Both the position numbers and the translations under genes were made by a program. A stretch of 61,767 nt of DNA, filler included, from Chthonomonadaceae bacterium (GTDB lineage Bacteria > Armatimonadota > Chthonomonadetes > Chthonomonadales > Chthonomonadaceae), in the NCBI GenBank assembly GCA_035650735.1. It is 5 parts of 5 records of this genome, joined end to end, with 100 filler letters (N's around TTAATTAATTAA, not from the genome) between each part and the next. Parts side by side here need not be neighbours in the genome. Positions count along the whole stretch, not along the records: positions 20,317 to 42,062 come from DASRGZ010000088.1; 4 more parts are not named here. One strand, 5' to 3'. This document shows positions 1 to 61,767 of this stretch, piece after piece. How positions within the stretch are numbered: the first letter of the stretch is position 1; each line of letters opens with the position of its first letter. The notes below the pieces were generated by a model, which searched no databases, was not told where the DNA came from, and was given only the letters and a program-made list of their open reading frames with translations.

Positions 1-606
1 GGGCGCGTCATCTGCCGCCCGTTCGTGGGCACCGAGGGGAATTTCCGCCGTACCGAACGCCGCAAGGACTTCCCCGTAACCCCGCCGCCGACCGTTCTGG
101 ACGAACTGCAAGAATCCGGGCGAGCCGTCCACGCCATCGGCAAAATCTACGAGATCTTCAACGGGCGCGGCATCTCTACCTGGGACCACACGACTAACAA
201 TCCCGATCACACTTCGGCCCTGCAAGCGGCGGCGGAGACCAACGAGAGCGCGCTCATCTTTGCCAACCTGGAAGACTTCGATATGCTCTACGGCCATCGC
301 AACGACCCGCAGGGTATGGCTAGGGCGCTCGAAGCCTGGGATAAGGCACTGCCGTCCATTCTCGCCGCGCTGCGCCCCGGCGACCTTTTCCTCATCACCG
401 CCGATCACGGCAACGACCCGACGACGCCCTCCACCGACCACTCGCGCGAGCACCCCTTTCTGCTGGCCTACGGCTCCGGCCTGAAAGCGGGCATCAACCT
501 CGGCGTGCGCGCCACCTACGCCGACATCGCCGCCACCGTCCGAGATGCCTTCGGCCTGCCGCCCGGCGCGCACGGCGTCAGCTTCCTGCCCGAACTGCTA
601 CCTTAA
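1..606 (+). CDS. deoB: Phosphopentomutase, 5'-partial
   Basis: Frame open from base 1 (GRVICRPF..RRTERRKDF); motifs FANLEDFDMLYGHRND and ITADHGNDPT..STDHSRE. Confidence 0.93.
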   Translation, partial: GRVICRPFVGTEGNFRRTERRKDFPVTPPPTVLDELQESGRAVHAIGKIYEIFNGRGISTWDHTTNNPDHTSALQAAAETNESALIFANLEDFDMLYGHRNDPQGMARALEAWDKALPSILAALRPGDLFLITADHGNDPTTPSTDHSREHPFLLAYGSGLKAGINLGVRATYADIAATVRDAFGLPPGAHGVSFLPELLP

Positions 607-641
607 TCCATAGATACCTGGAAGTGTGTACGCTAACTTCT

Positions 642-793
642 GGCAGCCCACCCCTTTAGGGGTGGGCTGCGGACGGCAAGCCCGCTCAAGCGGGCTACGA
701 GGGGTGGGTTAGTCCCCTATAGGAGCTATAAGAAGGAAGGTTAGCCCCCTTCAGGGGGCTTGCCGCCCACAGCCCGGTCCTTTAGGGCCGGGC
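642..793. repeat. REP-like inverted doublet (REPIN/BIME-like)
   Basis: GCCCACCCCTTTAGGGGTGGGC..GGCAAGCCCGCTCAAGCGGGCTA and an inverted, diverged copy at 741-793; both keep two hairpins; lies between convergent genes. Confidence 0.75.
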
Positions 794-794
794 G

Positions 795-3173
795 CTATCC
801 CGTATGCCCGGCATCTTGCTGAAAATCGGCGTAGAAGCTCAACAGCCTGGTAAGCCTGGAGTGTCCCTGCCCGTAGTTCTTTTCGTAAATTCTTATCGCC
901 TGTCGGAATAACTCGCCCGCCTCTTTAAATTGGTCTTGCTTCCAGCGGACAATCGCCAGACCCCAGATCACCGTTCCCGTCTCCGGGTGCTCATTCCCTC
1001 GCCACTCCTCGTTTATCTTCAGGGCGCGCAGAAAAAGCTCTTCAGCTTCGGTATAGCGGCCTAAATTGATACACAGCAGCCCCAGGTTATTGCAGCCGGT
1101 CGCGATATTAATATGATTCGGCTTGAGCGCATTTTCGTATATCTGCAAAGCGCGCCGGGAGTATGGCTCGGCTTTGTCAAAAGATCCCTGGTAACGGTAG
1201 ACGCCTGCCAGTTGGGTGAGGGCGGCTGCTAGCAAATTCTCGTCATCCTGCTGCTTCTCGCGGATTGCCAGCACGCGCAGGAAAAAGGCCTCCGCTTTGG
1301 CAAAGTCCTTCTGTTCCATATACAGCAGGGCCATATTATGCAGCTTGCCCGCCGTCTCGGAATGTTCCGGCCCTTCTACCTCTTCGACGATTTTCAACGC
1401 GCGCTCATGCAGCGGTTCCGCCTCCTCACAACGGTCCAGTTCCCGATACAGGCAGGCCAGGGCGTCGAGGTAGTCTGCGGTGGTGCGGTGTTGCGCGCCA
1501 TACACCTTCTCGGCGATTGCCAGCGCCCGCCGCATCAGCGCTTCCGCCTCTCCGTAGAGCGCGCGGGCGCGCAGATAGCGCCCCGCCTGATAGAGCAGGT
1601 AAGCCGCCTCCGGTGTCTCCAGGTTTAGCTCCTTGACGTATTCCGCGCAAAGCCGCCAGTGCGGCAAGAACAGATCGCAAAGCGACCACTCCTCGAACTC
1701 AAAATCGGGCGTGGCGTCGGAGACAGCGCGCACGGCCCGCTCGATCCATAGGCGTCGCTCCTCGGCGCTCATGGTCTCCCGCATCACCCTTTGCACCAGG
1801 CGGTGAACGGAAAGCGTTTTATTCTCCGGATACCGGCTCAGGAGCGAGTAGCCGCAGGCGGCAGCGCTGACCTCAAAGTAGTAATCCACTGTATCGAGCG
1901 GCGAAGGCCCGTCGTTCTGCGCGAAAGGATAGGAGGTGAAAATCGCTTCCGGAATGGCATCGGGGGCAAGAAAGGCGCACAGCCGAACCAGTTCCACCGC
2001 CGCCTGCCCATACCTGCTGCGCCTGGCCACCTGTTCGAGCGCCAACCGGAAGGTGACTGTAACCGATTTGTGGTCGCGATCCCGATACTTATCGAGCAAC
2101 GGCAAGCCGTATTTGCGGTACACGGCCAGATATTCCGGCACGGTCATCATGGTCTCGGAGATATACGCTCCCGCCTGATCGAGGGCGAGCGGCAGTCCCT
2201 CCAACTCGTCGCTGAGCTCCATGGCGGCCTGCGCCACGTTGGGAAGCGCATCATCAAGCGTCTGGCTGATGTCCAGTACGCCGGCGCGGCGCAACAGCAG
2301 CAGCGCCCCTTCTGTCCGATTGAATTTCAAGAGCTCAATGGGGACCGCCCACTTGACGGTATTTCTGGCCCGCGTCGTTACCAGCAGACTGCCGGTGTGG
2401 TGGCGGGGGAAGTGGGGAGCGAGCGTTGCGATGTCATCTGCGTTATCCAGGACGAGGAGCCAGTCGGACTCGTTCTGGAACCAGTCATGCATCTTTTGCA
2501 GCGCCTCTCTCTGGGTGGTCGGCCCCGGAGTGAGCAGCTTGAGCTCTTCCGCCAGGCTGGCCAGGCCCTCGTTCAGGGCCTCCACCGTTTCCGCGCTGAC
2601 CCAATAAACCCCGTTGTAGTCGTTCCGATGCTCGTAAATATAGGCGATGGCCGTCTGGGTTTTCCCGATGCCTCCCAATCCGGTCAGGGCCTGCGGGTCG
2701 GGGACAAGCGCGGCGGAGCCTGCCTTCAGGGCCGTATGGAGTCGATCCAGTATATTGCGGCGCCCCGTAAAAAGCCGATTGGGACCCGGAACCTGACGCG
2801 AGAGCCATCCCCACCGGCTGTCTGAGGGCAGCGCCTCCGCGATGTCCTCCTTGACCTTAGTATCCGCTCTTGGCGTGTTATCTGCTCTGGGCGTGCCCTC
2901 GACAAAGACGTAATCCTCGCCGCTGATGAGATAAGGCAGCGTGGCTTTGTTTTCCTCGGCGCAGCGCTGCAAATAGTCCCAAATTCTTTCCAGCGTATCT
3001 AAGAAGACAGGGCCTTGTTTAAAGACTCGCTTGACGGTATTTATGGATGGCGTATTTCTGTCGCCAACAATATCGTCAATTGTCTTCCTGTACTTACGCC
3101 GGGCCTCCTCCAAGCGCTTCAGGCCCGCTTCGGTCAACCGTACATAGCGAGTTGCCTCTGTCCTCAGTTGCAT
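795..3173 (-). CDS. STAND NTPase: putative N-terminal HTH + NB-ARC + TPR repeats
   Basis: Walker A GLGGIGKT, Walker B LLVLDNA, TTR sensor, GLPLAL, VHRLVQ; multiple TPRs at the C-terminus; start placed at ATG 3173 (ORF open to 3245). Confidence 0.85.
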   Translation of the reverse strand: MQLRTEATRYVRLTEAGLKRLEEARRKYRKTIDDIVGDRNTPSINTVKRVFKQGPVFLDTLERIWDYLQRCAEENKATLPYLISGEDYVFVEGTPRADNTPRADTKVKEDIAEALPSDSRWGWLSRQVPGPNRLFTGRRNILDRLHTALKAGSAALVPDPQALTGLGGIGKTQTAIAYIYEHRNDYNGVYWVSAETVEALNEGLASLAEELKLLTPGPTTQREALQKMHDWFQNESDWLLVLDNADDIATLAPHFPRHHTGSLLVTTRARNTVKWAVPIELLKFNRTEGALLLLRRAGVLDISQTLDDALPNVAQAAMELSDELEGLPLALDQAGAYISETMMTVPEYLAVYRKYGLPLLDKYRDRDHKSVTVTFRLALEQVARRSRYGQAAVELVRLCAFLAPDAIPEAIFTSYPFAQNDGPSPLDTVDYYFEVSAAACGYSLLSRYPENKTLSVHRLVQRVMRETMSAEERRLWIERAVRAVSDATPDFEFEEWSLCDLFLPHWRLCAEYVKELNLETPEAAYLLYQAGRYLRARALYGEAEALMRRALAIAEKVYGAQHRTTADYLDALACLYRELDRCEEAEPLHERALKIVEEVEGPEHSETAGKLHNMALLYMEQKDFAKAEAFFLRVLAIREKQQDDENLLAAALTQLAGVYRYQGSFDKAEPYSRRALQIYENALKPNHINIATGCNNLGLLCINLGRYTEAEELFLRALKINEEWRGNEHPETGTVIWGLAIVRWKQDQFKEAGELFRQAIRIYEKNYGQGHSRLTRLLSFYADFQQDAGHTG

Positions 3174-3477
3174 TCCAATTGCTTCTCCCCAAGGATCGTG
3201 CCAGCGGGCCGTTTTGAGGGTCGAGCCGTGCTGAATGTGCCCCAATTAATTGACGCAATCACCCGAAGTTGATTCAGTTTGATTCAAATTGGGCTTCCAT
3301 GCTATCTAGCAAGTTTGTATAATGGCCCTGTTAATCTGATTTGTATTTGGCTGCACAGGCAGCGAATCCTGCATCAAGTCCGATTCAGAACAAACCGATT
3401 TTCGGCTGGCGGGCAAAATCAGATTGTAATAAGCAATCAGGCCCCCATGGATGCCCGCTCGGCAAGAAGCAACGACG

Positions 3478-4662
3478 ATGTCTACAGACACAACCCAGAT
3501 TTCAGCCTTCTCCCAGCCGCTGACTTCGAGCGAAAGCGAGGCGCGGGAGATCATCGCGGCGTGGAGCAGACAGCATTTCCTGGCCGCTCAAGACCTTGCC
3601 TCCAAGATGGTCATCGAAGAGATGACAACGTCTGTGAGCCAAGTTCATAAGCTTGTCAGCCAGTGCCAGATTCGAGAAAGGGAGACCGTTTCGCAGCCCT
3701 ATACAGGCGGTCCGGTGGATCAAGGAATGTACGTAGATGTGTGGGCTGTTGATCTCCCTATCGCACCGTTTGGCGAGGGTAAGTTCACCTGGAAGATACC
3801 CGGCTCAGAGCACATCGAAGACTGTGACACTTGTGGCACTTCCGGGCGCGTAAGCTGTTTGGTCTGTGGCGGCTCGCAGAAGGTAAACTGCACGGCTTTG
3901 GAATGTAGTTATGGACGCTGTACGCAGTGTCAGTACGGAAGACGCACCTGCAAGCCCTGCTCCGGAACCGGCAAGCAAACGTGCAACAATTGCGGGGGAA
4001 GCGGCTACAGGAATAGCTACGATTGGAATCAACGCGAGCCCTGCTACGCCTGTAGCGGAGGCAAAATCTCCTGCTCGGCCTGTGACGGTAACGGACACAC
4101 ACACTGCACAAGCTGCGACGGCTTCGGCAATTGCGGGCAATGCTCTGGAACCGGGAAGGCGCGTTGTACTCGGTGTAGTGACGGAACTGAAACCTGCGGG
4201 CGGTGCTCTGGAGCCGGACAGTTGAAGTTTAGCGACGTCGTGAAGGTAGAGGCTTTCAACATCAACCAGGCCGCGATTGACGACACGGCAGGGCTTCCTG
4301 AGAAACGGCTCTATGCCGCATCCGGCACGGAAGTATTCAAGCGGAGCGCGCCCTACTTTGACCCACGCCCCCTTGCCCCCACGTGCGTTCCTGAGATGGT
4401 GGAGAGGCTACAGGCGGCAACGGCAACGGCGCTTAAGACGGGGGCAGCGATTATGTACCAGCAATTTACCATCACAGCGCTCCCCGTGACCAGGATCACC
4501 TATCGCTATGCGAGCCTTCCGAGCAAGGCTCTCTGGATTTATGGGAACGATAGCCGCGTTCACGCTCCCGGTGCACCGCGAGAGCGCTCGCGCATGCTAA
4601 TGCTCGCCGTTGGGCTTCTCCTCGCCCTGGGGATCATTCTCATGGCGCTATTACACCGGTAA
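3478..4662 (+). CDS. SSUH2-like protein with 12 CxxC (DnaJ-type CxxCxGxG) motifs and a C-terminal TM anchor
   Basis: CDTCGTSG through CGRCSGAG repeats; flanks (EAREII, QPYTGGPVD, VWAVD, QQFTITALPVTRITY, WIYGNDSRVHA) resemble the SSUH2 layout; hydrophobic C-terminus. Confidence 0.7.
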   Translation: MSTDTTQISAFSQPLTSSESEAREIIAAWSRQHFLAAQDLASKMVIEEMTTSVSQVHKLVSQCQIRERETVSQPYTGGPVDQGMYVDVWAVDLPIAPFGEGKFTWKIPGSEHIEDCDTCGTSGRVSCLVCGGSQKVNCTALECSYGRCTQCQYGRRTCKPCSGTGKQTCNNCGGSGYRNSYDWNQREPCYACSGGKISCSACDGNGHTHCTSCDGFGNCGQCSGTGKARCTRCSDGTETCGRCSGAGQLKFSDVVKVEAFNINQAAIDDTAGLPEKRLYAASGTEVFKRSAPYFDPRPLAPTCVPEMVERLQAATATALKTGAAIMYQQFTITALPVTRITYRYASLPSKALWIYGNDSRVHAPGAPRERSRMLMLAVGLLLALGIILMALLHR

Positions 4663-4720
4663 CACGAGCAGGGTGCGAAAGCGATAGCTCTGGCTCTATC
4701 TAAACAAAAGGAGAGAGAAA

Positions 4721-5092
4721 GTGGAACAGGCGAAAGATTGGTTTAGCAAGCAAAACGACTTACAGAAGAAAATCGTCCTCGTGGCAGCGGCCATCCTCAC
4801 GCTGATGATCTTGTTCCCGCCCAAGGTCATCGTTCGCCAGATTCTTGGGCAGAGCACAACTCAGCCTGTCGGCTACCAGTTCATTTTCAGTGATCCCGCC
4901 GGGGCGGAGAAGCCGAACGTGCCTGCCGACGTGCCCGCCGAACTTAAAGAGGCCATTGACAAGGCGGTCACTTCCCATATCGAGTGGGGCAAGCTCCTGA
5001 TCCAAATGATCGTCGTAGCCGGAGTGGCCGTCGTCGCCATGCGCTTCGTGGCGGCCCCGAATATACGAGGAGTAGGAAATATCCCCTCCTGA
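4721..5092 (+). CDS. Hypothetical two-TM membrane protein
   Basis: AAGGAG before GTG; two hydrophobic segments around a soluble loop. Confidence 0.7.
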   Translation: MEQAKDWFSKQNDLQKKIVLVAAAILTLMILFPPKVIVRQILGQSTTQPVGYQFIFSDPAGAEKPNVPADVPAELKEAIDKAVTSHIEWGKLLIQMIVVAGVAVVAMRFVAAPNIRGVGNIPS

Positions 5093-5139
5093 ATTGGAGG
5101 GCCATTAAGGAGAGAACGACGTTGAGAACAGATCGACCC

Positions 5140-6291
5140 ATGAAGCTTCTGCTGGCGTTGCTGCTCCTTTATGTTTCTCAGATTCAAGGGCAAACGCAGA
5201 CCTTTTCCGTGCTGTACCATTTTGGAACCAACCCTGGCGACCCGATCTGGCAGAACGAGATCGGCCTCCTGGCCCAGGGACGCGATGGCAGCCTCTATAG
5301 CACGTCGCCAAGCGGCGGAAAGAACAACTACGGGACGGTCTACAAGATCACGCCGGATGGGAACCTGACCGTCCTCTACAACTTCGATGGCATCCTCGGC
5401 AGGCATCCGAGGGGCGGCCTGACGCTCGGCAGTGATGGCAACTTCTACGGGACCACCTATGAAGGCGGCAAGTATAGCGTCGGCACCATCTTCAAGATCA
5501 CGCCAGAGGGAGCGCTGACCATCCTGTATAACTTTACCAACCGCAACGACGGGTCTTATCCGATTTCGGCGCCGGTGCAGGCCAGCGATGGGAACTTCTA
5601 CGGCGTCACGACCTACGCGAACAATCAGCAGTCTGGCGTGCTGTACCGTATCTCGCCCAGCGGAGCTTTCTCGCCTCTGTACCTGTTCCGGGGAGACAAC
5701 GGCAAGTTCGCCACCAGTCTGATCGCCGCGTCGGATGGAAACCTGTACGGAACGACACTGAAGGGAGACGCGAGTTGCCTGTATGGCACCGTTTTTAAGG
5801 CGACGCGCTCCGGTGCCGTATCTACGCTCCATAAATTCGATTTCGCTAACGGCGCCGCGCCGTACAATCTGATTCAGGGCAAGGATGGGAATCTGTATGG
5901 GACCGCCTCCACGGGGGGCACCTCAGGCGCCCTGCACCCTGGAATGGTTTATAAGCTGACTCTGACCGGGGAGTACACGGTCCTGCACGCCTTCAACGGC
6001 ACCACCGACGGCCTCAACCCACACGCCGGGGTTGTAGAGGCTGTGGATGGCTATCTCTACGGTACAACGCCTGGCGGCGGAACCGGCGGCAGAGGCGTCA
6101 TCTATCGCATCAGCCCGACCGGGGAGAACTTCCAGGTTGTCTATAACTTCCTCTCCAACAGGAGCACAGGCAGATTCTGCCGCGCGACCCCGATACAGCA
6201 CACGAACGGGAAGCTCTATGGGACCACGGCCCAGGGCGGAACGTATGACAGGGGCGTGTTTTACTGCCTCGACATCGGGCGCAGCCGATGA
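5140..6291 (+). CDS. Secreted GloVer (Gloeobacter/Verrucomicrobia) repeat beta-propeller protein
   Basis: Signal peptide MKLLLALLLL; repeated DGNLYGTT..GG..GTVFKITP.G..TVL..F units. Confidence 0.85.
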   Translation: MKLLLALLLLYVSQIQGQTQTFSVLYHFGTNPGDPIWQNEIGLLAQGRDGSLYSTSPSGGKNNYGTVYKITPDGNLTVLYNFDGILGRHPRGGLTLGSDGNFYGTTYEGGKYSVGTIFKITPEGALTILYNFTNRNDGSYPISAPVQASDGNFYGVTTYANNQQSGVLYRISPSGAFSPLYLFRGDNGKFATSLIAASDGNLYGTTLKGDASCLYGTVFKATRSGAVSTLHKFDFANGAAPYNLIQGKDGNLYGTASTGGTSGALHPGMVYKLTLTGEYTVLHAFNGTTDGLNPHAGVVEAVDGYLYGTTPGGGTGGRGVIYRISPTGENFQVVYNFLSNRSTGRFCRATPIQHTNGKLYGTTAQGGTYDRGVFYCLDIGRSR

Positions 6292-6330
6292 CGCGCCAAT
6301 GGAATTTACAAGCAGAAAGGAAGCCTTACA

Positions 6331-6855
6331 ATGTCGAAACGAATGAGCCTGGGCGTTCTTGCGATCCTCGTCTTCGCCCTCTGCTGGAGCGGCGTGCACT
6401 CAGCGGTATCTCAACAGGCCGCAGAGCGCAAATCGGCGCTGATTGTCGGTTATCCGAATCCGGCCATTATTATCGGAGGCAGCGGCACGCGCTACGGAGG
6501 GATCATTTATGTCTCGGTGTATCCGGTCAGCCCGGGCCAGGTCCCAGGACAGGGCGCGCAGCCCGTCGCGACCGCGGAAATGACTCCCAGTCAACGCTCT
6601 GTCTGGCAGCTTCCTCTGGGCGTGTACGAGGTGAGATATGGGATGCGTACCGGCAGCGAGATGAAGACCTTCATCGTTCGAGATGTGATTCTGCGCCCGG
6701 AGGGCGCGAGTTCGCTCACCATAGAGATGAACGCCGACGCCAAGACGACGATCCTCGGGGGGGACATGTCGGCCCAGGAGATGCAGGAGGACATTCGGAG
6801 CTTGCTGAAGGAGGTTTCGGATCTCAAGCAAGAGGTCAGGGATCTCAAGAAATAG
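6331..6855 (+). CDS. Secreted hypothetical protein with beta-sandwich-like domain and C-terminal coiled coil
   Basis: Signal peptide; LPLGVYEVRY; heptad tail EDIRSLLKEVSDLKQEVRDLKK. Confidence 0.7.
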   Translation: MSKRMSLGVLAILVFALCWSGVHSAVSQQAAERKSALIVGYPNPAIIIGGSGTRYGGIIYVSVYPVSPGQVPGQGAQPVATAEMTPSQRSVWQLPLGVYEVRYGMRTGSEMKTFIVRDVILRPEGASSLTIEMNADAKTTILGGDMSAQEMQEDIRSLLKEVSDLKQEVRDLKK

Positions 6856-6899
6856 GCCGGCCCATAATACGCGCATTGTTTGGCCAGGAGGTTCACAGA

Positions 6900-8210
6900 A
6901 TGAAGCAAGTTTTTCTCTTGGCTCTGGCTGTCCCCGCAATCGGATGTCTGTCCATCGCGTGGAAGGAGGATGCCGGCCTGGCTCTCAAGCCCACCCCTGA
7001 GAGCAGAGCGCTTCTCGCGCAGGCCCCAACCAGGTCAGGCAAACTCACGCTTATACCCTATCGCCTGAGCGGCGACGGATCGGATCGCCTCCAATCGAGA
7101 TGGGGATACTGTGATCCGACGAAGAGGTTAGTCCTGGAGGCCAGGTATGGAGATGCCGAGCCTTTTTCCGACGGACTGGCCAGGGTGGTACGCAACGGCA
7201 AATGGGGCTACATAGATGAAAGCGGCAGAGAAGTGGTTCCGTGCAAGTACGATGATATTGACGACTTCCACGAGGGCCTTGCGGTTGCGCAACGGGACGG
7301 TAACTCAGGCTATGTAGATAAGAGCGGGAAGGAGGTCATCCCGTTCACGTACTTCGAGCATCATGCCTCTGCCTTCTCGGAAGGGTTGGCGCGGGTGGAG
7401 CCGTCCGACTTTATGGTCGGCTACATCGATCGGACGGGGAAAGAGGTGATCCCTGCCCGGTACGACGCCGGCGAGTCGTTTTCCGAAGGTCTGGCTGCCG
7501 TGGGCATGGAGAGCGGAGACCACGACAAATGGGGCTTTATAGACAAGAGCGGGAGATTGGTCATTCCGTTCAGATACGACCGTGTTGAAGCCTTTGCAAA
7601 TGGCCTCGCCAAAGTCGAGCGGGCCACCGAGGCCGGCTTTAAGGCGGGCCTCATAGACAGGACCGGAAAGGTCGTCGCGCCGTTAAAGTATGACGAGCTT
7701 GGCGAGTTCTCCGAAGGGCTAGCTCGGGTGAAACGTGGCGAGAGGGTCGGCTTCATTGACCGTCGTGGAAAAGAGGTCATTGCCCTCAAATATCGAGACG
7801 CCTCGCCCTCCTTTTCGGAGGGGCTGGCTTACGTTGAGACCGTGAGCGGCCAGGGACTGTACATAGACAAGGCGGGCAAGAAAGTTCTTGCGGCCCCCTA
7901 TTTCCTGGCCGATCCCTTTTACGAGGGCATGGCGGCGGTGCGGCTGAAGAAGCAACGAACGAGCGGCTACATTGACAGGACGGGCAAGGTTGTCGTTCCC
8001 CTCAAGTATGACCACACCGGGCGTTTTTCCGAAGGTCTGGGGGCCGTGGAGCGGAACGGCAAAGTCGGTTACGTGGATAAGACCGGAAAGGTAGTGATCC
8101 CTCTCAAGTATGAGTACGGTACGGAGTTCAGTGGAGCACTGGCTACGGTAAAACTCAACGGCAAATATGGGTACATCGGGCGAGATGGCGCCGAGTATTT
8201 CGCGCCGTAG
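6900..8210 (+). CDS. WG-repeat (KWG) secreted protein
   Basis: AGGAGG before ATG 6900; about ten FSEGLA..KWGYID..G..VIP repeats. Confidence 0.9.
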   Translation: MKQVFLLALAVPAIGCLSIAWKEDAGLALKPTPESRALLAQAPTRSGKLTLIPYRLSGDGSDRLQSRWGYCDPTKRLVLEARYGDAEPFSDGLARVVRNGKWGYIDESGREVVPCKYDDIDDFHEGLAVAQRDGNSGYVDKSGKEVIPFTYFEHHASAFSEGLARVEPSDFMVGYIDRTGKEVIPARYDAGESFSEGLAAVGMESGDHDKWGFIDKSGRLVIPFRYDRVEAFANGLAKVERATEAGFKAGLIDRTGKVVAPLKYDELGEFSEGLARVKRGERVGFIDRRGKEVIALKYRDASPSFSEGLAYVETVSGQGLYIDKAGKKVLAAPYFLADPFYEGMAAVRLKKQRTSGYIDRTGKVVVPLKYDHTGRFSEGLGAVERNGKVGYVDKTGKVVIPLKYEYGTEFSGALATVKLNGKYGYIGRDGAEYFAP

Positions 8211-8220
8211 GGTTCCTATT

Positions 8221-8284
8221 CCCCTTGCCGGGGATGAGGTCTGGCCCCTCCCCTGTTCTTGGGGGAGGGGCTTGGGGTGGGGGC
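8221..8284. repeat. CCCCTCTCCC..GGGAGAGGGG..GGGGTGAGG-type REP-like repeat
   Basis: CCCCTCCCC-TGTTCTT-GGGGGAGGGG-CTTGGGGTGGGG; related copies near 12830, 32450, 38675-38845, 40370 and 57640. Confidence 0.6.
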
Positions 8285-8336
8285 GAGAACGAAATGCCCC
8301 TAGATATGCTCACAGGGAAACGGAATGGGGGCAGGC

Positions 8337-9641
8337 TCAGGAGCGGAGCGCGCTGGTGCGCTTGGCCTCCAGCAGGCGAATGGCGGTCTCACGGTCGGTA
8401 CAGAGGTCATGGACAATCGGCTGCTTCCAGCCCATCGCCTGCCATTCCAGCACGGAACGAATCGCATCTATCTTGGTCGCGCCGCCGGCCACGACCACCA
8501 CCTTCGGCACCAGATAGAGTTGCTCGAAAGTGATCGAGAGCAAGCGGGTGTTTATAGCATCGACATAGCTCTCCAATTCGGCCAGCGTGGAGGCGGGCAG
8601 ATACTTGCGGGCCGCCAGCGTGATAAACAGGCGATTGCAGAGATCGCCCACCGCGCAGGAGAACTGGCGGTTGCCGTTGTCGGAGATGCGCTCGATCAGG
8701 TCGATCAGCTTACTCAGCTCTGGCTGCAAGTTGCCCAGCATCGGCTCGTGCAGGCCGACGATGAAGCGGTGGCCGGATTTGGCGCGCACGCCGCCGATGC
8801 CGACCAGGGCCAGCGTCGGCACGCAGACCTCATCTTCCGGCTGCTCACCCGTGGGCGCGTTGCCCTGCCGCGCACGCTCTTCCCAGACCTGGGGCGAGAT
8901 CCAGCGCCCCGGTCCCTCCGAGAGCCATTCGTGGATCATCTCCGGCGACTTGACGCCCACCGGCAGGCTCAGGCGGATAAGCTGCGCGTCCGGGAAGGCG
9001 CGGGCCAGCCAGGCACCGCTGATGTCGGCGTCCATGGCGCGGCGCGCGTCAGGGCTCTCCATGCTCCAGACAGTGGAGGCGATGTTGCCGTTCATGGAGA
9101 CGACCTTGATGCCGCGCACGTTGCGTTTGTCGAAAATGTGCTTGTTGAAAAGGCTCTCGCAGGCATAGAAGACCGCCCGTCCCGAAGAGAGCGCGATGAT
9201 TTCATTCTGCCGAACGATGGTATCCAGATACTCCGCGCAGAGTTGGCCAAGCGCCTGGTGCAGGCGATCATCGGCCAGAGAGCTCTCCAGCGACTCCTCG
9301 TGCCCGGGCGCATCGGCGACGATGGCCGACTGGAGCTCGTAGGCGGCGATCAGCTCCCGTTCCAGGTTGTCGGCGCGGGGCGGCTTAAACGGGGCATTCT
9401 CGTCAATGTGGACGCGTACAATGCCGGTATCCAGCGCAAAACGATAGAGCCGAGAGATGGTGCTGGCATCAATGTGTGCCAGACCGGGCTCAGATTTCGT
9501 CAATTGTTGCAAAATAGCTTTCTGCTCGAGGCGATCTACCAGCACCATCTTGGCGATGCGCGCTGCCAGACGCCGTTTATCGGCAGGATCCAGCGCCGGC
9601 CGTCGGCCGCGGCGCCTGTCCCCCGTTAGCTTCGTCGTCAC
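8337..9641 (-). CDS. SorC/DeoR(LsrR-like) sugar-binding transcriptional regulator
   Basis: GGAGGT before GTG 9641; N-terminal HTH (STISRL..A..TGIVRVHI); ALSSGR, AVGDLC, AGGATKIDAI and LCTDRETA motifs. Confidence 0.8.
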   Translation of the reverse strand: MTTKLTGDRRRGRRPALDPADKRRLAARIAKMVLVDRLEQKAILQQLTKSEPGLAHIDASTISRLYRFALDTGIVRVHIDENAPFKPPRADNLERELIAAYELQSAIVADAPGHEESLESSLADDRLHQALGQLCAEYLDTIVRQNEIIALSSGRAVFYACESLFNKHIFDKRNVRGIKVVSMNGNIASTVWSMESPDARRAMDADISGAWLARAFPDAQLIRLSLPVGVKSPEMIHEWLSEGPGRWISPQVWEERARQGNAPTGEQPEDEVCVPTLALVGIGGVRAKSGHRFIVGLHEPMLGNLQPELSKLIDLIERISDNGNRQFSCAVGDLCNRLFITLAARKYLPASTLAELESYVDAINTRLLSITFEQLYLVPKVVVVAGGATKIDAIRSVLEWQAMGWKQPIVHDLCTDRETAIRLLEAKRTSALRS

Positions 9642-9995
9642 GTCGTACTTACCTCCGAGTTGGACAGCAGAAGATTCCACCCGATTATTATAGATCATGC
9701 AAGCAGTGAAAACAATGCCCAACTAAGGGCAGAACGACCAAATTTGCTTTTATATGAAACTAACGCTATCCTGTGCAAAACAGTTTCGCCGCGCAAAATG
9801 CCCGCAGCAGACGACAGGCCCAGAGGTCAGACTGCGGCCCTTCCGGCTCGTATACCTCTGAAACGGACTAATCCAGAAATTGGCATACCTTCCAGCCCTT
9901 TCCCTCTGATCAGGGCTTAAGGGCGCAATCGCCTGGGAACCCGGCACCTGAACCTCGGTTTTTGCTGGTTTTTCTTCCAAAGTTTGCATTTTATA

Positions 9996-10024
9996 TTGAC
10001 ACCTTTGGCAAATCGTGGTATAGT
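9996..10024 (+). promoter_or_regulatory. Sigma70-type promoter
   Basis: TTGACA-17 bp-TATAGT with TGn extended -10. Confidence 0.8.
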
Positions 10025-10030
10025 ACTTGC

Positions 10031-10131
10031 GAAGGTATCCTTCTTTCTCGTCCTCATTCTAATGTCCCCAAGCGGGCTTGTAACGCTTGAGGTCAAAGCC
10101 CGGCTTCGATGAAGAGGCCGGGCTTCTTTTT
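10031..10131 (+). ncRNA. Candidate sRNA or riboswitch-like leader (~100 nt)
   Basis: Bounded by a near-consensus promoter and an intrinsic terminator; two internal hairpins and an alternative pairing; no Rfam family recognised. Confidence 0.5.
10096..10131 (+). terminator. Intrinsic terminator upstream of the D-cysteine desulfhydrase-family gene
   Basis: AAGCCCGGCTTC..GAGGCCGGGCTT followed by CTTTTT. Confidence 0.75.
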
Positions 10132-10186
10132 GCTGCTGCCCTTTTCCCACAGGAGCAATGCGCCCTTGCAACCGGAGACGACGCCC

Positions 10187-11224
10187 ATGCCCGTTCCCTC
10201 TCTGCGCGCCCTGGAGAGCCTGCCGCGCCTGCCAATAGCCCTGCTGCCCACGCCGCTGCACGCCCTACCCAACCTGCGGGCTGCGCTCGGCCCCAACACG
10301 CCGCGCCTGTGGATAAAACGCGACGACCTGACCGGCCTGGCGCTCGGCGGGAATAAAGCCCGCAAGCTGGAGTACCTGTTTGCCGACGCCCGTGCCCAGG
10401 GAGCGGACACCCTGCTGACCTGCGGCGCGGCTCAGTCCAACCACGCCCTGCAGACGGCGGCTGCAGCGGGGCGCTTCGGGTTTAGCGTCCGCTGCATCCT
10501 CTACGGCACGCCGCCCCCGCCGGAGGCGCCCGTCACCGGCAATCTGCTGCTGCACCGCCTTCTGGAGACGCCCATCCGCTGGACGCAGATGCAGGCGGGC
10601 GAAACACGGCGTGAGCAGGCGCTGCGGCGGACCCTGGCAGAGGAGGCGGAGGCGGTGCGCGCTGCCGGCGGCGTGAACTATAGCATTCCGACGGGCGGCT
10701 CGACGGCGGTGGGCGCACTCGGCTACGTGCGGGCGGCGCAGGAGGTCAGGGCGCAGTTGGAGGCGCTGGAGCTTGGCGAGGTCACGGCGGTCTTTTTTGC
10801 GTCCGGCAGCGGGGGTACGCAGGCCGGAATGGTCGTTGGGGCGCGCGCATTGGACTGGAGCCCCCAGCTTGTCGGCGTCGAGGTAGACCCGATACCGCCC
10901 GGCCCGGATGGCGTCTCGCCTTTTCAGCGTGCTGTCCTGAACCTGGCCAACGCGACGGCGGAGCGGCTGGGGCTGCCCGCCGATTACACCCTATCGGATA
11001 TCGCGCTTTGCCCGGACTATGCCGGCCCGGCCTACGGCGTCCCGACACAAGAAGGCCAGGAAGCGATTCGCCTCCTGGCCCAGACCGAGGGTATCTTTCT
11101 CGATCCCGTCTATACAGGCAAAGCTATGGCTGCGCTGATCGGCTGGGTGCGTGCCGGGCGCTTCCGCCCGGACCAGACCGTTCTGTTCTGGCACACCGGC
11201 GGCGTCGCCGGCCTCTTCGCCTAA
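10187..11224 (+). CDS. D-cysteine desulfhydrase / ACC deaminase family PLP enzyme
   Basis: WIKRDDLTG..GGNKARKLEY, QSNH, GSGGT, LDPVYTGKA, FWHTGG. Confidence 0.9.
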   Translation: MPVPSLRALESLPRLPIALLPTPLHALPNLRAALGPNTPRLWIKRDDLTGLALGGNKARKLEYLFADARAQGADTLLTCGAAQSNHALQTAAAAGRFGFSVRCILYGTPPPPEAPVTGNLLLHRLLETPIRWTQMQAGETRREQALRRTLAEEAEAVRAAGGVNYSIPTGGSTAVGALGYVRAAQEVRAQLEALELGEVTAVFFASGSGGTQAGMVVGARALDWSPQLVGVEVDPIPPGPDGVSPFQRAVLNLANATAERLGLPADYTLSDIALCPDYAGPAYGVPTQEGQEAIRLLAQTEGIFLDPVYTGKAMAALIGWVRAGRFRPDQTVLFWHTGGVAGLFA

Positions 11225-11232
11225 AAGCCTTT

Positions 11233-11441
11233 CAACAGGATGAACAGGATTTTCCAGGATTAACCGGATTTTCGGTAATCCCTCCCAACGGTGTGGACGT
11301 ATCTCCTCAGCAGCAGGCTGCGTGAGATTGATCCACACGGCTGGGAGTGTCTACCGGATTTCTAAAACCCAACCAACCGAGTGTCTTTTCCTCTGGGTTA
11401 GGCTTCTGTCTGAATCCTGCTAAATCCTGTTCATCCTGTTG
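11233..11441. repeat. CAGGATGAACAGGAT inverted-repeat element (MITE/REP-like)
   Basis: CAACAGGATGAACAGGATTT at the left end and AAATCCTGTTCATCCTGTTG at the right end; second copy at 27724-27834. Confidence 0.75.
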
Positions 11442-11457
11442 GTGTTTTTTGGTGTTT

Positions 11458-12624
11458 TTATTTGACGCCGAGTTTCTCCAGCGCCGCGCGGATCTCCGGC
11501 TCGTTGAAGCCGATACCGCGCCAGACGACCTTGCCATTGGAGTCAAGGACGTAGTTGGTCGGATAGGCCTGCACGCCGTACTGCTTGAAGATGGCGTAAT
11601 CGGCTCCGCCAGGCTGTCCACCCATGACGATGTTAAACGTCCAGTTGTTTTCCTTGATGTACTTGTTGATGGTGTCTTTGTCGTCGCCGCTGTTGATGGC
11701 GATCAGGTCCATTCCCTTGTCCTTGAGCTCGGTGTAGAGCTTCTGCAAGTGAGGAAACTCCTCACGGCAGGCCCCTCACCCATAGAACCAGAAGTTGACC
11801 AGGACCGCCTTTTTGTCTTTGAGCGCGTCCGTCAGGGCGACATGGCCGCCGGTGGGCGTGGGCAGCGAGAACTTGGGAGCCTCCTTGCCGACGGCGACCA
11901 AGCTGGCCTCCATATCTTCCTGCTTGGGCGGCTGATAGAGCTTGGCCGTTTTGGGCGGCGTGAACGTGAAAGCGGCGGTCGTCAGCGGCTGATCTACCTG
12001 CACGTTGGAGAGGTCGGCAGTCAGCTTGATAGTATCCTGTCCCTGCTTGAGATCTATCGTTGAGCGGGTGACCAGCTTGGCGGGGCTGACATAGAGCTTG
12101 ATCGTGTGGGAAATGGGTTTCTCCGCAGTCGCTTCGATAACCTGGCACTCTTTCCCTCCGATGGTTTCCTTATCCGCAACGCGCATCTTGTAGTCGGCCA
12201 GGTTGTTGGCCAGCCCGGTGAACTCCGGGTTGAAGAACATGCTGACGGGAAAGGCCCCTGGCGCGAACATATTCAGGCCATTGACATCGGCGTTTCGCTT
12301 CAGGTACTGGTTGTCGCTCTTCATATACATCCAAAGGGTTTTCCCATCGGAAACGACCGTCTGATTGGCCGGCGGGCCCAGTTCGATGCGTGCCAGGTTC
12401 GGCTTCTTCAGCTTGACCTTGCCCTCCATCTTCATGGGCTGTCCCTTCACTTCCTGGGACAGCGTCAGGTCCGCCGAGAGCGTTTTGGCGGCTTTGGTGG
12501 CCGTTGCCACTTCTTTGAGGAGCGCATCGGCCTGCTCGTCGGCACGGGCCGGCAGCGTACCGGCTCCGAGGGCGGCAAACAGGGCGGCGCCTCCCCAGGC
12601 GAACAAGATGGGTGGTCTTCTCAT
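11458..12624 (-). CDS. Probable selenoprotein: exported LolA-like domain fused to TlpA/ResA-like redoxin with UxxC (388 aa, Sec283)
   Basis: ORFs 11776-12624 and 11458-11748 are in frame across TGA 11776-11778, reading VNFWFYG-U-GAC-REEFPHL; YGVQAYPT cis-Pro loop; hairpin immediately 3' of the UGA. Confidence 0.85.
11736..11775 (-). promoter_or_regulatory. Putative bacterial SECIS element
   Basis: UGA GGGGC CUGC C GUGAGG AGUUU CCUCAC UU GCAG AA GCUC: stacked stems directly after the UGA. Confidence 0.7.
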
Positions 12625-12732
12625 CTTTATTCCGCTCTTTCCCTTTCTGCGCGGTCCGGGCCGCGCGGGCTATATCTGAATTTATTATGGCATGACTGCG
12701 CTTATTTCCTGCCGGTTATCGCGTTTTCTTTG

Positions 12733-12927
12733 CGGGCGGCGAAAGCCTCGCCAGGCGGAGGCAGGGGCCGTAACCCTGCCGACCCTGGCAGTAGCAACCA
12801 AGGCACGAAGTCGGCCTTCGCCGACTCCATCCTCCCCTCTCCCGCAGCGTGGGAAAGGGGAAGGGGGTGAGGGCAGAACCCGCGCCGGCGGGTTTTGTGC
12901 CTTGGTTGCCGCGAATTCATTCGCCCG
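12733..12927. repeat. Composite REP-like doublet
   Basis: GCAACCAAGGCAC-hairpin and inverted hairpin-GTGCCTTGGTTGC; GGCGGAGGCAGGGGCCGTAACCCTGCCGACCCTGGCAGT recurs inverted near 57547-57585. Confidence 0.7.
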
Positions 12928-12939
12928 CCATCAGAACGC

Positions 12940-13929
12940 CTAAGAGGCGGGAACCGGGCCGAGTTCCTGTCCGCATTCCGGGCAGAAACGATAGGCCACG
13001 TTGGTGACGACCGTGCCGCAGGCGGCGCAGGTGCGCTTACCGGCCTCGGTATCGGTGCGCGGATAGTCGCCGCGCAGCAAGCGCCGATACTGCTGGCTCT
13101 GCGCCCACTCCTTGATCTCGCGGGCGCGCATGACGGGGAAGGGATGGACTTCCCAGTCCTCCATGAACTTCAGCACGATGAGGTACTTGAAGTACATGTT
13201 GAGCAGACTATCATCCATGTCCTCGTACTGGTCGGCCTGCTTGGTGAACTCTTCCGGGTTCAGGTCGTCCATGAGCCGCTGTGAGCCGCCCACGAGCTTG
13301 AGCAGGCCCGTAATGCAGACCTGCGGGTCCTGGATGGTCAGCAGGCCCGCGCGGTCGGCGGTCAACTCGGCCTTGCGGAACCACTCGAACAGGGCATAGG
13401 CCAGCGTAATAGAGAGTATTTTGCCGGGCATCGCAAAGATATCCATGCCTCTTTTCAGGACGCTTGCCAGCCAGAGGGCCATCGTGCGATAGAGCAGGTG
13501 CTCGGCTTTGATATGACCGAGCTCATGCCCGATGGCCCACAGGCGCTCGGAATCGTTGAGCAGGTCCAGCAGGGCCGTCGTCATGACGATGGTGTGCCGC
13601 TCCATGCCAAAGGTAACGGCATTGGGGATCGGAAGCTGCACGACGTAGAGCTCGGGCTCGGTCACATCCAGGATGGCGCAGGCTTCGCGCAGGTCGTTAT
13701 AGAGGCGCGAATACTGGCGTGGGGAGACACGGATGCTATCGGCGACATAGAAAATGCGCATCAGGCGCTCCACGCCTAGCTCATACATCCATTTGATCAG
13801 GCGGTCGAGGCCGGGCGTGCGGCGCAGGGTCTCCAGCGCGGCGCGGTCGGCGGGATGCTCAAAGGCAGCGCTGGCGAGGCCGGGAAAGCGCACGCGCGGC
13901 GGCAGGGTGAAGGCGGGAGAGGCTTCCAT
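12940..13929 (-). CDS. M48 family metallopeptidase with C-terminal zinc ribbon
   Basis: HELGH, AELTADRAG, HPFPVMR; terminal CAAC..CPEC; AGGAG before ATG 13929. Confidence 0.9.
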   Translation of the reverse strand: MEASPAFTLPPRVRFPGLASAAFEHPADRAALETLRRTPGLDRLIKWMYELGVERLMRIFYVADSIRVSPRQYSRLYNDLREACAILDVTEPELYVVQLPIPNAVTFGMERHTIVMTTALLDLLNDSERLWAIGHELGHIKAEHLLYRTMALWLASVLKRGMDIFAMPGKILSITLAYALFEWFRKAELTADRAGLLTIQDPQVCITGLLKLVGGSQRLMDDLNPEEFTKQADQYEDMDDSLLNMYFKYLIVLKFMEDWEVHPFPVMRAREIKEWAQSQQYRRLLRGDYPRTDTEAGKRTCAACGTVVTNVAYRFCPECGQELGPVPAS

Positions 13930-13936
13930 CGGTCTG

Positions 13937-14998
13937 TTATTCTCCTGACGGCGGGTTGGCGCCGTTTGTACCCTCTTCTTGAGGCGGGTCGGCGGGCGGC
14001 TCTTCCGGGGGCGCTGCTTCCGCAGACGGCGTCCACTCGGATTTCGTCTGCTCGCCACTCTCCTCCGTTGGCGTCTCCTCATGCGCCTCCGCGATGGCCT
14101 CCGAGAGCATTTCGGAGGTCGGCTGCTCGTAGCTGGCGGTGAGCGGGGAGGGCTCCTCCTCCAGCGCGGGCGCCTCCGGCGTCTCGGGAGGCGGGATCTC
14201 GAACGGTTCCCAGGAGGAAGTGGGCGGCTCCGCGATGGCCTCCGGGCTTTCCGCCGTCTCCGTCGGCTGCTGTTGGGCCGGGAGGGGGAAATCCGAGAGG
14301 GCTGTCTCCGTCGGGGAGGCGAGGGCAGAGAAGTCCGGTAGCGTCTCCACTTTGGGAGGCGGCGCGGCGGTCTCGCCGGCGCTGGTGGGAGCCGATTCCT
14401 CAGACGGCGTGCTGAGTGGCTGGCCGCAGTAAGGACAGAACTTCGCCGGTTGATCCAGAACCTGGCCGCAGGCCGGGCAGAGGCTCTGCGTCGGACGGGC
14501 CGGGGCGGTCGGGCGTGCAGTCGTCAGGGAGCGGAACACCTCCACCATCGCCTGCGCGTGCTCGCAATTTGCGGGGCCATCCAGCCGCAGGCGGAAGTGC
14601 TGCTCGTTATTCAGGCGCAGCACCAGGCGACAGGCCGGGCCGGCGCCGAACGTCTCGACATCGGCAAACTCCAGGGAGACGATGTCGCTCAAGGGAAAGA
14701 AGTGCGGCAGGATCTCGCTAGGCCGTCCGTTTTCAGGATGGATATGCTGGAGGATGAAGCGGCGCTCGGTCAGACCGACATTGACAAAGGGCGCAAAAAA
14801 GGCTTCTGGCCCGACGTTGAGCTTGCCGCGCCAGCCGCCCGCCAGCCGCCCGCGCGCGAAGGCCAAGAGCTGCTCATCGCCTTCCAGGATCGTGCGCAAT
14901 CCCTCGATCAGGGAGGCAAGCTCCGCGCGGCGGCGGGCCTTTTCCCGCTCCTGGCGCTCGGCCTCCCGGTCGGCTTTAGGTTGGGTAGAATTGACCAT
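13937..14998 (-). CDS. PH-like domain + zinc ribbon protein with acidic Pro/Glu-rich tail
   Basis: EQLLAFARG..VGLTERRFIL pattern; CPACG..FCPYCG; low-complexity C-terminus. Confidence 0.65.
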   Translation of the reverse strand: MVNSTQPKADREAERQEREKARRRAELASLIEGLRTILEGDEQLLAFARGRLAGGWRGKLNVGPEAFFAPFVNVGLTERRFILQHIHPENGRPSEILPHFFPLSDIVSLEFADVETFGAGPACRLVLRLNNEQHFRLRLDGPANCEHAQAMVEVFRSLTTARPTAPARPTQSLCPACGQVLDQPAKFCPYCGQPLSTPSEESAPTSAGETAAPPPKVETLPDFSALASPTETALSDFPLPAQQQPTETAESPEAIAEPPTSSWEPFEIPPPETPEAPALEEEPSPLTASYEQPTSEMLSEAIAEAHEETPTEESGEQTKSEWTPSAEAAPPEEPPADPPQEEGTNGANPPSGE

Positions 14999-15125
14999 GA
15001 CAGTTTCCGTTTCCAAATTATGGTTCCATGCAGTATTGGCAAACCTGGCCGTGTATACTACAGGTACGGAGTGGCCAGAAGGCAAGTTTCGTGGGATGTT
15101 CGCGGGGCCACTTGACTTTGCCATG

Positions 15126-17588
15126 CTACTGTCCCACGATGGTGTACTTGCCGGCGCCGCCTATCGAGGCGTAGGCGCGGCCCGCCGCTGTGTGATCCAG
15201 GGCAGCAGGACGTCCGTTAATGGTGAGAGTCTGGCCGGGAAGGCCGACGAGCGCCGTGACGCCGCGCGGCAGCGTTAAATGAAGGGTCATGCTGGCTCCC
15301 GTCTTTTCGGCGCGGACGTGGAGGATGCCGCGCGGCGTGGGAACGTCGCCCTCGGCCCAGGTCAGGTCGCCCAGTTCCGGCACGATCTCGGCCTTGGTAA
15401 AGCCTCCGCCGGTGGGCCGCACGCCCAGCACGCGCTCGGTCAGCCAGTTGGTCGGTCCCGCCGACCAGCCGTGGCACAGGCTGACGAAGTAGCCCGTGCC
15501 GTTGTCGGCCTGCAAGTGCGCGTGGAAGTTGTTCTTCTCCCAGCGCGGGTCGTAGCCTTCCCAGAAGGTGGTTGCGCCCTCGGCGAGCATCCCGCCCCAG
15601 TAGTCGCGCAGCACTTGCAGCGTCTCCGCCGTGTGTCCGGCCATGCTCATCGCGAAGATGACGTAGTTATTATAATAGGGCGTGGCGACGATGTTCCACG
15701 CCGGGCTGCCGGGTTTGAGGACCGTGTCATAGATGGCGCGGGTCTGCTCCGGGGTGGCGACGCCGGAATAGATCGCCATCGCGTTTTCCTGGCGGCGGTC
15801 GCTAAAGGTGTGCGTGTTCGGATCAGCCAGATATTGCTGCGCCGCCTCCGTCAGCTCACTGGCCCAGGCCGCGTACTTGCTGGCGTTGGCCGGGTCGCCC
15901 ATTTCGTTGAGCAGGAAGACTGCCTCCCGGACCGCTTTGACCAGGAACAGGTGCGTGGCGGCGCGGGCGAGGGGACTATCGCCGTTGAAGTCTGGCGACC
16001 AGTCCACAAACGGCCAGGCGCCGCGCTTATTGGCGAAGACGCCCCGGTTGTCCAGCTCGCCCCGGAGGTATTCCAGCATAGAGATCAGCAGGTCGTGCTG
16101 CTTATTCAGGTAGTCGTAGTCGCCGATGTGGCGGTGGAAATCGGCCAGGCCGGCGATCCAGGCGCAGGAGTAGCCGGGAATGCCGTTGACGTGGGCGCGC
16201 GGCGACTCGGCGGCGGGCTGGCCGCCCTGCGCATCCTCGCGCAGCCGCCGCATCGTCTGCTCCATCAGGAAGGTATCGGCAAAAACGTTGTTGATGACCT
16301 CGCCGGAGACGTGCAGGTCGCCCATCCAGCGGGCGCGGTCGCGCTTGGGCGCGTCCCAGATGTCGTCCTGCATACAGAGGTGGGCGGTGTAGGCGCCCGT
16401 ATACCAGATGCGGGTCAGCAGATTATCCGAGCAGGCGAACGCGCCCTTGTACTGCACCGGATAGTACAGGTGGTCGCAGAGAACGCTCGTAATGGCCTGC
16501 GTCTGCTGCGCGCCGGGGCCGGGCACGAAGGTGAGCTTGGCGTAGCGGAACGCGCTGTAGGGCGTAGCCGCCTTGCTGCCATTGGCGAGTTCCAGGCGGT
16601 GGACGCCGCCCCACGGCGCATTGATCGCCTCCTCCCGCGATTCGCCGGTCCCGACCAGCACCGTTGCCGGCCCTTCCGCCGTGATCTCGATGCGCCCGGA
16701 AAGCTCCTTGCCGAAGTCGAGGACGAGGCTGGGCGGGTCGGAGGAGCCGGAGGGCGCCAGATGCACGGCTAGGCGGGCCGTCTCCGGGCGCGTCAGCGTC
16801 TCGGTTCCCTCCAGTTTGCCCGCGCCCTCATGCAGATCCAGCACTTCCACGGGGCGCATGGGCAGGTGGGCCAGGTACGGCGGGGCCGAGGCCAGATATC
16901 CGGGCCAGCCCTGAAGCTGGCTGCTCCACGGCCCGCCGGTGACAGGCGCGAGGACGGTGGCCGGTTTCCAGGCCGAGTCATCAAAAGTCGGGGCCGTCCA
17001 ATCCGCAGGGGGGGCCTCCGTCGAGACCTTCCAGTTCGCGCCGGTCAGCAGGGCCGGCTTGCCGTCGAGTTCCAGGCGGGCAATCGCTCCCGCCGGGCCG
17101 CCCGCGTTCGTGGCGCGCAGGGCGATCACGTTCTTGCCGGGCGCAAGATAGCGGGTGACATCCAGCCGGTGGACGTGGCTCCAGACGAAGTCATCCTTGG
17201 GGTCGGACCGCGTCTCGTCCACCTGCTGGCCGTTGATAAAGAGGGTATAGAAGTTGTCGGCGGTCACGTAGAGCGCCGCCGACTCAGGCTTTCGAGGAAT
17301 AGATATCGTGCCGCGCAGATAGACGGTTTGATTATCGGCGGTACTATCTGCCCATATCCACTGCGCGTCCGGGCCGGTTTGCGCCGGCTTTGGCGTGTGT
17401 TTGGGCAGGGGTATGCTGTAGGTCGGGTCCAGCGTGGGCGGCATCGGGCGCGGCGGCTCGTCGGCGCGCAGGGACAGGGCCGGCCCGCCGAGAGCGCAGC
17501 CGGCCAGCACAACGCGCAGACAGAGGGACAGCAGGCCCATAGCCCGCCTCTGACGCACGGAGGGAAGAAAGGAAATAGCGGCGATCAT
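15126..17588 (-). CDS. Secreted alpha-L-rhamnosidase-like glycoside hydrolase (GH78)
   Basis: LVLDFGKE, DAPKRDRARWMGD, GATTFWE, SLCHGWSAGP; AGGAG before ATG 17588. Confidence 0.88.
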   Translation of the reverse strand: MIAAISFLPSVRQRRAMGLLSLCLRVVLAGCALGGPALSLRADEPPRPMPPTLDPTYSIPLPKHTPKPAQTGPDAQWIWADSTADNQTVYLRGTISIPRKPESAALYVTADNFYTLFINGQQVDETRSDPKDDFVWSHVHRLDVTRYLAPGKNVIALRATNAGGPAGAIARLELDGKPALLTGANWKVSTEAPPADWTAPTFDDSAWKPATVLAPVTGGPWSSQLQGWPGYLASAPPYLAHLPMRPVEVLDLHEGAGKLEGTETLTRPETARLAVHLAPSGSSDPPSLVLDFGKELSGRIEITAEGPATVLVGTGESREEAINAPWGGVHRLELANGSKAATPYSAFRYAKLTFVPGPGAQQTQAITSVLCDHLYYPVQYKGAFACSDNLLTRIWYTGAYTAHLCMQDDIWDAPKRDRARWMGDLHVSGEVINNVFADTFLMEQTMRRLREDAQGGQPAAESPRAHVNGIPGYSCAWIAGLADFHRHIGDYDYLNKQHDLLISMLEYLRGELDNRGVFANKRGAWPFVDWSPDFNGDSPLARAATHLFLVKAVREAVFLLNEMGDPANASKYAAWASELTEAAQQYLADPNTHTFSDRRQENAMAIYSGVATPEQTRAIYDTVLKPGSPAWNIVATPYYNNYVIFAMSMAGHTAETLQVLRDYWGGMLAEGATTFWEGYDPRWEKNNFHAHLQADNGTGYFVSLCHGWSAGPTNWLTERVLGVRPTGGGFTKAEIVPELGDLTWAEGDVPTPRGILHVRAEKTGASMTLHLTLPRGVTALVGLPGQTLTINGRPAALDHTAAGRAYASIGGAGKYTIVGQ

Positions 17589-17829
17589 CGGAACACTCCT
17601 GACAAAAGCGTTACGGCATGGCGAGTATAACAAACGGGGCCATGTGCCGTCAAGCCTATCGTGGGCAATGTCAAGCAGTTCCTTGGCCGACCGACGACGT
17701 GTGCGGTTGAGTGTCTGCCGTTGCCGTCCGTGAGGCGGGCTTTGCTAACGAAGGCGCAGAGGCGACAGGGGAAGATAAGGATCGGCAGCCGCCCACAAAC
17801 TTTACAATCCTCTGCGTGCAAGGGAACGT

Positions 17830-18528
17830 TTATGACGTTAAGGACGCGACCTGCGGTCGAGTCCGGTTAATCCAGGCTTCCGCCGCGATGAGGTGCAGCA
17901 CAAAGCCGATCCAAAACGCAGTGCCGAAAAATTCGTAGGGCGTCAGCCCGGTAGAGCGGCTAGTGGCGAAGAAAATGCCCACGATAGGCCGAATCGTAGC
18001 GACAGCCAGGCCAATAGAGAAAGCCCGAATCATCCACTCGCGGTGGAGCGCGATTTCGCGCCGCAGAATATGCCGAAAGGCGTTGCCCAGCGCGAATAAA
18101 AAGAACAGGGCAAACAGCGTTGTTGCTGCTGCTTGATTGACGCCGCCGATAGCCGGCATCCCAAAGCTCATCACAAGCGCCGACACGCCAATCACCATGC
18201 CGCATAGCAGGACAATGCGCCCGCTCCAGCGGTGCCATTGGAGATGACGCTCGCGCAGTGTGTGGCTAAATTGCAACGGCCCCAGCACCACGAAGAGCAG
18301 GCCGGGCAGGATGTGAACGAGCGTCAAAACTGGATAGCGCGCAAATATATCATCCAGGGCCGCGAACTTCGCCGCTGTGGGATTGGATGCGCCAGCGGGC
18401 GGAGTGTAGCCGTGGATGAGAATAGGCACGAGATTCACCGTCCGCCGTACCGCGACGGCAGCGCCAATCAGCGCCAGAAAGATGACCGCGCTCCAAAGCG
18501 CGCGCCGGACGCGAATATCAGGTGCCAA
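17830..18528 (-). CDS. DUF2306-like membrane protein
   Basis: HILPG..LGPLQF, HRWSGR, HREWMIR; several TM segments. Confidence 0.8.
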   Translation of the reverse strand: MAPDIRVRRALWSAVIFLALIGAAVAVRRTVNLVPILIHGYTPPAGASNPTAAKFAALDDIFARYPVLTLVHILPGLLFVVLGPLQFSHTLRERHLQWHRWSGRIVLLCGMVIGVSALVMSFGMPAIGGVNQAAATTLFALFFLFALGNAFRHILRREIALHREWMIRAFSIGLAVATIRPIVGIFFATSRSTGLTPYEFFGTAFWIGFVLHLIAAEAWINRTRPQVASLTS

Positions 18529-19240
18529 TTGATCCTCTCCGAGCGCTCACATCTCTCGAAGTCGGCATTGTAAAGCCGACGCCGATCATCCAGATAAAGG
18601 CGGGAAAGCGACCTAAAGGCAGCAGGAAAGATGCCTGGGGAAGAACCAGGCTTAACGTCGAGAGTTCCGCAATCGCCGCCAAAATCAGCCCCAGGTAGAC
18701 AAGCCAGCGCGGCAAGAGCCGGGCAAACGCAGACGGGACGGTTACTCCCGCGAGAAGCAGTCCCAGGGGCACAACATGCCCCACTCCACCCGTCGCAAAT
18801 CCGAGCAACTGAACGGTACGCATAGCGCCGACTTGCTCCGCGATGCCTGGCTGAGAGAGCGCCCAGCCCGCCAGCGCGGAAGCTGCCAGGAAGATCGAGG
18901 CGGCAAACCCTCCAAAGAGCGCAATGGACACGCCTGCCACATTCATTCCCCAAAAGTTCAGCCTGCTCGTAACGGTCGCCGTGAAGATCCCAAGCGGGAT
19001 CGCCGCGCCGAACTGCAAGAAGGCAGCAATGCGAACGGCGTCTGCGTGCTGCAAGTAATAAGCCTGGGCAGCCGTGATGGGAGCGTAGGGGGTAGGAAAG
19101 CGTGTTCCCCCCGTCATGACTCCCATGACTAACTGACTGGCAATGAACAGAGCCACGAATACGATGCCTAACCCACCTAACGAGGGACCGCGATGATGCC
19201 AAGCAGCCATTCCTTGAGTTTCGGGCGTCACTTGTGCCAT
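18518..19240 (-). CDS. Multi-TM membrane protein (DUF4386-like)
   Basis: About six hydrophobic helices; GAGGAG before ATG 19240; overlaps the next gene. Confidence 0.7.
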   Translation of the reverse strand: MAQVTPETQGMAAWHHRGPSLGGLGIVFVALFIASQLVMGVMTGGTRFPTPYAPITAAQAYYLQHADAVRIAAFLQFGAAIPLGIFTATVTSRLNFWGMNVAGVSIALFGGFAASIFLAASALAGWALSQPGIAEQVGAMRTVQLLGFATGGVGHVVPLGLLLAGVTVPSAFARLLPRWLVYLGLILAAIAELSTLSLVLPQASFLLPLGRFPAFIWMIGVGFTMPTSRDVSARRGSIGT

Positions 19241-19414
19241 GGTATGCTCCTCTGATAAGGCTCCCAACCTATAACCTAGTCTCGCAGTGAAGCGGCACGC
19301 TCTGAGGCGCGCAAGAGTCTATTCCCGTGCAAATAAGGCATACTATAATGAGAGTCCAGCCGATTTTCGTTTTACATCGTGCCCAACGAAAACAGCGGGC
19401 ACTAGGTTTCATCA

Positions 19415-20062
19415 ATGCGCAAAAATTCTTCGGAAACTCCAAAATCGGAAACCGAGGCGACCTCCCGATGCGCCCGTCCCTATAACCTGGGGCGTCGCAA
19501 GCTCGCACAGGATGAAACGCGCAAGCGGATCCTGGAAGCCAGCGCCGCGCTGTTAATGGATCGAGGCGGACTTGCTTTTACCATCGAGGCAGTGGCGCAG
19601 GCGGCCTCGGTAACGCGGCAAACCATCCACAACCAGTTCGGGACACGAACGGACTTGCTTGAGGCCGTTTGTGAGGGCTACATCAATACGGAGGCCTTTG
19701 TGAGGATGCCTGAGGTCTTCCAGCAACGCGATCCCCTCAGCGCCAGCGACCTCCTGGCGGATATCTTCTGCCGCTTCTGGGGGACCAACCGGCTGTTCCT
19801 GCGGCGTATACGAGGGCTAGCTTATGCGGAGCCTGAATTAGAGGGCGTCATTCGCGCTCATGACAAGCGGCGACTCCTCGCGCTGCGAGGCTTTGTCGCG
19901 CGCTACGGACTGGATTTAGAGGGGAGAGCCGGGCGGTTAGTTGGGGTGATGTTCGCGCTGACAAGCTTTGAATTCTTTGACGCGCTTGTGGAGAACGCTT
20001 CCCAGGAGATAGCGGCTTCGGAACTGAAACAGCTTCTCAGGCTGTGCATTCAAAACCAGTAA
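19415..20062 (+). CDS. TetR/AcrR family regulator
   Basis: TRKRILEAS..FTIEAVAQAASVTRQTIHNQFGTRTDLL; divergent from the two membrane genes. Confidence 0.9.
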   Translation: MRKNSSETPKSETEATSRCARPYNLGRRKLAQDETRKRILEASAALLMDRGGLAFTIEAVAQAASVTRQTIHNQFGTRTDLLEAVCEGYINTEAFVRMPEVFQQRDPLSASDLLADIFCRFWGTNRLFLRRIRGLAYAEPELEGVIRAHDKRRLLALRGFVARYGLDLEGRAGRLVGVMFALTSFEFFDALVENASQEIAASELKQLLRLCIQNQ

Positions 20063-20216
20063 CTTATCCCCATCCCTAGAGCGTGTGATGCACTTGGGTC
20101 CTCTTGAGGAGATAGGCCAGCCGCTCATTAGAGGCTTGGTGCTCGCTAGAAAGCGAGCACCAAGCGGTCATCAGCCTCCAAGTCCTCTCTCGAAGCAGGC
20201 AAAAAAGGGCATAACA

Positions 20217-20316
20217 NNNNNNNNNNNNNNNNNNNNNNNNNNNNNNNNNNNNNNNNNNNNTTAATTAATTAANNNNNNNNNNNNNNNNNNNNNNNNNNNN
20301 NNNNNNNNNNNNNNNN
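20217..20316. other. Artificial contig linker
   Basis: N-run, TTAATTAATTAA, N-run. Confidence 0.98.
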
Positions 20317-20466
20317 ATCGAGGATGCGGGCGGCCACACTATCGTTCTCGCGCACCAGGCCCAGCAGCAGGTGTTCGGTGGAAACATAGTTCTCGCCGAG
20401 ACGTCCGGCCTCTTCCTGAGCGAAGAACACAACGCGCCTTGCCCGCTCGGTAAATCGCTGCCACAT
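20317..20466 (-). CDS. clpC: ClpC-type ATPase, N-terminal fragment cut by contig end
   Basis: MWQRFTERARRVVFFAQEEA..VSTEHLLLGL. Confidence 0.75.
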
Positions 20467-20623
20467 GATTTCATCCCTCACTTTCCCCGGGTTCGGGCTT
20501 ACGGGGCAGCGGATCGCCGGACTCGCTTGCCGTCAATCGGGCGGCGGGGCCGGAGCGCGCTGCGCCGGGCAAAGAGGAACCTCAGAGATCTGCCTATTCG
20601 CCGCGACGCAGCCGGACTCCTGC

Positions 20624-21148
20624 CTAGACGCGCAAGAGGATGCGCCAGAGTGGCTTGCGCAGCGGCGCCTCCGCAGAGGCCTTGGGACGCTGCGATGCTG
20701 CTGCCGGGGGAACCGAGGAGACATCCCTTTCGCCCCGAATGGCGGCGCGCACGGCCTCTGCCGTGATGCCCGCTCCCCGCAGAACGCTGCCTGCAATGCC
20801 TTCTTCTTCGAGCACAAGGCCCAGCAGGACGTGGGTGGTATCCAGTTGTCGGTGGCCCAGCGCCTCCCGCTGTTTTTCCGCCAGCTTCAGTACCGCCTGG
20901 GAGCGCGAGGTTAATTTCAGGCCCGACTCCATGGCATGATTGCCGCGTCGGCAGCGGCTTTCACAAGTCTTATAGAGAGCGCCACAATCGTAGCCCAGAG
21001 ATCTCAGGAGGCGCGTGGCGGAATTGCGATGGCGTAATAGCCCCAACAACAAATATTCGGTGTGGACGAAGCGGTGGTGGTGTCGTCCTGCGGCCGCTTG
21101 CGCGCTGGCGAGCAGGCGATCCACGCCCTCAGTTTGACCGGGTCGCAT
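20624..21148 (-). CDS. Stand-alone Clp N-terminal domain protein
   Basis: Two Clp_N repeats (VHTEYLLLGLL; LDTTHVLLGLV..GIAGSVL) with no ATPase domain. Confidence 0.8.
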   Translation of the reverse strand: MRPGQTEGVDRLLASAQAAAGRHHHRFVHTEYLLLGLLRHRNSATRLLRSLGYDCGALYKTCESRCRRGNHAMESGLKLTSRSQAVLKLAEKQREALGHRQLDTTHVLLGLVLEEEGIAGSVLRGAGITAEAVRAAIRGERDVSSVPPAAASQRPKASAEAPLRKPLWRILLRV

Positions 21149-21193
21149 AGATAGGAATCCACTTTTAAGGAAAATTGCCTCCTGCGTTCGACC

Positions 21194-22438
21194 TTAGTGG
21201 GCGCGCAGCGCAGCCTCTAATTCCTGCACGACCCGATCACAGTCCGCCTGAGTGACGACCAGCGGCGGGACAAAGCGCAGGATGGTGTCGCCGATGGCAT
21301 TGGCGACGATGCCGGCCTCCAGCAAGTGGCGCAGGATAGCTTTCGCCGTAGGTGTCGCAAGTTCCATGCCAACCATAAGCCCGACGCCGCGTACTTCGCT
21401 CACCCTGTCAGAGAATTGACGCTGGAGCTCGCTCAGGCGGCTGAGGAAGTAGGTGCCGACTTGGGCGGCGCGCTCCATCAAGCGCTCACTCTCAAGCACG
21501 TCCAGCGTCGCAAGCGCGGCGGCGCAGGCGAGCGGCTGACCTGCAAACGTCGAGCCGTGATCGCCGGGGGCGAGCGTGGCAGCCGCTTCGCCGCGCGCCA
21601 GGCAGACGCCCATCGGGAAGCCGTTGGCGATGCCCTTGGCCATCGTTACGATGTCGCCGGTGACGCCCGCGCCCTGGCTGGCAAGGAAGTGGCCGGTGCG
21701 TCCCATACCCGACTGCACCTCATCCAGGATCAGCAGCACCTCCGCCTCGTCGCAGAGGGCGCGCACGCCCGCCAGAAACTCCGGCGTGGCGATCCGGATG
21801 CCGCTCTCGCCCTGAATCGGCTCGATCAGCACGGCGCAGGTGCGCTCGGTAATCAGGTCGTCGAGCGCGTGCAGATTGTTCAGCGGCGCATAGCGAAAGC
21901 CCGGCACGAGCGGCGTAAAGGGAAGCTGATATTTGGGCTGCGCCGTCGCCGTGACGGTTGCCAGCGTGCGCCCGTGGAACGAGCCTTCGAAAGTGACGAT
22001 CTCGTGGCAGGGCTCACCACGCTTGCGCTTGCCCCACTTCCGCGCGATCTTGATGGCGCACTCGTTGGCCTCCGCGCCTGAATTACAGAAGAACACCTTC
22101 TCCATGCCGGTCAGCCCGCAGAGCCGTTGGGCGAGGGGAGCCTGGAGCGCATTGTGGAACAGGTTGCTGATGTGCGTCAGCGTCTGCACCTGCCTGGCGA
22201 TGGCTCCGGCGACGTGCGGATGGCTGTGCCCGACGGAGACGACAGCGATCCCGCCCAGGAAGTCGAGGTACTCGCGCCCAGCGCTGTCCCACAGTTTCGC
22301 GCCTTCACCGCGCACGAACACGATCGGCTGACGCGCGTAGGTTCCCATGACATACTCGCGATCCAGCGCCATGATCTGCTCGGCGTTTACGTTTGTGGGG
22401 GCATCCATATTCTGCGGATGCACTAGCTCTACTGTCAC
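21194..22438 (-). CDS. argD: Acetylornithine aminotransferase
   Basis: FFCNSGAEANE, SFHGRT, DEVQSGMGRTG, AKGIANG, HGSTFAG; in arg operon. Confidence 0.93.
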   Translation of the reverse strand: MTVELVHPQNMDAPTNVNAEQIMALDREYVMGTYARQPIVFVRGEGAKLWDSAGREYLDFLGGIAVVSVGHSHPHVAGAIARQVQTLTHISNLFHNALQAPLAQRLCGLTGMEKVFFCNSGAEANECAIKIARKWGKRKRGEPCHEIVTFEGSFHGRTLATVTATAQPKYQLPFTPLVPGFRYAPLNNLHALDDLITERTCAVLIEPIQGESGIRIATPEFLAGVRALCDEAEVLLILDEVQSGMGRTGHFLASQGAGVTGDIVTMAKGIANGFPMGVCLARGEAAATLAPGDHGSTFAGQPLACAAALATLDVLESERLMERAAQVGTYFLSRLSELQRQFSDRVSEVRGVGLMVGMELATPTAKAILRHLLEAGIVANAIGDTILRFVPPLVVTQADCDRVVQELEAALRAH

Positions 22439-22553
22439 GGTCTTCTCTCCTTCCTCGTTTTCGGGTAGTGTACCCATAGAGAGTTGATACTTCGTCGCCG
22501 ATGACCTTATCAACTCTGTAGAGGGACACTACCCGTTTTCGGGTGACTCGGTA

Positions 22554-23420
22554 TCAACTTCGTAGCATGGTGCCGATGCCGGTATCGGTGAAAATCTCGA
22601 TGAGCAGGGCATGGGGGAGGCGGCCGTCAATCAGGTGCGCGCGCTCGACACCGCCCTCAACGGCGGTAATGCACGCCTCCAGCTTCGGGATCATGCCGCG
22701 CTCGGCGGCGCCGCTGGCAAGCATCTGCTCGGCGCGGGCCACATCCATTTCATGGATGAGCGAGGACTTGTCGCTGTAGTCGGCATACAGCCCCTCCACG
22801 TCCGTCAGGATCACCAACTTCACCGCGCCGACCGCTGCCGCGATGTGCCCGGCAACGTGGTCGGCGTTGACGTTGTAGCTTTCGCCGTCCGGCCCGATAG
22901 CCACCGAGGAGATCACCGGAATATAGCCCTGTTCACCCAATAAGTTTAAGATTTCGGCGTTAACCTGCGCGACTTCGCCGACGTAGCCCAGATCGCCTTG
23001 CGGCGACTCCATCTTGTAGGCCATGATCAGGTTGGCGTCCTTGCCGCTCAAGCCCACCGCTTTCGCGCCTTGCTTGTTCAAGAGCGAGACGATGCCCTTG
23101 TTGGTCTTGCCGGCCAGCACCATCTCGACGATCTCCATCGTGGCCGCGTCGGTGACGCGCAAGCCGCCCACAAAGGTCGGCTCGTGGCCCATCTGCTTCA
23201 TCAGCGCGCTGATCTCCGGCCCGCCGCCGTGCACCAGGATCGGGCGGATACCGACGTAATGGAGCAGGGCGATGTCCTGCATGACCTGTGATTTCAGGGT
23301 TTCATCAATCATGGCGTTGCCGCCGTACTTGACGACGATGGTTTTGCCGTAGAAGCGGCGCAGGTAGGGCAGGGCTTCAATCAGGACGGCGGCGCGCGCC
23401 GCCGGGTCTAAGGTCGTCAC
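22554..23420 (-). CDS. argB: Acetylglutamate kinase
   Basis: VVKYGGNAM, VHGGGPEI, NVNAD, GMIPK. Confidence 0.96.
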   Translation of the reverse strand: MTTLDPAARAAVLIEALPYLRRFYGKTIVVKYGGNAMIDETLKSQVMQDIALLHYVGIRPILVHGGGPEISALMKQMGHEPTFVGGLRVTDAATMEIVEMVLAGKTNKGIVSLLNKQGAKAVGLSGKDANLIMAYKMESPQGDLGYVGEVAQVNAEILNLLGEQGYIPVISSVAIGPDGESYNVNADHVAGHIAAAVGAVKLVILTDVEGLYADYSDKSSLIHEMDVARAEQMLASGAAERGMIPKLEACITAVEGGVERAHLIDGRLPHALLIEIFTDTGIGTMLRS

Positions 23421-24640
23421 GTATGATACTCCGCGTTGATTTTAATATAATCGTAACTGTAGTCGCACGTCCAGACGGTGGCCGACTCCTCGCCGGTGTT
23501 CAGGTCCAGGATGATCTGTACTTCCCGGTTGGTCAGGTAATCGTGGGCGGCCTGTCGGTCGAACTCCACGCTGCGGCCCTCAGAACAGACTATGAAATCG
23601 CCAATGCGGGCCTCCACGCGGTTAGGGTCGAAGGGCACGCCCGCGCGCCCGGCGGCCATCAGCAGGCGGCCCCAATTCGGGTCGTTGCCGAAGAGGGCCG
23701 TCTTGACCAGGGGCGACTCGGCGATGGTCTTGGCGATGCGGTGCGCTCCGGCCTCCGTCGCCGCGCCCTGCACGACGATCTCGACCAGCTTGGTCGCGCC
23801 CTCGCCGTCGCGGGCGATCTCTTTTGCCAGTGAAACAGACAGCCGCGTCAGCGCCGCCACGAAATCTTCGAACGCTGCGCCCTGCCGGGAGATCTCGCCC
23901 TGGCCCATGCCTGAGGCGAGCAGAAGGCACATATCGTTGGTGCTGGTATCGCCATCCACCGTCACGCTGTTGAAGGAGGGGGCGACCGCGCGCGCCAGCG
24001 CCTCCTGGAGCAGCTCGGCGGGCAGGCGCGCGTCGGTGGTCAGGAAGGCCAGCATGGTCGCCATGTTCGGCGCGATCATGCCGGAGCCTTTGCACATCCC
24101 GCCGAACCGGATCGGCGCTACCCACTGGTCGGAGTCAGCTTCGACGGCGCGCAATTTCGGGTAGGTATCGGTCGTCATGATAGCTCGTGCCGCCGTCAGG
24201 TCGGTATCGCCATCGCGGTCGAGCGCGCCGACCGCCGCCTCTATCCCGGCCCGCAATTTCTCCATCGGCAGGAGGTGGCCGATAATGCCGGTGGAGGCGG
24301 TCAGCACGGCATCGGGAGGAACGCTCAGGTGGCGGCTGACCCACTCGGCCAGCGTGCGGTTGTCGGCATCGCCCTGCTCGCCGTTGCAGGCGTTGGCGTT
24401 GCCGGCATTGATGAGGACAGCCCGCGCCGTGCCACCCCGCACGATACGCCGTGAATACTGCACGCACGCCGCCTGGACCCGGTTCGTGGTGAAGACGCCC
24501 GCGACCGTCGCCTCGCTATCGCTGACCAGCAGGCACAGGTCTTCGCCCTCCGTCTTGAGGCCGGCGCGCACGCCGGAGGCGACAAAGCCCTCCGGGAACG
24601 TGACGCCCGCGCCTTCCTGCTCCTTCCAGACCGTGATCAT
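23417..24640 (-). CDS. argJ: Ornithine acetyltransferase / N-acetylglutamate synthase
   Basis: KGSGMIAPNMATML, VDGDTSTND, DGEGATK, YIKINAEYHT. Confidence 0.96.
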   Translation of the reverse strand: MITVWKEQEGAGVTFPEGFVASGVRAGLKTEGEDLCLLVSDSEATVAGVFTTNRVQAACVQYSRRIVRGGTARAVLINAGNANACNGEQGDADNRTLAEWVSRHLSVPPDAVLTASTGIIGHLLPMEKLRAGIEAAVGALDRDGDTDLTAARAIMTTDTYPKLRAVEADSDQWVAPIRFGGMCKGSGMIAPNMATMLAFLTTDARLPAELLQEALARAVAPSFNSVTVDGDTSTNDMCLLLASGMGQGEISRQGAAFEDFVAALTRLSVSLAKEIARDGEGATKLVEIVVQGAATEAGAHRIAKTIAESPLVKTALFGNDPNWGRLLMAAGRAGVPFDPNRVEARIGDFIVCSEGRSVEFDRQAAHDYLTNREVQIILDLNTGEESATVWTCDYSYDYIKINAEYHT

Positions 24641-24653
24641 GCGTTTCTCCTTG

Positions 24654-26555
24654 CTAAACCCGCGTGACGCGAGGCGGACTGCTAATCGGCTCTACCTCTT
24701 CCTGCGGTCCCATGGGCAGCCTCTCCTCTTCTCGATACGGTTCCTCGCCTTCGACCTGGAACTGCGCGGCATACAGGCGGGCATAGACGCCCTCTAGAGC
24801 CAGAAGCTCTTCATGGGTGCCGCGCTCCACGATCCGGCCTCGCTCCAGCACAAGGATCTGGTCGGCGGCCAGGATCGTCGAGAGGCGGTGCGCGATGGCG
24901 AACGTGGTTCGGCCCGCCATCAGAGGAGTCAGTGCCGCCTGGATCAGCCGCTCGGATTGGGTATCGAGGGCGGAGGTCGCCTCATCGAGGATCAGAATGC
25001 GCGGGTTCTTCAGAATAGCGCGGGCGATAGCAATGCGCTGCTTCTCGCCGCCCGACAGCTTGTAGCCGCGCTCGCCAACGACGGTGTCATAGCCGTCGGG
25101 GAGAGAGGCAATATGGTCGTGGATGGCGGCGGCTTTGGCGGCGGCGATCAACTCGTCGTCGGTCGCATCGGGACGCCCATAGCGCAAATTGGCCCGGATC
25201 GTGTCGTGGACTAAGTACGTCTCCTGGGTCACTATCCCGATGATCCGCCCCAGCGACTCCAGCGTGACCGCGCGCACGTCGTGCCCGTCAATGGTCACGC
25301 GGCCCGCGTCCACATCGTAGAGGCGCGGAATCAGGTAGGTCAACGTCGTCTTGCCCGCACCGGAGGCGCCGACGAGGGCGACCAGATCGCCGGGCCGGGC
25401 CGTAAACGTGATGTCATCCAGGGTCGGCGTCTCCTGATCCGGCTGGTAGCGGAAGGAGACGTGCTCGAAGGCGACCTCGCCGCGCACCGTGTGCGGGTCG
25501 AGCGGCACGGCATCCGGCGCGTCCACGATCTCCTGCTTCATATCCAGGTACTCGAAGATGCGGTCGAAGAGGGCCAGCGCGCTGGTCACCTCCACCTGGA
25601 CGTTCAGGAGGTTGGTGAGCGGGAAGAAGAGACGCCCTTGCAGGGAAGTGAAGGCGACGATTGTGCCCAGGGTCAGGTGCCGGTCGCCGCGCGCCACAAT
25701 CAGGTAGCCGGCGAGCCAATAGACGAGAATCGGGGTGACCGAGAACGTCAGGCCGATCAGGTTGAAGAAGTAGCGCATGATCATGGACTGCTTGATCTGG
25801 GAGTCGGTCAGCGCCTGGTTCTCGGTCGTGAACTTCTCCAGGGCGAGCGCCCGCCGCCCGCTGACCTTGGTCAGCAGCACGCCGGAGACGGAAAGGGTCT
25901 CCTGCATGGTCGCGTTCAGGTCGGCAAGCTGGGCCTGAACCCGGCTGCGCACGCCGCGCGCGTAGCTGCCGATCCGGCCCGCCAGCAGCGCGAAGAGCGG
26001 CAGAACACCAACGCTAAGCACCGTCAGGCGCCAGTCCATGTAGAGCATGGCGATCAGGGTGGAGAGAACGGTCGTAACGTTGGAGAGCACGTTGGCCGCC
26101 GTGTCGCTGACGACCGACTGGACGCCGCCGACGTCGCTGATCAGCCGCGACTGGATCTCGCCGGTGCGCGTGCCGGTGAAGAACCGCAGTGACATGCCCT
26201 GCAAATGGTCGTAGAGTTGGTTGCGCAGGTCGCGCATGATGTCCTGGCCGACCACGACCGACAGATAACCGTAGCCGAGCGCGGCGGCGGTGCCGCCGAT
26301 CGTGGCCGCGAGCGTGTAGATCGTATACCGCGTGACTACGCCCAGGTCGTGCCCGAGCAGCCCCTGATTGACGATGGTGCGCAGGTAAAACGGCGACAGC
26401 AGCCCCAGCGCAGAGGAGACGAGCACGGCCAGTACGGTCCAGACAAGCTGGGCCTTATAGGGAACGAAGGCGCGGACGACCCGTTTTGCCGTTCCTGGAT
26501 GGAGCGGCTTTCGTTGGCCGTCGGACCGTGGACCACCCATCATGCGTACGCTCAC
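24654..26555 (-). CDS. ABC exporter, fused permease + ATPase (MsbA/Sav1866-like)
   Basis: TM domain; GASGAGKT, LSGGEKQR, ILDEATSALD. Confidence 0.93.
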   Translation of the reverse strand: MSVRMMGGPRSDGQRKPLHPGTAKRVVRAFVPYKAQLVWTVLAVLVSSALGLLSPFYLRTIVNQGLLGHDLGVVTRYTIYTLAATIGGTAAALGYGYLSVVVGQDIMRDLRNQLYDHLQGMSLRFFTGTRTGEIQSRLISDVGGVQSVVSDTAANVLSNVTTVLSTLIAMLYMDWRLTVLSVGVLPLFALLAGRIGSYARGVRSRVQAQLADLNATMQETLSVSGVLLTKVSGRRALALEKFTTENQALTDSQIKQSMIMRYFFNLIGLTFSVTPILVYWLAGYLIVARGDRHLTLGTIVAFTSLQGRLFFPLTNLLNVQVEVTSALALFDRIFEYLDMKQEIVDAPDAVPLDPHTVRGEVAFEHVSFRYQPDQETPTLDDITFTARPGDLVALVGASGAGKTTLTYLIPRLYDVDAGRVTIDGHDVRAVTLESLGRIIGIVTQETYLVHDTIRANLRYGRPDATDDELIAAAKAAAIHDHIASLPDGYDTVVGERGYKLSGGEKQRIAIARAILKNPRILILDEATSALDTQSERLIQAALTPLMAGRTTFAIAHRLSTILAADQILVLERGRIVERGTHEELLALEGVYARLYAAQFQVEGEEPYREEERLPMGPQEEVEPISSPPRVTRV

Positions 26556-26652
26556 CGATTTGGCCTCCGTAGGGCGCGCCCATCCTCATCGCAAATCAGA
26601 GGATGCGCCGTGCGGTTCTCATTCTCACAGCGCCATTGGTTATCCACAGTTC

Positions 26653-27696
26653 TCACGGCCACAGCCCTCCGAAGTCCAGGCCGGCGGTCTCCTCCAGACC
26701 GCACATCAGGTTCATATTCTGGATGGCCTGGCCCGCCGCGCCCTTGACGAGGTTATCTATCGCGGAGAGAACGGTGACCCGGTTGGTACGCTCGTCTACG
26801 GCCAGGCCGATATGGCACATGTTGCTGCCGAGCGTGTGCTTTGTCGCCGGCAGGTGGTCGGCAACGACGGCAACGAAGGGCGCATTGGCATAAAATTCTG
26901 TGTAAAACCTTAACAAATCGTTCGTCTTCACCGGCTCGATCAAGCCGGCGTAGCACGTCGCCAGGATGCCCCGCGTCATGGGAATAAGATGTGGCGTGAA
27001 GGAGATCCGCACCTCCCGCCCGCTCTGCTGCGAGAGGACCTGCTCGATCTCAGGCGTGTGGCGGTGCGTTCCGGCGACCTTATAGGCGCTGACGCTCTCG
27101 TTGGCCTCCGGGTAGTGGTAATCCAGGCCGAACTTCGCCCGTCCCGCGCCGGAGACGCCCGATTTGGCGTCCACGATAATCGTCGCCGGGTCAATCAGGC
27201 GCTTGGCGAGCAGTGGGGCGAGCGCCAGGATCGTCGCCGTCGGATAGCAGCCGGGATTGCCGACGAGCTGGGCGCCGCGTATCGCCTCCGCATAGAGCTC
27301 CGGCAGGCCGTAGACGGCTTTCGCGCTCCACTGCGGGGCCGCGTGCGCCGTCTTATACCACTGCTCGTAGGTGGCCGTATCCCGGAACCGGAAATCGGCG
27401 GAGAGGTCAATGATCTTGCAGCCGGCTTCCAGCAGGTGCGGCGCGGTCTCCATCGCCTTGCCGTTCTCCTGGGCCAGAAACACGACATCGCACTGAGCGA
27501 CCTCCGTGCCGTCGCCGTAGCCGGAAAAGCGCAGGTCGGACTGCTTTGCCAGGCCGGGAAACGCGGCGGAGAGGGGCTTGCCCGCGTAGGTTTCCGAAAC
27601 CGCCATTCGCAGCCTTACCTGCGGGTGGCGCAATAACAGGCGTACCAGCTCTCCGCCGCCATAGCCCGACGCTCCCACAACGCCCACTTCCACCAT
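26653..27696 (-). CDS. argC: N-acetyl-gamma-glutamyl-phosphate reductase
   Basis: GASGYGG, NPGCYPT, SGVSGAG, DNLVKGAAGQA. Confidence 0.96.
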   Translation of the reverse strand: MVEVGVVGASGYGGGELVRLLLRHPQVRLRMAVSETYAGKPLSAAFPGLAKQSDLRFSGYGDGTEVAQCDVVFLAQENGKAMETAPHLLEAGCKIIDLSADFRFRDTATYEQWYKTAHAAPQWSAKAVYGLPELYAEAIRGAQLVGNPGCYPTATILALAPLLAKRLIDPATIIVDAKSGVSGAGRAKFGLDYHYPEANESVSAYKVAGTHRHTPEIEQVLSQQSGREVRISFTPHLIPMTRGILATCYAGLIEPVKTNDLLRFYTEFYANAPFVAVVADHLPATKHTLGSNMCHIGLAVDERTNRVTVLSAIDNLVKGAAGQAIQNMNLMCGLEETAGLDFGGLWP

Positions 27697-27723
27697 AACC
27701 CAAACTCCTCTCCCAAAAGATTC

Positions 27724-27834
27724 CAACAGGATGAACAGGATTTCTCAGGATTTACAGCATAAGGGCCAGAGAGAGACACAAGCAGGGCTTGTACGAATGC
27801 TCAATTAGTTTTAGAAATCTTGTTCATCCTGTTG
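27724..27834. repeat. CAGGATGAACAGGAT inverted-repeat element in the argC leader
   Basis: Same terminal repeats as 11233-11441 with an unrelated interior. Confidence 0.75.
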
Positions 27835-27863
27835 AAGGTTTTTCTCTAGCGCAGCGGGTGGTT

Positions 27864-27899
27864 AAAATAAAAACAGCCGCGCGGAAGGAACCGGCGGCT
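27864..27899 (-). terminator. Attenuator terminator of the arg operon
   Basis: AGCCGCCGG-TTCCTT-CCGCGCGGCT followed by GTTTTTATTTT on the minus strand. Confidence 0.75.
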
Positions 27900-27997
27900 T
27901 ACGAGGGTTAAAAATGAAACAAGCCGCAAGCCCCCGCTTTCGGGTCAGCCCACGGCTCTCCAATCGGCAACAGACGTCCAGCGACGCGCGGCGTGGG

Positions 27998-28069
27998 CTA
28001 GCTCCCGAGACGCTCGCGGCGACGACGGCTCACAAAGGGATAGGCGGTTGTCGCGCTGTCTGCCGACAT
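27998..28069 (-). CDS. Arg-rich leader peptide MSADSATTAYPFVSRRRRERLGS
   Basis: TAAGGA SD; codons CGT CGT CGC CGC GAG CGT; lies between promoter and terminator upstream of argC. Confidence 0.75.
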   Translation of the reverse strand: MSADSATTAYPFVSRRRRERLGS

Positions 28070-28100
28070 AAAAACAGTATCCTTACGGAAAAGTAGAGCC

Positions 28101-28129
28101 AGTATACCTCGGAAGCGGCGGGCTGTCAA
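28101..28129 (-). promoter_or_regulatory. Sigma70 promoter of the arg operon
   Basis: TTGACA-17 bp-TATACT. Confidence 0.8.
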
Positions 28130-29760
28130 CCCTCCGAGGCCGATTTTGCAGGATTTCCCGGTTCCGGACCCCAGCCGCCCCCGCCCGGCGTACGGATGGA
28201 GAGCACGGTTCCGGCAGGGCAGTGGCGGCTCCATTTGCCCGGCATCGGCTGTGGGGCCTGGCCTGGCTCGGTTAATGTCTCCGCACCCGGCGTTCCCGGT
28301 GCTCCGCCGTTGGCGCCAAAGGGCGGGTGCGTGCGCCGCTCGGCAAGCAGGGAGACGCGCGCCTCGGTGAGCAGTTCGATCCGGCGTATCAGCCCGTCGC
28401 CGCCCCGATGGAGGCCCGCGCCGCCCGTGCCCTGAGCGATGCTGTATTCCTGGACGCGCAGGGGATAGTGCGATTCCAGGGCCTCGACGGGCGTGTTGCG
28501 GGTGTTGGTCATGTGCGTGTGGATGGCGGAAGCGCCGTCGCCTGCCGGAGAGGCGCCCGCGCCGCCGGCCAGCGTCTCGTAATAGGCGAAGGGACGGTGG
28601 CGGAGGGCGTCATAGCTGCCGATGGTCAGGTTGTTCATGGTGCCCTGGCTGGCGGCGGGCAGACGGTCGGGCGCGGCCTGGGCCAGCGCTCGGAGCAGCA
28701 CGTCCACGATGCGCTGGGAGGTCTCCACGTTCCCGGCGGCGACGGCGGCGGGAAAGCGCGCGTTGACGATGCTGCCTTCCGGCGCGATGACGGCGATGGG
28801 CGCAAAGCAGCCCTCGTTGGTGGGTATCTCCTCGTCTACCAGGCAGCGCACCAGGTAGTAGCAGGCCGAGCGCGTGATGGCCTCTGTGGCATTGAGCGAC
28901 CCCTTTACCTGCGGCGCGCTGCCGGTAAAGTCGAAGATCGCCTGCCCGGAGCGCCGCAGCGTCGCGGTGACCGTGATGGGGATGTTCGCTGTGCCCGCGC
29001 CGTCATCGTCCAGGACGTCAGTGGCTGTGTAGGTTCCGGGCGGCAGCGAGGCCAGCGTTTTGCGCACGACCTCTGCCGCGTAGGCGATATTCTCGCCTGT
29101 GCGCTGTCGGAACTCTTCCAGGCCATACCGTTGCGCAAGCGCCTGTAAGCGCCGTATTCCCGTCTCGTTGGCGGCGACCTGGGCGGAGAGGTCGCCTCGC
29201 CGTTCGGCGGGCGTGCGCGAGTTGGCGCAGACAAGGTTTAACACGTCCTCGCGTACCTGGCCGCGTTCCACCAGGCGCAGCGGCGGCAGGATCAGCCCCT
29301 CGTGGAACAGCTCGGTCGAGAGCGGCAGTGAACCCGGCGACAGCCCACCAATGTCGGCGTGATGCGCCCGGCTGGCAACGAAGCCCAACAGCGTTCGCGA
29401 GGCGGTTTTGGGGCTTTGCCCTCCACTGAGGTAGACAGGCGCGACGAGAGTCAGGTCTGGCAGGTGGGTGCCGCCGATGCGCGGGTCGTTGCACAGCCAC
29501 ATGAGGCCGGGACGCCAGGGGATAGCGTGGCGGAGCCGTTGCAGCATCAGGGGCATCGCGCCGAGATGGACGGGGATATGCGCGGCCTGGGCCAGCAGGC
29601 GTCCGCGCGCGTCGAAGAGGGCGCAGGAGTGATCCAGCCGCTCCTTGATGTTGGGCGAATAGGCGGTACGTTCCAGCGTAGCGCCCATCTCCTCGGCCAC
29701 CGCCGAAAGCAGATGCCGCCACACCTCCACCTGCACCGGATCAAACGTCTGTCGGCTCAT
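28126..29760 (-). CDS. Hydantoinase B / oxoprolinase family protein
   Basis: RTAYSPNIKERLDHSCA, GGTHLPD, AHHADIGG, GNVETSQR, TPGGGGWG. Confidence 0.92.
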   Translation of the reverse strand: MSRQTFDPVQVEVWRHLLSAVAEEMGATLERTAYSPNIKERLDHSCALFDARGRLLAQAAHIPVHLGAMPLMLQRLRHAIPWRPGLMWLCNDPRIGGTHLPDLTLVAPVYLSGGQSPKTASRTLLGFVASRAHHADIGGLSPGSLPLSTELFHEGLILPPLRLVERGQVREDVLNLVCANSRTPAERRGDLSAQVAANETGIRRLQALAQRYGLEEFRQRTGENIAYAAEVVRKTLASLPPGTYTATDVLDDDGAGTANIPITVTATLRRSGQAIFDFTGSAPQVKGSLNATEAITRSACYYLVRCLVDEEIPTNEGCFAPIAVIAPEGSIVNARFPAAVAAGNVETSQRIVDVLLRALAQAAPDRLPAASQGTMNNLTIGSYDALRHRPFAYYETLAGGAGASPAGDGASAIHTHMTNTRNTPVEALESHYPLRVQEYSIAQGTGGAGLHRGGDGLIRRIELLTEARVSLLAERRTHPPFGANGGAPGTPGAETLTEPGQAPQPMPGKWSRHCPAGTVLSIRTPGGGGWGPEPGNPAKSASEG

Positions 29761-29892
29761 GGCAAGAGAATTATTTCGCATTCCGGCAGGTCAAACCTTC
29801 CGAACAGCCAAATTAGACAGCCGCGATAGTGATGATTACAAGGTACTTCCGTTGTCGGCGCTTTTGCGTTTTTGGCGTGCGCAGGCCACCGA

Positions 29893-30068
29893 GCCGGGCA
29901 ATAAATTACCCGTCTGTAGGGCGGCTGTGCCGCCAGCCGTCCTGCGGACGGAACAACGAGTCTATCGGCAGGTGGCTGCCTTCGTAGAGCAGGAAGAACC
30001 TGCCGCGACAGGGCGTCCGCGAGGACGCTTGGCCGTAGGCCACATAGACGGGTAAATTATTGCCCGGC
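29893..30068. repeat. REP-like inverted doublet
   Basis: GCCGGGCAATAAATTACCCGTCT and an inverted copy with one mismatch; inner CGTCC..GGACG hairpins. Confidence 0.75.
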
Positions 30069-30170
30069 GTCGAGTGCGGGAAAGAAGACGCGGAACGCCA
30101 TGATATATGGAGCAAGTTCGGAATGAGCAGGCAAAAAGCTATGATATACTGTTAACGGAGGTGAAGCAGA

Positions 30171-30395
30171 ATGGAGGAGAAAGCTCCATCGCAGCCCCGG
30201 CTGAAAATTGCCGCTGACTACAAGGCGGCTATCGAAGAGTGCCTGGTTGAGATGAGACGCCTGCACGAGCAGATGGATAAAGATCAGGCAGAAATAGAGC
30301 GATTGAAAGTGGAAGCGCGAATGATTACGGCTCATACCGATACGGTCTTAGACAAGATTGAGGCACAATTAGACGCGCTTCGAACGGCGGCGTAG
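30171..30395 (+). CDS. Small coiled-coil hypothetical protein
   Basis: GGAGGT SD; heptad pattern. Confidence 0.7.
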   Translation: MEEKAPSQPRLKIAADYKAAIEECLVEMRRLHEQMDKDQAEIERLKVEARMITAHTDTVLDKIEAQLDALRTAA

Positions 30396-30417
30396 TAGTG
30401 TTATATGGGAGAAATCA

Positions 30418-30900
30418 ATGTATAACATCGTGCGGCTTCTTGCCTTGATGTTATCTCTACTCTTGCTGCTTCTTCCATTGCACGGTTGTTCGAACGGACG
30501 GCGTTCTTGTCGGTACTTAATTCCCAGCGGCTATGTAGGATTCGTTCGCATTGATTATGGTGTTTCAGGTGCGCCTTCTCTGCCGTTGGAACAGGGCTTC
30601 CTCCTCTTCCGCATTCCTTCGACAGGCTACTTACAGACCTCTACAGCATTTGTAGGCGGGAGAGGAGAAGATGAGTTCTACTACGTTACAGGAAACCAGC
30701 GGCAGCAAGTGCATGGCGAAAGTGATGGTTATCCCACAGGCTCACAGCCACCGATACCTATGGTATGGGGGCGCTTAGTAGGCGGTGGAAGGGCTGAGTC
30801 AGTATACGAGATGTTTTTCATTGGTACGAAAAAGCAGTACGAGGAATTTGGTAAAAAACATCGGAACTCGGTAGAGTTCCCCGATATTCCACTGCGTTGA
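30418..30900 (+). CDS. Predicted lipoprotein (DUF6843-like)
   Basis: Hydrophobic signal ending LHGC; YLIPSGYVGFVRIDY..IPSTGYLQT. Confidence 0.65.
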   Translation: MYNIVRLLALMLSLLLLLLPLHGCSNGRRSCRYLIPSGYVGFVRIDYGVSGAPSLPLEQGFLLFRIPSTGYLQTSTAFVGGRGEDEFYYVTGNQRQQVHGESDGYPTGSQPPIPMVWGRLVGGGRAESVYEMFFIGTKKQYEEFGKKHRNSVEFPDIPLR

Positions 30901-30916
30901 GCCTAATTTGACTGAC

Positions 30917-31376
30917 TCACCAAACAGTCGGTACAAGGCCACTGTTGACGATGGAGGAGTCACGAGTAATACAGGGACAGCTATGTTCTAAAGCTACTGA
31001 GTTACATGCGCAGTATGCCCAGATGGTTCAACAAAATACAGGGACAGCTATGTTCTAAAGCTACACCAGCAATGATCCGGTCATGGATTTCAGGAATAGC
31101 GCTTAACGCATCAAAGCGCAGTACATCCTCAGCACGGAAATCCACGAAGACGAATTGAGCACTGGACTTTAATCGGGCAAACTCCGTCGCAAAATCGAGT
31201 GGCTGTCCTAACTTTACATTAACGTAATAGAGTTCCGCAAGCACGATACTGGGCAAGTAGATACGCGCTTGCCCTTGTTCGCCAGCACGAAAAGCAGCCA
31301 GGGCATTTGCGCCCAATTGTGGCATCCCGGTCAGGTACCAAAAGAGAGCGTGTGTATCCGCGACGTATTCAATCAA
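30917..31376 (-). pseudogene. vapC: VapC/PIN toxin disrupted by a 67-bp insertion
   Basis: YVADTHALFWY, IVLAE, HDRII; removing 67 bp restores ..CPCITRDSSIVNSGLVPTVW-stop at 30917. Confidence 0.8.
30968..31064. repeat. Exact 30-bp direct repeat flanking a 37-bp unique insert
   Basis: AATACAGGGACAGCTATGTTCTAAAGCTAC at 30968-30997 and 31035-31064. Confidence 0.95.
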
Positions 31377-31620
31377 CGCCGCCTTCCTCCAACTCTTCCT
31401 TCCACTCGCTGCGGATTTCCTTTAGGGCTGCGTCGAGGTCAAAGTCCGGCGGGAATTTATCCCGCCACACGCCATACAACTCCTGATAAGATTTAGCCGC
31501 TGGCGGAGCGGCCCCATCCGGCAAAAACGTGACGAGAACGCGCGCTTCCTCTACCCCGGCAGGCATCTCCGCCAGTTCAATCTTGCCGTGCCTATAAATT
31601 CCCTCTATCGTCGTTAGCAT
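31369..31620 (-). CDS. Putative antitoxin (DUF104/AF2212-like)
   Basis: MLTTIEGIYRHGKIEL..; acidic tail; overlaps the vapC start. Confidence 0.7.
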   Translation of the reverse strand: MLTTIEGIYRHGKIELAEMPAGVEEARVLVTFLPDGAAPPAAKSYQELYGVWRDKFPPDFDLDAALKEIRSEWKEELEEGGVD

Positions 31621-31631
31621 CGCTGTTGGCC

Positions 31632-31997
31632 TTACAGCTTGGGCGTGAAGGAGGTACCGCAGCCGCAACTGCGTGCCGCATTGGGGTTGCTCCACTTCCA
31701 GCCGCCCTCCAGCAGGTTGGCAAGACTATAATCCAGGGTCGTTCCCTCAATAAACCGCGCGCTCTTCCTGTCCACCATGACCTTGAGGCCCTCTATCTCA
31801 AAGACGAGGTCGCGATCCGTGACCTTCTCATCCAGGGTCATGACATAGGAGAGGCCGGAGCATCCGCCGCCCTTGACGCCGACGCGCAGCCCCAGGTTCG
31901 GGCTGCCCTGCTTCTGCATCAGTTGCTTGATCCGCGCAACGGCGGCAGGCGTGATCGTCAGAATAGGCCGTTGTACTTCTTGAAGCGTATCCGTCAT
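31632..31997 (-). CDS. sufA: A-type Fe-S carrier (IscA/SufA)
   Basis: GGGCSG and SCGCGTSF. Confidence 0.9.
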   Translation of the reverse strand: MTDTLQEVQRPILTITPAAVARIKQLMQKQGSPNLGLRVGVKGGGCSGLSYVMTLDEKVTDRDLVFEIEGLKVMVDRKSARFIEGTTLDYSLANLLEGGWKWSNPNAARSCGCGTSFTPKL

Positions 31998-32080
31998 GGT
32001 TCCTTTTCCTCGCAATTGAAGAGAGGGCCGATCCAGGCCCTCCCAACATAAACAGGCGATCTCTATGGATTGTACCGGAT

Positions 32081-32410
32081 TTAGAGCATTCCGAGTTCCA
32101 ATTTGGCTTCGTCCGACATCCGATCCATCGTCCAGGGCGGCTCCCAGATGACGTTGACCTCCACATCCGAGACGCCGGGTATCGCCTGCACTTTCGATTC
32201 GACCTCGACCGGAATGGATTGCGCGGCGGGGCACATGGGCGAGGTGAGCGTCATCTGGATATGGACGCTGCCGTCCGGGTCCACGTTGACGTCATAGATC
32301 AGCCCCAACTCGTAGATATTGACCGGAATCTCCGGATCGTAGACCGTGCGCAGCGCCTCGATAACCTGCGCCTCGATAACCGAAGCCTCAATCGGTGACA
32401 TTTCCGCCAT
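32081..32410 (-). CDS. sufT: DUF59 / SufT-like Fe-S maturation protein
   Basis: VYDPEIPVNIYELGLIY, TLTSPMCP, WEPPW. Confidence 0.88.
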   Translation of the reverse strand: MAEMSPIEASVIEAQVIEALRTVYDPEIPVNIYELGLIYDVNVDPDGSVHIQMTLTSPMCPAAQSIPVEVESKVQAIPGVSDVEVNVIWEPPWTMDRMSDEAKLELGML

Positions 32411-32517
32411 TGCGCTCGACTCCCTTAGAGCGTCTAACACAACCGTACTCCCTCTGTCTTGCAGGGTGAGGGCCGGGGTGAGGGTAGGGCCTTACGGCCA
32501 GGTTTTGTTAGGGACTT

Positions 32518-32964
32518 TTATTCCGTCGTGACCGGCTCGTCTTTGTTTTCCAGGGCGGCGTGCAGCGTGTGCCAGGCCAGGCTCGCGCACTTGACACGCG
32601 CCGGGAACTCGCGCACCCCGGCAAAGACGGCTAGCTTCCCCAGCGTTTCCGGGTCGGCCTCCGACTCGCCGGTAACCAGGTCATGAAACTCTTGGAAAAG
32701 GGCCTCCGCTTCCGCTTCCGTCTTGCCTTTGAGGGCGGCGGTCATCATCGAGGCGGAGGCTTTCGAGATGGCGCAGCCGGAGGCTTCAAAGCGGACATCC
32801 TTGATAACCCCGTCTTCCAGCTTGATATAGACCTTCACCTGATCGCCGCACAGCGGGTTATACCCCTCTGCCTGCCGATTCGCCTCCTCCAGCTTGCCGA
32901 AGTTGCGCGGGCGCTTGTTATGGTCTAAGATGACCTCCTGATAGAGGTCTCGCAAATCCGACAT
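32518..32964 (-). CDS. sufU: SUF-system NifU-like protein
   Basis: LYQEVILDH, NPLCGD, GCAISKASAS, RVKCA. Confidence 0.93.
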   Translation of the reverse strand: MSDLRDLYQEVILDHNKRPRNFGKLEEANRQAEGYNPLCGDQVKVYIKLEDGVIKDVRFEASGCAISKASASMMTAALKGKTEAEAEALFQEFHDLVTGESEADPETLGKLAVFAGVREFPARVKCASLAWHTLHAALENKDEPVTTE

Positions 32965-34235
32965 TAACCAAATACCTCCACCACCTTGTGAAGTCCACGC
33001 ACCAGCGCATCCATCTCCTCCCGCGTATTATAGCAGGCCAGGGACGCCCGCGCCGTCGCCGGAATTCCGAAACGCTGCATGACCGGCTGCGCGCAGTGGT
33101 GGCCCGTGCGTACCGCGATCCCCTCCTGATCCAGAATGGTGCCGATGTCGTGCGGGTGGATGTCACCGAGCACAAAGGAGAGGATGCTGGCCTTGTTTTG
33201 GGCCGTGCCGATGATCCGCAGGCCCGGAACTTCCCGAAGACGCTCCGTGCCATAGCGCAGCACGTCCTGCTCGTGCGCGGCCACGTTCTCCATGCCCAGC
33301 CCTTGCAGGTAGTCTATCGCCGCGCCCAGGCCGATCCCACCCGCGATATGCGGCGTTCCGGCCTCGAATTTATACGGCAGGCCGTTGTAAAGCGTTTTCT
33401 CAAAGCTGACGTAGCGGATCATGTCGCCGCCGCCCTGGTAGGGCGGCATCGCCTCCAGCAATTCCGCCTTGCCGTAGAGCACGCCGATGCCCGTCGGGCC
33501 GTAGAGCTTGTGGCCGGAGAAGACGAAGAAATCGCAGTCCAGCGCCTGCACGTCCACCTTGAGATGATAGGCGGTCTGCGCCCCATCCACCAGCACCGGA
33601 ACGCCCTGCTGGTGCGCCAGTTCGATGATCTGCCGGACGGGATTGATCGTGCCGAGCGCGTTGGACATCTGCGTAATGGCGACAAACTTCGTGCGCAGCG
33701 TGAGCAGCTTCTCGTACTCCTCCAGCAGCAGCTCGCCCGCGTCGTTCATCGGGATCACGCGCAGCCGCGCGCCCTTCTCCTCGCAGAGCATCTGCCAGGG
33801 GACGATATTGGCGTGGTGCTCCATCGCGGAGATAATGATCTCGTCTCCCTCCCGAATGTTTTTCCGGCCATAGCTCTGCGCCACGAGGTTGATACCCTCG
33901 GTCGCGTTGCGCGTGAAGATGATCTCGTGCGCGTCGGCGGCGTTCAGGAAGCGCTTGACCTTGACGCGCGCCTCCTCATACTCCCGCGTGGCCCGCTCGC
34001 TCAACTGGTGGACGGCGCGATGGATGTTGGCGTTGTCCTGCGCGTAGTAGCGCGCGAGCGTGTCTAGGACGGCCTGCGGCTTCTGCGTGGTCGCCGCGTT
34101 GTCGAGATAGACCAGCGGCTTGCCGTGTATCTGCTGCTTCAGGATGGGGAAGTCTTCTCGGACTTGCCACACATCAAAAGGAGCGGGCTGGATCGGCTGG
34201 CCCTCCAGCGCGTCCGCCCTTACCGCGCTTGTCAT
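32964..34235 (-). CDS. sufS: Cysteine desulfurase
   Basis: [30 protein letters not shown]. Confidence 0.95.
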
Positions 34236-35578
34236 TTCAAAAGCTCCTCGGTCTCATGGCCTCCGGGCAGTTGCTCAAAGAGCGCCTGCTCCAGTTGCGC
34301 CCGCACCGGCTCTACCTTGATGCGGCTGATGATCTCGCTGGCGAAGGCGAAGGTCAGGATGTTGCGCGCCTGCTCCTCGCCGATGCCGCGCGAGCGCATA
34401 TAAAAGAGCGCGTCCTCGTCTAGTTGACCGACCGTCGCGCCGTGCGTGCAGCGCACGTCGTCGGCAAAAATCTCCAACTGCGGCTTGGTGTTGATCTGGG
34501 CGTCCTCGGAGAGCAGCAGCGTCTTGTTGGTCTGCTTGGCGTCGGTCTTCTGGGCGTCGGGCCGCACGAAGATTTTGCCGTTAAAGACGCCGTGCGCCCG
34601 GTCGTCCAGGATGCCCTTATAGACCTCGTGGCTGGTGCAGTTGGGCATGGCGTGGTCAATGGCCGTGTGGTTATCCACCAGCCGCCGCCCGTTGGCCAGG
34701 TAGAGGCCGTTCAGCGTACACTCCCCGCCCTCACCGTTGAGCCGCGCATAGACCTCGTTGCGCACGAGCGCGCCGCCGAGCGTGATTGAGTGCGACGCGA
34801 AGTTGCTGGTGCGCTCCAGATGGACGCGCATATCGGCGATATGGAACGCCTGTAGGCTCTCGCGCAGCACCTTGTAGTGGTCTACGACCGCGTTCTCGCC
34901 CAGGACGATCTCGGTGACGGCGTTGGTGAAGTAGACCTCGCCGTCCCATCCGGCGTAGCTCTCAATAAGGGTGGCCTGGCTGTTCTCTCCAGCGATAAAG
35001 AGCGTGCGCGGGTAGGAGACGGTCGGCTTCTCCGGCGCGGTCGAGACGTAGAGCAGATGAATGGGCCGCTCGACGATCACGCCTCTCGGAAGGGAGACGA
35101 ACGCCCCGTCTTCCAGGAAGGCCGTGTTCAGGGCCGTAAACGCCTGCTGCTCGAACTCGGCGTACCGGGCCAGGTGCGCCCCTACCGCCTCCGGCTCGGC
35201 CTCCAGGGCTTCCGCCAGGCTGAGAACCTGGACTCCCTCCGGCAGATATCCAAACGTCGAAAGCTCCGGCGCATAGCGGCCATTCACAAAGACAAGCTGG
35301 CAGCAGTCCAGCCCCGGAAAGGTGAACGCGCGCAGCCGCTCCAGCATTAGGCGCTCCGGCTCTGCTGGCGCCGGGTGGAACGGCACCTCCAGCAGCGGGG
35401 CGATATTGGTAAACCGCCACTCCTCATGGTGCCGAGTAGGAAAGCCCAGTTCGCCGAAGCGCGCGATGGCCTCCTGGCGTAGCGCCGTGAGCCATGCGGG
35501 CGCGCGACCTGCCGCCTCCCGCTCCCTCCGCGCAAAGTCGGCGAGGTACGTGTCTTTGGTTTCGATGGTTCCGATCAT
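34232..35578 (-). CDS. sufD: Fe-S assembly protein SufD
   Basis: [26 protein letters not shown]. Confidence 0.95.
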
Positions 35579-35594
35579 CTTGGACACTCCCTCG

Positions 35595-36377
<783 letters not shown>

Positions 36378-36448
36378 GGTTGAATGCGTCCTCAATTCTA
36401 ATGTTGGCTCTATGTCTATAGCCCTTATACGCCCAGCCATTCTCTACC

Positions 36449-36591
36449 GCGATGGAATAGAATTCCTTCGCTCTGTGGCGTACCGCCCAGTGTCGGCCTA
36501 CGCCGACACATCCTGCCGATAGGCTCTGTGGTGTCCCCGTAGGGGGACACTGAGCCGAAGGCTACCCAGCGAAGGAATTCTATTCCATCGC
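36449..36591. repeat. REP-like doublet with perfect 24-bp inverted repeat between sufB and sufC
   Basis: GCGATGGAATAGAATTCCTTCGCT (36449-36472) and its exact inverse (36568-36591); inner GTGTC..GACAC hairpins. Confidence 0.85.
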
Positions 36592-36595
36592 TTTT

Positions 36596-38041
<1,446 letters not shown>

Positions 38042-38054
38042 AATCTCTCCCTCA

Positions 38055-38540
38055 CTACATGCGGGCTGTTTCCCGGTGCCGGGCCTGCGGCTCCCGGCCT
38101 GCCATAAAGGTTATCGCCGCACTCTCTCCCTCCTCATCCCGGTTGATCTCCGCCAGGGAGATCAGGTCGAGCATCTGGAGGATTTTGGCGTTAATCCGCG
38201 CCAGCGGCCTGCGGATGGTGCAGCGGTCTAGCTGCTCGCAGCCGTTGTGAGCGATCTTCAGACAATGGATAATGGCGGGCGGCCCGTCAATGACTTTAAT
38301 GACCTCGCCGACGCTGATTTGATCGGCGGAGCGGGCCAGACGGTAGCCTCCGGTCGGACCCGGCGTGGAGAGGAGCAGATCGGCCCTGGCGAGCTTCTGT
38401 AAAATCTTAGCCAGCAGTTCCATTGGGATGGCGTACCGCTCGGCGATCTCTTTGGTGTTGACGGCGCGGCCCGGCTCTGTCCGTGTCAGGTAGGACAGAG
38501 CCAGCAGGGCATAGTCCGTTTTCTTGCTCAAGCTCAACAT
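38055..38540 (-). CDS. Rrf2 family regulator with three Cys (SufR/IscR-like)
   Basis: [20 protein letters not shown]; first gene of the suf operon. Confidence 0.9.
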
Positions 38541-38556
38541 TGCACGCCGCTTCCTC

Positions 38557-38623
38557 TCCGACCAAAACGGTCTCCGACTAAACCAGTCGGATATAGTGTA
38601 CCATAAAGCGGCGGTCGAATCAA
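38557..38623 (-). promoter_or_regulatory. suf promoter with Rrf2-type operator(s)
   Basis: TTGATT-17 bp-TACACT; palindrome TCCGACT-N5-AGTCGGA (38573-38591) plus adjacent GACC-N5-GGTC. Confidence 0.7.
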
Positions 38624-38672
38624 TCAATAATCCACAAAGTTTAGCCCGGCTAAGAAATTAATACGGCTTTTT

Positions 38673-38846
38673 GACCTAACCCCCCGGCCCCCTTCCCTGC
38701 TTCGCCGCTAACGCGGCAGGGAAGGGGGGGACCCGGCTTCCCCGTTTCCCCTCTCCTTGAGAAGGAGAGGGGCCGGGGGTGAGGGCCATAACCATCTCCA
38801 GTCGGGTCCCTCCCTTCCCTTGTAGGGAAGGGGGCCGGGGGTTAGG
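38673..38846. repeat. Cluster of three CCCCTCTCC..GGAGAGGGGCCGGGGG-type REP-like repeats
   Basis: ACCTAACCCCCCGGCCCCCTTCCC..GGGAAGGGGG and two inverted relatives. Confidence 0.75.
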
Positions 38847-38887
38847 TAAAGAAAGGCCGCGGTATTTGGAATGGAGGCATAAACTCC

Positions 38888-38916
38888 TTGACAGCGGGCC
38901 GTGCGTCCTCTATAAT
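38888..38916 (+). promoter_or_regulatory. Consensus sigma70 promoter
   Basis: TTGACA-17 bp-TATAAT. Confidence 0.85.
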
Positions 38917-38949
38917 CGGCCTTTGTAGCAACGGAGGAGAAGGAGGGGC

Positions 38950-40341
38950 GTGATGAGCGAAAAGATCGTGCTTATCGGCGCGGGCAGCGCCATGTTTACC
39001 CGGGGACTTGTCGCCGACCTGATCCAGCGCGGCGGTGAGACGGAACTGGCCTTGGTGGATGTAGACCCTTCGGCGCTGGAGATTGCGGAGAGATTGGCTC
39101 GCAAGATGATCTCCGCGCGTGGGGTGCAGATCAAGCTCGCGGCGTCGGTGGATCGGCGTGACATGCTCAAAGGCGCCACGGCGGTCATCTGTACGGTGGG
39201 CGTGGGCGGACGGCGGGCCTGGGAGCAGGACGTTTTCATCCCGCGCAAGTACGGCCTTTACTATCCAGTCGGGGATACGGTTGGGCCGGGCGGCACCTCG
39301 CGCGCCTTGCGCATGATCCCAGCCATGGTGGATATCGCCAAAGACGTTCTGGATCTGGCCCCCAATGCCCTCTTTTTCAACTACGGCAATCCTATGGTGC
39401 CCGTTTGCCGTGCGATACGCAAGGCGACCGGCGCTCCTGTTGTCGGGCTGTGCCACGGCGTCTTCGGCGTGGGCCATTACCTGGCCGATGTTCTGGGCGT
39501 GTCCCAGGCAGATCTGCATTATACAGCCATCGGCATCAATCACCTGACCTGGTTCACTGAGGTTCGCGCCCATGGCGCCGACATGAGGCCGCGCCTGCGC
39601 CAGATCGCGATCCAGCGGCTCTCGCGCCGCTTCCCGGAGTTGGAGTTGGGGACGCGCTTTGGAGAGGCGGGCACGGAGGAGCGCGGCGAGGCGACCTCCG
39701 CCGACGACAATCCCTTTAGCTGGTACCTGCTATTGGCGTTCGGCGCGTTTCCCGCCGTCCTCGACCGGCACGTGACCGAGTTCTTCCCGGAGTTTTTCCG
39801 CGAGGGCCACTACTACGGCAAGACGTTGGGCGTGGACGCCTACAACTTCGAGAATACTATCGCCGGGGGCGACAAAATCTTTGAGCAGATGCGCGAACTG
39901 GCGCTCTCTCCCGACCCGCTTCCCGCGGACTACTTCGACCGTATCGGCGGCGAGCATGAGCAGGTCACGGACATCATCGACTCGATCCGTCAGGAGCGGC
40001 AGAGCCTCTATTCGGCCAACCTGCCCAATACCGGCCAGGTGCCGAACCTGCCGCCGGAGGTTATTGTCGAGAGTCCGGCGATTGCCGATGGGGCCGGGCT
40101 GCGCGCGATTGCCCAGCCGCCCCTGCCTTCCGGGATCGTCGGGACGCTGGCGACGCGCTACCAATGGGTCGAAACCGTCGTTGAGGCCGCTCTGGAGGGC
40201 AGCCGCGAGAAGTTCCTTCAGGCGCTCGTTCTCGACGGCGGGGTGAAGTCGCTTGAGATGGCAACGCGCCTCGCCGACGATCTGCTCGACGCACACGCCG
40301 CCTATCTGCCGCAGGGTCTCCGGCCGACCTCCGGGCCATGA
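38950..40341 (+). CDS. NAD-dependent glycoside hydrolase family 4 (alpha-galactosidase-like)
   Basis: [30 protein letters not shown]. Confidence 0.9.
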
Positions 40342-40419
40342 ATGACCCGTCTGGAGAGCGGCTAATGACCTCACCCCCGTCCCCTCTCCTTCTCAAGGAG
40401 AGGGGAGAGCGCTTATTTA

Positions 40420-40522
40420 ACTCAAGTTGCTACCTTGCCTCTTCGAGAAGGCAAACGGTGATGCAAAAGCCGGTTTCCAGAGCGATTCTCTCTCAAACGT
40501 GTTCCTAGGTAGCAACTTGGGT
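40420..40522. mobile_element. 103-bp MITE with IS982-like ends
   Basis: ACTCAAGTTGCTACCT .. AGGTAGCAACTTGGGT flanked by TATTTA direct repeats (40414-40419, 40523-40528). Confidence 0.7.
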
Positions 40523-40715
40523 TATTTAGTCATTCTCTTCCTCAGCACCATACCACGCATAGGCGTCGAGAAGGCTCTCCCGGCCAAGGGAGGAAAATGA
40601 AAAGGCCATCCATCGTATGGCATATCCTACCAATGACCACATTATGGCGAACGAGGAGGAAGTTGTCAACAGATCATTTTTTGGATGACCAGCGCTATCA
40701 GCCGGAACAGCCTAG

Positions 40716-42062
40716 TTCTACAGTAGTATTTAAGTGACGGTCGTCAGTCTTCGTTTGTAGTGGTAGTATCTGGCGACCTCCTGATGCGTTCGCCTCCACT
40801 GGGACCAGAGAAGCCAGTGACGAAAGGAGACAAACGGCTGCCAGATCAATCGGCAGAGCAGACGACGCACTTCCGGCACACTCAAGGGCACACCACTCCC
40901 CGCTGGCTTTTGAAGTGCCTGAGCGAATTGCCGGGTTGGGAGCGCCCCCCTTTGAGCGGGCTGTCTTCTCCCTGCATCCGGGTGACGGCCAGATAGGCAT
41001 GGGCCAGCCTCGCCAACGTGATGTGCCGATACCAACCGTGCCAGGAACGCACTTCATACTCTCCAAGCCCACTTCGCCCTTGGCTTCTTGTAGACAGCAT
41101 TCGATGCTCCAGCGGGTTCGGGCCACCCGAACCAGGGTGGAGAGCGGCGTCTCAGACGGGGCATAGGTGATATAAGCGGTCTTCTCCCCAGGATCGGCGA
41201 GGCTGCGACGAACCAGCATACCGCGCTCCCATCCTTCGGGGGAGAGGCTGTTGACCCGCACATACGCCCAGTCGTACAGACGCGGCCCTTTGGCTCCCTC
41301 GCCCGCCGAGAGCCGATGCCAGGCCTGCTCGGGCACTTGGGAAAGGAGCGTCTTGACCCGGTATTGTTGAAACCCGATCCAGACACTCTCCTGCCCGCAG
41401 ACAGCCATGACATAGGATTTGCCTTGCTCTTCCAACCAGGAGCGCAGGGAGCGATCATTGCCGTAGACGGCATCGCCGGTGACCCAACCGCAGGGCACGT
41501 TGGCCCCCAGAGCGCGCGCCAGCATGGCTCTGGCGATCTTGGGCTTGGTGGCAAAAGGCAGGTCCTCGGGCACTTCAGCGGCCCGACACCGGTCCGGAGC
41601 GTTGGTCCAGTCTTGGGGCAGGTAGAGATGCCGATCCAGGAAGGCATGTCCCTTCGGGGCCGCATAACCCGGAAAGACGCCGATCTGGCAATTCTCAATG
41701 CGTCCGGCGGTGCCGCTATCCTGGCGGGCCACGCCGCAGGATTTGACGCCTTTCTTGAGAAAACCGGTCTCATCCACGACCAGCACCGCATCGGGATCGC
41801 CCAGATGCTCCAGAACATAAGAACGCAGGTCATCGCGCACCAGGTCCGCGTTCCAGACGGCCCGATCCAGGCAGTGCTGCAAGCCGTAAGGCGTGGCATA
41901 GCCTGCCTGTTCGGCTAGTTGCCAGCCGTTCTTACGCTCGACCGGGCTGAGCAGACCACGCAGATAGGCGGCTAGGCGTTGGCGGGCTTCCAAGCGAGCA
42001 AAGCGCGGAGCCAGACGATGAATTAAGCTGTTAAGTTGATCGGCCCAACGCTGCACGGTAGT
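40716..42062 (-). mobile_element. IS701-family element with frameshifted transposase, cut by contig end
   Basis: VERKNGWQLAE, VVDETGFLKKG, GRIENCQIGV, RWSIE; frame change at EVGL/EYEVRSW; end CTAG|TTCTACAGTAG. Confidence 0.9.
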
Positions 42063-42162
42063 NNNNNNNNNNNNNNNNNNNNNNNNNNNNNNNNNNNNNN
42101 NNNNNNTTAATTAATTAANNNNNNNNNNNNNNNNNNNNNNNNNNNNNNNNNNNNNNNNNNNN
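42063..42162. other. Artificial contig linker
   Basis: N-run, TTAATTAATTAA, N-run. Confidence 0.98.
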
Positions 42163-42564
42163 TTTCGAACGACAACCCGTACTCGGAGGCGCAGTTCCAA
42201 ACGCTTCAGTACCGGCCGCAGTTTCCGGAGCAATTCGGCTGCAAGGAGGATGCCGAGGGCTTCTGCGGCGAGTTCTTCGACTGGTACAACACAGAGCATC
42301 GTCATAGCGGCATCGCCATGCTCACGCCGGAAACCGTTCACTACGGCAAGGCGCAGGAGGCGATCGCCCAGCGGCAGAGCGTGCTCGAAGCCGCTTACGC
42401 CCAAAACCCGCAACGCTTCGTGCGTCACGCGCCCAAGCACCAGCCACTTCCGGAGGCGGTGTGGATCAACCCGCCCGAAACCGGTCGGGCAGTGGCCGAA
42501 CCAGGATCGGCTTTACTACAGTAAAATCTTACGCTCGGCTGTCTCAAACTATTGACACGTTCCG
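42163..42564 (+). mobile_element. IS3-family element, 3' end
   Basis: SNDNPYSEAQF..WYNTEHRHSGIAMLTP..VWINPP, stop at 42524; end GTCTCAAACTATTGACACGTTCCG. Confidence 0.85.
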
Positions 42565-42988
42565 TTATCTACGCGACCTCCGTGACAGACGAAATCTTGG
42601 GGCAGGCTGGCGTGAGTTAGTTGATTGGTATCTAAACCAGGGTAGCGGAAAGCTCCATTATAAACTTAAAGCAGCCGTTCCATCATTTATTAAAGCAGTA
42701 TCGGAACCCTGTATGTTTCAGAGCCAATGTCTACCACCTATTTCATATGTGGGGCATCAAAAGGCACGGATGATACATTTTGCCTTTTTGATGGAAAGTC
42801 AGACAGACACATTATCGGCTGTCAGTCTGCAAGATGATCGTGCTCTAATCGAATTGCCATTGCTGATATGTGACAATGGAAAGTTGAAGATTCCTAATGA
42901 GCAGCATCCCGGTTTTGACCGTGCATGTGTTGAAAGTCTTTCTTTTCTTCCAACTGACATACGTGACGCCATTCTTGCATTAAGCTAA
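42565..42988 (+). pseudogene. C-terminal fragment of an AT-rich gene interrupted by IS3
   Basis: Open frame starts at the IS end with no start of its own and stops 26 bp before the DUF5131 gene. Confidence 0.55.
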
Positions 42989-43014
42989 TCAACTAAGTTC
43001 ATGGAAATAATAGC

Positions 43015-43779
43015 ATGAGCAATAACTCTGCAATTGAGTGGACGGATGCAACGTGGAATCCTGTGACGGGCTGCACGCAGGTCGGGCCGGGATGCGACCA
43101 CTGCTATGCTATGACCTTTGCGGAGCGGTTTCGCGGCGTGACGGGACATCCTTATGAACAAGGCTTTGACCTCAAGCTGTGGCCGGAACGGTTGGAGCTA
43201 CCACTACAGTGGCGTAAACCCCGACGTATCTTTGTCAACTCTATGTCTGATCTATTCCATAAGGACATCCCTGACGACTATATCCGCCGCGTCTTTGATA
43301 CGATGGTCAAGGCTGATTGGCACATCTACCAGGTACTCACCAAGCGCAGTTCTCGCCTTGCCGAACTTGGGCAAACGCTTCCCTGGCGACCGCACATCTG
43401 GGCGGGTGTTAGCATCGAATTAGATCAGATGGTTTCCCGTGCCGACCACCTCCGTAAAGTACCTGCCTACGTCCGATTCATTAGCGCCGAACCGCTTCTT
43501 GGGCCGCTGCCCCGTCTGAACCTTGAAGGTATTCATTGGCTCATCGCTGGCGGGGAGAGCGGGCCACACTACCGCCCGCCGGACCCCGACTGGATTCGCG
43601 ACCTGCGCGACCGCTGCCAGGCTGTCGGTGTTGCCTTCTTCTTCAAGCAATGGGGCGGTCGAACTCCAAAGGCAGGCGGACGGCTCTTAGATGGACGTAC
43701 CTGGGACGAGATGCCTATCACCGTAGAGAAGAGTAGCCCAACAATCCCGTTGCAAGAAGCTCTGTCCTTATTCTCATGA
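43015..43779 (+). CDS. DUF5131 / phage Gp37-Gp68 family protein
   Basis: IEWTDATWNPVTGCT..GCDHCYA, FVNSMSDLFH, GGESG, FFFKQWGG. Confidence 0.93.
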   Translation: MSNNSAIEWTDATWNPVTGCTQVGPGCDHCYAMTFAERFRGVTGHPYEQGFDLKLWPERLELPLQWRKPRRIFVNSMSDLFHKDIPDDYIRRVFDTMVKADWHIYQVLTKRSSRLAELGQTLPWRPHIWAGVSIELDQMVSRADHLRKVPAYVRFISAEPLLGPLPRLNLEGIHWLIAGGESGPHYRPPDPDWIRDLRDRCQAVGVAFFFKQWGGRTPKAGGRLLDGRTWDEMPITVEKSSPTIPLQEALSLFS

Positions 43780-43893
43780 AGCGAGCGGCTGCGTCGTCAC
43801 CAACTACTCTGATGTGGTATAATAATTCGAGCCTGTTAGAAGAGAACAACCACAGAGGGATCCGTCGCGGCGACCGGGCCGCGCTTTTTTCGC

Positions 43894-44514
43894 GTGTCGG
43901 CAGAGGATGCTCTGTTGATGGCTGAGGATGCCACTCGTAGAATTCAAGAGGAGTTGCGGCAGATCGCAGCCATCTTGGAAGAGGTCATCGGGCGGGAATC
44001 CAATTGGAATCGTGAACTCTATCTGATCCCTAACGCAGACTTTCTAGGCAAGAAGCCTTTCGACTGCCGCATTGAGTTGGATGATGCCCTTGTTAATCTA
44101 GATGTGCGTTGGCGTACCCTTATCCATGAGATACTGCACTCTTTCTCTGAGGGATATAACCTGCGAGACTATAACCAGTTTTATGGATGGGAAGAAGGCG
44201 TGGTCGAGAGGTTACAGCGCATAGTACGCCCTCAAATCCTCTTTCGGTTGGGTATAATAGTAGCAGAGGAAACGTTCGCGAGCGTTGAAGCCGGGCATCC
44301 CTTCAACCCCTATATCGAGGCTCTAGAGCGCATTCGGCAGGCGCTAAACGCAGAAGCAGAACAGGCATTCTATTTGCAACTCTTAAAGACCCCGATAAGA
44401 GAGCGACATTCGGCATTGCTGCAAATGGGTATCCGGATGGGTGGAGCAAGAGGCAAGCGCGTTTTAGCTGCTGTATCCGCCGCTCGAAGCGTATTGGAGA
44501 GAAGGGTACGATGA
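43894..44514 (+). CDS. Hypothetical protein with zincin-like HExxH motif
   Basis: LIHEILHSFS..GWEEGVVE; TGGTATAAT upstream. Confidence 0.65.
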   Translation: MSAEDALLMAEDATRRIQEELRQIAAILEEVIGRESNWNRELYLIPNADFLGKKPFDCRIELDDALVNLDVRWRTLIHEILHSFSEGYNLRDYNQFYGWEEGVVERLQRIVRPQILFRLGIIVAEETFASVEAGHPFNPYIEALERIRQALNAEAEQAFYLQLLKTPIRERHSALLQMGIRMGGARGKRVLAAVSAARSVLERRVR

Positions 44515-44780
44515 ACTACTTGAATGATCCGGAAAGAGAGCGTATTCTTTCTCTGGCGCATCATGCGGAAACGCTAGCCGAAGTAGAGCAGGCGACCGTA
44601 GAACTGCACCGATGGGTGAGCCAACACCCGGAAGACCTCGGCATCCGGGATGCTTTTGAGCCGCTTTCGCACCGGAGGGACTTCCTGCAAGCGGAAGCGC
44701 GCCTATCGAAACAGCCCTATCAGACCGAGGATGCGAACACTTCTACCATCGCCCGGCAAGAAACGACGCCTCGTTCATAG
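44511..44780 (+). CDS. Small hypothetical protein coupled to the HExxH gene
   Basis: ATGA start/stop overlap; GGAG upstream. Confidence 0.65.
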   Translation: MNYLNDPERERILSLAHHAETLAEVEQATVELHRWVSQHPEDLGIRDAFEPLSHRRDFLQAEARLSKQPYQTEDANTSTIARQETTPRS

Positions 44781-44897
44781 GTGTTCCAGCGGCGAAAGCC
44801 GTTATCGGCTAAGCGGAAACAGAAGTAATCCTACTGCTAATGTCTCGACGCGGTCAGGGAAGCGGGCCGCGCCTTTTTCGTGTGTTTGAAGGAAAGC

Positions 44898-46736
<1,839 letters not shown>

Positions 46737-46777
46737 GCGGGCAGCAGGGAGTAGGCCACAGGCAATAGGATGAACAA

Positions 46778-46815
46778 CGGGAGCAGGGCAAATTACCCTG
46801 CTCTCGCTCTTCTTT
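46778..46815 (+). terminator. Hairpin/terminator after typA
   Basis: CGGGAGCAGGG..CCCTGCTCTCG followed by CTCTTCTTT. Confidence 0.55.
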
Positions 46816-46939
46816 GGGAAGGAAAAGCCTATCTGGCACGGCTATAAGCATCTGGTTGTGCGTTGCGTACACGGCAAGCCTGCTTTGCGGAGGCGGCACG
46901 AAGCGCCGGGCCTCTTTCCTTTCTGCCCCTCCGCCTATC

Positions 46940-47104
46940 CTAGCGCGCGCGCAAAAGCAGCATGATAGCGCCGGCGATCAGGACCGCCACCAACAAGTAG
47001 CCTACATTGGCAATTTTAGATCTCCAGCCGCAATAGGGACATTGGGTCGAGTAGCGAGGGATCGTGTGCTGGCAGGCAGGACACTTCCGGGTACGGCGCT
47101 TCAT
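46940..47104 (-). CDS. 54-aa zinc-ribbon membrane microprotein (not in ORF track)
   Basis: AGGAG SD; MKRRTRKCPACQHTIPRYSTQCPYCGWRSKIANVGYLLVAVLIAGAIMLLLRAR. Confidence 0.75.
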   Translation of the reverse strand: MKRRTRKCPACQHTIPRYSTQCPYCGWRSKIANVGYLLVAVLIAGAIMLLLRAR

Positions 47105-47374
47105 GGCATGGCTCCTGTTCAGCCGCTCCTGTGGTTGCCGTGTACCCTGCGCCGGGTATCAGGCTCTCCCATTGTCCGGGTCTTCCCTGAAATTCTCCAG
47201 TGGTGCGAAAGAATTCGGGTAGCCCTGCCATCAAAAGTGATTGCCTCTCGAAGGCTCCATCATAAACCACAGTTTCGTCGGATGTTTTTGAATTCGCGCT
47301 GCCGGGAGAGCATTCCTCTTTTCCGGATTGCCGCCAACAACGCCGGGCCTCGTTCGCCCGGCAGGAACGCAGAC

Positions 47375-48967
47375 TCAGAGTATGTCGGCCTGCCTATCGG
47401 GAACGCCATCACGCCACGCTTCCCAATCGCTATAGTTGCCGGGATAGTCCTGGATGCGGCCTCTGTCTACCACCAGCAGCCGCTCGGCAAGACGGTCGAG
47501 CAGGTAGCGGTCGTGCGAGATCACCAGGAGGGTGCCGGAATAGGCGGCGATGGCATCCTCCAGGCGCTCCCGCGTGTCAATGTCGAGATGGTTGGTCGGC
47601 TCATCCAGCACGAGCAGGTTTGCACCGGAGACGACCGCGCCGGCGACCGCCAGCCGCACCCGCTCCCCGGCGGAAAGGTCGCGCACGCGCTTGTACACCT
47701 CCGATTCCCGAAACAGGAAGCAGGCCAGGAGCGTGCGCGCCTCCGTATGGGTGAAGTTGCCCCCTGCCTCCAGGATCTCCAGGGCGGTCTTGTCCGGATC
47801 GAGATGCTCCTGCTCCTGCGTGAGAAATAACGGCTGCACGCCCGCTCCCGTGCGGACTTCCCCCGCGCTGGGCGGCTCCAGGCCCAGCAGCACACGCGCC
47901 AGCGTCGTCTTGCCCGCACCGTTGGGGCCGACGATGCCGATCCGCTCGCCGTAGGTGACGTAGGTATCCAGCCCCGCAAACAGCGTGCGCTCCCCGAAGG
48001 ACTTGGCGACATCCCGCGCCTCAAAAACGATCTGGCCGCTGCGGCGCTCCACCAGGAACTTAGCCGAGAGATGGGCCATGTCGCGCAGTTTCTCTACCTC
48101 GCCCCGGCGTCCCGGCTTCTCCTCCATGCCGGGCGGGTTGACGATCTGCTCGATCTTGCGCTCGGCGGCGCGCGCCCGCTTGGCCATCTTCTCGGAGATG
48201 CGCCCCCGGAAGTCGCGTCCCCGCTTCGGGCCGCTCTGCGTGGCGGCAGCCCAGTTCAATTGCCGGTTGACAAACTCCCGCAGGGCGCGTATCTGCCGCT
48301 GCTGAAGAATGTAATCCTCCTGCTGCTGCTCCAACGCGCGCCGCTTGGCCTCCGCATAGGCGGTATAGTTGCCCGTGTACTCGATCAAGCGGCCCTCGTC
48401 GAGTTCGAGGATGCGCGTTACCGTCCGATCCAGGAACCGCCGGTCGTGCGAGACGACCAGGAACGCGCCCCGATAGGCGCGCAGATAGGTCTCCAGCCAA
48501 TCCAGCATGGAAATATCCAGGTGATTCGTCGGCTCATCCAGCAGCAACAGATCATGCTCACCGACCAGCAACCGCGCCAGCATCAGGCGCGTCTTCTCGC
48601 CGCCGGAAAGCGTCCCGGCCCGCTGCGGCATCTGATTCTCGCGAAAGCCCAGCCCGAAGAGCGCCTTGCGCACCTGCCAGGCCGCCACGCCCGGAGGCAA
48701 GCCCTCCATTGCCGCCTCCATCACGGTCAAATCCGGCGCGAAGTCCGACAATTGCGGCAGGTAGCCGACCGACAGCCCGCGCCGCAGCCCGCCGACGCCG
48801 CCCCGATCCGCCGCCTCGGCCCCGGCCAGGATGCGCAGCAGCGTGCTTTTGCCGCAGCCGTTGCGCCCGGCCAGGCCCACACGCTCTCCGGTTCCAATCG
48901 AAAGCGAAACGCCGTCGAGCAGCGCCCGCGCCCCATAATATTTGCTGATATTGTGTGCATTAAACAT
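47375..48967 (-). CDS. ABC-F ATPase (ribosome-associated, possibly antibiotic-protection type)
   Basis: Two NBDs (GRNGCGKST, GPNGAGKTT), two LDEPTNHLD, long inter-domain linker, no TM. Confidence 0.92.
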   Translation of the reverse strand: MFNAHNISKYYGARALLDGVSLSIGTGERVGLAGRNGCGKSTLLRILAGAEAADRGGVGGLRRGLSVGYLPQLSDFAPDLTVMEAAMEGLPPGVAAWQVRKALFGLGFRENQMPQRAGTLSGGEKTRLMLARLLVGEHDLLLLDEPTNHLDISMLDWLETYLRAYRGAFLVVSHDRRFLDRTVTRILELDEGRLIEYTGNYTAYAEAKRRALEQQQEDYILQQRQIRALREFVNRQLNWAAATQSGPKRGRDFRGRISEKMAKRARAAERKIEQIVNPPGMEEKPGRRGEVEKLRDMAHLSAKFLVERRSGQIVFEARDVAKSFGERTLFAGLDTYVTYGERIGIVGPNGAGKTTLARVLLGLEPPSAGEVRTGAGVQPLFLTQEQEHLDPDKTALEILEAGGNFTHTEARTLLACFLFRESEVYKRVRDLSAGERVRLAVAGAVVSGANLLVLDEPTNHLDIDTRERLEDAIAAYSGTLLVISHDRYLLDRLAERLLVVDRGRIQDYPGNYSDWEAWRDGVPDRQADIL

Positions 48968-48996
48968 AAAGTCGCCTCCCTCGTAGCGGGTGGTGA

Positions 48997-49767
48997 TTAA
49001 GTCTTCACTTTGCGGGCGCGTAAGCCCAGAAAGAGCGGTATCTCCCGGTTGTCCAGGTTCTCGGCGCGCGCTTTGTCAGCCGGGATTTCGCGCAGGCGCT
49101 CCACCAGCAGGCCGCACTCCGCCAGGCTGTTGATGTAGGCTTGCAGCGGGCGGTGAAAGCTGCGCGTGGCCCCGTTTCCGCCCGGATAGGGCTGCATCGG
49201 CACGGAAAACGGGGTCAGATAGCTCTCGATGCGCCGGAACGCCCGCTTGCGCCGCTCGTCCCAGCCCCAACCGCTCTGCCAGGGCACGCGGAAACAGGGA
49301 TGGGTCATCAGCAGGATCAGACGACCGCCGTGTCGGAGCGTCCAGGCGGCGGAAGTCAGCGCCGAAGCCAGCGGGTCCATGTCCTGCAAGCTCAGCAGAA
49401 AGACGGCGGCATCAAAGCGCTGATGTAACTCCGGCAGCTCTGCCAGCCGGTGCGCGTCGGCCAGAAGGAAGCGGCCCTGCTCGCCATGATGTTTGCGGGC
49501 GAACTCCAGCAATCGGCTGCTGGCGTCCAGGCCCGTATAGCGCGCCCGCGCCCGGACAATAAAGGGCGCCAGAACGCCCTGCCCCGCGCCGATGTCGAGA
49601 ATATGCTCGCCGGGGCGCGGCTCCAGCAACTCCAGCACCGCCGGAATCGCCAGCCGGCGATGGTGGTCGCTGCCGCGTTTGCCCACCCAGCCGTTATACC
49701 AGTCTGCCACCGGGTCCCAACTGGTGCGCACTCTTAACGTTCCTGATAGCCTTTTCTGTGGGGTCAT
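48997..49767 (-). CDS. Class I SAM-dependent methyltransferase
   Basis: TSWDPVADWY, ILDIGAGQG, THPCFR, FHRPLQAY. Confidence 0.88.
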   Translation of the reverse strand: MTPQKRLSGTLRVRTSWDPVADWYNGWVGKRGSDHHRRLAIPAVLELLEPRPGEHILDIGAGQGVLAPFIVRARARYTGLDASSRLLEFARKHHGEQGRFLLADAHRLAELPELHQRFDAAVFLLSLQDMDPLASALTSAAWTLRHGGRLILLMTHPCFRVPWQSGWGWDERRKRAFRRIESYLTPFSVPMQPYPGGNGATRSFHRPLQAYINSLAECGLLVERLREIPADKARAENLDNREIPLFLGLRARKVKT

Positions 49768-49849
49768 GCTTGGCCCTCTTATCTTGCATACGCGGCGTGC
49801 AGGCGCGCAAACCCGGAGCGGGCGTCTCTCCGGCGCGCTCGTGCCAACC

Positions 49850-49892
49850 AAAAACAAAACCGCCCTATGCGCCGGAAAAGCGCATAGGGCGG
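49850..49892 (-). terminator. Leader terminator of the methyltransferase-ABC-F operon
   Basis: 13-bp stem CCGCCCTATGCGC/GCGCATAGGGCGG followed by TTTTGTTTTT. Confidence 0.85.
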
Positions 49893-49922
49893 CAGAAAAA
49901 GCGGTGCGAAATCGTAGGCGGG

Positions 49923-49959
49923 GTTTCAATCCTCGCCCGGCCCGAAGACCGAGCGCTAC
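49923..49959 (-). CRISPR. Solitary 37-nt CRISPR-type repeat (no array)
   Basis: GTAGCGCTCGGTCTTCGGGCCGGGCGAGGATTGAAAC: GT start, internal hairpin, ATTGAAAC handle. Confidence 0.6.
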
Positions 49960-50024
49960 ATCCTGCGTCACAGAGGACGGCCCGACAACGAGACGCGAAC
50001 GCAAGCCCCAATCCGAACTCCCGT

Positions 50025-50053
50025 GTTTCAATTCCACGCTGGTTCGATAAAAG
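50025..50053 (-). CRISPR. Solitary 29-30-nt CRISPR-type repeat of a different family (no array)
   Basis: CTTTTATCGAACCAGCGTGGAATTGAAAC, resembling type I-B/III-style repeats. Confidence 0.6.
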
Positions 50054-50089
50054 GGCGGATGGGCGACCCCAGGCGTTCCGGCATCTACG

Positions 50090-50116
50090 TTAGCGAACGA
50101 TCCTCATGCGCATCAC
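50090..50116 (-). CDS. Putative leader peptide (M)MRMRIVR
   Basis: AAAGGGAG SD then GTG ATG CGC ATG AGG ATC GTT CGC TAA. Confidence 0.55.
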   Translation of the reverse strand: MMRMRIVR

Positions 50117-50160
50117 AGGTTTTGCGGCTCCCTTTAAATAGAATGGTGATTTACGGGTGC

Positions 50161-50189
50161 ATTATACCGTAGCGGGCGGCGCGTGTCAA
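50161..50189 (-). promoter_or_regulatory. Consensus sigma70 promoter
   Basis: TTGACA-17 bp-TATAAT. Confidence 0.85.
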
Positions 50190-50193
50190 TAGC

Positions 50194-52509
50194 TTAATCG
50201 GCGTCGCACTCGCTCAAGATTTGCCGATAGGTATCGCGCGCGTGATCGTAGGCTTTGCGCGCGTCGTCCATCTCTTCCGGCTTGATGAACTTCTGTTTCT
50301 GCGACCAGCACTGATCCACGCCTTTGAGACACCATTCGGCGCTGCGGCGGCTGGCGCGAATGGGTTTGTCGCCGATAAGGACGAACACAGGATTGGTGTG
50401 CGAGGAGCCGAGGATGCGCAGCGCCACCCAACTGCTGCGCTTTATCGGCACGTCGAAGGCGATGTCCTGTATCTTGCCATCCGCGACGAGGTTCTTGTGG
50501 GCGACCGGGTAGCCGTTGACGACGACCTCTACCGGAACCTCACGCGTCTGACCGATGCGGGCGCGCTCCAGATGCCAGTACGGCCAGGCCCAGGGATTGT
50601 TCTTTTCTCTGGCGGCATCAACGGACGTATCCGGCTTCTCCGGAAGCAGCGCGGCGACTTTGGCGGTGAGGTGGACGGAGGCAGGCTGCGCCAGCCGCAG
50701 TTCGCTGCCCTTTTCGCCGACGCCCAGGCCGTTGACCGTGAACTCCATCAGATGGCTTCTGCCATCGCTGACGTAACAGCGCCCGTTGCGGATGCCCTCG
50801 CACCAGCTATCGAAGTCCAGCTTGCCGTCCAGCTTGACGTAGGAGCGTCCCATGCCGACGCGCTCGCCGGAGATGCAGGGGAAGTCGGTCTCGCCGCTGA
50901 TGCGCGTCCGGTAGCCGCAGTTGAGGGTGTGGTACCACATGTTGAGCTCGTACAGGTACGGCGTATCTACCGTAGACATGAAATCTACGGCGGGGACGGG
51001 CTTGCCGTCCGGACCGGGGACCTGGTGGGTCACGTCCACGATGTACTCGTTCGCGCCGATGCCATTGTAGGGCGGGACGATGTAGTTGGGCAGGGGCGAA
51101 TCGGGCGGGACTTCCAGCCCGAAGGCGGAATGGGCCGGGCCGCACACCGCGCCCTGCCGCTTGGCCCAGCGAAGGGTATTCAGGCAGAGGGTCGGCCAGT
51201 GCTTATCCGAGTCGCCGCCCGGATAGATCTCCTGCTTCAGGCGCAGCAGAACCAGGTGGCCGGACTGATGCGACCCGAAGCCCGATACCTCGATGTCGTA
51301 GCGGAGCAGGTAAGGGTACTGCGAGACTTTATCCACCTGGCCGGTGAAGAACTGCTTCTGGAAGTCGAAGCATGGCCCCCAGGTGAGGTTGCAGCCAACC
51401 TTCAGGTCTTCGCCCTGGCAGTGGCGGATCATGTCCAGTGGGTAGACGCCCTGCGTCGGGTTGGCATAGTGCGCGCAGCCCGCCGCGTGGATATGGTGAT
51501 CGCCCGACCACCAGCCGAGTTTAGAGGGATCTACCCAGCGTTCCAGGTTAAACGTCAGGGTCTGCGGCTTGCCATTCAGCGCGACGGTCTGCGTTTTGAC
51601 GAGATACTCCGGCCCGCGCGTGTACTCGACGGTGTACATGCCTCTGGGCAGCTTGAGCTTTTCACCGTCCGCGCGATAGACCTGGGGCTGAAAGGCGAAG
51701 TCGGGAGCGAGGCGCTTGGCCTGCGAAGGGTAAACTCGCCCCTGCCGGTCGCGGATAGTGAACATGGCGGTCGTCGGCTGGCCGTTCTCATCCCGCACGC
51801 GCAGCGTGACCTCGGAGGCGGGCAGGCAGCGGAACAGGATGTCGGCGGCGTTGCGGAAGCCGATGTCCTGCGTGCCCTGCCCGACGTTGAAGCCGATTTG
51901 GGCCTCGCGCCGGCCTGAGTCCCGGCTGTAGAGTTGGATAACCCGGTACTCCAATTCCAATCCGCTCAACGTTTTGGCAAGCGGCTGACCGTCAAACATC
52001 TGCATATCCAGCCAGCGGTTGCGCACTTCTGCCGGCGGCGAGCCATGCAGGGGCAGCGCGTTGGGGCTTACCGCGCGCAGTTCCGCCGTCACGCCCGCCG
52101 CGTTGTGGACTTTGACCAGGAACTGCCGCCAGCCCTGCTCGACGAGCTCCGGTCTGGCAGGCCCCTGCATGACCTTCACGCGCGATTCCGGATTGATGTC
52201 CACCATGAGCAGGCAATAGGGGTCCAGCGCCGCCTGGACAGCCTGGACGAGCCGCGCATCGTCGGTCTCGGCGACGGCACGCCTGAGCGCAGCCCTGGTC
52301 TTTTCCGGCAGCGGGCTTCCCAGGTAATCCAGCGCCTGGACCAGCCGGTTCACCTGCGCCGCCAGAGGCTGCGCGGCGACGCCCGTCACCGTCGGCAGCG
52401 GCGGCGCGGCAGCCTGCGCTTTCTGCACGGGCAGGGCAGGCGACATCACAGGAGCCATCAAAGCCGTGATAGAGAGCATGAGCACGGGCAGGAGCTTGCG
52501 TGGAATCAT
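50194..52509 (-). CDS. Secreted CehA/McbA-family (PHP-like) metallohydrolase
   Basis: Signal peptide; GWWSGDHHIH, WYHTLNCG..SGETDFPC, AHTNP-like SHTNP. Confidence 0.8.
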   Translation of the reverse strand: MIPRKLLPVLMLSITALMAPVMSPALPVQKAQAAAPPLPTVTGVAAQPLAAQVNRLVQALDYLGSPLPEKTRAALRRAVAETDDARLVQAVQAALDPYCLLMVDINPESRVKVMQGPARPELVEQGWRQFLVKVHNAAGVTAELRAVSPNALPLHGSPPAEVRNRWLDMQMFDGQPLAKTLSGLELEYRVIQLYSRDSGRREAQIGFNVGQGTQDIGFRNAADILFRCLPASEVTLRVRDENGQPTTAMFTIRDRQGRVYPSQAKRLAPDFAFQPQVYRADGEKLKLPRGMYTVEYTRGPEYLVKTQTVALNGKPQTLTFNLERWVDPSKLGWWSGDHHIHAAGCAHYANPTQGVYPLDMIRHCQGEDLKVGCNLTWGPCFDFQKQFFTGQVDKVSQYPYLLRYDIEVSGFGSHQSGHLVLLRLKQEIYPGGDSDKHWPTLCLNTLRWAKRQGAVCGPAHSAFGLEVPPDSPLPNYIVPPYNGIGANEYIVDVTHQVPGPDGKPVPAVDFMSTVDTPYLYELNMWYHTLNCGYRTRISGETDFPCISGERVGMGRSYVKLDGKLDFDSWCEGIRNGRCYVSDGRSHLMEFTVNGLGVGEKGSELRLAQPASVHLTAKVAALLPEKPDTSVDAAREKNNPWAWPYWHLERARIGQTREVPVEVVVNGYPVAHKNLVADGKIQDIAFDVPIKRSSWVALRILGSSHTNPVFVLIGDKPIRASRRSAEWCLKGVDQCWSQKQKFIKPEEMDDARKAYDHARDTYRQILSECDAD

Positions 52510-52750
52510 CTTGGATCCTCCTTCCGGTAACCTGAGCGCGGTTCTGCTGCGCGGGGGGCGCGCTCCATCATAGCGCAAAGGCGGGCGCAAGTCAACCGCA
52601 GGAGATAAAGACGGGTGCGTCGAAAAGGCGAGGGACAACGCAGCGCGGGTAGACACCCACAACCGTGTGGGGCCATCTTACAAGGCGTGCGCTCCATGAG
52701 AGACGCCAGCGCAGATGGGAGTGACTACCTTGCGCGCGGAGGCAATCGCT

Positions 52751-54199
52751 ATGTCTACGCTGCCGGAGGGCACGGCTACCTTTCTGTTCACGGATATCGA
52801 GGGGTCCACCCGGCTCTGGGAACGCGCCCCGGAGGCGATGCGCGAGGCACTCGCCCGCCATGACGCTCTCCTCCGTGAGGCGGTAGAGGCGCATCGCGGC
52901 CATGTCTTCAAGACCATCGGCGACGCTTTCTGCGCCGTCTTTGCTGCGGCTCCGGATGCCCTCGTCGCCGCCCTGGCAGCGCAGCGCGAGCTGGCCGGGA
53001 TGGTGGTTCGCGCGGCCTCCGAGGTTTCCGGCACGGCTGCGGAGGAGATGGGGCTGCGCGTGCGGATGGCCGTGCATGCCGGGACGGCGCAGGCGCGGGA
53101 CGGCGACTACTTCGGCCCCACGCTCAACCGTATCGCCCGCCTGCTGGCGGTCGGCCATGGCGGCCAGGTGCTTCTCTCGCAGGCCGCCTGCGATCTGCTG
53201 GGTGACGCCCTGCCGTCACAGGCGGGCCTGCGCGATCTGGGTTCGCACCGCCTCAAGGATCTTCAGCAGCCCGAGCATATCTACCAGCTTCTGCACCCGG
53301 ATCTGCCTGCCGATTTCCCGCCCCTGCGCTCTCTCTCCCCAGAGACGACCAACCTGCCGGTGCAACTCACCAGCTTCATCGGGCGGGAAAAGGAGATGGA
53401 AGAGATCAAGCGCCTGCTCTCCAGGACCCGCCTGCTGACCCTGACCGGCTCCGGCGGCTGCGGCAAAACGCGGCTGGCTGCGCAGGTGGGCGCGGATCTG
53501 CTGGCCGATTTTGCGGATGGGGTCTGGCTGGTAGAACTGGCCGCTATTGCTGACCCGGCGCTGGTGCCGCAAACGGTGGCCTCGACGCTAGGCATCCGGG
53601 AAGAGCCGGGACAGCGGTTACTGGAAACGCTCCAGCAGCATCTCAAGCCAAAGTCGCTGCTGCTTCTGCTGGATAACTGCGAGCACCTGTCTGCCGCCTG
53701 CGCACAGTTAGCGGAGACACTGCTGCAAGCCTGTCCGAACCTGCGCATCCTGGCCAGCAGCCGCGAGGCGCTGGGCATTGCGGGCGAGCTGGCCTATCGC
53801 GTGCCCTCTCTCTCGCTGCCGGAACTGCCGCGCCTGCCGTCTGCTGAGGCAGCGCTTGTGCCTGCCCTGGCGCGGTGCGAGGCGACGCGCCTCTTTGTCG
53901 AGCGGGCGGCCCTCAGCTACCCCGGATTTGCCCTCACCGAGCAGAACGCACCGGCGGTGGCGCAGGTTTGCGTTCGGCTGGACGGCATTCCGCTCGCCAT
54001 TGAATTAGCGGCGGCGCGGATCAAGGTCTTATCGGCGGATCAGATCGCCGCGCGCCTGGACGACCGTTTCCGCCTGCTGACCGGGGGCAGCCGCACGGCC
54101 CTGCCCCGTCAGCAGACCTTGCGCGCCCTGATTGATTGGAGCTACGATCTGCTCTCGGAGGCGGAGCGCACGCTGTTGCGCCGCCTTTCGGTCTTCGTC
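52751..54199 (+). CDS. Class III nucleotide cyclase + STAND ATPase, 3'-truncated
   Basis: LFTDIEGST, KTIGDAF, DYFGPTLNR..R; GSGGCGKT, LLLDNCE, DGIPLAIELAA. Confidence 0.9.
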
Positions 54200-54299
54200 N
54201 NNNNNNNNNNNNNNNNNNNNNNNNNNNNNNNNNNNNNNNNNNNTTAATTAATTAANNNNNNNNNNNNNNNNNNNNNNNNNNNNNNNNNNNNNNNNNNNN
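54200..54299. other. Artificial contig linker
   Basis: N-run, TTAATTAATTAA, N-run. Confidence 0.98.
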
Positions 54300-55064
54300 C
54301 TCTGGATGGGCGCGGTGGTCGGTCAGCCGGAGGGTCTTCCCATCGCCGGTTGTCTGGAGGAATAGGTCAAAGCGTCCCAGCGTACTGGTGTATTCGCTGG
54401 CATCTACCTGCGCGCTGTAGACGATCAGGCCGGAGGGCACGCTTGCTCCCTTGCCCTGCTGGCGCCCCGCCGGGCCCTCTCCATCGGGCTTAGAAGGAAG
54501 TGGAGGCTTCTTCGGCGGGGTCACATGCACATTGAAATGGAACCCAACCTTGCTTTCCTTTATCCTTATCGGTTGGATGCGCTCCCACTCGGCCAATTTC
54601 CACCCGCTTGCCGTTTTGCGCCATATCTGCTTCCAATACCATGTCGCGCTCACAGAGGTAAAGCGGCCCTGTTTGTACGGGATGGTCAGCGTCTCTTCGG
54701 TCAGGGCTACGGCGCGGTCGCCCTGGAGCGTCAACGGCCAGACGGCCACCGACAGGTCGCCGCCTTCCAAGCCATCCAGACGCTTGCCCATCTCGGCAAA
54801 CGCTTTCTGGCCTTGGAACGAAGCCCCCTCTGCACGCAGTAGAAAGTCCGCGACGGCCATCTGCTTGAGGCCCTGCACGCCCTGCTCCTGAACCGCCTTC
54901 GCGTAGCGAGAATACAGGTCCAGGAAAGGACGGCTGCGCTCTATCTCTTGGAGGACGTCGCCGGATTGGTTGGCCGCGCTGGCGCGTCCAGGGAAGCCCA
55001 GCAAAATCAACGTCAGGATCAGGAAGGCTGCTTTCACCGTTGCGCGCCTCCTATCTATCTTCAT
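54300..55064 (-). CDS. Secreted protein with NTF2-like (DUF4440) domain, probably followed by a TolB-like propeller; truncated
   Basis: Signal peptide; GDRAVA..QIWRKTASGWKL; IVYSA..DLFL..DG..RLTD. Confidence 0.6.
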
Positions 55065-55187
55065 TTGCCCAACTTCAGCAATGGGCCGATTGCCAGGCAA
55101 AAAGTGGTATCCACCGAACATAATGGATACCACGATAACATAGTGCCGTTTCGTCGTCAACGCTTTTTAACAGAGGGCCAAGCCGCC

Positions 55188-55742
55188 TTAAGGCAGGGTC
55201 TCTACGGTCACCTTATCGTTGGTGTAGATACAGACTTCCGCCGCGATCCGCATCGCCTCCGCCGCGATGTCGGGCGCGCTCATCTGCGTATTCTTCACCA
55301 GCGCCTTTGCCGCAGACGCCGCAAACGCCCCGCCGGAGCCGATAGCCGCCACCCCATCATCCGGCTCGACCACATTCCCGTCGCCCGAAAGAATATAAAC
55401 GCGGTCCCCGTCCGTCACGATCATCATCGCTTCCAGGCGTCGCAGCACGCGATCCGTCCGCCACTCCTTGGCAAACTCCACCGCCGCCCGCGTCAGGTTC
55501 CCGCCCGTCGCCTCCAGCTTGCTCTCGAACTTATCCGCCAGCGCCTGCGCGTCCGCCACCGAACCGGCAAACCCGGCCACCACCCGGCCCTGATACAGGC
55601 GGCGTACCTTGCGTGCCGTATGCTTCAGCACCGTATTCTCCAGCGTCACCTGGCCGTCCCCGGCCACCGCCACCTGATTCTCCCGCTTCACGGCCACAAT
55701 CGTCGTCGCGCGTATCTTCGGTTTCCCATATCCAAGTTCCAT
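55188..55742 (-). CDS. hslV: ATP-dependent protease subunit HslV
   Basis: ATTIVAV, GDGQVT, GFAGSVADA, WRTDRVLRRLEAM, IGSGG, CIYTN. Confidence 0.95.
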   Translation of the reverse strand: MELGYGKPKIRATTIVAVKRENQVAVAGDGQVTLENTVLKHTARKVRRLYQGRVVAGFAGSVADAQALADKFESKLEATGGNLTRAAVEFAKEWRTDRVLRRLEAMMIVTDGDRVYILSGDGNVVEPDDGVAAIGSGGAFAASAAKALVKNTQMSAPDIAAEAMRIAAEVCIYTNDKVTVETLP

Positions 55743-56234
55743 ACGGCTTACCACTCGCTTTCCAAGGCTCCAATCGGCGCTATGCTGCCGTCTCCTCTTC
55801 TCAGGATGGCCCGCGCGCCGCATCTTCTCAAGCAGCATACCCCAAAACCAACTCCCGAAACAACTCGCCATTTCCCGATTGGGAAGCCAAAAAAGAAGCC
55901 CGATATGTCGGCTGACATACCGGGCAATGCGCCTCCCGCGCGGAAGCTGCACGCAAGCCCCCTTTTCTGCGGCGCGGTTTGGTCGCCATGCGCAGCCTTG
56001 TTCTAAGGAACGCTGGCTACGCCAAGACAAGAGAGGCATCGGTTGTGACAGGCTGATCGTACCGGTTCTTCGCGAAACCGAAACGACCAAGAGGCCCGGG
56101 GAGAGACCGTTGGGGCCGAAGGTATTGTATTCGGCCCCAATGATCACCGGACACTGCTATTATCCCCTAATTCTTCCTGGCAAACAAGCGAAACGCGTAA
56201 CAGCCAGCGTGTGATCTATTTCACAATCTCACAT

Positions 56235-56331
56235 CCCCAACGCCGGAGGGATCTCGTCCGATACTGGCAAAAGCCCTTAGAACCCTGGCACCCTAACGCC
56301 GGAGGAATTTCGCTCTATCCTGGCAAAAACC
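56235..56331 (+). repeat. Imperfect 41-bp direct repeat (56-bp period) upstream of sigH
   Basis: CCCCAACGCCGGAGGGATCTCG..CTGGCAAAAGCC and CCCTAACGCCGGAGGAATTTCG..CTGGCAAAAACC. Confidence 0.7.
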
Positions 56332-56392
56332 GCCTCCACGCCCTGAAAAAAGCCCTCTCTGCTACTGATTTTGCGAAATTCTCTCATCAGGG

Positions 56393-56421
56393 TTGAATTC
56401 CTTCGCGCTTTCCTGTATAAT
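56393..56421 (+). promoter_or_regulatory. Sigma70-type promoter of sigH
   Basis: TTGAAT-17 bp-TATAAT. Confidence 0.7.
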
Positions 56422-56582
56422 AGGGGATAGCACTTCGTAAGCGCCCGCTCTTAGAGCAGGTGACGATTGAAACGCTGCAACTACTCCTCCGGCTTTGCAC
56501 GGCAATGCGGCCTGCTCATCCGTTTTGGGCGCCCCTATTGCCGACCACGCCGACAAAATCTCCGACGGATCGAGGGAACAGG

Positions 56583-57272
56583 GTGATTAGCGAATTGCAG
56601 CAGCACCATCTCCGGCCTAGCCAGATTAAATACGCCGACATGGCCGACCGTGAGATCGTTCATCGAGCACAGCATGGCGACGAGGCGGCCTCCGAGTTCC
56701 TGCTGTACAAATACCGCAATCTTGTCCGTACTAAGGTCAAGTCCTATTTCCTTGTCGGCGCGGAAAAGGAAGACCTTCTCCAGGTCGGCATGATCGGGCT
56801 CTGGCAGGCCATCGTGGATTTCCGCTGCGATAAGGCCATCTCCTTCCCCGCCTTCGCCAAAGTCTGTATCCAACGCCATATCATTACCGCTATCAAGACG
56901 GCCACGCGCCAGAAGCAGATGCCCCTCAACACCTCCCTCTCGCTCGAAAGCCCCGCCGAAGACTCCGGCCCCGACTGGAACCTCTCCGACATCATCCCTT
57001 CCGCCGAAACCCAGAACCCGGAAGACCTCGTTATCCAGGGAGAGGATACCAAAGTCCTGCACGAGATGCTTCAGCAGATGCTTTCTGAGTTTGAGTGGCA
57101 CGTCCTCGTCGGCTACCAGATCGGTAAGTCCTACCGGGAAATCGCCGCCGAGCTGCACTGCAAAACCAAGTCCGTAGACAATGCGCTCGCCCGCATCAAG
57201 CGCAAAGTCGCCACCATTCCCCTGGGCCTTGCCAATCTGAGCCAGCTTCTCGTCAACACGCCACTGCGTTGA
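56583..57272 (+). CDS. sigH: RNA polymerase sigma-H factor
   Basis: YFLVGAEKEDLLQVGMIGL, ITAIKTATRQKQMPLN, KSVDNALARIKRK; start GTG 56583 or ATG 56640. Confidence 0.9.
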   Translation: MISELQQHHLRPSQIKYADMADREIVHRAQHGDEAASEFLLYKYRNLVRTKVKSYFLVGAEKEDLLQVGMIGLWQAIVDFRCDKAISFPAFAKVCIQRHIITAIKTATRQKQMPLNTSLSLESPAEDSGPDWNLSDIIPSAETQNPEDLVIQGEDTKVLHEMLQQMLSEFEWHVLVGYQIGKSYREIAAELHCKTKSVDNALARIKRKVATIPLGLANLSQLLVNTPLR

Positions 57273-57322
57273 TAGCCATCGTTCCTAACCTTTATAAATC
57301 GTCCTCATAAAAGACAAAAGCG

Positions 57323-57352
57323 CGGAGCCGAATCCCCTCGGCTCCGCTTCTT
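57323..57352 (+). terminator. Hairpin/terminator after sigH
   Basis: GCGGAGCCGA-ATCCCC-TCGGCTCCGC followed by TTCTT. Confidence 0.65.
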
Positions 57353-57380
57353 GCATGGCATGGGGTTGTGCGTTTTCCTT

Positions 57381-57662
57381 TCGGGCGGCTCAAGCCGCAG
57401 CAACAAGAGCACAAAACCTGCCTTCGTAGGTCCTGCCCTCACCCCCTGTCCCCTACTGCAAGGGTCGGGTTGTTGGGCCGGGCTGGAGCGTTTGTTGCGG
57501 CGCGGGTCGGGGCTACAACGGACTGCCAGGGTCGGGCCTGCAATGGACTGCCAGGGTCGGCAGGGTTACGGCCCCTGCCTCCGCCTTGCGACACCTAGCG
57601 ACCCTCCCAGGGAAGGGAGTGATCCGGCTTCTGCTCTCCCCTCTCCCTGCAAGGGAGAAGGG
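57381..57662. repeat. Cluster of mixed REP-like repeats at contig end
   Basis: Shares blocks with 12733-12927; tandem GGACTGCCAGGGTCGG; CCCCTCTCCC..GGGAGAAGGG. Confidence 0.65.
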
Positions 57663-57762
57663 NNNNNNNNNNNNNNNNNNNNNNNNNNNNNNNNNNNNNN
57701 NNNNNNTTAATTAATTAANNNNNNNNNNNNNNNNNNNNNNNNNNNNNNNNNNNNNNNNNNNN
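57663..57762. other. Artificial contig linker
   Basis: N-run, TTAATTAATTAA, N-run. Confidence 0.98.
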
Positions 57763-57903
57763 AGCGAGCAAAGCGCGGAGCCAGACGATGAATTAAGCTG
57801 TTAAGTTGATCGGCCCAACGCTGCACGGTAGTGGCTTGGGCCTCCAAGTCGGAAGGAGTTAGAGTGTTCATAACTCCTTTGTTCCATAACTGCTACTGTA
57901 GAA
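57763..57903 (-). mobile_element. IS701-family element, left end with transposase start
   Basis: Matches 41994-42062 over the overlap; ATG 57871 (MNTLTPSDLEAQATTVQRWAD); end TTCTACAGTAG matches 40716. Confidence 0.88.
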
Positions 57904-58092
57904 TTAGCCCAAGGCCGCAAGGAAGGGTGGCATGAGATGCTGATTGAGATAATTCTGGAACAGCTTGAATCTAAATTCGGGTCGCTTTCTGAGGACGTCG
58001 TTCCCAGGGTGAACGCGCTCACCATACGCAAGGCAAAGGCACTCGCCAGACGCCTGCTGACGGCCAACTCCCTAGCGGAACTTGGTCTATGA
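57904..58092 (+). pseudogene. DUF4351-like C-terminal fragment interrupted by IS701
   Basis: LAQGRKEG..IILEQLESKFGSLSEDV..LARRLLTANSLAELGL-stop. Confidence 0.7.
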
Positions 58093-58232
58093 TGAGATGC
58101 GAGCGCTGAATCAGGCAGGCGAGCACAGCACAGGATTTCTTTCTACTGCGAGTGCGCGCCAACCATAGGAATGGTTACCCTATGGAAGCCGCCACGTTTA
58201 GGCTACAGGGACGGAGCGGCCCCGTGCCAAAA

Positions 58233-61200
58233 TCAGGCGGTCTCTCGTTCCGGGGCGGCGGGAACCAGAGTCCGCTCGAAAGGCTGCTTTCTTAACTGCG
58301 CGCGCCGGAACGCAACGTAAAGCAGGGGCGCAAAGAGCAGCGTGAAGACGGTGGAAAAACTCAGGCCGCCAATAACGGCTATCGCCAGCGGCTTCTGCAT
58401 CTCCGCGCCTGCGCCGATCCCAAGCGCCAGCGGCACCAGCCCCAGAATGGCCGTCAGCGTTGTCATCAAGATCGGGCGCAGGCGCACTTCGCCCGCGTGC
58501 AGGATAGCCGCCTCTAGCGGCATTCCGTTCTGTTCCCCTTTCTGCGCCTGATCCAGCAGCAGGATGCCGTTCTTGACCACGATGCCTACCAGCATGATCG
58601 CTCCCATGAAGGAAGAGACATTGAACGGCGTCCGGGTCACCCACAGCCCCAGCACGACGCCGAACAACGCCAGGGGCATGACCAGCAGGATCACCAGCGG
58701 CTGCGTGAAGGAGCCGAACTGGAACAGCATGACCGCAAAGACGAGCAGAATGGCAAGCGCCAGGACGAAGGCCAGGTTCCGGAACGACTCGGCCTGGCTC
58801 TGGAATTGTCCGCCCAGAACATAGGTGACGCCGGGAGGCAGAGGTATTTGCTGCATCATCGCCTGCACATCGCGCTTCACGCTGCCCAGGTCGCGCCCGG
58901 AGAGTTCGCCGCTGACGGAGACCATCCGGCGCTGATCTTCCCGGTTCATTTCCGTCGTGCCCGGCACGCTCTCAATCGTCCCTAGAGCCGCCAGAGGCAG
59001 ATTGAAGCCTCCCGGCGTGTGGATGGGCAGCAGGGCCAATTGCGCCCGGTCGGTGCGGGCGGAAGCCGGATAGCGCACGCGCACCCCGATCTGGCGGTCG
59101 CCTTCCAGGAGATAGGTCACGACATCGCCGAACATGGCGGCGTTGACCTGGGTTGCAACCGCATCGGGCGTCAGCCCCGCGCGTCCGGCCTTGATAGGGT
59201 CAATAGGGACCACCAGTTCCGGCCCGGACTCGATGGCGCTCGATTCGGTATCGGCGACGCCGGGTATCTTTTCCAGCCTCGCTTTCACCGTCTCCGCGAG
59301 AGAATTCAACTCCTCCTGGTTCTCTCCGAACAGTTTGACCTCCACCGGCTTGGGCGCGCCTGCCAGGTCGCCGATCAAGTCCTGGAGCACCTGGTGAAAA
59401 TCCACATCTACGCCCGGCACTTCGCTCTGTATCTTGTCGCGCAGGTCGTCCATGATGGCGTCAATGCCGCGCTTGCGGCGGGGCTTGAGCGTCACGGCGA
59501 AGTCGCCCCTGTTCGGCTCGGTAATGAAAAATCCCAATTCCGTTCCGGTGCGCCGTGAGTAGGACTGCACTTCCGGCGTCTCCTTGAGAAGGTCCTCGAT
59601 CTGGCGCAGCAGGCGGTCGCTTTCGGCAAGGGACGTGCCGGGCGGCGTCCAGTAGTCCAGCACAAACGCTCCCTCGTCCATATTGGGCATCAGCCCGGTT
59701 TCCAGGCGCGTGGCGAGGAAGACGGTCACACCCAGAATGCCGGCGGCCACAAGGGGCACGGCCCAGCCATGGCGCAGGGTGAACCCCAGCAGCCGCTCAT
59801 AGAGGCGGATCGCGCGCTCAAAGAGCCGTCCATGTTCCCTGGCGTTCGGCCTCACCCGCAGGAACGCCGCGCACAGGCTGGGGCTGACCAGCAGGGCCAA
59901 CGCGAGCGAGACCATCAGGGAGATGGTGAGCGTGATGGCAAGGGCGGTGAAGAACGCGCCATACACGCCGGCCAGCAGCATCAGCGGCAAGAACACCACC
60001 ACGGTCGTCAGCGTTGAGGAGATCATCGGAGCGGCGATTTCCTTCGCCGCGCTCTGCACGGCTTGCAGGCGGTCTTCCCCCTGTGAGAGATGCCGGAACA
60101 CGTTCTCGACGACCACGATGGCGTCATCAATCACCAAGCCGATGCCGACCGCCAGCGCGCCCAGGGTCATCAGGTTCAGCGTCAGCCCGGCAAGGCGCAT
60201 TAAAAGGAACGTGATCAGAACGGTCGCCGGGATGATGACGGCGGTGACGAGCGTGGCCCGCAGATTGCCCAGGAACAGCAGCAGCACCAGAACGGCCAGC
60301 GCCGCGCCGATCAACACGGCGTCCCGCACGCTGGCGACGGCCTCGCCGATCAGCACGGACTGATCGTAGAACACGCCGATGTCTGTGCCGGGCGGCAGCG
60401 TCGGCTTCAGCGCGGCCAACTCCCGCCGCACGCCCTCCACGACCGAGACCGTATTGGCGTCGGGCTGGCGGACGATGTTGAGCAGGACGGCCTCGCTGCC
60501 ATCCGCCGTGACGATGGTCGTCCGGTCCTGGACGCTGGGCCGAATAGCGGCGACCTCGCACAGAGTGATCGGGATGCCGTTGCGCTGGGTAAGGACAATG
60601 CGGCCCAGCTGCGCCGGGTCGGTAGTCTCTCCCGAAACCAGCGTCTGGTACTGCTGGAACTGCCGGTCCAGCCGTCCCACCGACCGCACCACGTTGGCCT
60701 GCGTCAATGCCTGTTCCACATCCTGAAGGGACAGCTTAAACGCCGCGAGGCGCTGCGGATTGACGCTGACTTCGATCTCCGGCACGCGCCCGCCCTGCAC
60801 CTCCACGCGCGCCACGCCCGGCGCGCGGGTCAATCGAGGCTTGAGCACGTAGGTTGCCAGGCTCCAGAGCTCGGCCTGCGACAGCCCTTGCGACCGCAGC
60901 GAAAGCCCCAGAATAGGAAAGACGGTCGGGTTCATCCGTTCCGCGGTGATCTGGGTGTCGGCGGGCAGGGAGGAACGCACTTCGTTGATGCGGGCGTTGA
61001 CCAACTGCTGCGTCATGACAATGTCGGTGCCCCAGACGAAGTCCACCGAGATTTCCGTCGCCCCGCGCTGGGTCTTGGAATGGATGCGGGAGACGCCGGG
61101 AATGGTCGCGATGGCCTCTTCCAGGGGGCGCGTAACGCTTACTTCCATCATCCGCGCGGGGCGGTCGCCTGAGTCGGCAATGACGGTGATCCGCGGAAAG

Positions 61201-61322
61201 GTCACGTCCGGAAGGATAGAGACGGGGAAGGAGCCGATCATCCAGGCGCCAATGCCGCACAAGACGACGGTTACGAACAGGACCGCTTTGAGATGCCGGG
61301 TGGCAAACTGGCTCAGGCTCAT
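58233..61322 (-). CDS. RND efflux permease (AcrB/CusA family)
   Basis: GLVIDDAIVVVEN, GIVVKNGILL, RLRPILMT. Confidence 0.95.
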   Translation of the reverse strand: MSLSQFATRHLKAVLFVTVVLCGIGAWMIGSFPVSILPDVTFPRITVIADSGDRPARMMEVSVTRPLEEAIATIPGVSRIHSKTQRGATEISVDFVWGTDIVMTQQLVNARINEVRSSLPADTQITAERMNPTVFPILGLSLRSQGLSQAELWSLATYVLKPRLTRAPGVARVEVQGGRVPEIEVSVNPQRLAAFKLSLQDVEQALTQANVVRSVGRLDRQFQQYQTLVSGETTDPAQLGRIVLTQRNGIPITLCEVAAIRPSVQDRTTIVTADGSEAVLLNIVRQPDANTVSVVEGVRRELAALKPTLPPGTDIGVFYDQSVLIGEAVASVRDAVLIGAALAVLVLLLFLGNLRATLVTAVIIPATVLITFLLMRLAGLTLNLMTLGALAVGIGLVIDDAIVVVENVFRHLSQGEDRLQAVQSAAKEIAAPMISSTLTTVVVFLPLMLLAGVYGAFFTALAITLTISLMVSLALALLVSPSLCAAFLRVRPNAREHGRLFERAIRLYERLLGFTLRHGWAVPLVAAGILGVTVFLATRLETGLMPNMDEGAFVLDYWTPPGTSLAESDRLLRQIEDLLKETPEVQSYSRRTGTELGFFITEPNRGDFAVTLKPRRKRGIDAIMDDLRDKIQSEVPGVDVDFHQVLQDLIGDLAGAPKPVEVKLFGENQEELNSLAETVKARLEKIPGVADTESSAIESGPELVVPIDPIKAGRAGLTPDAVATQVNAAMFGDVVTYLLEGDRQIGVRVRYPASARTDRAQLALLPIHTPGGFNLPLAALGTIESVPGTTEMNREDQRRMVSVSGELSGRDLGSVKRDVQAMMQQIPLPPGVTYVLGGQFQSQAESFRNLAFVLALAILLVFAVMLFQFGSFTQPLVILLVMPLALFGVVLGLWVTRTPFNVSSFMGAIMLVGIVVKNGILLLDQAQKGEQNGMPLEAAILHAGEVRLRPILMTTLTAILGLVPLALGIGAGAEMQKPLAIAVIGGLSFSTVFTLLFAPLLYVAFRRAQLRKQPFERTLVPAAPERETA

Positions 61323-61767
61323 GGCTCTCTCGCCTTGTCGTGCTCGGATTTGCCGCTATCGGCGGCGTCTTGCGGGGCGGCCTCGCGCACCTTCGCGCCA
61401 TCGGAGAGCTCGTACTGTCCCAGACGGATGACGCGCTCGCCGGGGGCTACGCCGTTCCGGATCTCGACCGCGCCGCCCTGTTCGGCCCCCACGGCAACTT
61501 CCTTCTGGTGGGCCACGTTATCGGGACCGACCACAAAGACGACGGTTTTGCCTTCTTTGGTCACGAGCGCCTGTTTGGGGATCACCACCGCGCGGGGGTT
61601 GGTGCGGAGGATGATGTCTGCCGTGGCAAAGGTTCCGGCCTTGAGCGCCCCCTGCGGGTTGGCAACCGCGATCCGAACGGTCAGCAGGTTAGTCTGTGGA
61701 TCTACCTGCCCGACGCTCAGCACGCGGCCTGCAAACGTGTGGCCGGGCACATCGTCGGACGTGACGC
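61319..61767 (-). CDS. RND membrane-fusion (periplasmic adaptor) protein, 5'-partial
   Basis: VDPQT..VRI.V.NP.G.LK.G.FA; overlaps the permease start. Confidence 0.9.
   Translation of the reverse strand, partial: VTSDDVPGHTFAGRVLSVGQVDPQTNLLTVRIAVANPQGALKAGTFATADIILRTNPRAVVIPKQALVTKEGKTVVFVVGPDNVAHQKEVAVGAEQGGAVEIRNGVAPGERVIRLGQYELSDGAKVREAAPQDAADSGKSEHDKAREP

Follow-up and report, generated by a model that had tools for sequence, protein, structure and literature searches.

The usual controls of arg genes are repression by ArgR and the T-box. In fungi, the arginine attenuator peptide (arg-2/CPA1) is a conserved peptide that stalls the ribosome at high free arginine and blocks scanning. The logic of classical leader-peptide attenuators is described in the available parts of PMC5314783, PMC2659441 and PMC1183508, the last of which also explains biased control codons by selective charging. 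For arginine genes, control by T-boxes is stated in the available part of PMC1262725, where no leader-peptide attenuator is given upstream of arginine operons in Actinobacteria. The literature that we searched contained no leader-peptide transcription attenuator for arginine biosynthesis, and none was found in the accessible portions of PMC8632094, PMC5314783, PMC2965389, PMC2659441, PMC4833913, PMC13096801 and PMC11857589, although large tables of predicted attenuators could list arg genes.

The locus described here lies in a window of 61,767 nt (the whole stretch of DNA analysed) from the genome of a Chthonomonadaceae bacterium (GCA_035650735.1; G000 below), for which a first-pass annotation had proposed an arginine attenuator upstream of argC. 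As read across the genomes compared, the element, about 230 nt long, is a real and conserved leader. We suggest, with a probability of about 0.8, that it is a ribosome-mediated transcription attenuator that reads the charging of tRNA-Arg(GCG) and opens the arginine-biosynthesis operon when arginine is short. The leader-peptide type proposed earlier is supported by the frame, the codons, the spacing, covarying helices and the lack of ArgR and of a T-box at the leader, but the wiring proposed with it was incomplete.

The leader uORF and its control codons

The promoter, the SD and the 23-aa uORF with the RRRRER stretch were found on the strand and at the place given by the first-pass annotation (Table 1). 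The promoter agrees with the consensus at 11 of 12 positions and is the sole match within 1 kb, vs 0.1 expected in shuffled sequences. Transcription is predicted to start at about 28094, and the upstream gene has its stop codon within reach of the promoter, overlapped by the -35 box. A TTGAC-type promoter pattern was present upstream of 42 of the 46 leaders examined, a count that omits four leaders lying too close to the locus end. A genome-wide scan for a promoter, an SD, a short ORF with a single-amino-acid run and a hairpin with U tract, its criteria having been chosen after the element had been seen, gave one match in 6.5 Mb.

Table 1. Positions of the leader elements and neighbouring genes, counted along the window
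Feature	Positions	Strand	Remarks
Sigma-70-type promoter, TTGACA-17-TATACT	28101..28129	-	-35 box 28129-28124, spacer 17 nt, -10 box 28106-28101
SD-like AAGGA of the leader ORF	28080..28084	-	10 nt before the ATG
Leader uORF, 23 aa, MSADSATTAYPFVSRRRRERLGS	27998..28069	-	ORF predicted from sequence; ends RRRRERLGS
Control codons RRRRER = segment 1	28010..28027	-	28020-28012 able to pair with segment 4
Segment 2, GCCCACG, 5' arm of antiterminator 2:3	27992..27998	-	overlaps the uORF stop codon
Segment 2b, candidate pause-hairpin partner of the Arg codons	27982..27990	-	66% paired; 116 of 1000 shuffles as good
Segment 3, AGCCGTGGGC	27948..27957	-	3' arm of 2:3 or 5' arm of T1
Segment 4, GCTTGCGGCT	27922..27931	-	pairs with 3 (T1), 5 (blocks T2) or 1
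Predicted terminator T1	27909..27957	-	three tandem G-U in the 3:4 stem; top stem with GAAA loop; U tract 27922-27909 imperfect
Predicted terminator T2	27864..27900	-	one bulge in the 5:6 stem (27900-27875), of which segment 5 is the 5' arm; U tract 27875-27864
REP-like palindromic spacer, T2 to argC	27715..27863	-	outside the conserved switch; 205 BLAST pieces in the genome
argC, first gene downstream	26653..27696	-	TIGR01850 above cut-off; SD GAGAGGAG 27712-27705
MsbA-like ABC exporter gene, between argC and argJ	24654..26555	-	below all cut-offs shown
argJ 24640-23417; argB 23420-22554; argD ORF 22513-21194	21194..24640	-	NCBIfam cut-offs passed
Clp_N-domain gene 21148-20624; second Clp_N-like ORF beginning at 20466 and truncated at the contig end	20317..21148	-	
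Hydantoinase-B/oxoprolinase-like gene upstream of the leader	28126..29781	-	CapB-like, below cut-off

The control stretch of the uORF reads CGT CGT CGC CGC for the first four Arg residues, followed by GAG and a further CGT. All 50 leaders found (see below) have 3-5 Arg in a 7-codon window, and 197 of their 208 Arg codons (95%) are CGY. Within these, CGT (129/208) and CGC (68/208) compare with 5% and 36%, respectively, in argC of the same loci; a part of this CGY bias may also serve RNA pairing. Across leaders the Arg residues are kept and the third codon positions vary between C and U. The leader peptide is unconstrained save for R-R-(R)-x-R, where x is E, Q, A, V, P or D, and its N-terminal part varies freely in both sequence and length. 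The ten codons preceding the Arg run are free of stops in 48 of 49 leaders, vs 20 and 36 in the other frames; likewise, a start codon with an SD-like sequence that is open to the Arg run was found in frame in 24 of 42 leaders, vs 2 and 1.

These data bear on the view that the leader is an RNA-only switch (a protein-binding leader or a riboswitch), in which the CG-rich "Arg codons" are kept because they pair and the ORF is there by chance. The conservation of segment 1 can be partly structural, as this segment is similar to segment 3 and pairs with segment 4, and T2-like hairpins stand alone before argC in some genomes without the leader. However, the bias in open frames and in-frame starts, the placement of the variation at third codon positions and an Arg-to-segment-2 distance that fits the ribosome footprint make this view highly improbable.

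The same peptide data can be set against sensing by the peptide itself. R/K-x-R/K is a macrolide arrest motif, and RRR-x-R is conserved here, so that R-x-R in the exit tunnel might let the uORF respond to free arginine or ornithine, or to a drug that binds the ribosome, and not to uncharged tRNA. An Arg-containing leader peptide that works through ribosome pausing is described for Salmonella speF in the available part of PMC6386406. Against this, the peptide outside the Arg run is conserved in neither sequence nor length, the leader is found only before argC, and the codon choice is confined to one tRNA. Furthermore, a stall here would switch the operon on, which is the opposite of what a biosynthesis operon needs if high arginine were the cause of the stall. 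We regard peptide-based sensing as very unlikely, and the metabolite-sensing arrest peptide class (SpeFL, TnaC and AAP type) was rejected because the N-terminal peptide is not conserved.

The tRNA for CGY codons in G000 carries the anticodon GCG and not ACG (L196:94-168, G000:C214), and tRNA-Arg(GCG) was also found at all loci of relatives in two sets, 30 of 30 (L198-L227) and 3 of 3 (L235-L237). E. coli decodes CGU/CGC by means of an ICG tRNA. We infer that CGU is read by G-U wobble of this tRNA; according to the available part of PMC3711424, most bacteria use an ICG tRNA. No clear TadA was found in G000, whose only PF14437 match is, on reading its sequence, a 377-aa RibD-like ORF; short deaminases occur in some relatives. 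Among the 50 tRNAs called in G000 there was no tRNA-Arg(UCG), though CGA makes up 6% of Arg codons.

In addition, the uORF starts about 9 nt after the -10 box in L098, L099, L102, L103, L105, L118, L162-L164, L166 and L171. These starts coincide with the predicted transcription start or lie no more than a few bases away from it, and they appear to represent a form of the attenuator that is leaderless or nearly so. In the leaders from outside the order that have a visible promoter (n = 10), the start codon lies at the predicted transcription start.

Alternative pairings, two predicted terminators and ribosome position

Six RNA segments are conserved among the leaders. The pairing of GCCGCGAGC (28020-28012) with GCTTGCGGC (27931-27923), 9 of 9 positions with one G-U, was present as first reported, as were the alternative pairing of GCTTGCGGC with AAGCCGC (27900-27894, in the 5' arm of T2) and the U-tailed terminator. 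The element then taken for segment 2 does form these pairings but is in fact segment 4, the 3' arm of T1, a terminator that had been overlooked. The supposedly single U-tailed terminator is thus the second one, T2, and the best-covarying switch, 2:3 vs 3:4, had been missed. The pairings 1:4 and 4:5, presented as the alternative pairings, exist but would form a second layer acting on T2.

Covariation was computed on a MAFFT alignment that had not been fitted to the structure, with L004 (segments 3-4 missing) excluded from the pair counts. Helix 2:3 (27998-27992 with 27954-27948) was paired in 95.9% of cells, with 17 two-sided changes vs 5.7 in shuffled data; one of its pairs switches from A-U to G-C in 9 leaders of 7 genera, and it was 96.3% paired in the 23 leaders outside the building set of the sequence-only model. 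The corresponding values were 91.4% paired and 13 vs 3.0 for helix 3:4 (T1), 91.7% and 49 vs 16.2 for helix 5:6 (T2), and 87.7% and 19 vs 9.5 for helix 1:4. None of 500 shuffles reached the covariation of any of these four helices; the shuffles ignore kinship and the relatives are not independent, so the counts overstate independence. The core of helix 4:5 (4-5 bp) is nearly invariant, and 75% of cells are paired over 11 positions. This helix is not provable by covariation because its core hardly varies.

Segment 4 is an imperfect complement of T1 in all 49 leaders. Its departures improve the pairing with segment 5 in 40 leaders and worsen it in 7, and improve the pairing with segment 1 in 36 and worsen it in 11. 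The median gains are -3.4 kcal/mol (segment 5) and -3.9 kcal/mol (segment 1), vs -1.0 and -0.1 kcal/mol with shuffled partners. Helix 1:4 has mismatches at two positions, in 11 and 16 of 49 leaders, and is broken by a single mismatch in the same-genus L002. A 1:2 pause hairpin was evaluated in two registers (73.6% and 66.4% paired), neither of which was clearly above shuffles, and segment 1 pairs better with segment 4 than in this hairpin. The role of the conserved 1:4 helix is less clear than that of the 2:3/3:4 switch.

T2 is present in 47 of 49 leaders; L021 and L023 have T1 as their sole terminator. In most leaders the 12 nt after T1 include at least 7 U, and in L024, L036, L046 and L170 the tract is poor. 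With an imperfect tract in the window's leader as well, T1 may terminate weakly or serve only as a sequestering hairpin. A strict terminator scan listed no terminator at the leader (T2 is bulged and T1 has an internal loop), and the folding of the whole leader was not unusually stable compared with shuffled sequences (z = -0.69).

The spacing from the last Arg of the run to segment 2 is 20-23 nt in 47 of 50 leaders. With a ribosome on the Arg codons (A site on Arg), helix 2:3 was predicted to form (P>0.5) in 44 of 49 leaders, vs 13 of 49 when it had moved four codons beyond the run. With a ribosome placed on the stop 2:3 was excluded by construction, only the RNA 3' of the ribosome being free and the footprint being assumed. 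When 2:3 was held, 4:5 formed in 43 of 47 leaders. The ORF runs through segment 2 in 21 of the 50 leaders, with the stop 12-19 nt beyond the start of segment 2, so that the "off" geometry differs in those leaders.

At equilibrium, T1 and T2 dominate in the window's leader at every ribosome placement, and even a ribosome on Arg leaves T1 the favoured fold in 34 of 49 leaders. Folding at equilibrium under ribosome masks does not discriminate, because the E. coli trpL control behaves likewise under the same treatment (P of the terminator 0.97). Since the terminators win at equilibrium, the "on" state would have to be a kinetic trap and not the equilibrium fold. Rough estimates of the refolding barrier were 17 kcal/mol here for 2:3 to T1 (median 13) and 15 kcal/mol here for 4:5 to T2 (median 14); the value for trpL was 5.8. 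Just before segment 6 appears, three states lie within 0.3 kcal/mol. Helix 1:4 is conserved, but it beats 4:5 at equilibrium in only 11 of 47 leaders and not in the window's own.

At the level of sequence, the promoter, the uORF, the Arg run, the spacing, helices 2:3, 3:4 (T1) and 5:6 (T2), and the pairing of segment 4 with segments 1, 3 and 5 are established features of the leader. It thus has an Arg-codon leader ORF, an intrinsic terminator structure, an exclusive antiterminator and a spacing consistent with ribosome position. The following course of events is proposed for them. When arginine is plentiful, the ribosome would reach the stop codon and cover segment 2; with this segment covered, T1 (3:4) and T2 (5:6) would form and transcription would end before argC. 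When arginine is short, the ribosome would stall on the CGU/CGC run about 20 nt upstream of segment 2, the emerging segment 3 would be captured by segment 2, and T1 would be unable to close. Segment 4, being freed, would then pair with segment 5, so that T2 could not close either, and RNA polymerase would read into argC-J-B-D and probably argF-G-H. The least certain step concerns bare Arg codons, on which segment 1 could capture segment 4 and leave T2 free; if it does, only a ribosome sitting on the Arg codons themselves would permit readthrough. Attenuation by Arg-tRNA through 2:3/3:4 is, in our view, highly likely, and the 4:5 relay onto T2 is probable, while the 1:4 fail-safe is put forward tentatively.

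A simpler arrangement, close to that of the first-pass annotation, would have only T2 terminate, with 3:4 and 1:4 merely sequestering segment 4 and the Arg-stalled ribosome freeing it (via 2:3) to open T2. The cleaner U tract of T2 here, the poor T1 tract in several relatives and the two-sided changes in 1:4 are consistent with it; moreover, 4:5 drops by more than 0.3 in 20 of 47 leaders once segment 1 is freed, and it rises in none. However, the U-rich tract that follows T1 in most leaders and the two leaders in which T1 is the sole terminator make it unlikely that T1 does not terminate. In any case, the sensing logic would be unchanged and only the stopping point would differ.

Distribution, operon and the scarcity of ArgR

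The DNA upstream of argC was read in 50 of the 58 genomes having an ArgC match, and a sequence-only model built from 26 aligned leaders was used to search 68 genomes of the order. It matched 44 of them at E up to 0.01. In 39 of these genomes there was a single credible leader, with E no higher than 3.2e-6 in 38 of them and accepted by eye in G013; five genomes with weak matches only were dropped, leaving 29 of 68 without a credible leader. Outside the order, the leader was found in 4 of 7 genomes of one family and at 7 further loci titled Armatimonadales, Capsulimonadaceae or Armatimonadota. The total is 50 Armatimonadota genomes (39 in the order and 11 outside), no two leaders being identical. 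Conservation of the Arg run and covariation in relatives, which had been named earlier as a check on the attenuator, are thus borne out by 50 leaders with covarying helices. argC lies downstream in 47 of them and the remaining three run off the contig; no leader was seen other than before argC. The nearest named relatives of ArgC belong to Chthonomonadaceae/Chthonomonadales of Armatimonadota, and an ArgC search of plasmids gave nothing useful.

The weak matches that were dropped comprised 11 places (E 5e-4 to 0.0097) in the order search and 2 in the outside-family search; on reading, L167, L168, L172, L177, L178 and L179 had no Arg uORF before argC. Further copies of the full model were absent from G000, where a model without the Arg codons gave a best other match of E 0.037, which argues that the RNA frame is not reused there for other amino acids.

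Two kinds of variant loci were observed. In L004 (G010), the leader before argC keeps the promoter, an RRRCER uORF, segment 2 and T2, and segments 3-4 are absent; T2 is predicted to form there wherever the ribosome sits. This leader could be degenerate, misassembled or rewired. In L022, L027, L039 and L040, from genomes without the leader, T2-like GCCGC(C/A)GG hairpins with no uORF lie just before argC and are possibly remnants left after loss of the attenuator.

The first-pass annotation gave the downstream genes as argC-ABC-argJBD. The arg genes of this series pass NCBIfam cut-offs, but the ABC gene was seen beside argC only in the window's genome (1 of 69 argC loci with short flanks, 0 of 7 longer loci of relatives); other relatives have different inserts between arg genes. 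In the same-genus L234 the operon extends beyond argD and runs on a single contig as argC-J-B-D-clpN-(clpN-argF)-argG-argH. In G000, argF, argG and argH lie on another contig (G000:C170), whose end continues the ORF cut at 20317, and no separate leader was found before argF-G-H, where an uninterrupted Clp_N-coding frame extends as far as the contig end. It is likely that the operon goes on, on G000:C170, with a Clp_N-ArgF fusion, argG and argH. Given this continuation and the one-contig gene order of L234, the whole pathway is likely under the control of the switch.

An apparent fusion of ArgF to an N-terminal Clp_N double repeat (PF02861 + OTCase) was observed in G000, G001, G020 and G056 and not in G031 or G012; the fusion loci are window 20317-20466 with L197:3047-4336 (G000:C170), and L234, L229 and L232. 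Clp_N domains bind phospho-arginine in ClpC, and the fusion together with the stand-alone Clp_N gene (20624-21148) could form an arginine-related regulatory module. On the other side of the leader, the hydantoinase-B/oxoprolinase-like gene is also found beside argC in several relatives. Palindromes related to the REP-like spacer occur at the same place in L004, L016 and L025. Elsewhere in the window, a single CRISPR-DR9 repeat match was noted at 49923-49959.

The presence of argR had also been proposed as a check. No ArgR (PF01316, PF02863) was found in G000, which is 97.6% complete, and the ArgR regulon was rejected for this reason. ArgR was found in 1 of 61 relatives, in none of the 4 leader carriers of family f29 and in 2 of 151 genomes of the phylum; the positive controls of these searches were detected. 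The sole ArgR among the 61 relatives (G009:C471:18-1346) lies on a small contig beside a divergent second argC (39% identity), in a genome that is 70% complete and also has the leader; this contig is likely foreign DNA. Many genera of the order are without both the leader and ArgR.

The T-box class was rejected since RF00230 gave no match at the leader. Nothing in Rfam reached the gathering score there, the only matches being weak ones to unrelated hairpins (E up to 10). Four T-box-like leaders just below the Rfam cut-off (L185-L188) were observed elsewhere in G000, none of them before arg genes; on reading the translations, the genes downstream look like those for an Asp/Asn-tRNA synthetase, ilvB, valS and thrC. 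A translational attenuator with RBS occlusion (rbfL, ermC type) was rejected because T2 ends 24-901 nt before argC across the measured loci (180 nt here and 24 nt in the same-genus L002).

As a tentative extension of the attenuator reading, one Arg-codon uORF might drive two serial terminators through segment 4 as a three-way hub (pairing with 3, 5 or the Arg codons), forming a double lock. The whole pathway would then open only with a ribosome on the Arg codons, and would close at T2 if translation is absent or stalled for another amino acid. Such a lock might replace ArgR across two Armatimonadota classes, be tuned to wobble reading of CGU by tRNA-Arg(GCG), and exist in SD-led and near-leaderless forms.

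Comparison with known systems

With the 50 covarying examples, arginine and the Armatimonadota would join the range of classical attenuation, and an Rfam-ready alignment would be at hand. The wiring of the tandem-terminator relay was not found described for leader-peptide attenuators in the literature searched; it would make the difference between on and off sharper, and the switch may thereby respond specifically to where the ribosome stalls.

With the classical attenuators (trpL, hisL, leuL, thrL and pheL), the leader shares a short uORF with a run of codons for the product of the pathway, the competition of a 2:3 antiterminator with a 3:4 terminator, biased codons and, as predicted here, readthrough upon a stall; its equilibrium behaviour is that of E. 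coli trpL. It differs in that the signal is arginine, two serial terminators are joined by the 4:5 relay, and a conserved helix of the Arg codons with segment 4 takes the place of a clear 1:2 pause hairpin. Further differences are the lack of an Rfam match and a phylum nearly without ArgR, and the function here is a predicted one.

ArgR and the Arg T-boxes serve the same regulatory goal, and the T-box too reads uncharged tRNA, but no ArgR was found in this genome and no T-box at this leader. The fungal AAP is likewise a uORF that controls an arginine-biosynthesis gene; it differs in being eukaryotic and in its opposite sensing principle.

Among sensors that use Arg codons, two bacterial uORFs are the nearest, each with another output. 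In the Salmonella speF leader, orf34 likewise has consecutive Arg codons, and pausing at low arginine alters the folding of the leader; according to the available part of PMC6386406, however, the gene controlled encodes an ornithine decarboxylase, outside arginine biosynthesis, and the control involves Rho, RBS sequestration and RNase G, with no intrinsic terminator switch. S. aureus rbfL, as described in the accessible portion of PMC13009471, is likewise a bacterial uORF that senses arginine via tRNA-Arg charging and ribosome pausing. It differs in acting on translation by covering the next RBS, in repressing under limitation, in its AGA/AGG codons and in its target, a biofilm regulator. In contrast, the uORF here stops about 300 nt from argC, and its predicted output is the antitermination of biosynthesis genes.

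What the first reader, a model, noticed from the sequence alone, without database searches (positions are those of the whole stretch)
49850..50053. Two different solitary CRISPR-type repeats inside a terminated leader RNA
Seen (minus strand, one predicted ~300-nt transcript): promoter, uORF, repeat A CTTTTATCGAACCAGCGTGGAATTGAAAC, 65 nt, repeat B GTAGCGCTCGGTCTTCGGGCCGGGCGAGGATTGAAAC, 30 nt, strong terminator. Both are co-oriented and end in the ATTGAAAC crRNA handle; no cas genes or array are nearby. Known: solitary repeats act as RNA anti-CRISPRs (Racr) or regulatory guides (CreA/CreR), and Cas6/Cas5d cut 8 nt from the repeat end. Inference: processing by two different Cas endoribonucleases could release crRNA-like RNAs, or cut the leader and link CRISPR status to ABC-F operon expression. 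This is the best candidate for an undescribed system here.
Basis: partly seen in the sequence, partly recalled or inferred. Interest (0 to 1): 0.85.

Follow-up and report, generated by a model that had tools for sequence, protein, structure and literature searches.

The report
CRISPR repeats inserted into gene leaders
Two real CRISPR repeats sit inside an antibiotic-sensing gene leader; they belong to dozens of single repeats that this bacterium and its relatives carry in front of ordinary genes, nearly always facing the direction of transcription, which suggests CRISPR RNA-cutting signals reused in normal messenger RNAs.

Summary
Observation confirmed. Repeat A is one base from the repeat of this genome's 80-unit type I-B/III-A array, whose Cas6 is intact. 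Repeat B is a type I-C repeat; no Cas5c is in this assembly. The leader is older than the repeats: a ribosome-stalling attenuator (RxR peptide, long stem, terminator) ahead of a methyltransferase and an ABC-F gene. Four orthologous leaders lack A; one has a decayed B look-alike. No guide target was found, so a dedicated two-nuclease sensor is unlikely.

The pair belongs to a wider class: 24 solitary A/B repeats here and 55 B copies examined in 14 relatives. They lie in leaders or just behind genes (tuf, infC, groES, ribosomal proteins, glnA); between co-directional genes 32 are sense and 1 antisense. They lack target duplications, keep the hairpin by compensatory changes, and often carry AAAC tails.

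Best reading: Cas6/Cas5c processing or binding sites domesticated in mRNAs (0.45). Main rival: unselected debris of a transcription-linked insertion route (0.28). No RNA data exist. The genome also has about 130 off-target spacer scars, which this scan found before in other genomes; the leader class was not found in my look-ups.

The parts
50161..50189 (-). sigma70-type promoter, TTGACA-17-TATAAT, 12 of 12 consensus
   Evidence: a similar promoter precedes the orthologous leaders of G040, G333 and G020
50090..50116 (-). leader peptide (M)MRMRIVR with an R-x-R (+X+) stall motif; ends Arg-stop like the orthologous LIGAR, MIVTR and MILAR peptides
   Evidence: R[LIM]R uORFs in 25 of 63 leaders of methyltransferase orthologues vs 68 of 1435 control leaders
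50062..50098 (-). 5' arm of the conserved long stem (overlaps the end of the uORF)
   Evidence: consensus pairs in 5 leaders; 9 of 30 predicted pairs have a two-sided change
50025..50053 (-). repeat A: solitary type I-B/III-A repeat, 1 nt from the genome's own array repeat; clean insert in the apical loop of the stem
   Evidence: 32-nt gap in G040, no duplication
49980..50010 (-). 3' arm of the conserved long stem (native leader; makes up most of the '65-nt spacer')
   Evidence: 13 of 13 nt identical in G040 and G020
49923..49959 (-). repeat B: solitary type I-C repeat (Rfam CRISPR-DR9), 9-bp hairpin plus 11-nt tail; cognate Cas5c not in the assembly
49850..49893 (-). intrinsic terminator, 15 pairs plus U-rich tail; homologous terminator in G040
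48997..49767 (-). class I SAM-dependent methyltransferase, first gene behind the attenuator; closest relatives mostly in Chloroflexota (up to 66%)
47375..48967 (-). ribosomal-protection-like ABC-F protein (NF000355, 457 bits vs cut-off 380); orthologues of 60-80% identity in 6 relatives

Best explanation
Two layers. (1) Native layer, well supported: a ribosome-stalling transcription attenuator that switches on the methyltransferase and ABC-F genes when an antibiotic stalls ribosomes on the RxR peptide. Architecture and conservation are shown; switching is inferred. (2) Added layer: A and B are two members of a class of full-length solitary CRISPR repeats that this lineage has repeatedly put into leaders and intergenic spacers, in sense orientation, copied from its own arrays (shown). 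The most likely role is as cis-acting RNA sites that Cas6 (A) or Cas5c (B) bind and cut, so that the downstream message starts with a protein-bound CRISPR handle, often followed by an unstructured AAAC run and the ribosome-binding site (inferred). Here both landed in tolerant positions, the stem's loop and the linker before the terminator. A should be a live Cas6 site; B is probably an orphan since loss of type I-C, unless that locus is missing from the bin. A cut at A would separate the uORF from the terminator; its effect on attenuation is unknown.
For: Orientation: 16 sense, 0 antisense in co-directional gaps of G000 (24 of 24 copies intergenic); 16:1 among 55 copies in 14 relatives; together p about 4e-9, kin not independent. 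Orientation does not follow the inferred replication strand (7 vs 11; genes split 1553:1527) or AAAC strand bias (2676:2510). Hairpin kept: 16 two-sided Watson-Crick changes vs 3.0 in shuffles and 11 mismatches vs 30 (61 copies, 5 pairs, 0 of 5000 shuffles). Tail conservation is uneven (G26 changed in 0 of 61, G33 in 1, T32 in 18). AAAC lies within 8 nt behind 18 of 56 copies vs 2 of 109 array spacers; all 5 long AAAC runs of G000 follow a B copy; the same repeat-AAAC-RBS layout occurs in another family. G037 has an intact I-C locus plus 7 solitary copies that resemble its array repeat. One gene carries a B copy in both G000 and G001 (about 60% protein identity). The window's B is nearly intact, while the aligned G040 sequence is a decayed look-alike (p about 8e-4) in a leader 61% identical.
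Against: No RNA evidence of cleavage. No Cas5c in G000, G001, G010, G014, G016, G035 or G040, the genomes with most B copies; G016 is a 3-contig, 97% genome. Five Cas5c-positive genomes (G034, G049, G053, G003, G045) gave no solitary copy. Most copies are not shared at orthologous leaders, so they turn over. The covariance model favours paired copies; some two-sided changes could come from unseen array variants (3 of the 5 T-A pairs at 9-22 are in G037) or from palindrome-correcting mutation. The C>T bias that keeps G.U pairs (25 vs 6) also appears in the unpaired tail. One antisense B in G001, a partial antisense match and two antisense mini-arrays of other types in G000 exist. In the window the B hairpin has only 0.44 pairing probability in the free transcript. 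The G040 look-alike is not significant by covariance model (7.3 bits, E 3.5).
Confidence: 0.45

Rival explanations
1. Unselected debris of an insertion route tied to transcription. Repeats are copied into highly transcribed DNA, for example by an RNA-templated step or by repair of breaks on the array, which fixes the sense orientation and leaves AAAC slippage tails; they then decay. Two in one leader reflect a strong promoter and tolerant loops.
For: Lineage-specific sites that turn over; persistence without Cas5c; decayed 4-periodic tails; at least three further repeat types show the same placement in G000; very active, promiscuous CRISPR integrases in this genome.
Against: Compensatory stem changes and uneven tail conservation. 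No reverse transcriptase found in G000. No target duplications around 63 copies, so ordinary off-target Cas1-Cas2 insertion of array fragments does not explain them. Copies are full length at both ends, and few partial copies were found.
Confidence: 0.28
2. Host-encoded decoys. Repeats in the most abundant transcripts soak up Cas5/Cas6/Cas7, like phage Racrs, and damp autoimmunity in a lineage that takes up many self-derived spacers. The short terminated leader RNA of this window would be an abundant double decoy.
For: Sense orientation, strong promoters and unstructured tails; self-derived inserts at off-target sites (9 of 169 have an exact single-copy source); Racr action is dose-dependent (PMC10651486, passages); most B-rich genomes lack I-C.
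Against: G000 keeps an intact I-B/III-A locus with 79 spacers despite 7 A copies; G037 keeps I-C despite 7 B copies; no mobile-element or acr context was seen.
Confidence: 0.12
3. Seeds or relics of small arrays. A repeat behind a host promoter is a ready target for Cas1-Cas2, gains a spacer, gives transient immunity and collapses back to one repeat.
For: Two- and three-repeat mini-arrays in leaders, mostly sense; one I-E-like mini-array holds a spacer with an exact genomic source.
Against: It does not explain how the first repeat arrives. A's flanks are native attenuator sequence, with no array leader or spacer. It does not explain the AAAC tails.
Confidence: 0.09
4. One reading: a dedicated cassette in which two nucleases release crRNA-like guides or report CRISPR status to the ABC-F operon.
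For: Both repeats are real and co-oriented in one terminated transcript; Cas6 for A is present; two types in one leader is uncommon (1 of 23 sites in G000).
Against: No target: 11-nt seeds hit 1 (A) and 2 (B) other sites, best 14 of 36 and 19 of 30 identity, none near cas promoters. The 'spacer' is the conserved stem arm. A is absent from 4 of 4 orthologues. No Cas5c.
Confidence: 0.06

Closest known systems
RNA anti-CRISPRs (Racr), viral solitary repeat units (PMC10651486; abstract and passages seen)
   Same: Single full-length repeat, often just behind a promoter, away from cas genes; expected to be processed by Cas6 or Cas5c; RacrIC1 lies in a bicistronic mRNA.
   Different: Racrs lie on phages and plasmids, often near acr genes. 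These copies lie in chromosomal housekeeping leaders, many per genome, with AAAC tails and an RBS behind them. Inhibition was not tested.
crRNA-like regulators and standalone repeats of cas loci: CreA/CreR, mini-arrays (bioRxiv 10.1101/2023.03.03.530964, passages and section 20 seen; CreTA papers seen as listings only)
   Same: Ectopic, partly degenerate repeats derived from the genome's own arrays; dynamic gain and loss.
   Different: That survey finds such repeats enriched inside cas loci and depleted in the rest of the genome, with spacers that match cas promoters. Here they are spread outside cas loci and the window's segments have no target.
Ribosome-dependent attenuators of antibiotic-resistance genes, e.g. 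rli80-hflXr with an RLR peptide (PMC6310831, passages; +X+ motif, PMC12583479, listing)
   Same: Promoter, short R-x-R uORF, alternative stems and terminator ahead of ribosome-protection genes.
   Different: It carries two CRISPR repeat inserts; the antiterminator pairing was not resolved by folding; it controls a methyltransferase plus an ABC-F.
Off-target ('neo-CRISPR') spacer integration (Nivala et al. 2018; not read, seen only as cited in bioRxiv 10.1101/148544)
   Same: The same genome carries about 130 duplication-insert-duplication scars at three array periods.
   Different: Those scars duplicate host DNA. The solitary repeats are canonical repeats without duplication, so they arise another way.
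Engineered Csy4/Cas6 sites in 5' UTRs used to insulate or control mRNAs (recalled; a Cas6f translation-repression paper, PMC13478208, seen as listing only)
   Same: A repeat placed in sense orientation shortly before the ribosome-binding site.
   Different: Synthetic. A natural genome-wide counterpart was not found in my searches.

Membership tests
CRISPR repeat, type I-B (A) | matches the repeat of an array linked to I-B cas genes and cas6 | tested here: met
   1 mismatch to the 80-repeat array beside Cas6 (TIGR01877), Cas7b, Cas1b and Csm genes
CRISPR repeat, type I-C (B) | same repeat family as arrays beside cas5c/cas8c/cas7c/cas1c | tested here: met
   B-type array in G037 flanks Cas5c, Cas8c, Cas7c and Cas1c, all over cut-off; B is 4 nt from array repeats of G040, G047 and G049
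Racr (RNA anti-CRISPR) | solitary repeat behind a promoter, not linked to cas genes | tested here: met
Racr (RNA anti-CRISPR) | encoded by a phage, prophage or plasmid, often near acr genes | tested here: not met
   neighbours are typA/bipA, an ABC-F and a methyltransferase; the leader is shared with relatives; no acr search was run
Racr (RNA anti-CRISPR) | binds Cas proteins and inhibits interference | not testable with these tools
   needs bench work
CreA/CreR crRNA-like regulators | lies in or beside a cas locus | tested here: not met
   the cas locus is on another contig; no cas gene was recognised around the site
CreA/CreR crRNA-like regulators | spacer-like part matches a PAM-flanked promoter (cas or toxin) | tested here: not met
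   longest seed match at the cas promoters 4-6 nt; no convincing genomic target
Ribosome-stalling attenuator of resistance genes | short uORF with an R/K-x-R/K motif ahead of a terminator | tested here: met
Ribosome-stalling attenuator of resistance genes | controls a ribosome-protection or modification gene; architecture conserved | tested here: met
   ABC-F over the NF000355 cut-off; leader conserved in 4 relatives, though their peptides end in a single Arg
Ribosome-stalling attenuator of resistance genes | alternative antiterminator fold on stalling | tested here: inconclusive
   the terminator stays at 0.98-1.0 in full-length folds; truncated folds rearrange, but no clear antiterminator appears
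Off-target Cas1-Cas2 insertion (neo-CRISPR scar) | repeat-length target duplication around a spacer-length insert | tested here: not met
   flank matches around 63 solitary copies equal the null; A is a clean insert
Cas6/Cas5c processing site in mRNA | cognate nuclease in the genome | tested here: inconclusive
   met for A; not found for B, but arrays of G001 and G040 also lack their cas genes in the bins
Cas6/Cas5c processing site in mRNA | RNA ends at the predicted cut | not testable with these tools
   no RNA holder listed

The most novel reading that the evidence does not exclude
This lineage has domesticated CRISPR repeats of several types as a general mRNA-maturation signal. A route that inserts precise, full-length repeats, often with a reiterated AAAC tail, into transcribed leaders makes Cas6/Cas5c cut and cap housekeeping messages such as tuf, infC, groES, ribosomal-protein operons and glnA. 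The same sites serve as birthplaces of new arrays under host promoters. The window's attenuator has collected two such sites and so puts an antibiotic-sensing switch within reach of Cas6.
Probability: 0.3. Interest if true: 0.9.

Novelty: new variant of a known kind. Interest (0 to 1): 0.74.

Why it matters
Solitary repeats are described on phages and plasmids (Racr) and inside cas loci (CreA/CreR); a broad survey reports them depleted elsewhere in genomes. Here a bacterial family carries them in leaders of core genes, strand-specifically and with structural conservation. If Cas6/Cas5c act on them, CRISPR nucleases have a housekeeping role in mRNA processing, a natural form of the engineered Csy4 insulator. 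If they do not, a strand-specific, duplication-free route for moving CRISPR repeats exists that is not explained by known Cas1-Cas2 chemistry. Either way, the sites make the origin of orphan arrays and their promoters directly testable.

Tried and rejected
Guide or target search for the segments behind A and B: nothing convincing. Cas5c in G000: none by TIGR01876 or by tblastn with G037's Cas5c/7c/8c; PF09704 found only the I-B Cas5. Pfam Cas6 searches missed even the known Cas6, so they show nothing. Reverse transcriptase PF00078: none in G000. Target duplications or spacer-repeat-spacer flanks around solitary copies: same as null. Replication-strand bias: rejected (strand inferred from third-position skew on short contigs, a rough proxy). 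Strict exclusion between Cas5c and solitary B: rejected by G037. Known RNA family for the whole leader: no Rfam match beyond the repeats. Nucleotide alignment with methyltransferase-orthologue leaders: too diverged; none of 63 had the exact 8-nt handle, and the 8 one-mismatch octamers were not inspected. A first uORF test requiring SD plus terminator was weak (6 of 63 vs 2); the looser R[LIM]R pattern was chosen after seeing those peptides. Antiterminator by folding: unresolved. Expression: no RNA holder listed. PAMs at the 9 sourced off-target inserts were not consistent enough to call. Unweighted handle-plus-stem scan: at 3 mismatches 2 of 4 intergenic hits were antisense, at the level of shuffled-handle controls (0-7 hits), so they were treated as noise. 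Literature searches without a description of the leader class.

Full report
Observation. B passes the Rfam gathering score for CRISPR-DR9. A is 1 nt from the repeat of an 80-unit array on contig C93. A contig from a run of another study covers both repeats without a difference.

CRISPR context. C93 carries cas6, cas8, cas7b, cas5, cas3, cas4, cas10, csm2-4, a CARF-like gene, cas1b and cas2 beside the array: type I-B plus III-A. It is the only cas1 found. B-type arrays in relatives flank type I-C genes (G037: Cas5c, Cas8c, Cas7c, Cas1c over cut-off). No Cas5c, Cas7c or Cas8c is in G000; Cas5c was found in 10 of 42 family genomes. G001 and G040 hold B arrays at contig ends without the genes, so bins do lose these loci.

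The leader is a native attenuator. The downstream genes are a SAM methyltransferase and a ribosomal-protection-like ABC-F. An R[LIM]R uORF precedes 25 of 63 methyltransferase orthologues (63 of 80 loci had usable upstream DNA) against 68 of 1435 control genes and 3 of 63 reverse complements (the pattern was chosen after inspection). Of 6 ABC-F orthologues in 68 genomes, 4 have the leader on their contig. All 4 share an Arg-stop uORF and the long stem, 3 share the promoter, and G040 also shares the terminator. This is the layout described for rli80-hflXr (PMC6310831, passages). Against G040, repeat A is a clean 32-nt gap in the stem's loop, and most of the '65-nt spacer' is the conserved 3' arm. 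At B's position G040 has a decayed look-alike: profile p about 8e-4 given the position, but not significant by covariance model. Folding did not resolve an antiterminator.

No guide. The 11-nt seeds behind A and B hit 1 and 2 other places, with poor extension and no match at the cas promoters.

The class. G000 holds 17 B-type copies (one weak, E 0.04) and 7 A-type solitary copies. With my own gene model, 24 of 24 are intergenic; 16 lie between co-directional genes and all 16 are sense. In 14 relatives I examined 55 B copies: 16 sense and 1 antisense between co-directional genes, 24 same and 3 opposite with one flank known, 9 in divergent gaps, 2 unassigned. Left out of that count were one copy inside G037's I-C locus, one at a contig end, two G013 mini-array copies, four loci of unknown strand or partial match, and weaker hits not fetched. 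Of 42 downstream ORFs, 7 are S21, S4, S13, S14, EF-Tu, IF3 and GroES; in G000 one copy precedes glnA. One G001 copy lies before a 16S rRNA start, recognised from memory. No formal enrichment test was made. Most sites are not shared between genomes; one gene has a copy in both G000 and G001. Orientation does not follow the replication proxy or AAAC strand bias. At least three further repeat types occur singly or as mini-arrays in G000, mostly sense, with two antisense mini-arrays. A-type copies were also seen in G010 and G040, and B with AAAC and an RBS in another family (that exact pattern hit 3 of 301 phylum genomes, one being G000).

Signs of selection, and their limits. In 61 full-length copies, five stem pairs show 16 two-sided Watson-Crick changes (3.0 in shuffles) and 11 mismatches (30 in shuffles); three of these pairs never vary in 14 array repeats. 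Tail positions differ sharply in conservation. Model-based discovery, unseen array variants and strand-biased mutation could each contribute. AAAC follows directly in 13 of 56 copies and within 8 nt in 18, against 2 of 109 spacers; all 5 long AAAC runs of G000 follow a B copy. No duplications flank 63 copies and no reverse transcriptase was found, so the insertion route is open. One speculation: Cas1-Cas2 joins the two ends of a chromosome break to a repeat, and recombination between the resulting two repeat copies restores the array and leaves one precise repeat behind.

Off-target scars. Two-copy direct repeats peak at periods 61, 66-68 and 73. There are 169 sites, 132 after removing multi-copy families; 152 of 169 are intergenic; 9 of 169 inserts have an exact, spacer-length, single-copy source elsewhere in the genome, one of them in a canonical mini-array. 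This is the neo-CRISPR signature (Nivala 2018, seen only as cited in 10.1101/148544). Earlier notes of this scan report it in other genomes. It shows that three integrase types have worked here, including one with B's period.

Comparison and novelty. The class looks like Racr SRUs (PMC10651486) but fails the mobile-element criterion. It looks like CreA/CreR-type repeats but fails the locus and target criteria; the survey in 10.1101/2023.03.03.530964 reports depletion outside cas loci (its supplementary tables could not be seen and might list such copies). Searches and look-ups found no description of sense-oriented repeats in housekeeping leaders; most subscription journals are not covered. 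The organism's taxon was not given by any search; the Armatimonadota search term was my guess from gene content.

Verdict. The wider class is a new variant of solitary repeats with an unexplained, strand-specific origin. Domesticated processing sites 0.45, transcription-linked debris 0.28, host decoys 0.12, array seeds 0.09, dedicated guide or sensor 0.06.

Noticed in passing
window 30968-31064 (G000:C88:10652): 30-bp exact duplication around a 37-bp insert, one of about 130-170 off-target spacer-integration scars in the genome at periods 61, 66-68 and 73; some have three copies (e.g. C224:43544-43709).
   Followed up: partly
window 56438-56473 (+): A third, degenerate B-type repeat (E 0.04) just behind a TATAAT box and ahead of a sigma-factor-like ORF (name from sequence resemblance, not tested).
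   Followed up: partly
G000:C93:2502-22479: Hybrid type I-B plus III-A locus with an upstream WYL-type gene, an 80-repeat array, and a Cas1 with a long low-complexity insertion.
   Followed up: partly
G000:C109:6231-6382, C42:25176, C105, C126, C127, C219, C19:53152: Type I-E-like single repeats and 2-3-repeat mini-arrays in intergenic regions, although no I-E cas1 is in the assembly; one spacer has an exact genomic source.
   Followed up: partly
G000:C58:29729, C78:1187, C179:42140: Three solitary copies of a further ATTGAAAC-ending repeat family, one ahead of an ORF resembling ribosomal protein S16 (name recalled).
   Followed up: no
G000:C80:20559-20726 and C119:60732-60843: Two mini-arrays of other repeat types that lie antisense to the flanking genes, exceptions to the orientation rule.
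   Followed up: no
L280 (G040) and L281 (G333): The same attenuator precedes a different methyltransferase-like gene (SpoU/TrmH-like by appearance, not tested) plus the ABC-F; in G020 and G327 it directly precedes the ABC-F. The first gene of the operon has been swapped.
   Followed up: partly
L268 (G037:C4:90972-91008): A solitary B repeat between cas3 and cas5c of an intact I-C locus, a candidate CreR-like regulator.
   Followed up: no
L164 (G044:C60) and L165 (G034:C64): B-type arrays beside Cmr-like (type III-B) modules, alone or inside a I-C locus; no cas6 was seen in the stretches fetched.
   Followed up: no
window 40698-42056 (-): IS701-like transposase reading frame (resemblance by eye, not tested).
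   Followed up: no
G000 (C33, C76, C13, C173, C79): Five B copies lie ahead of prepilin-type N-terminal methylation (DUF1559-like) genes; the family is large here, so enrichment is untested.
   Followed up: no
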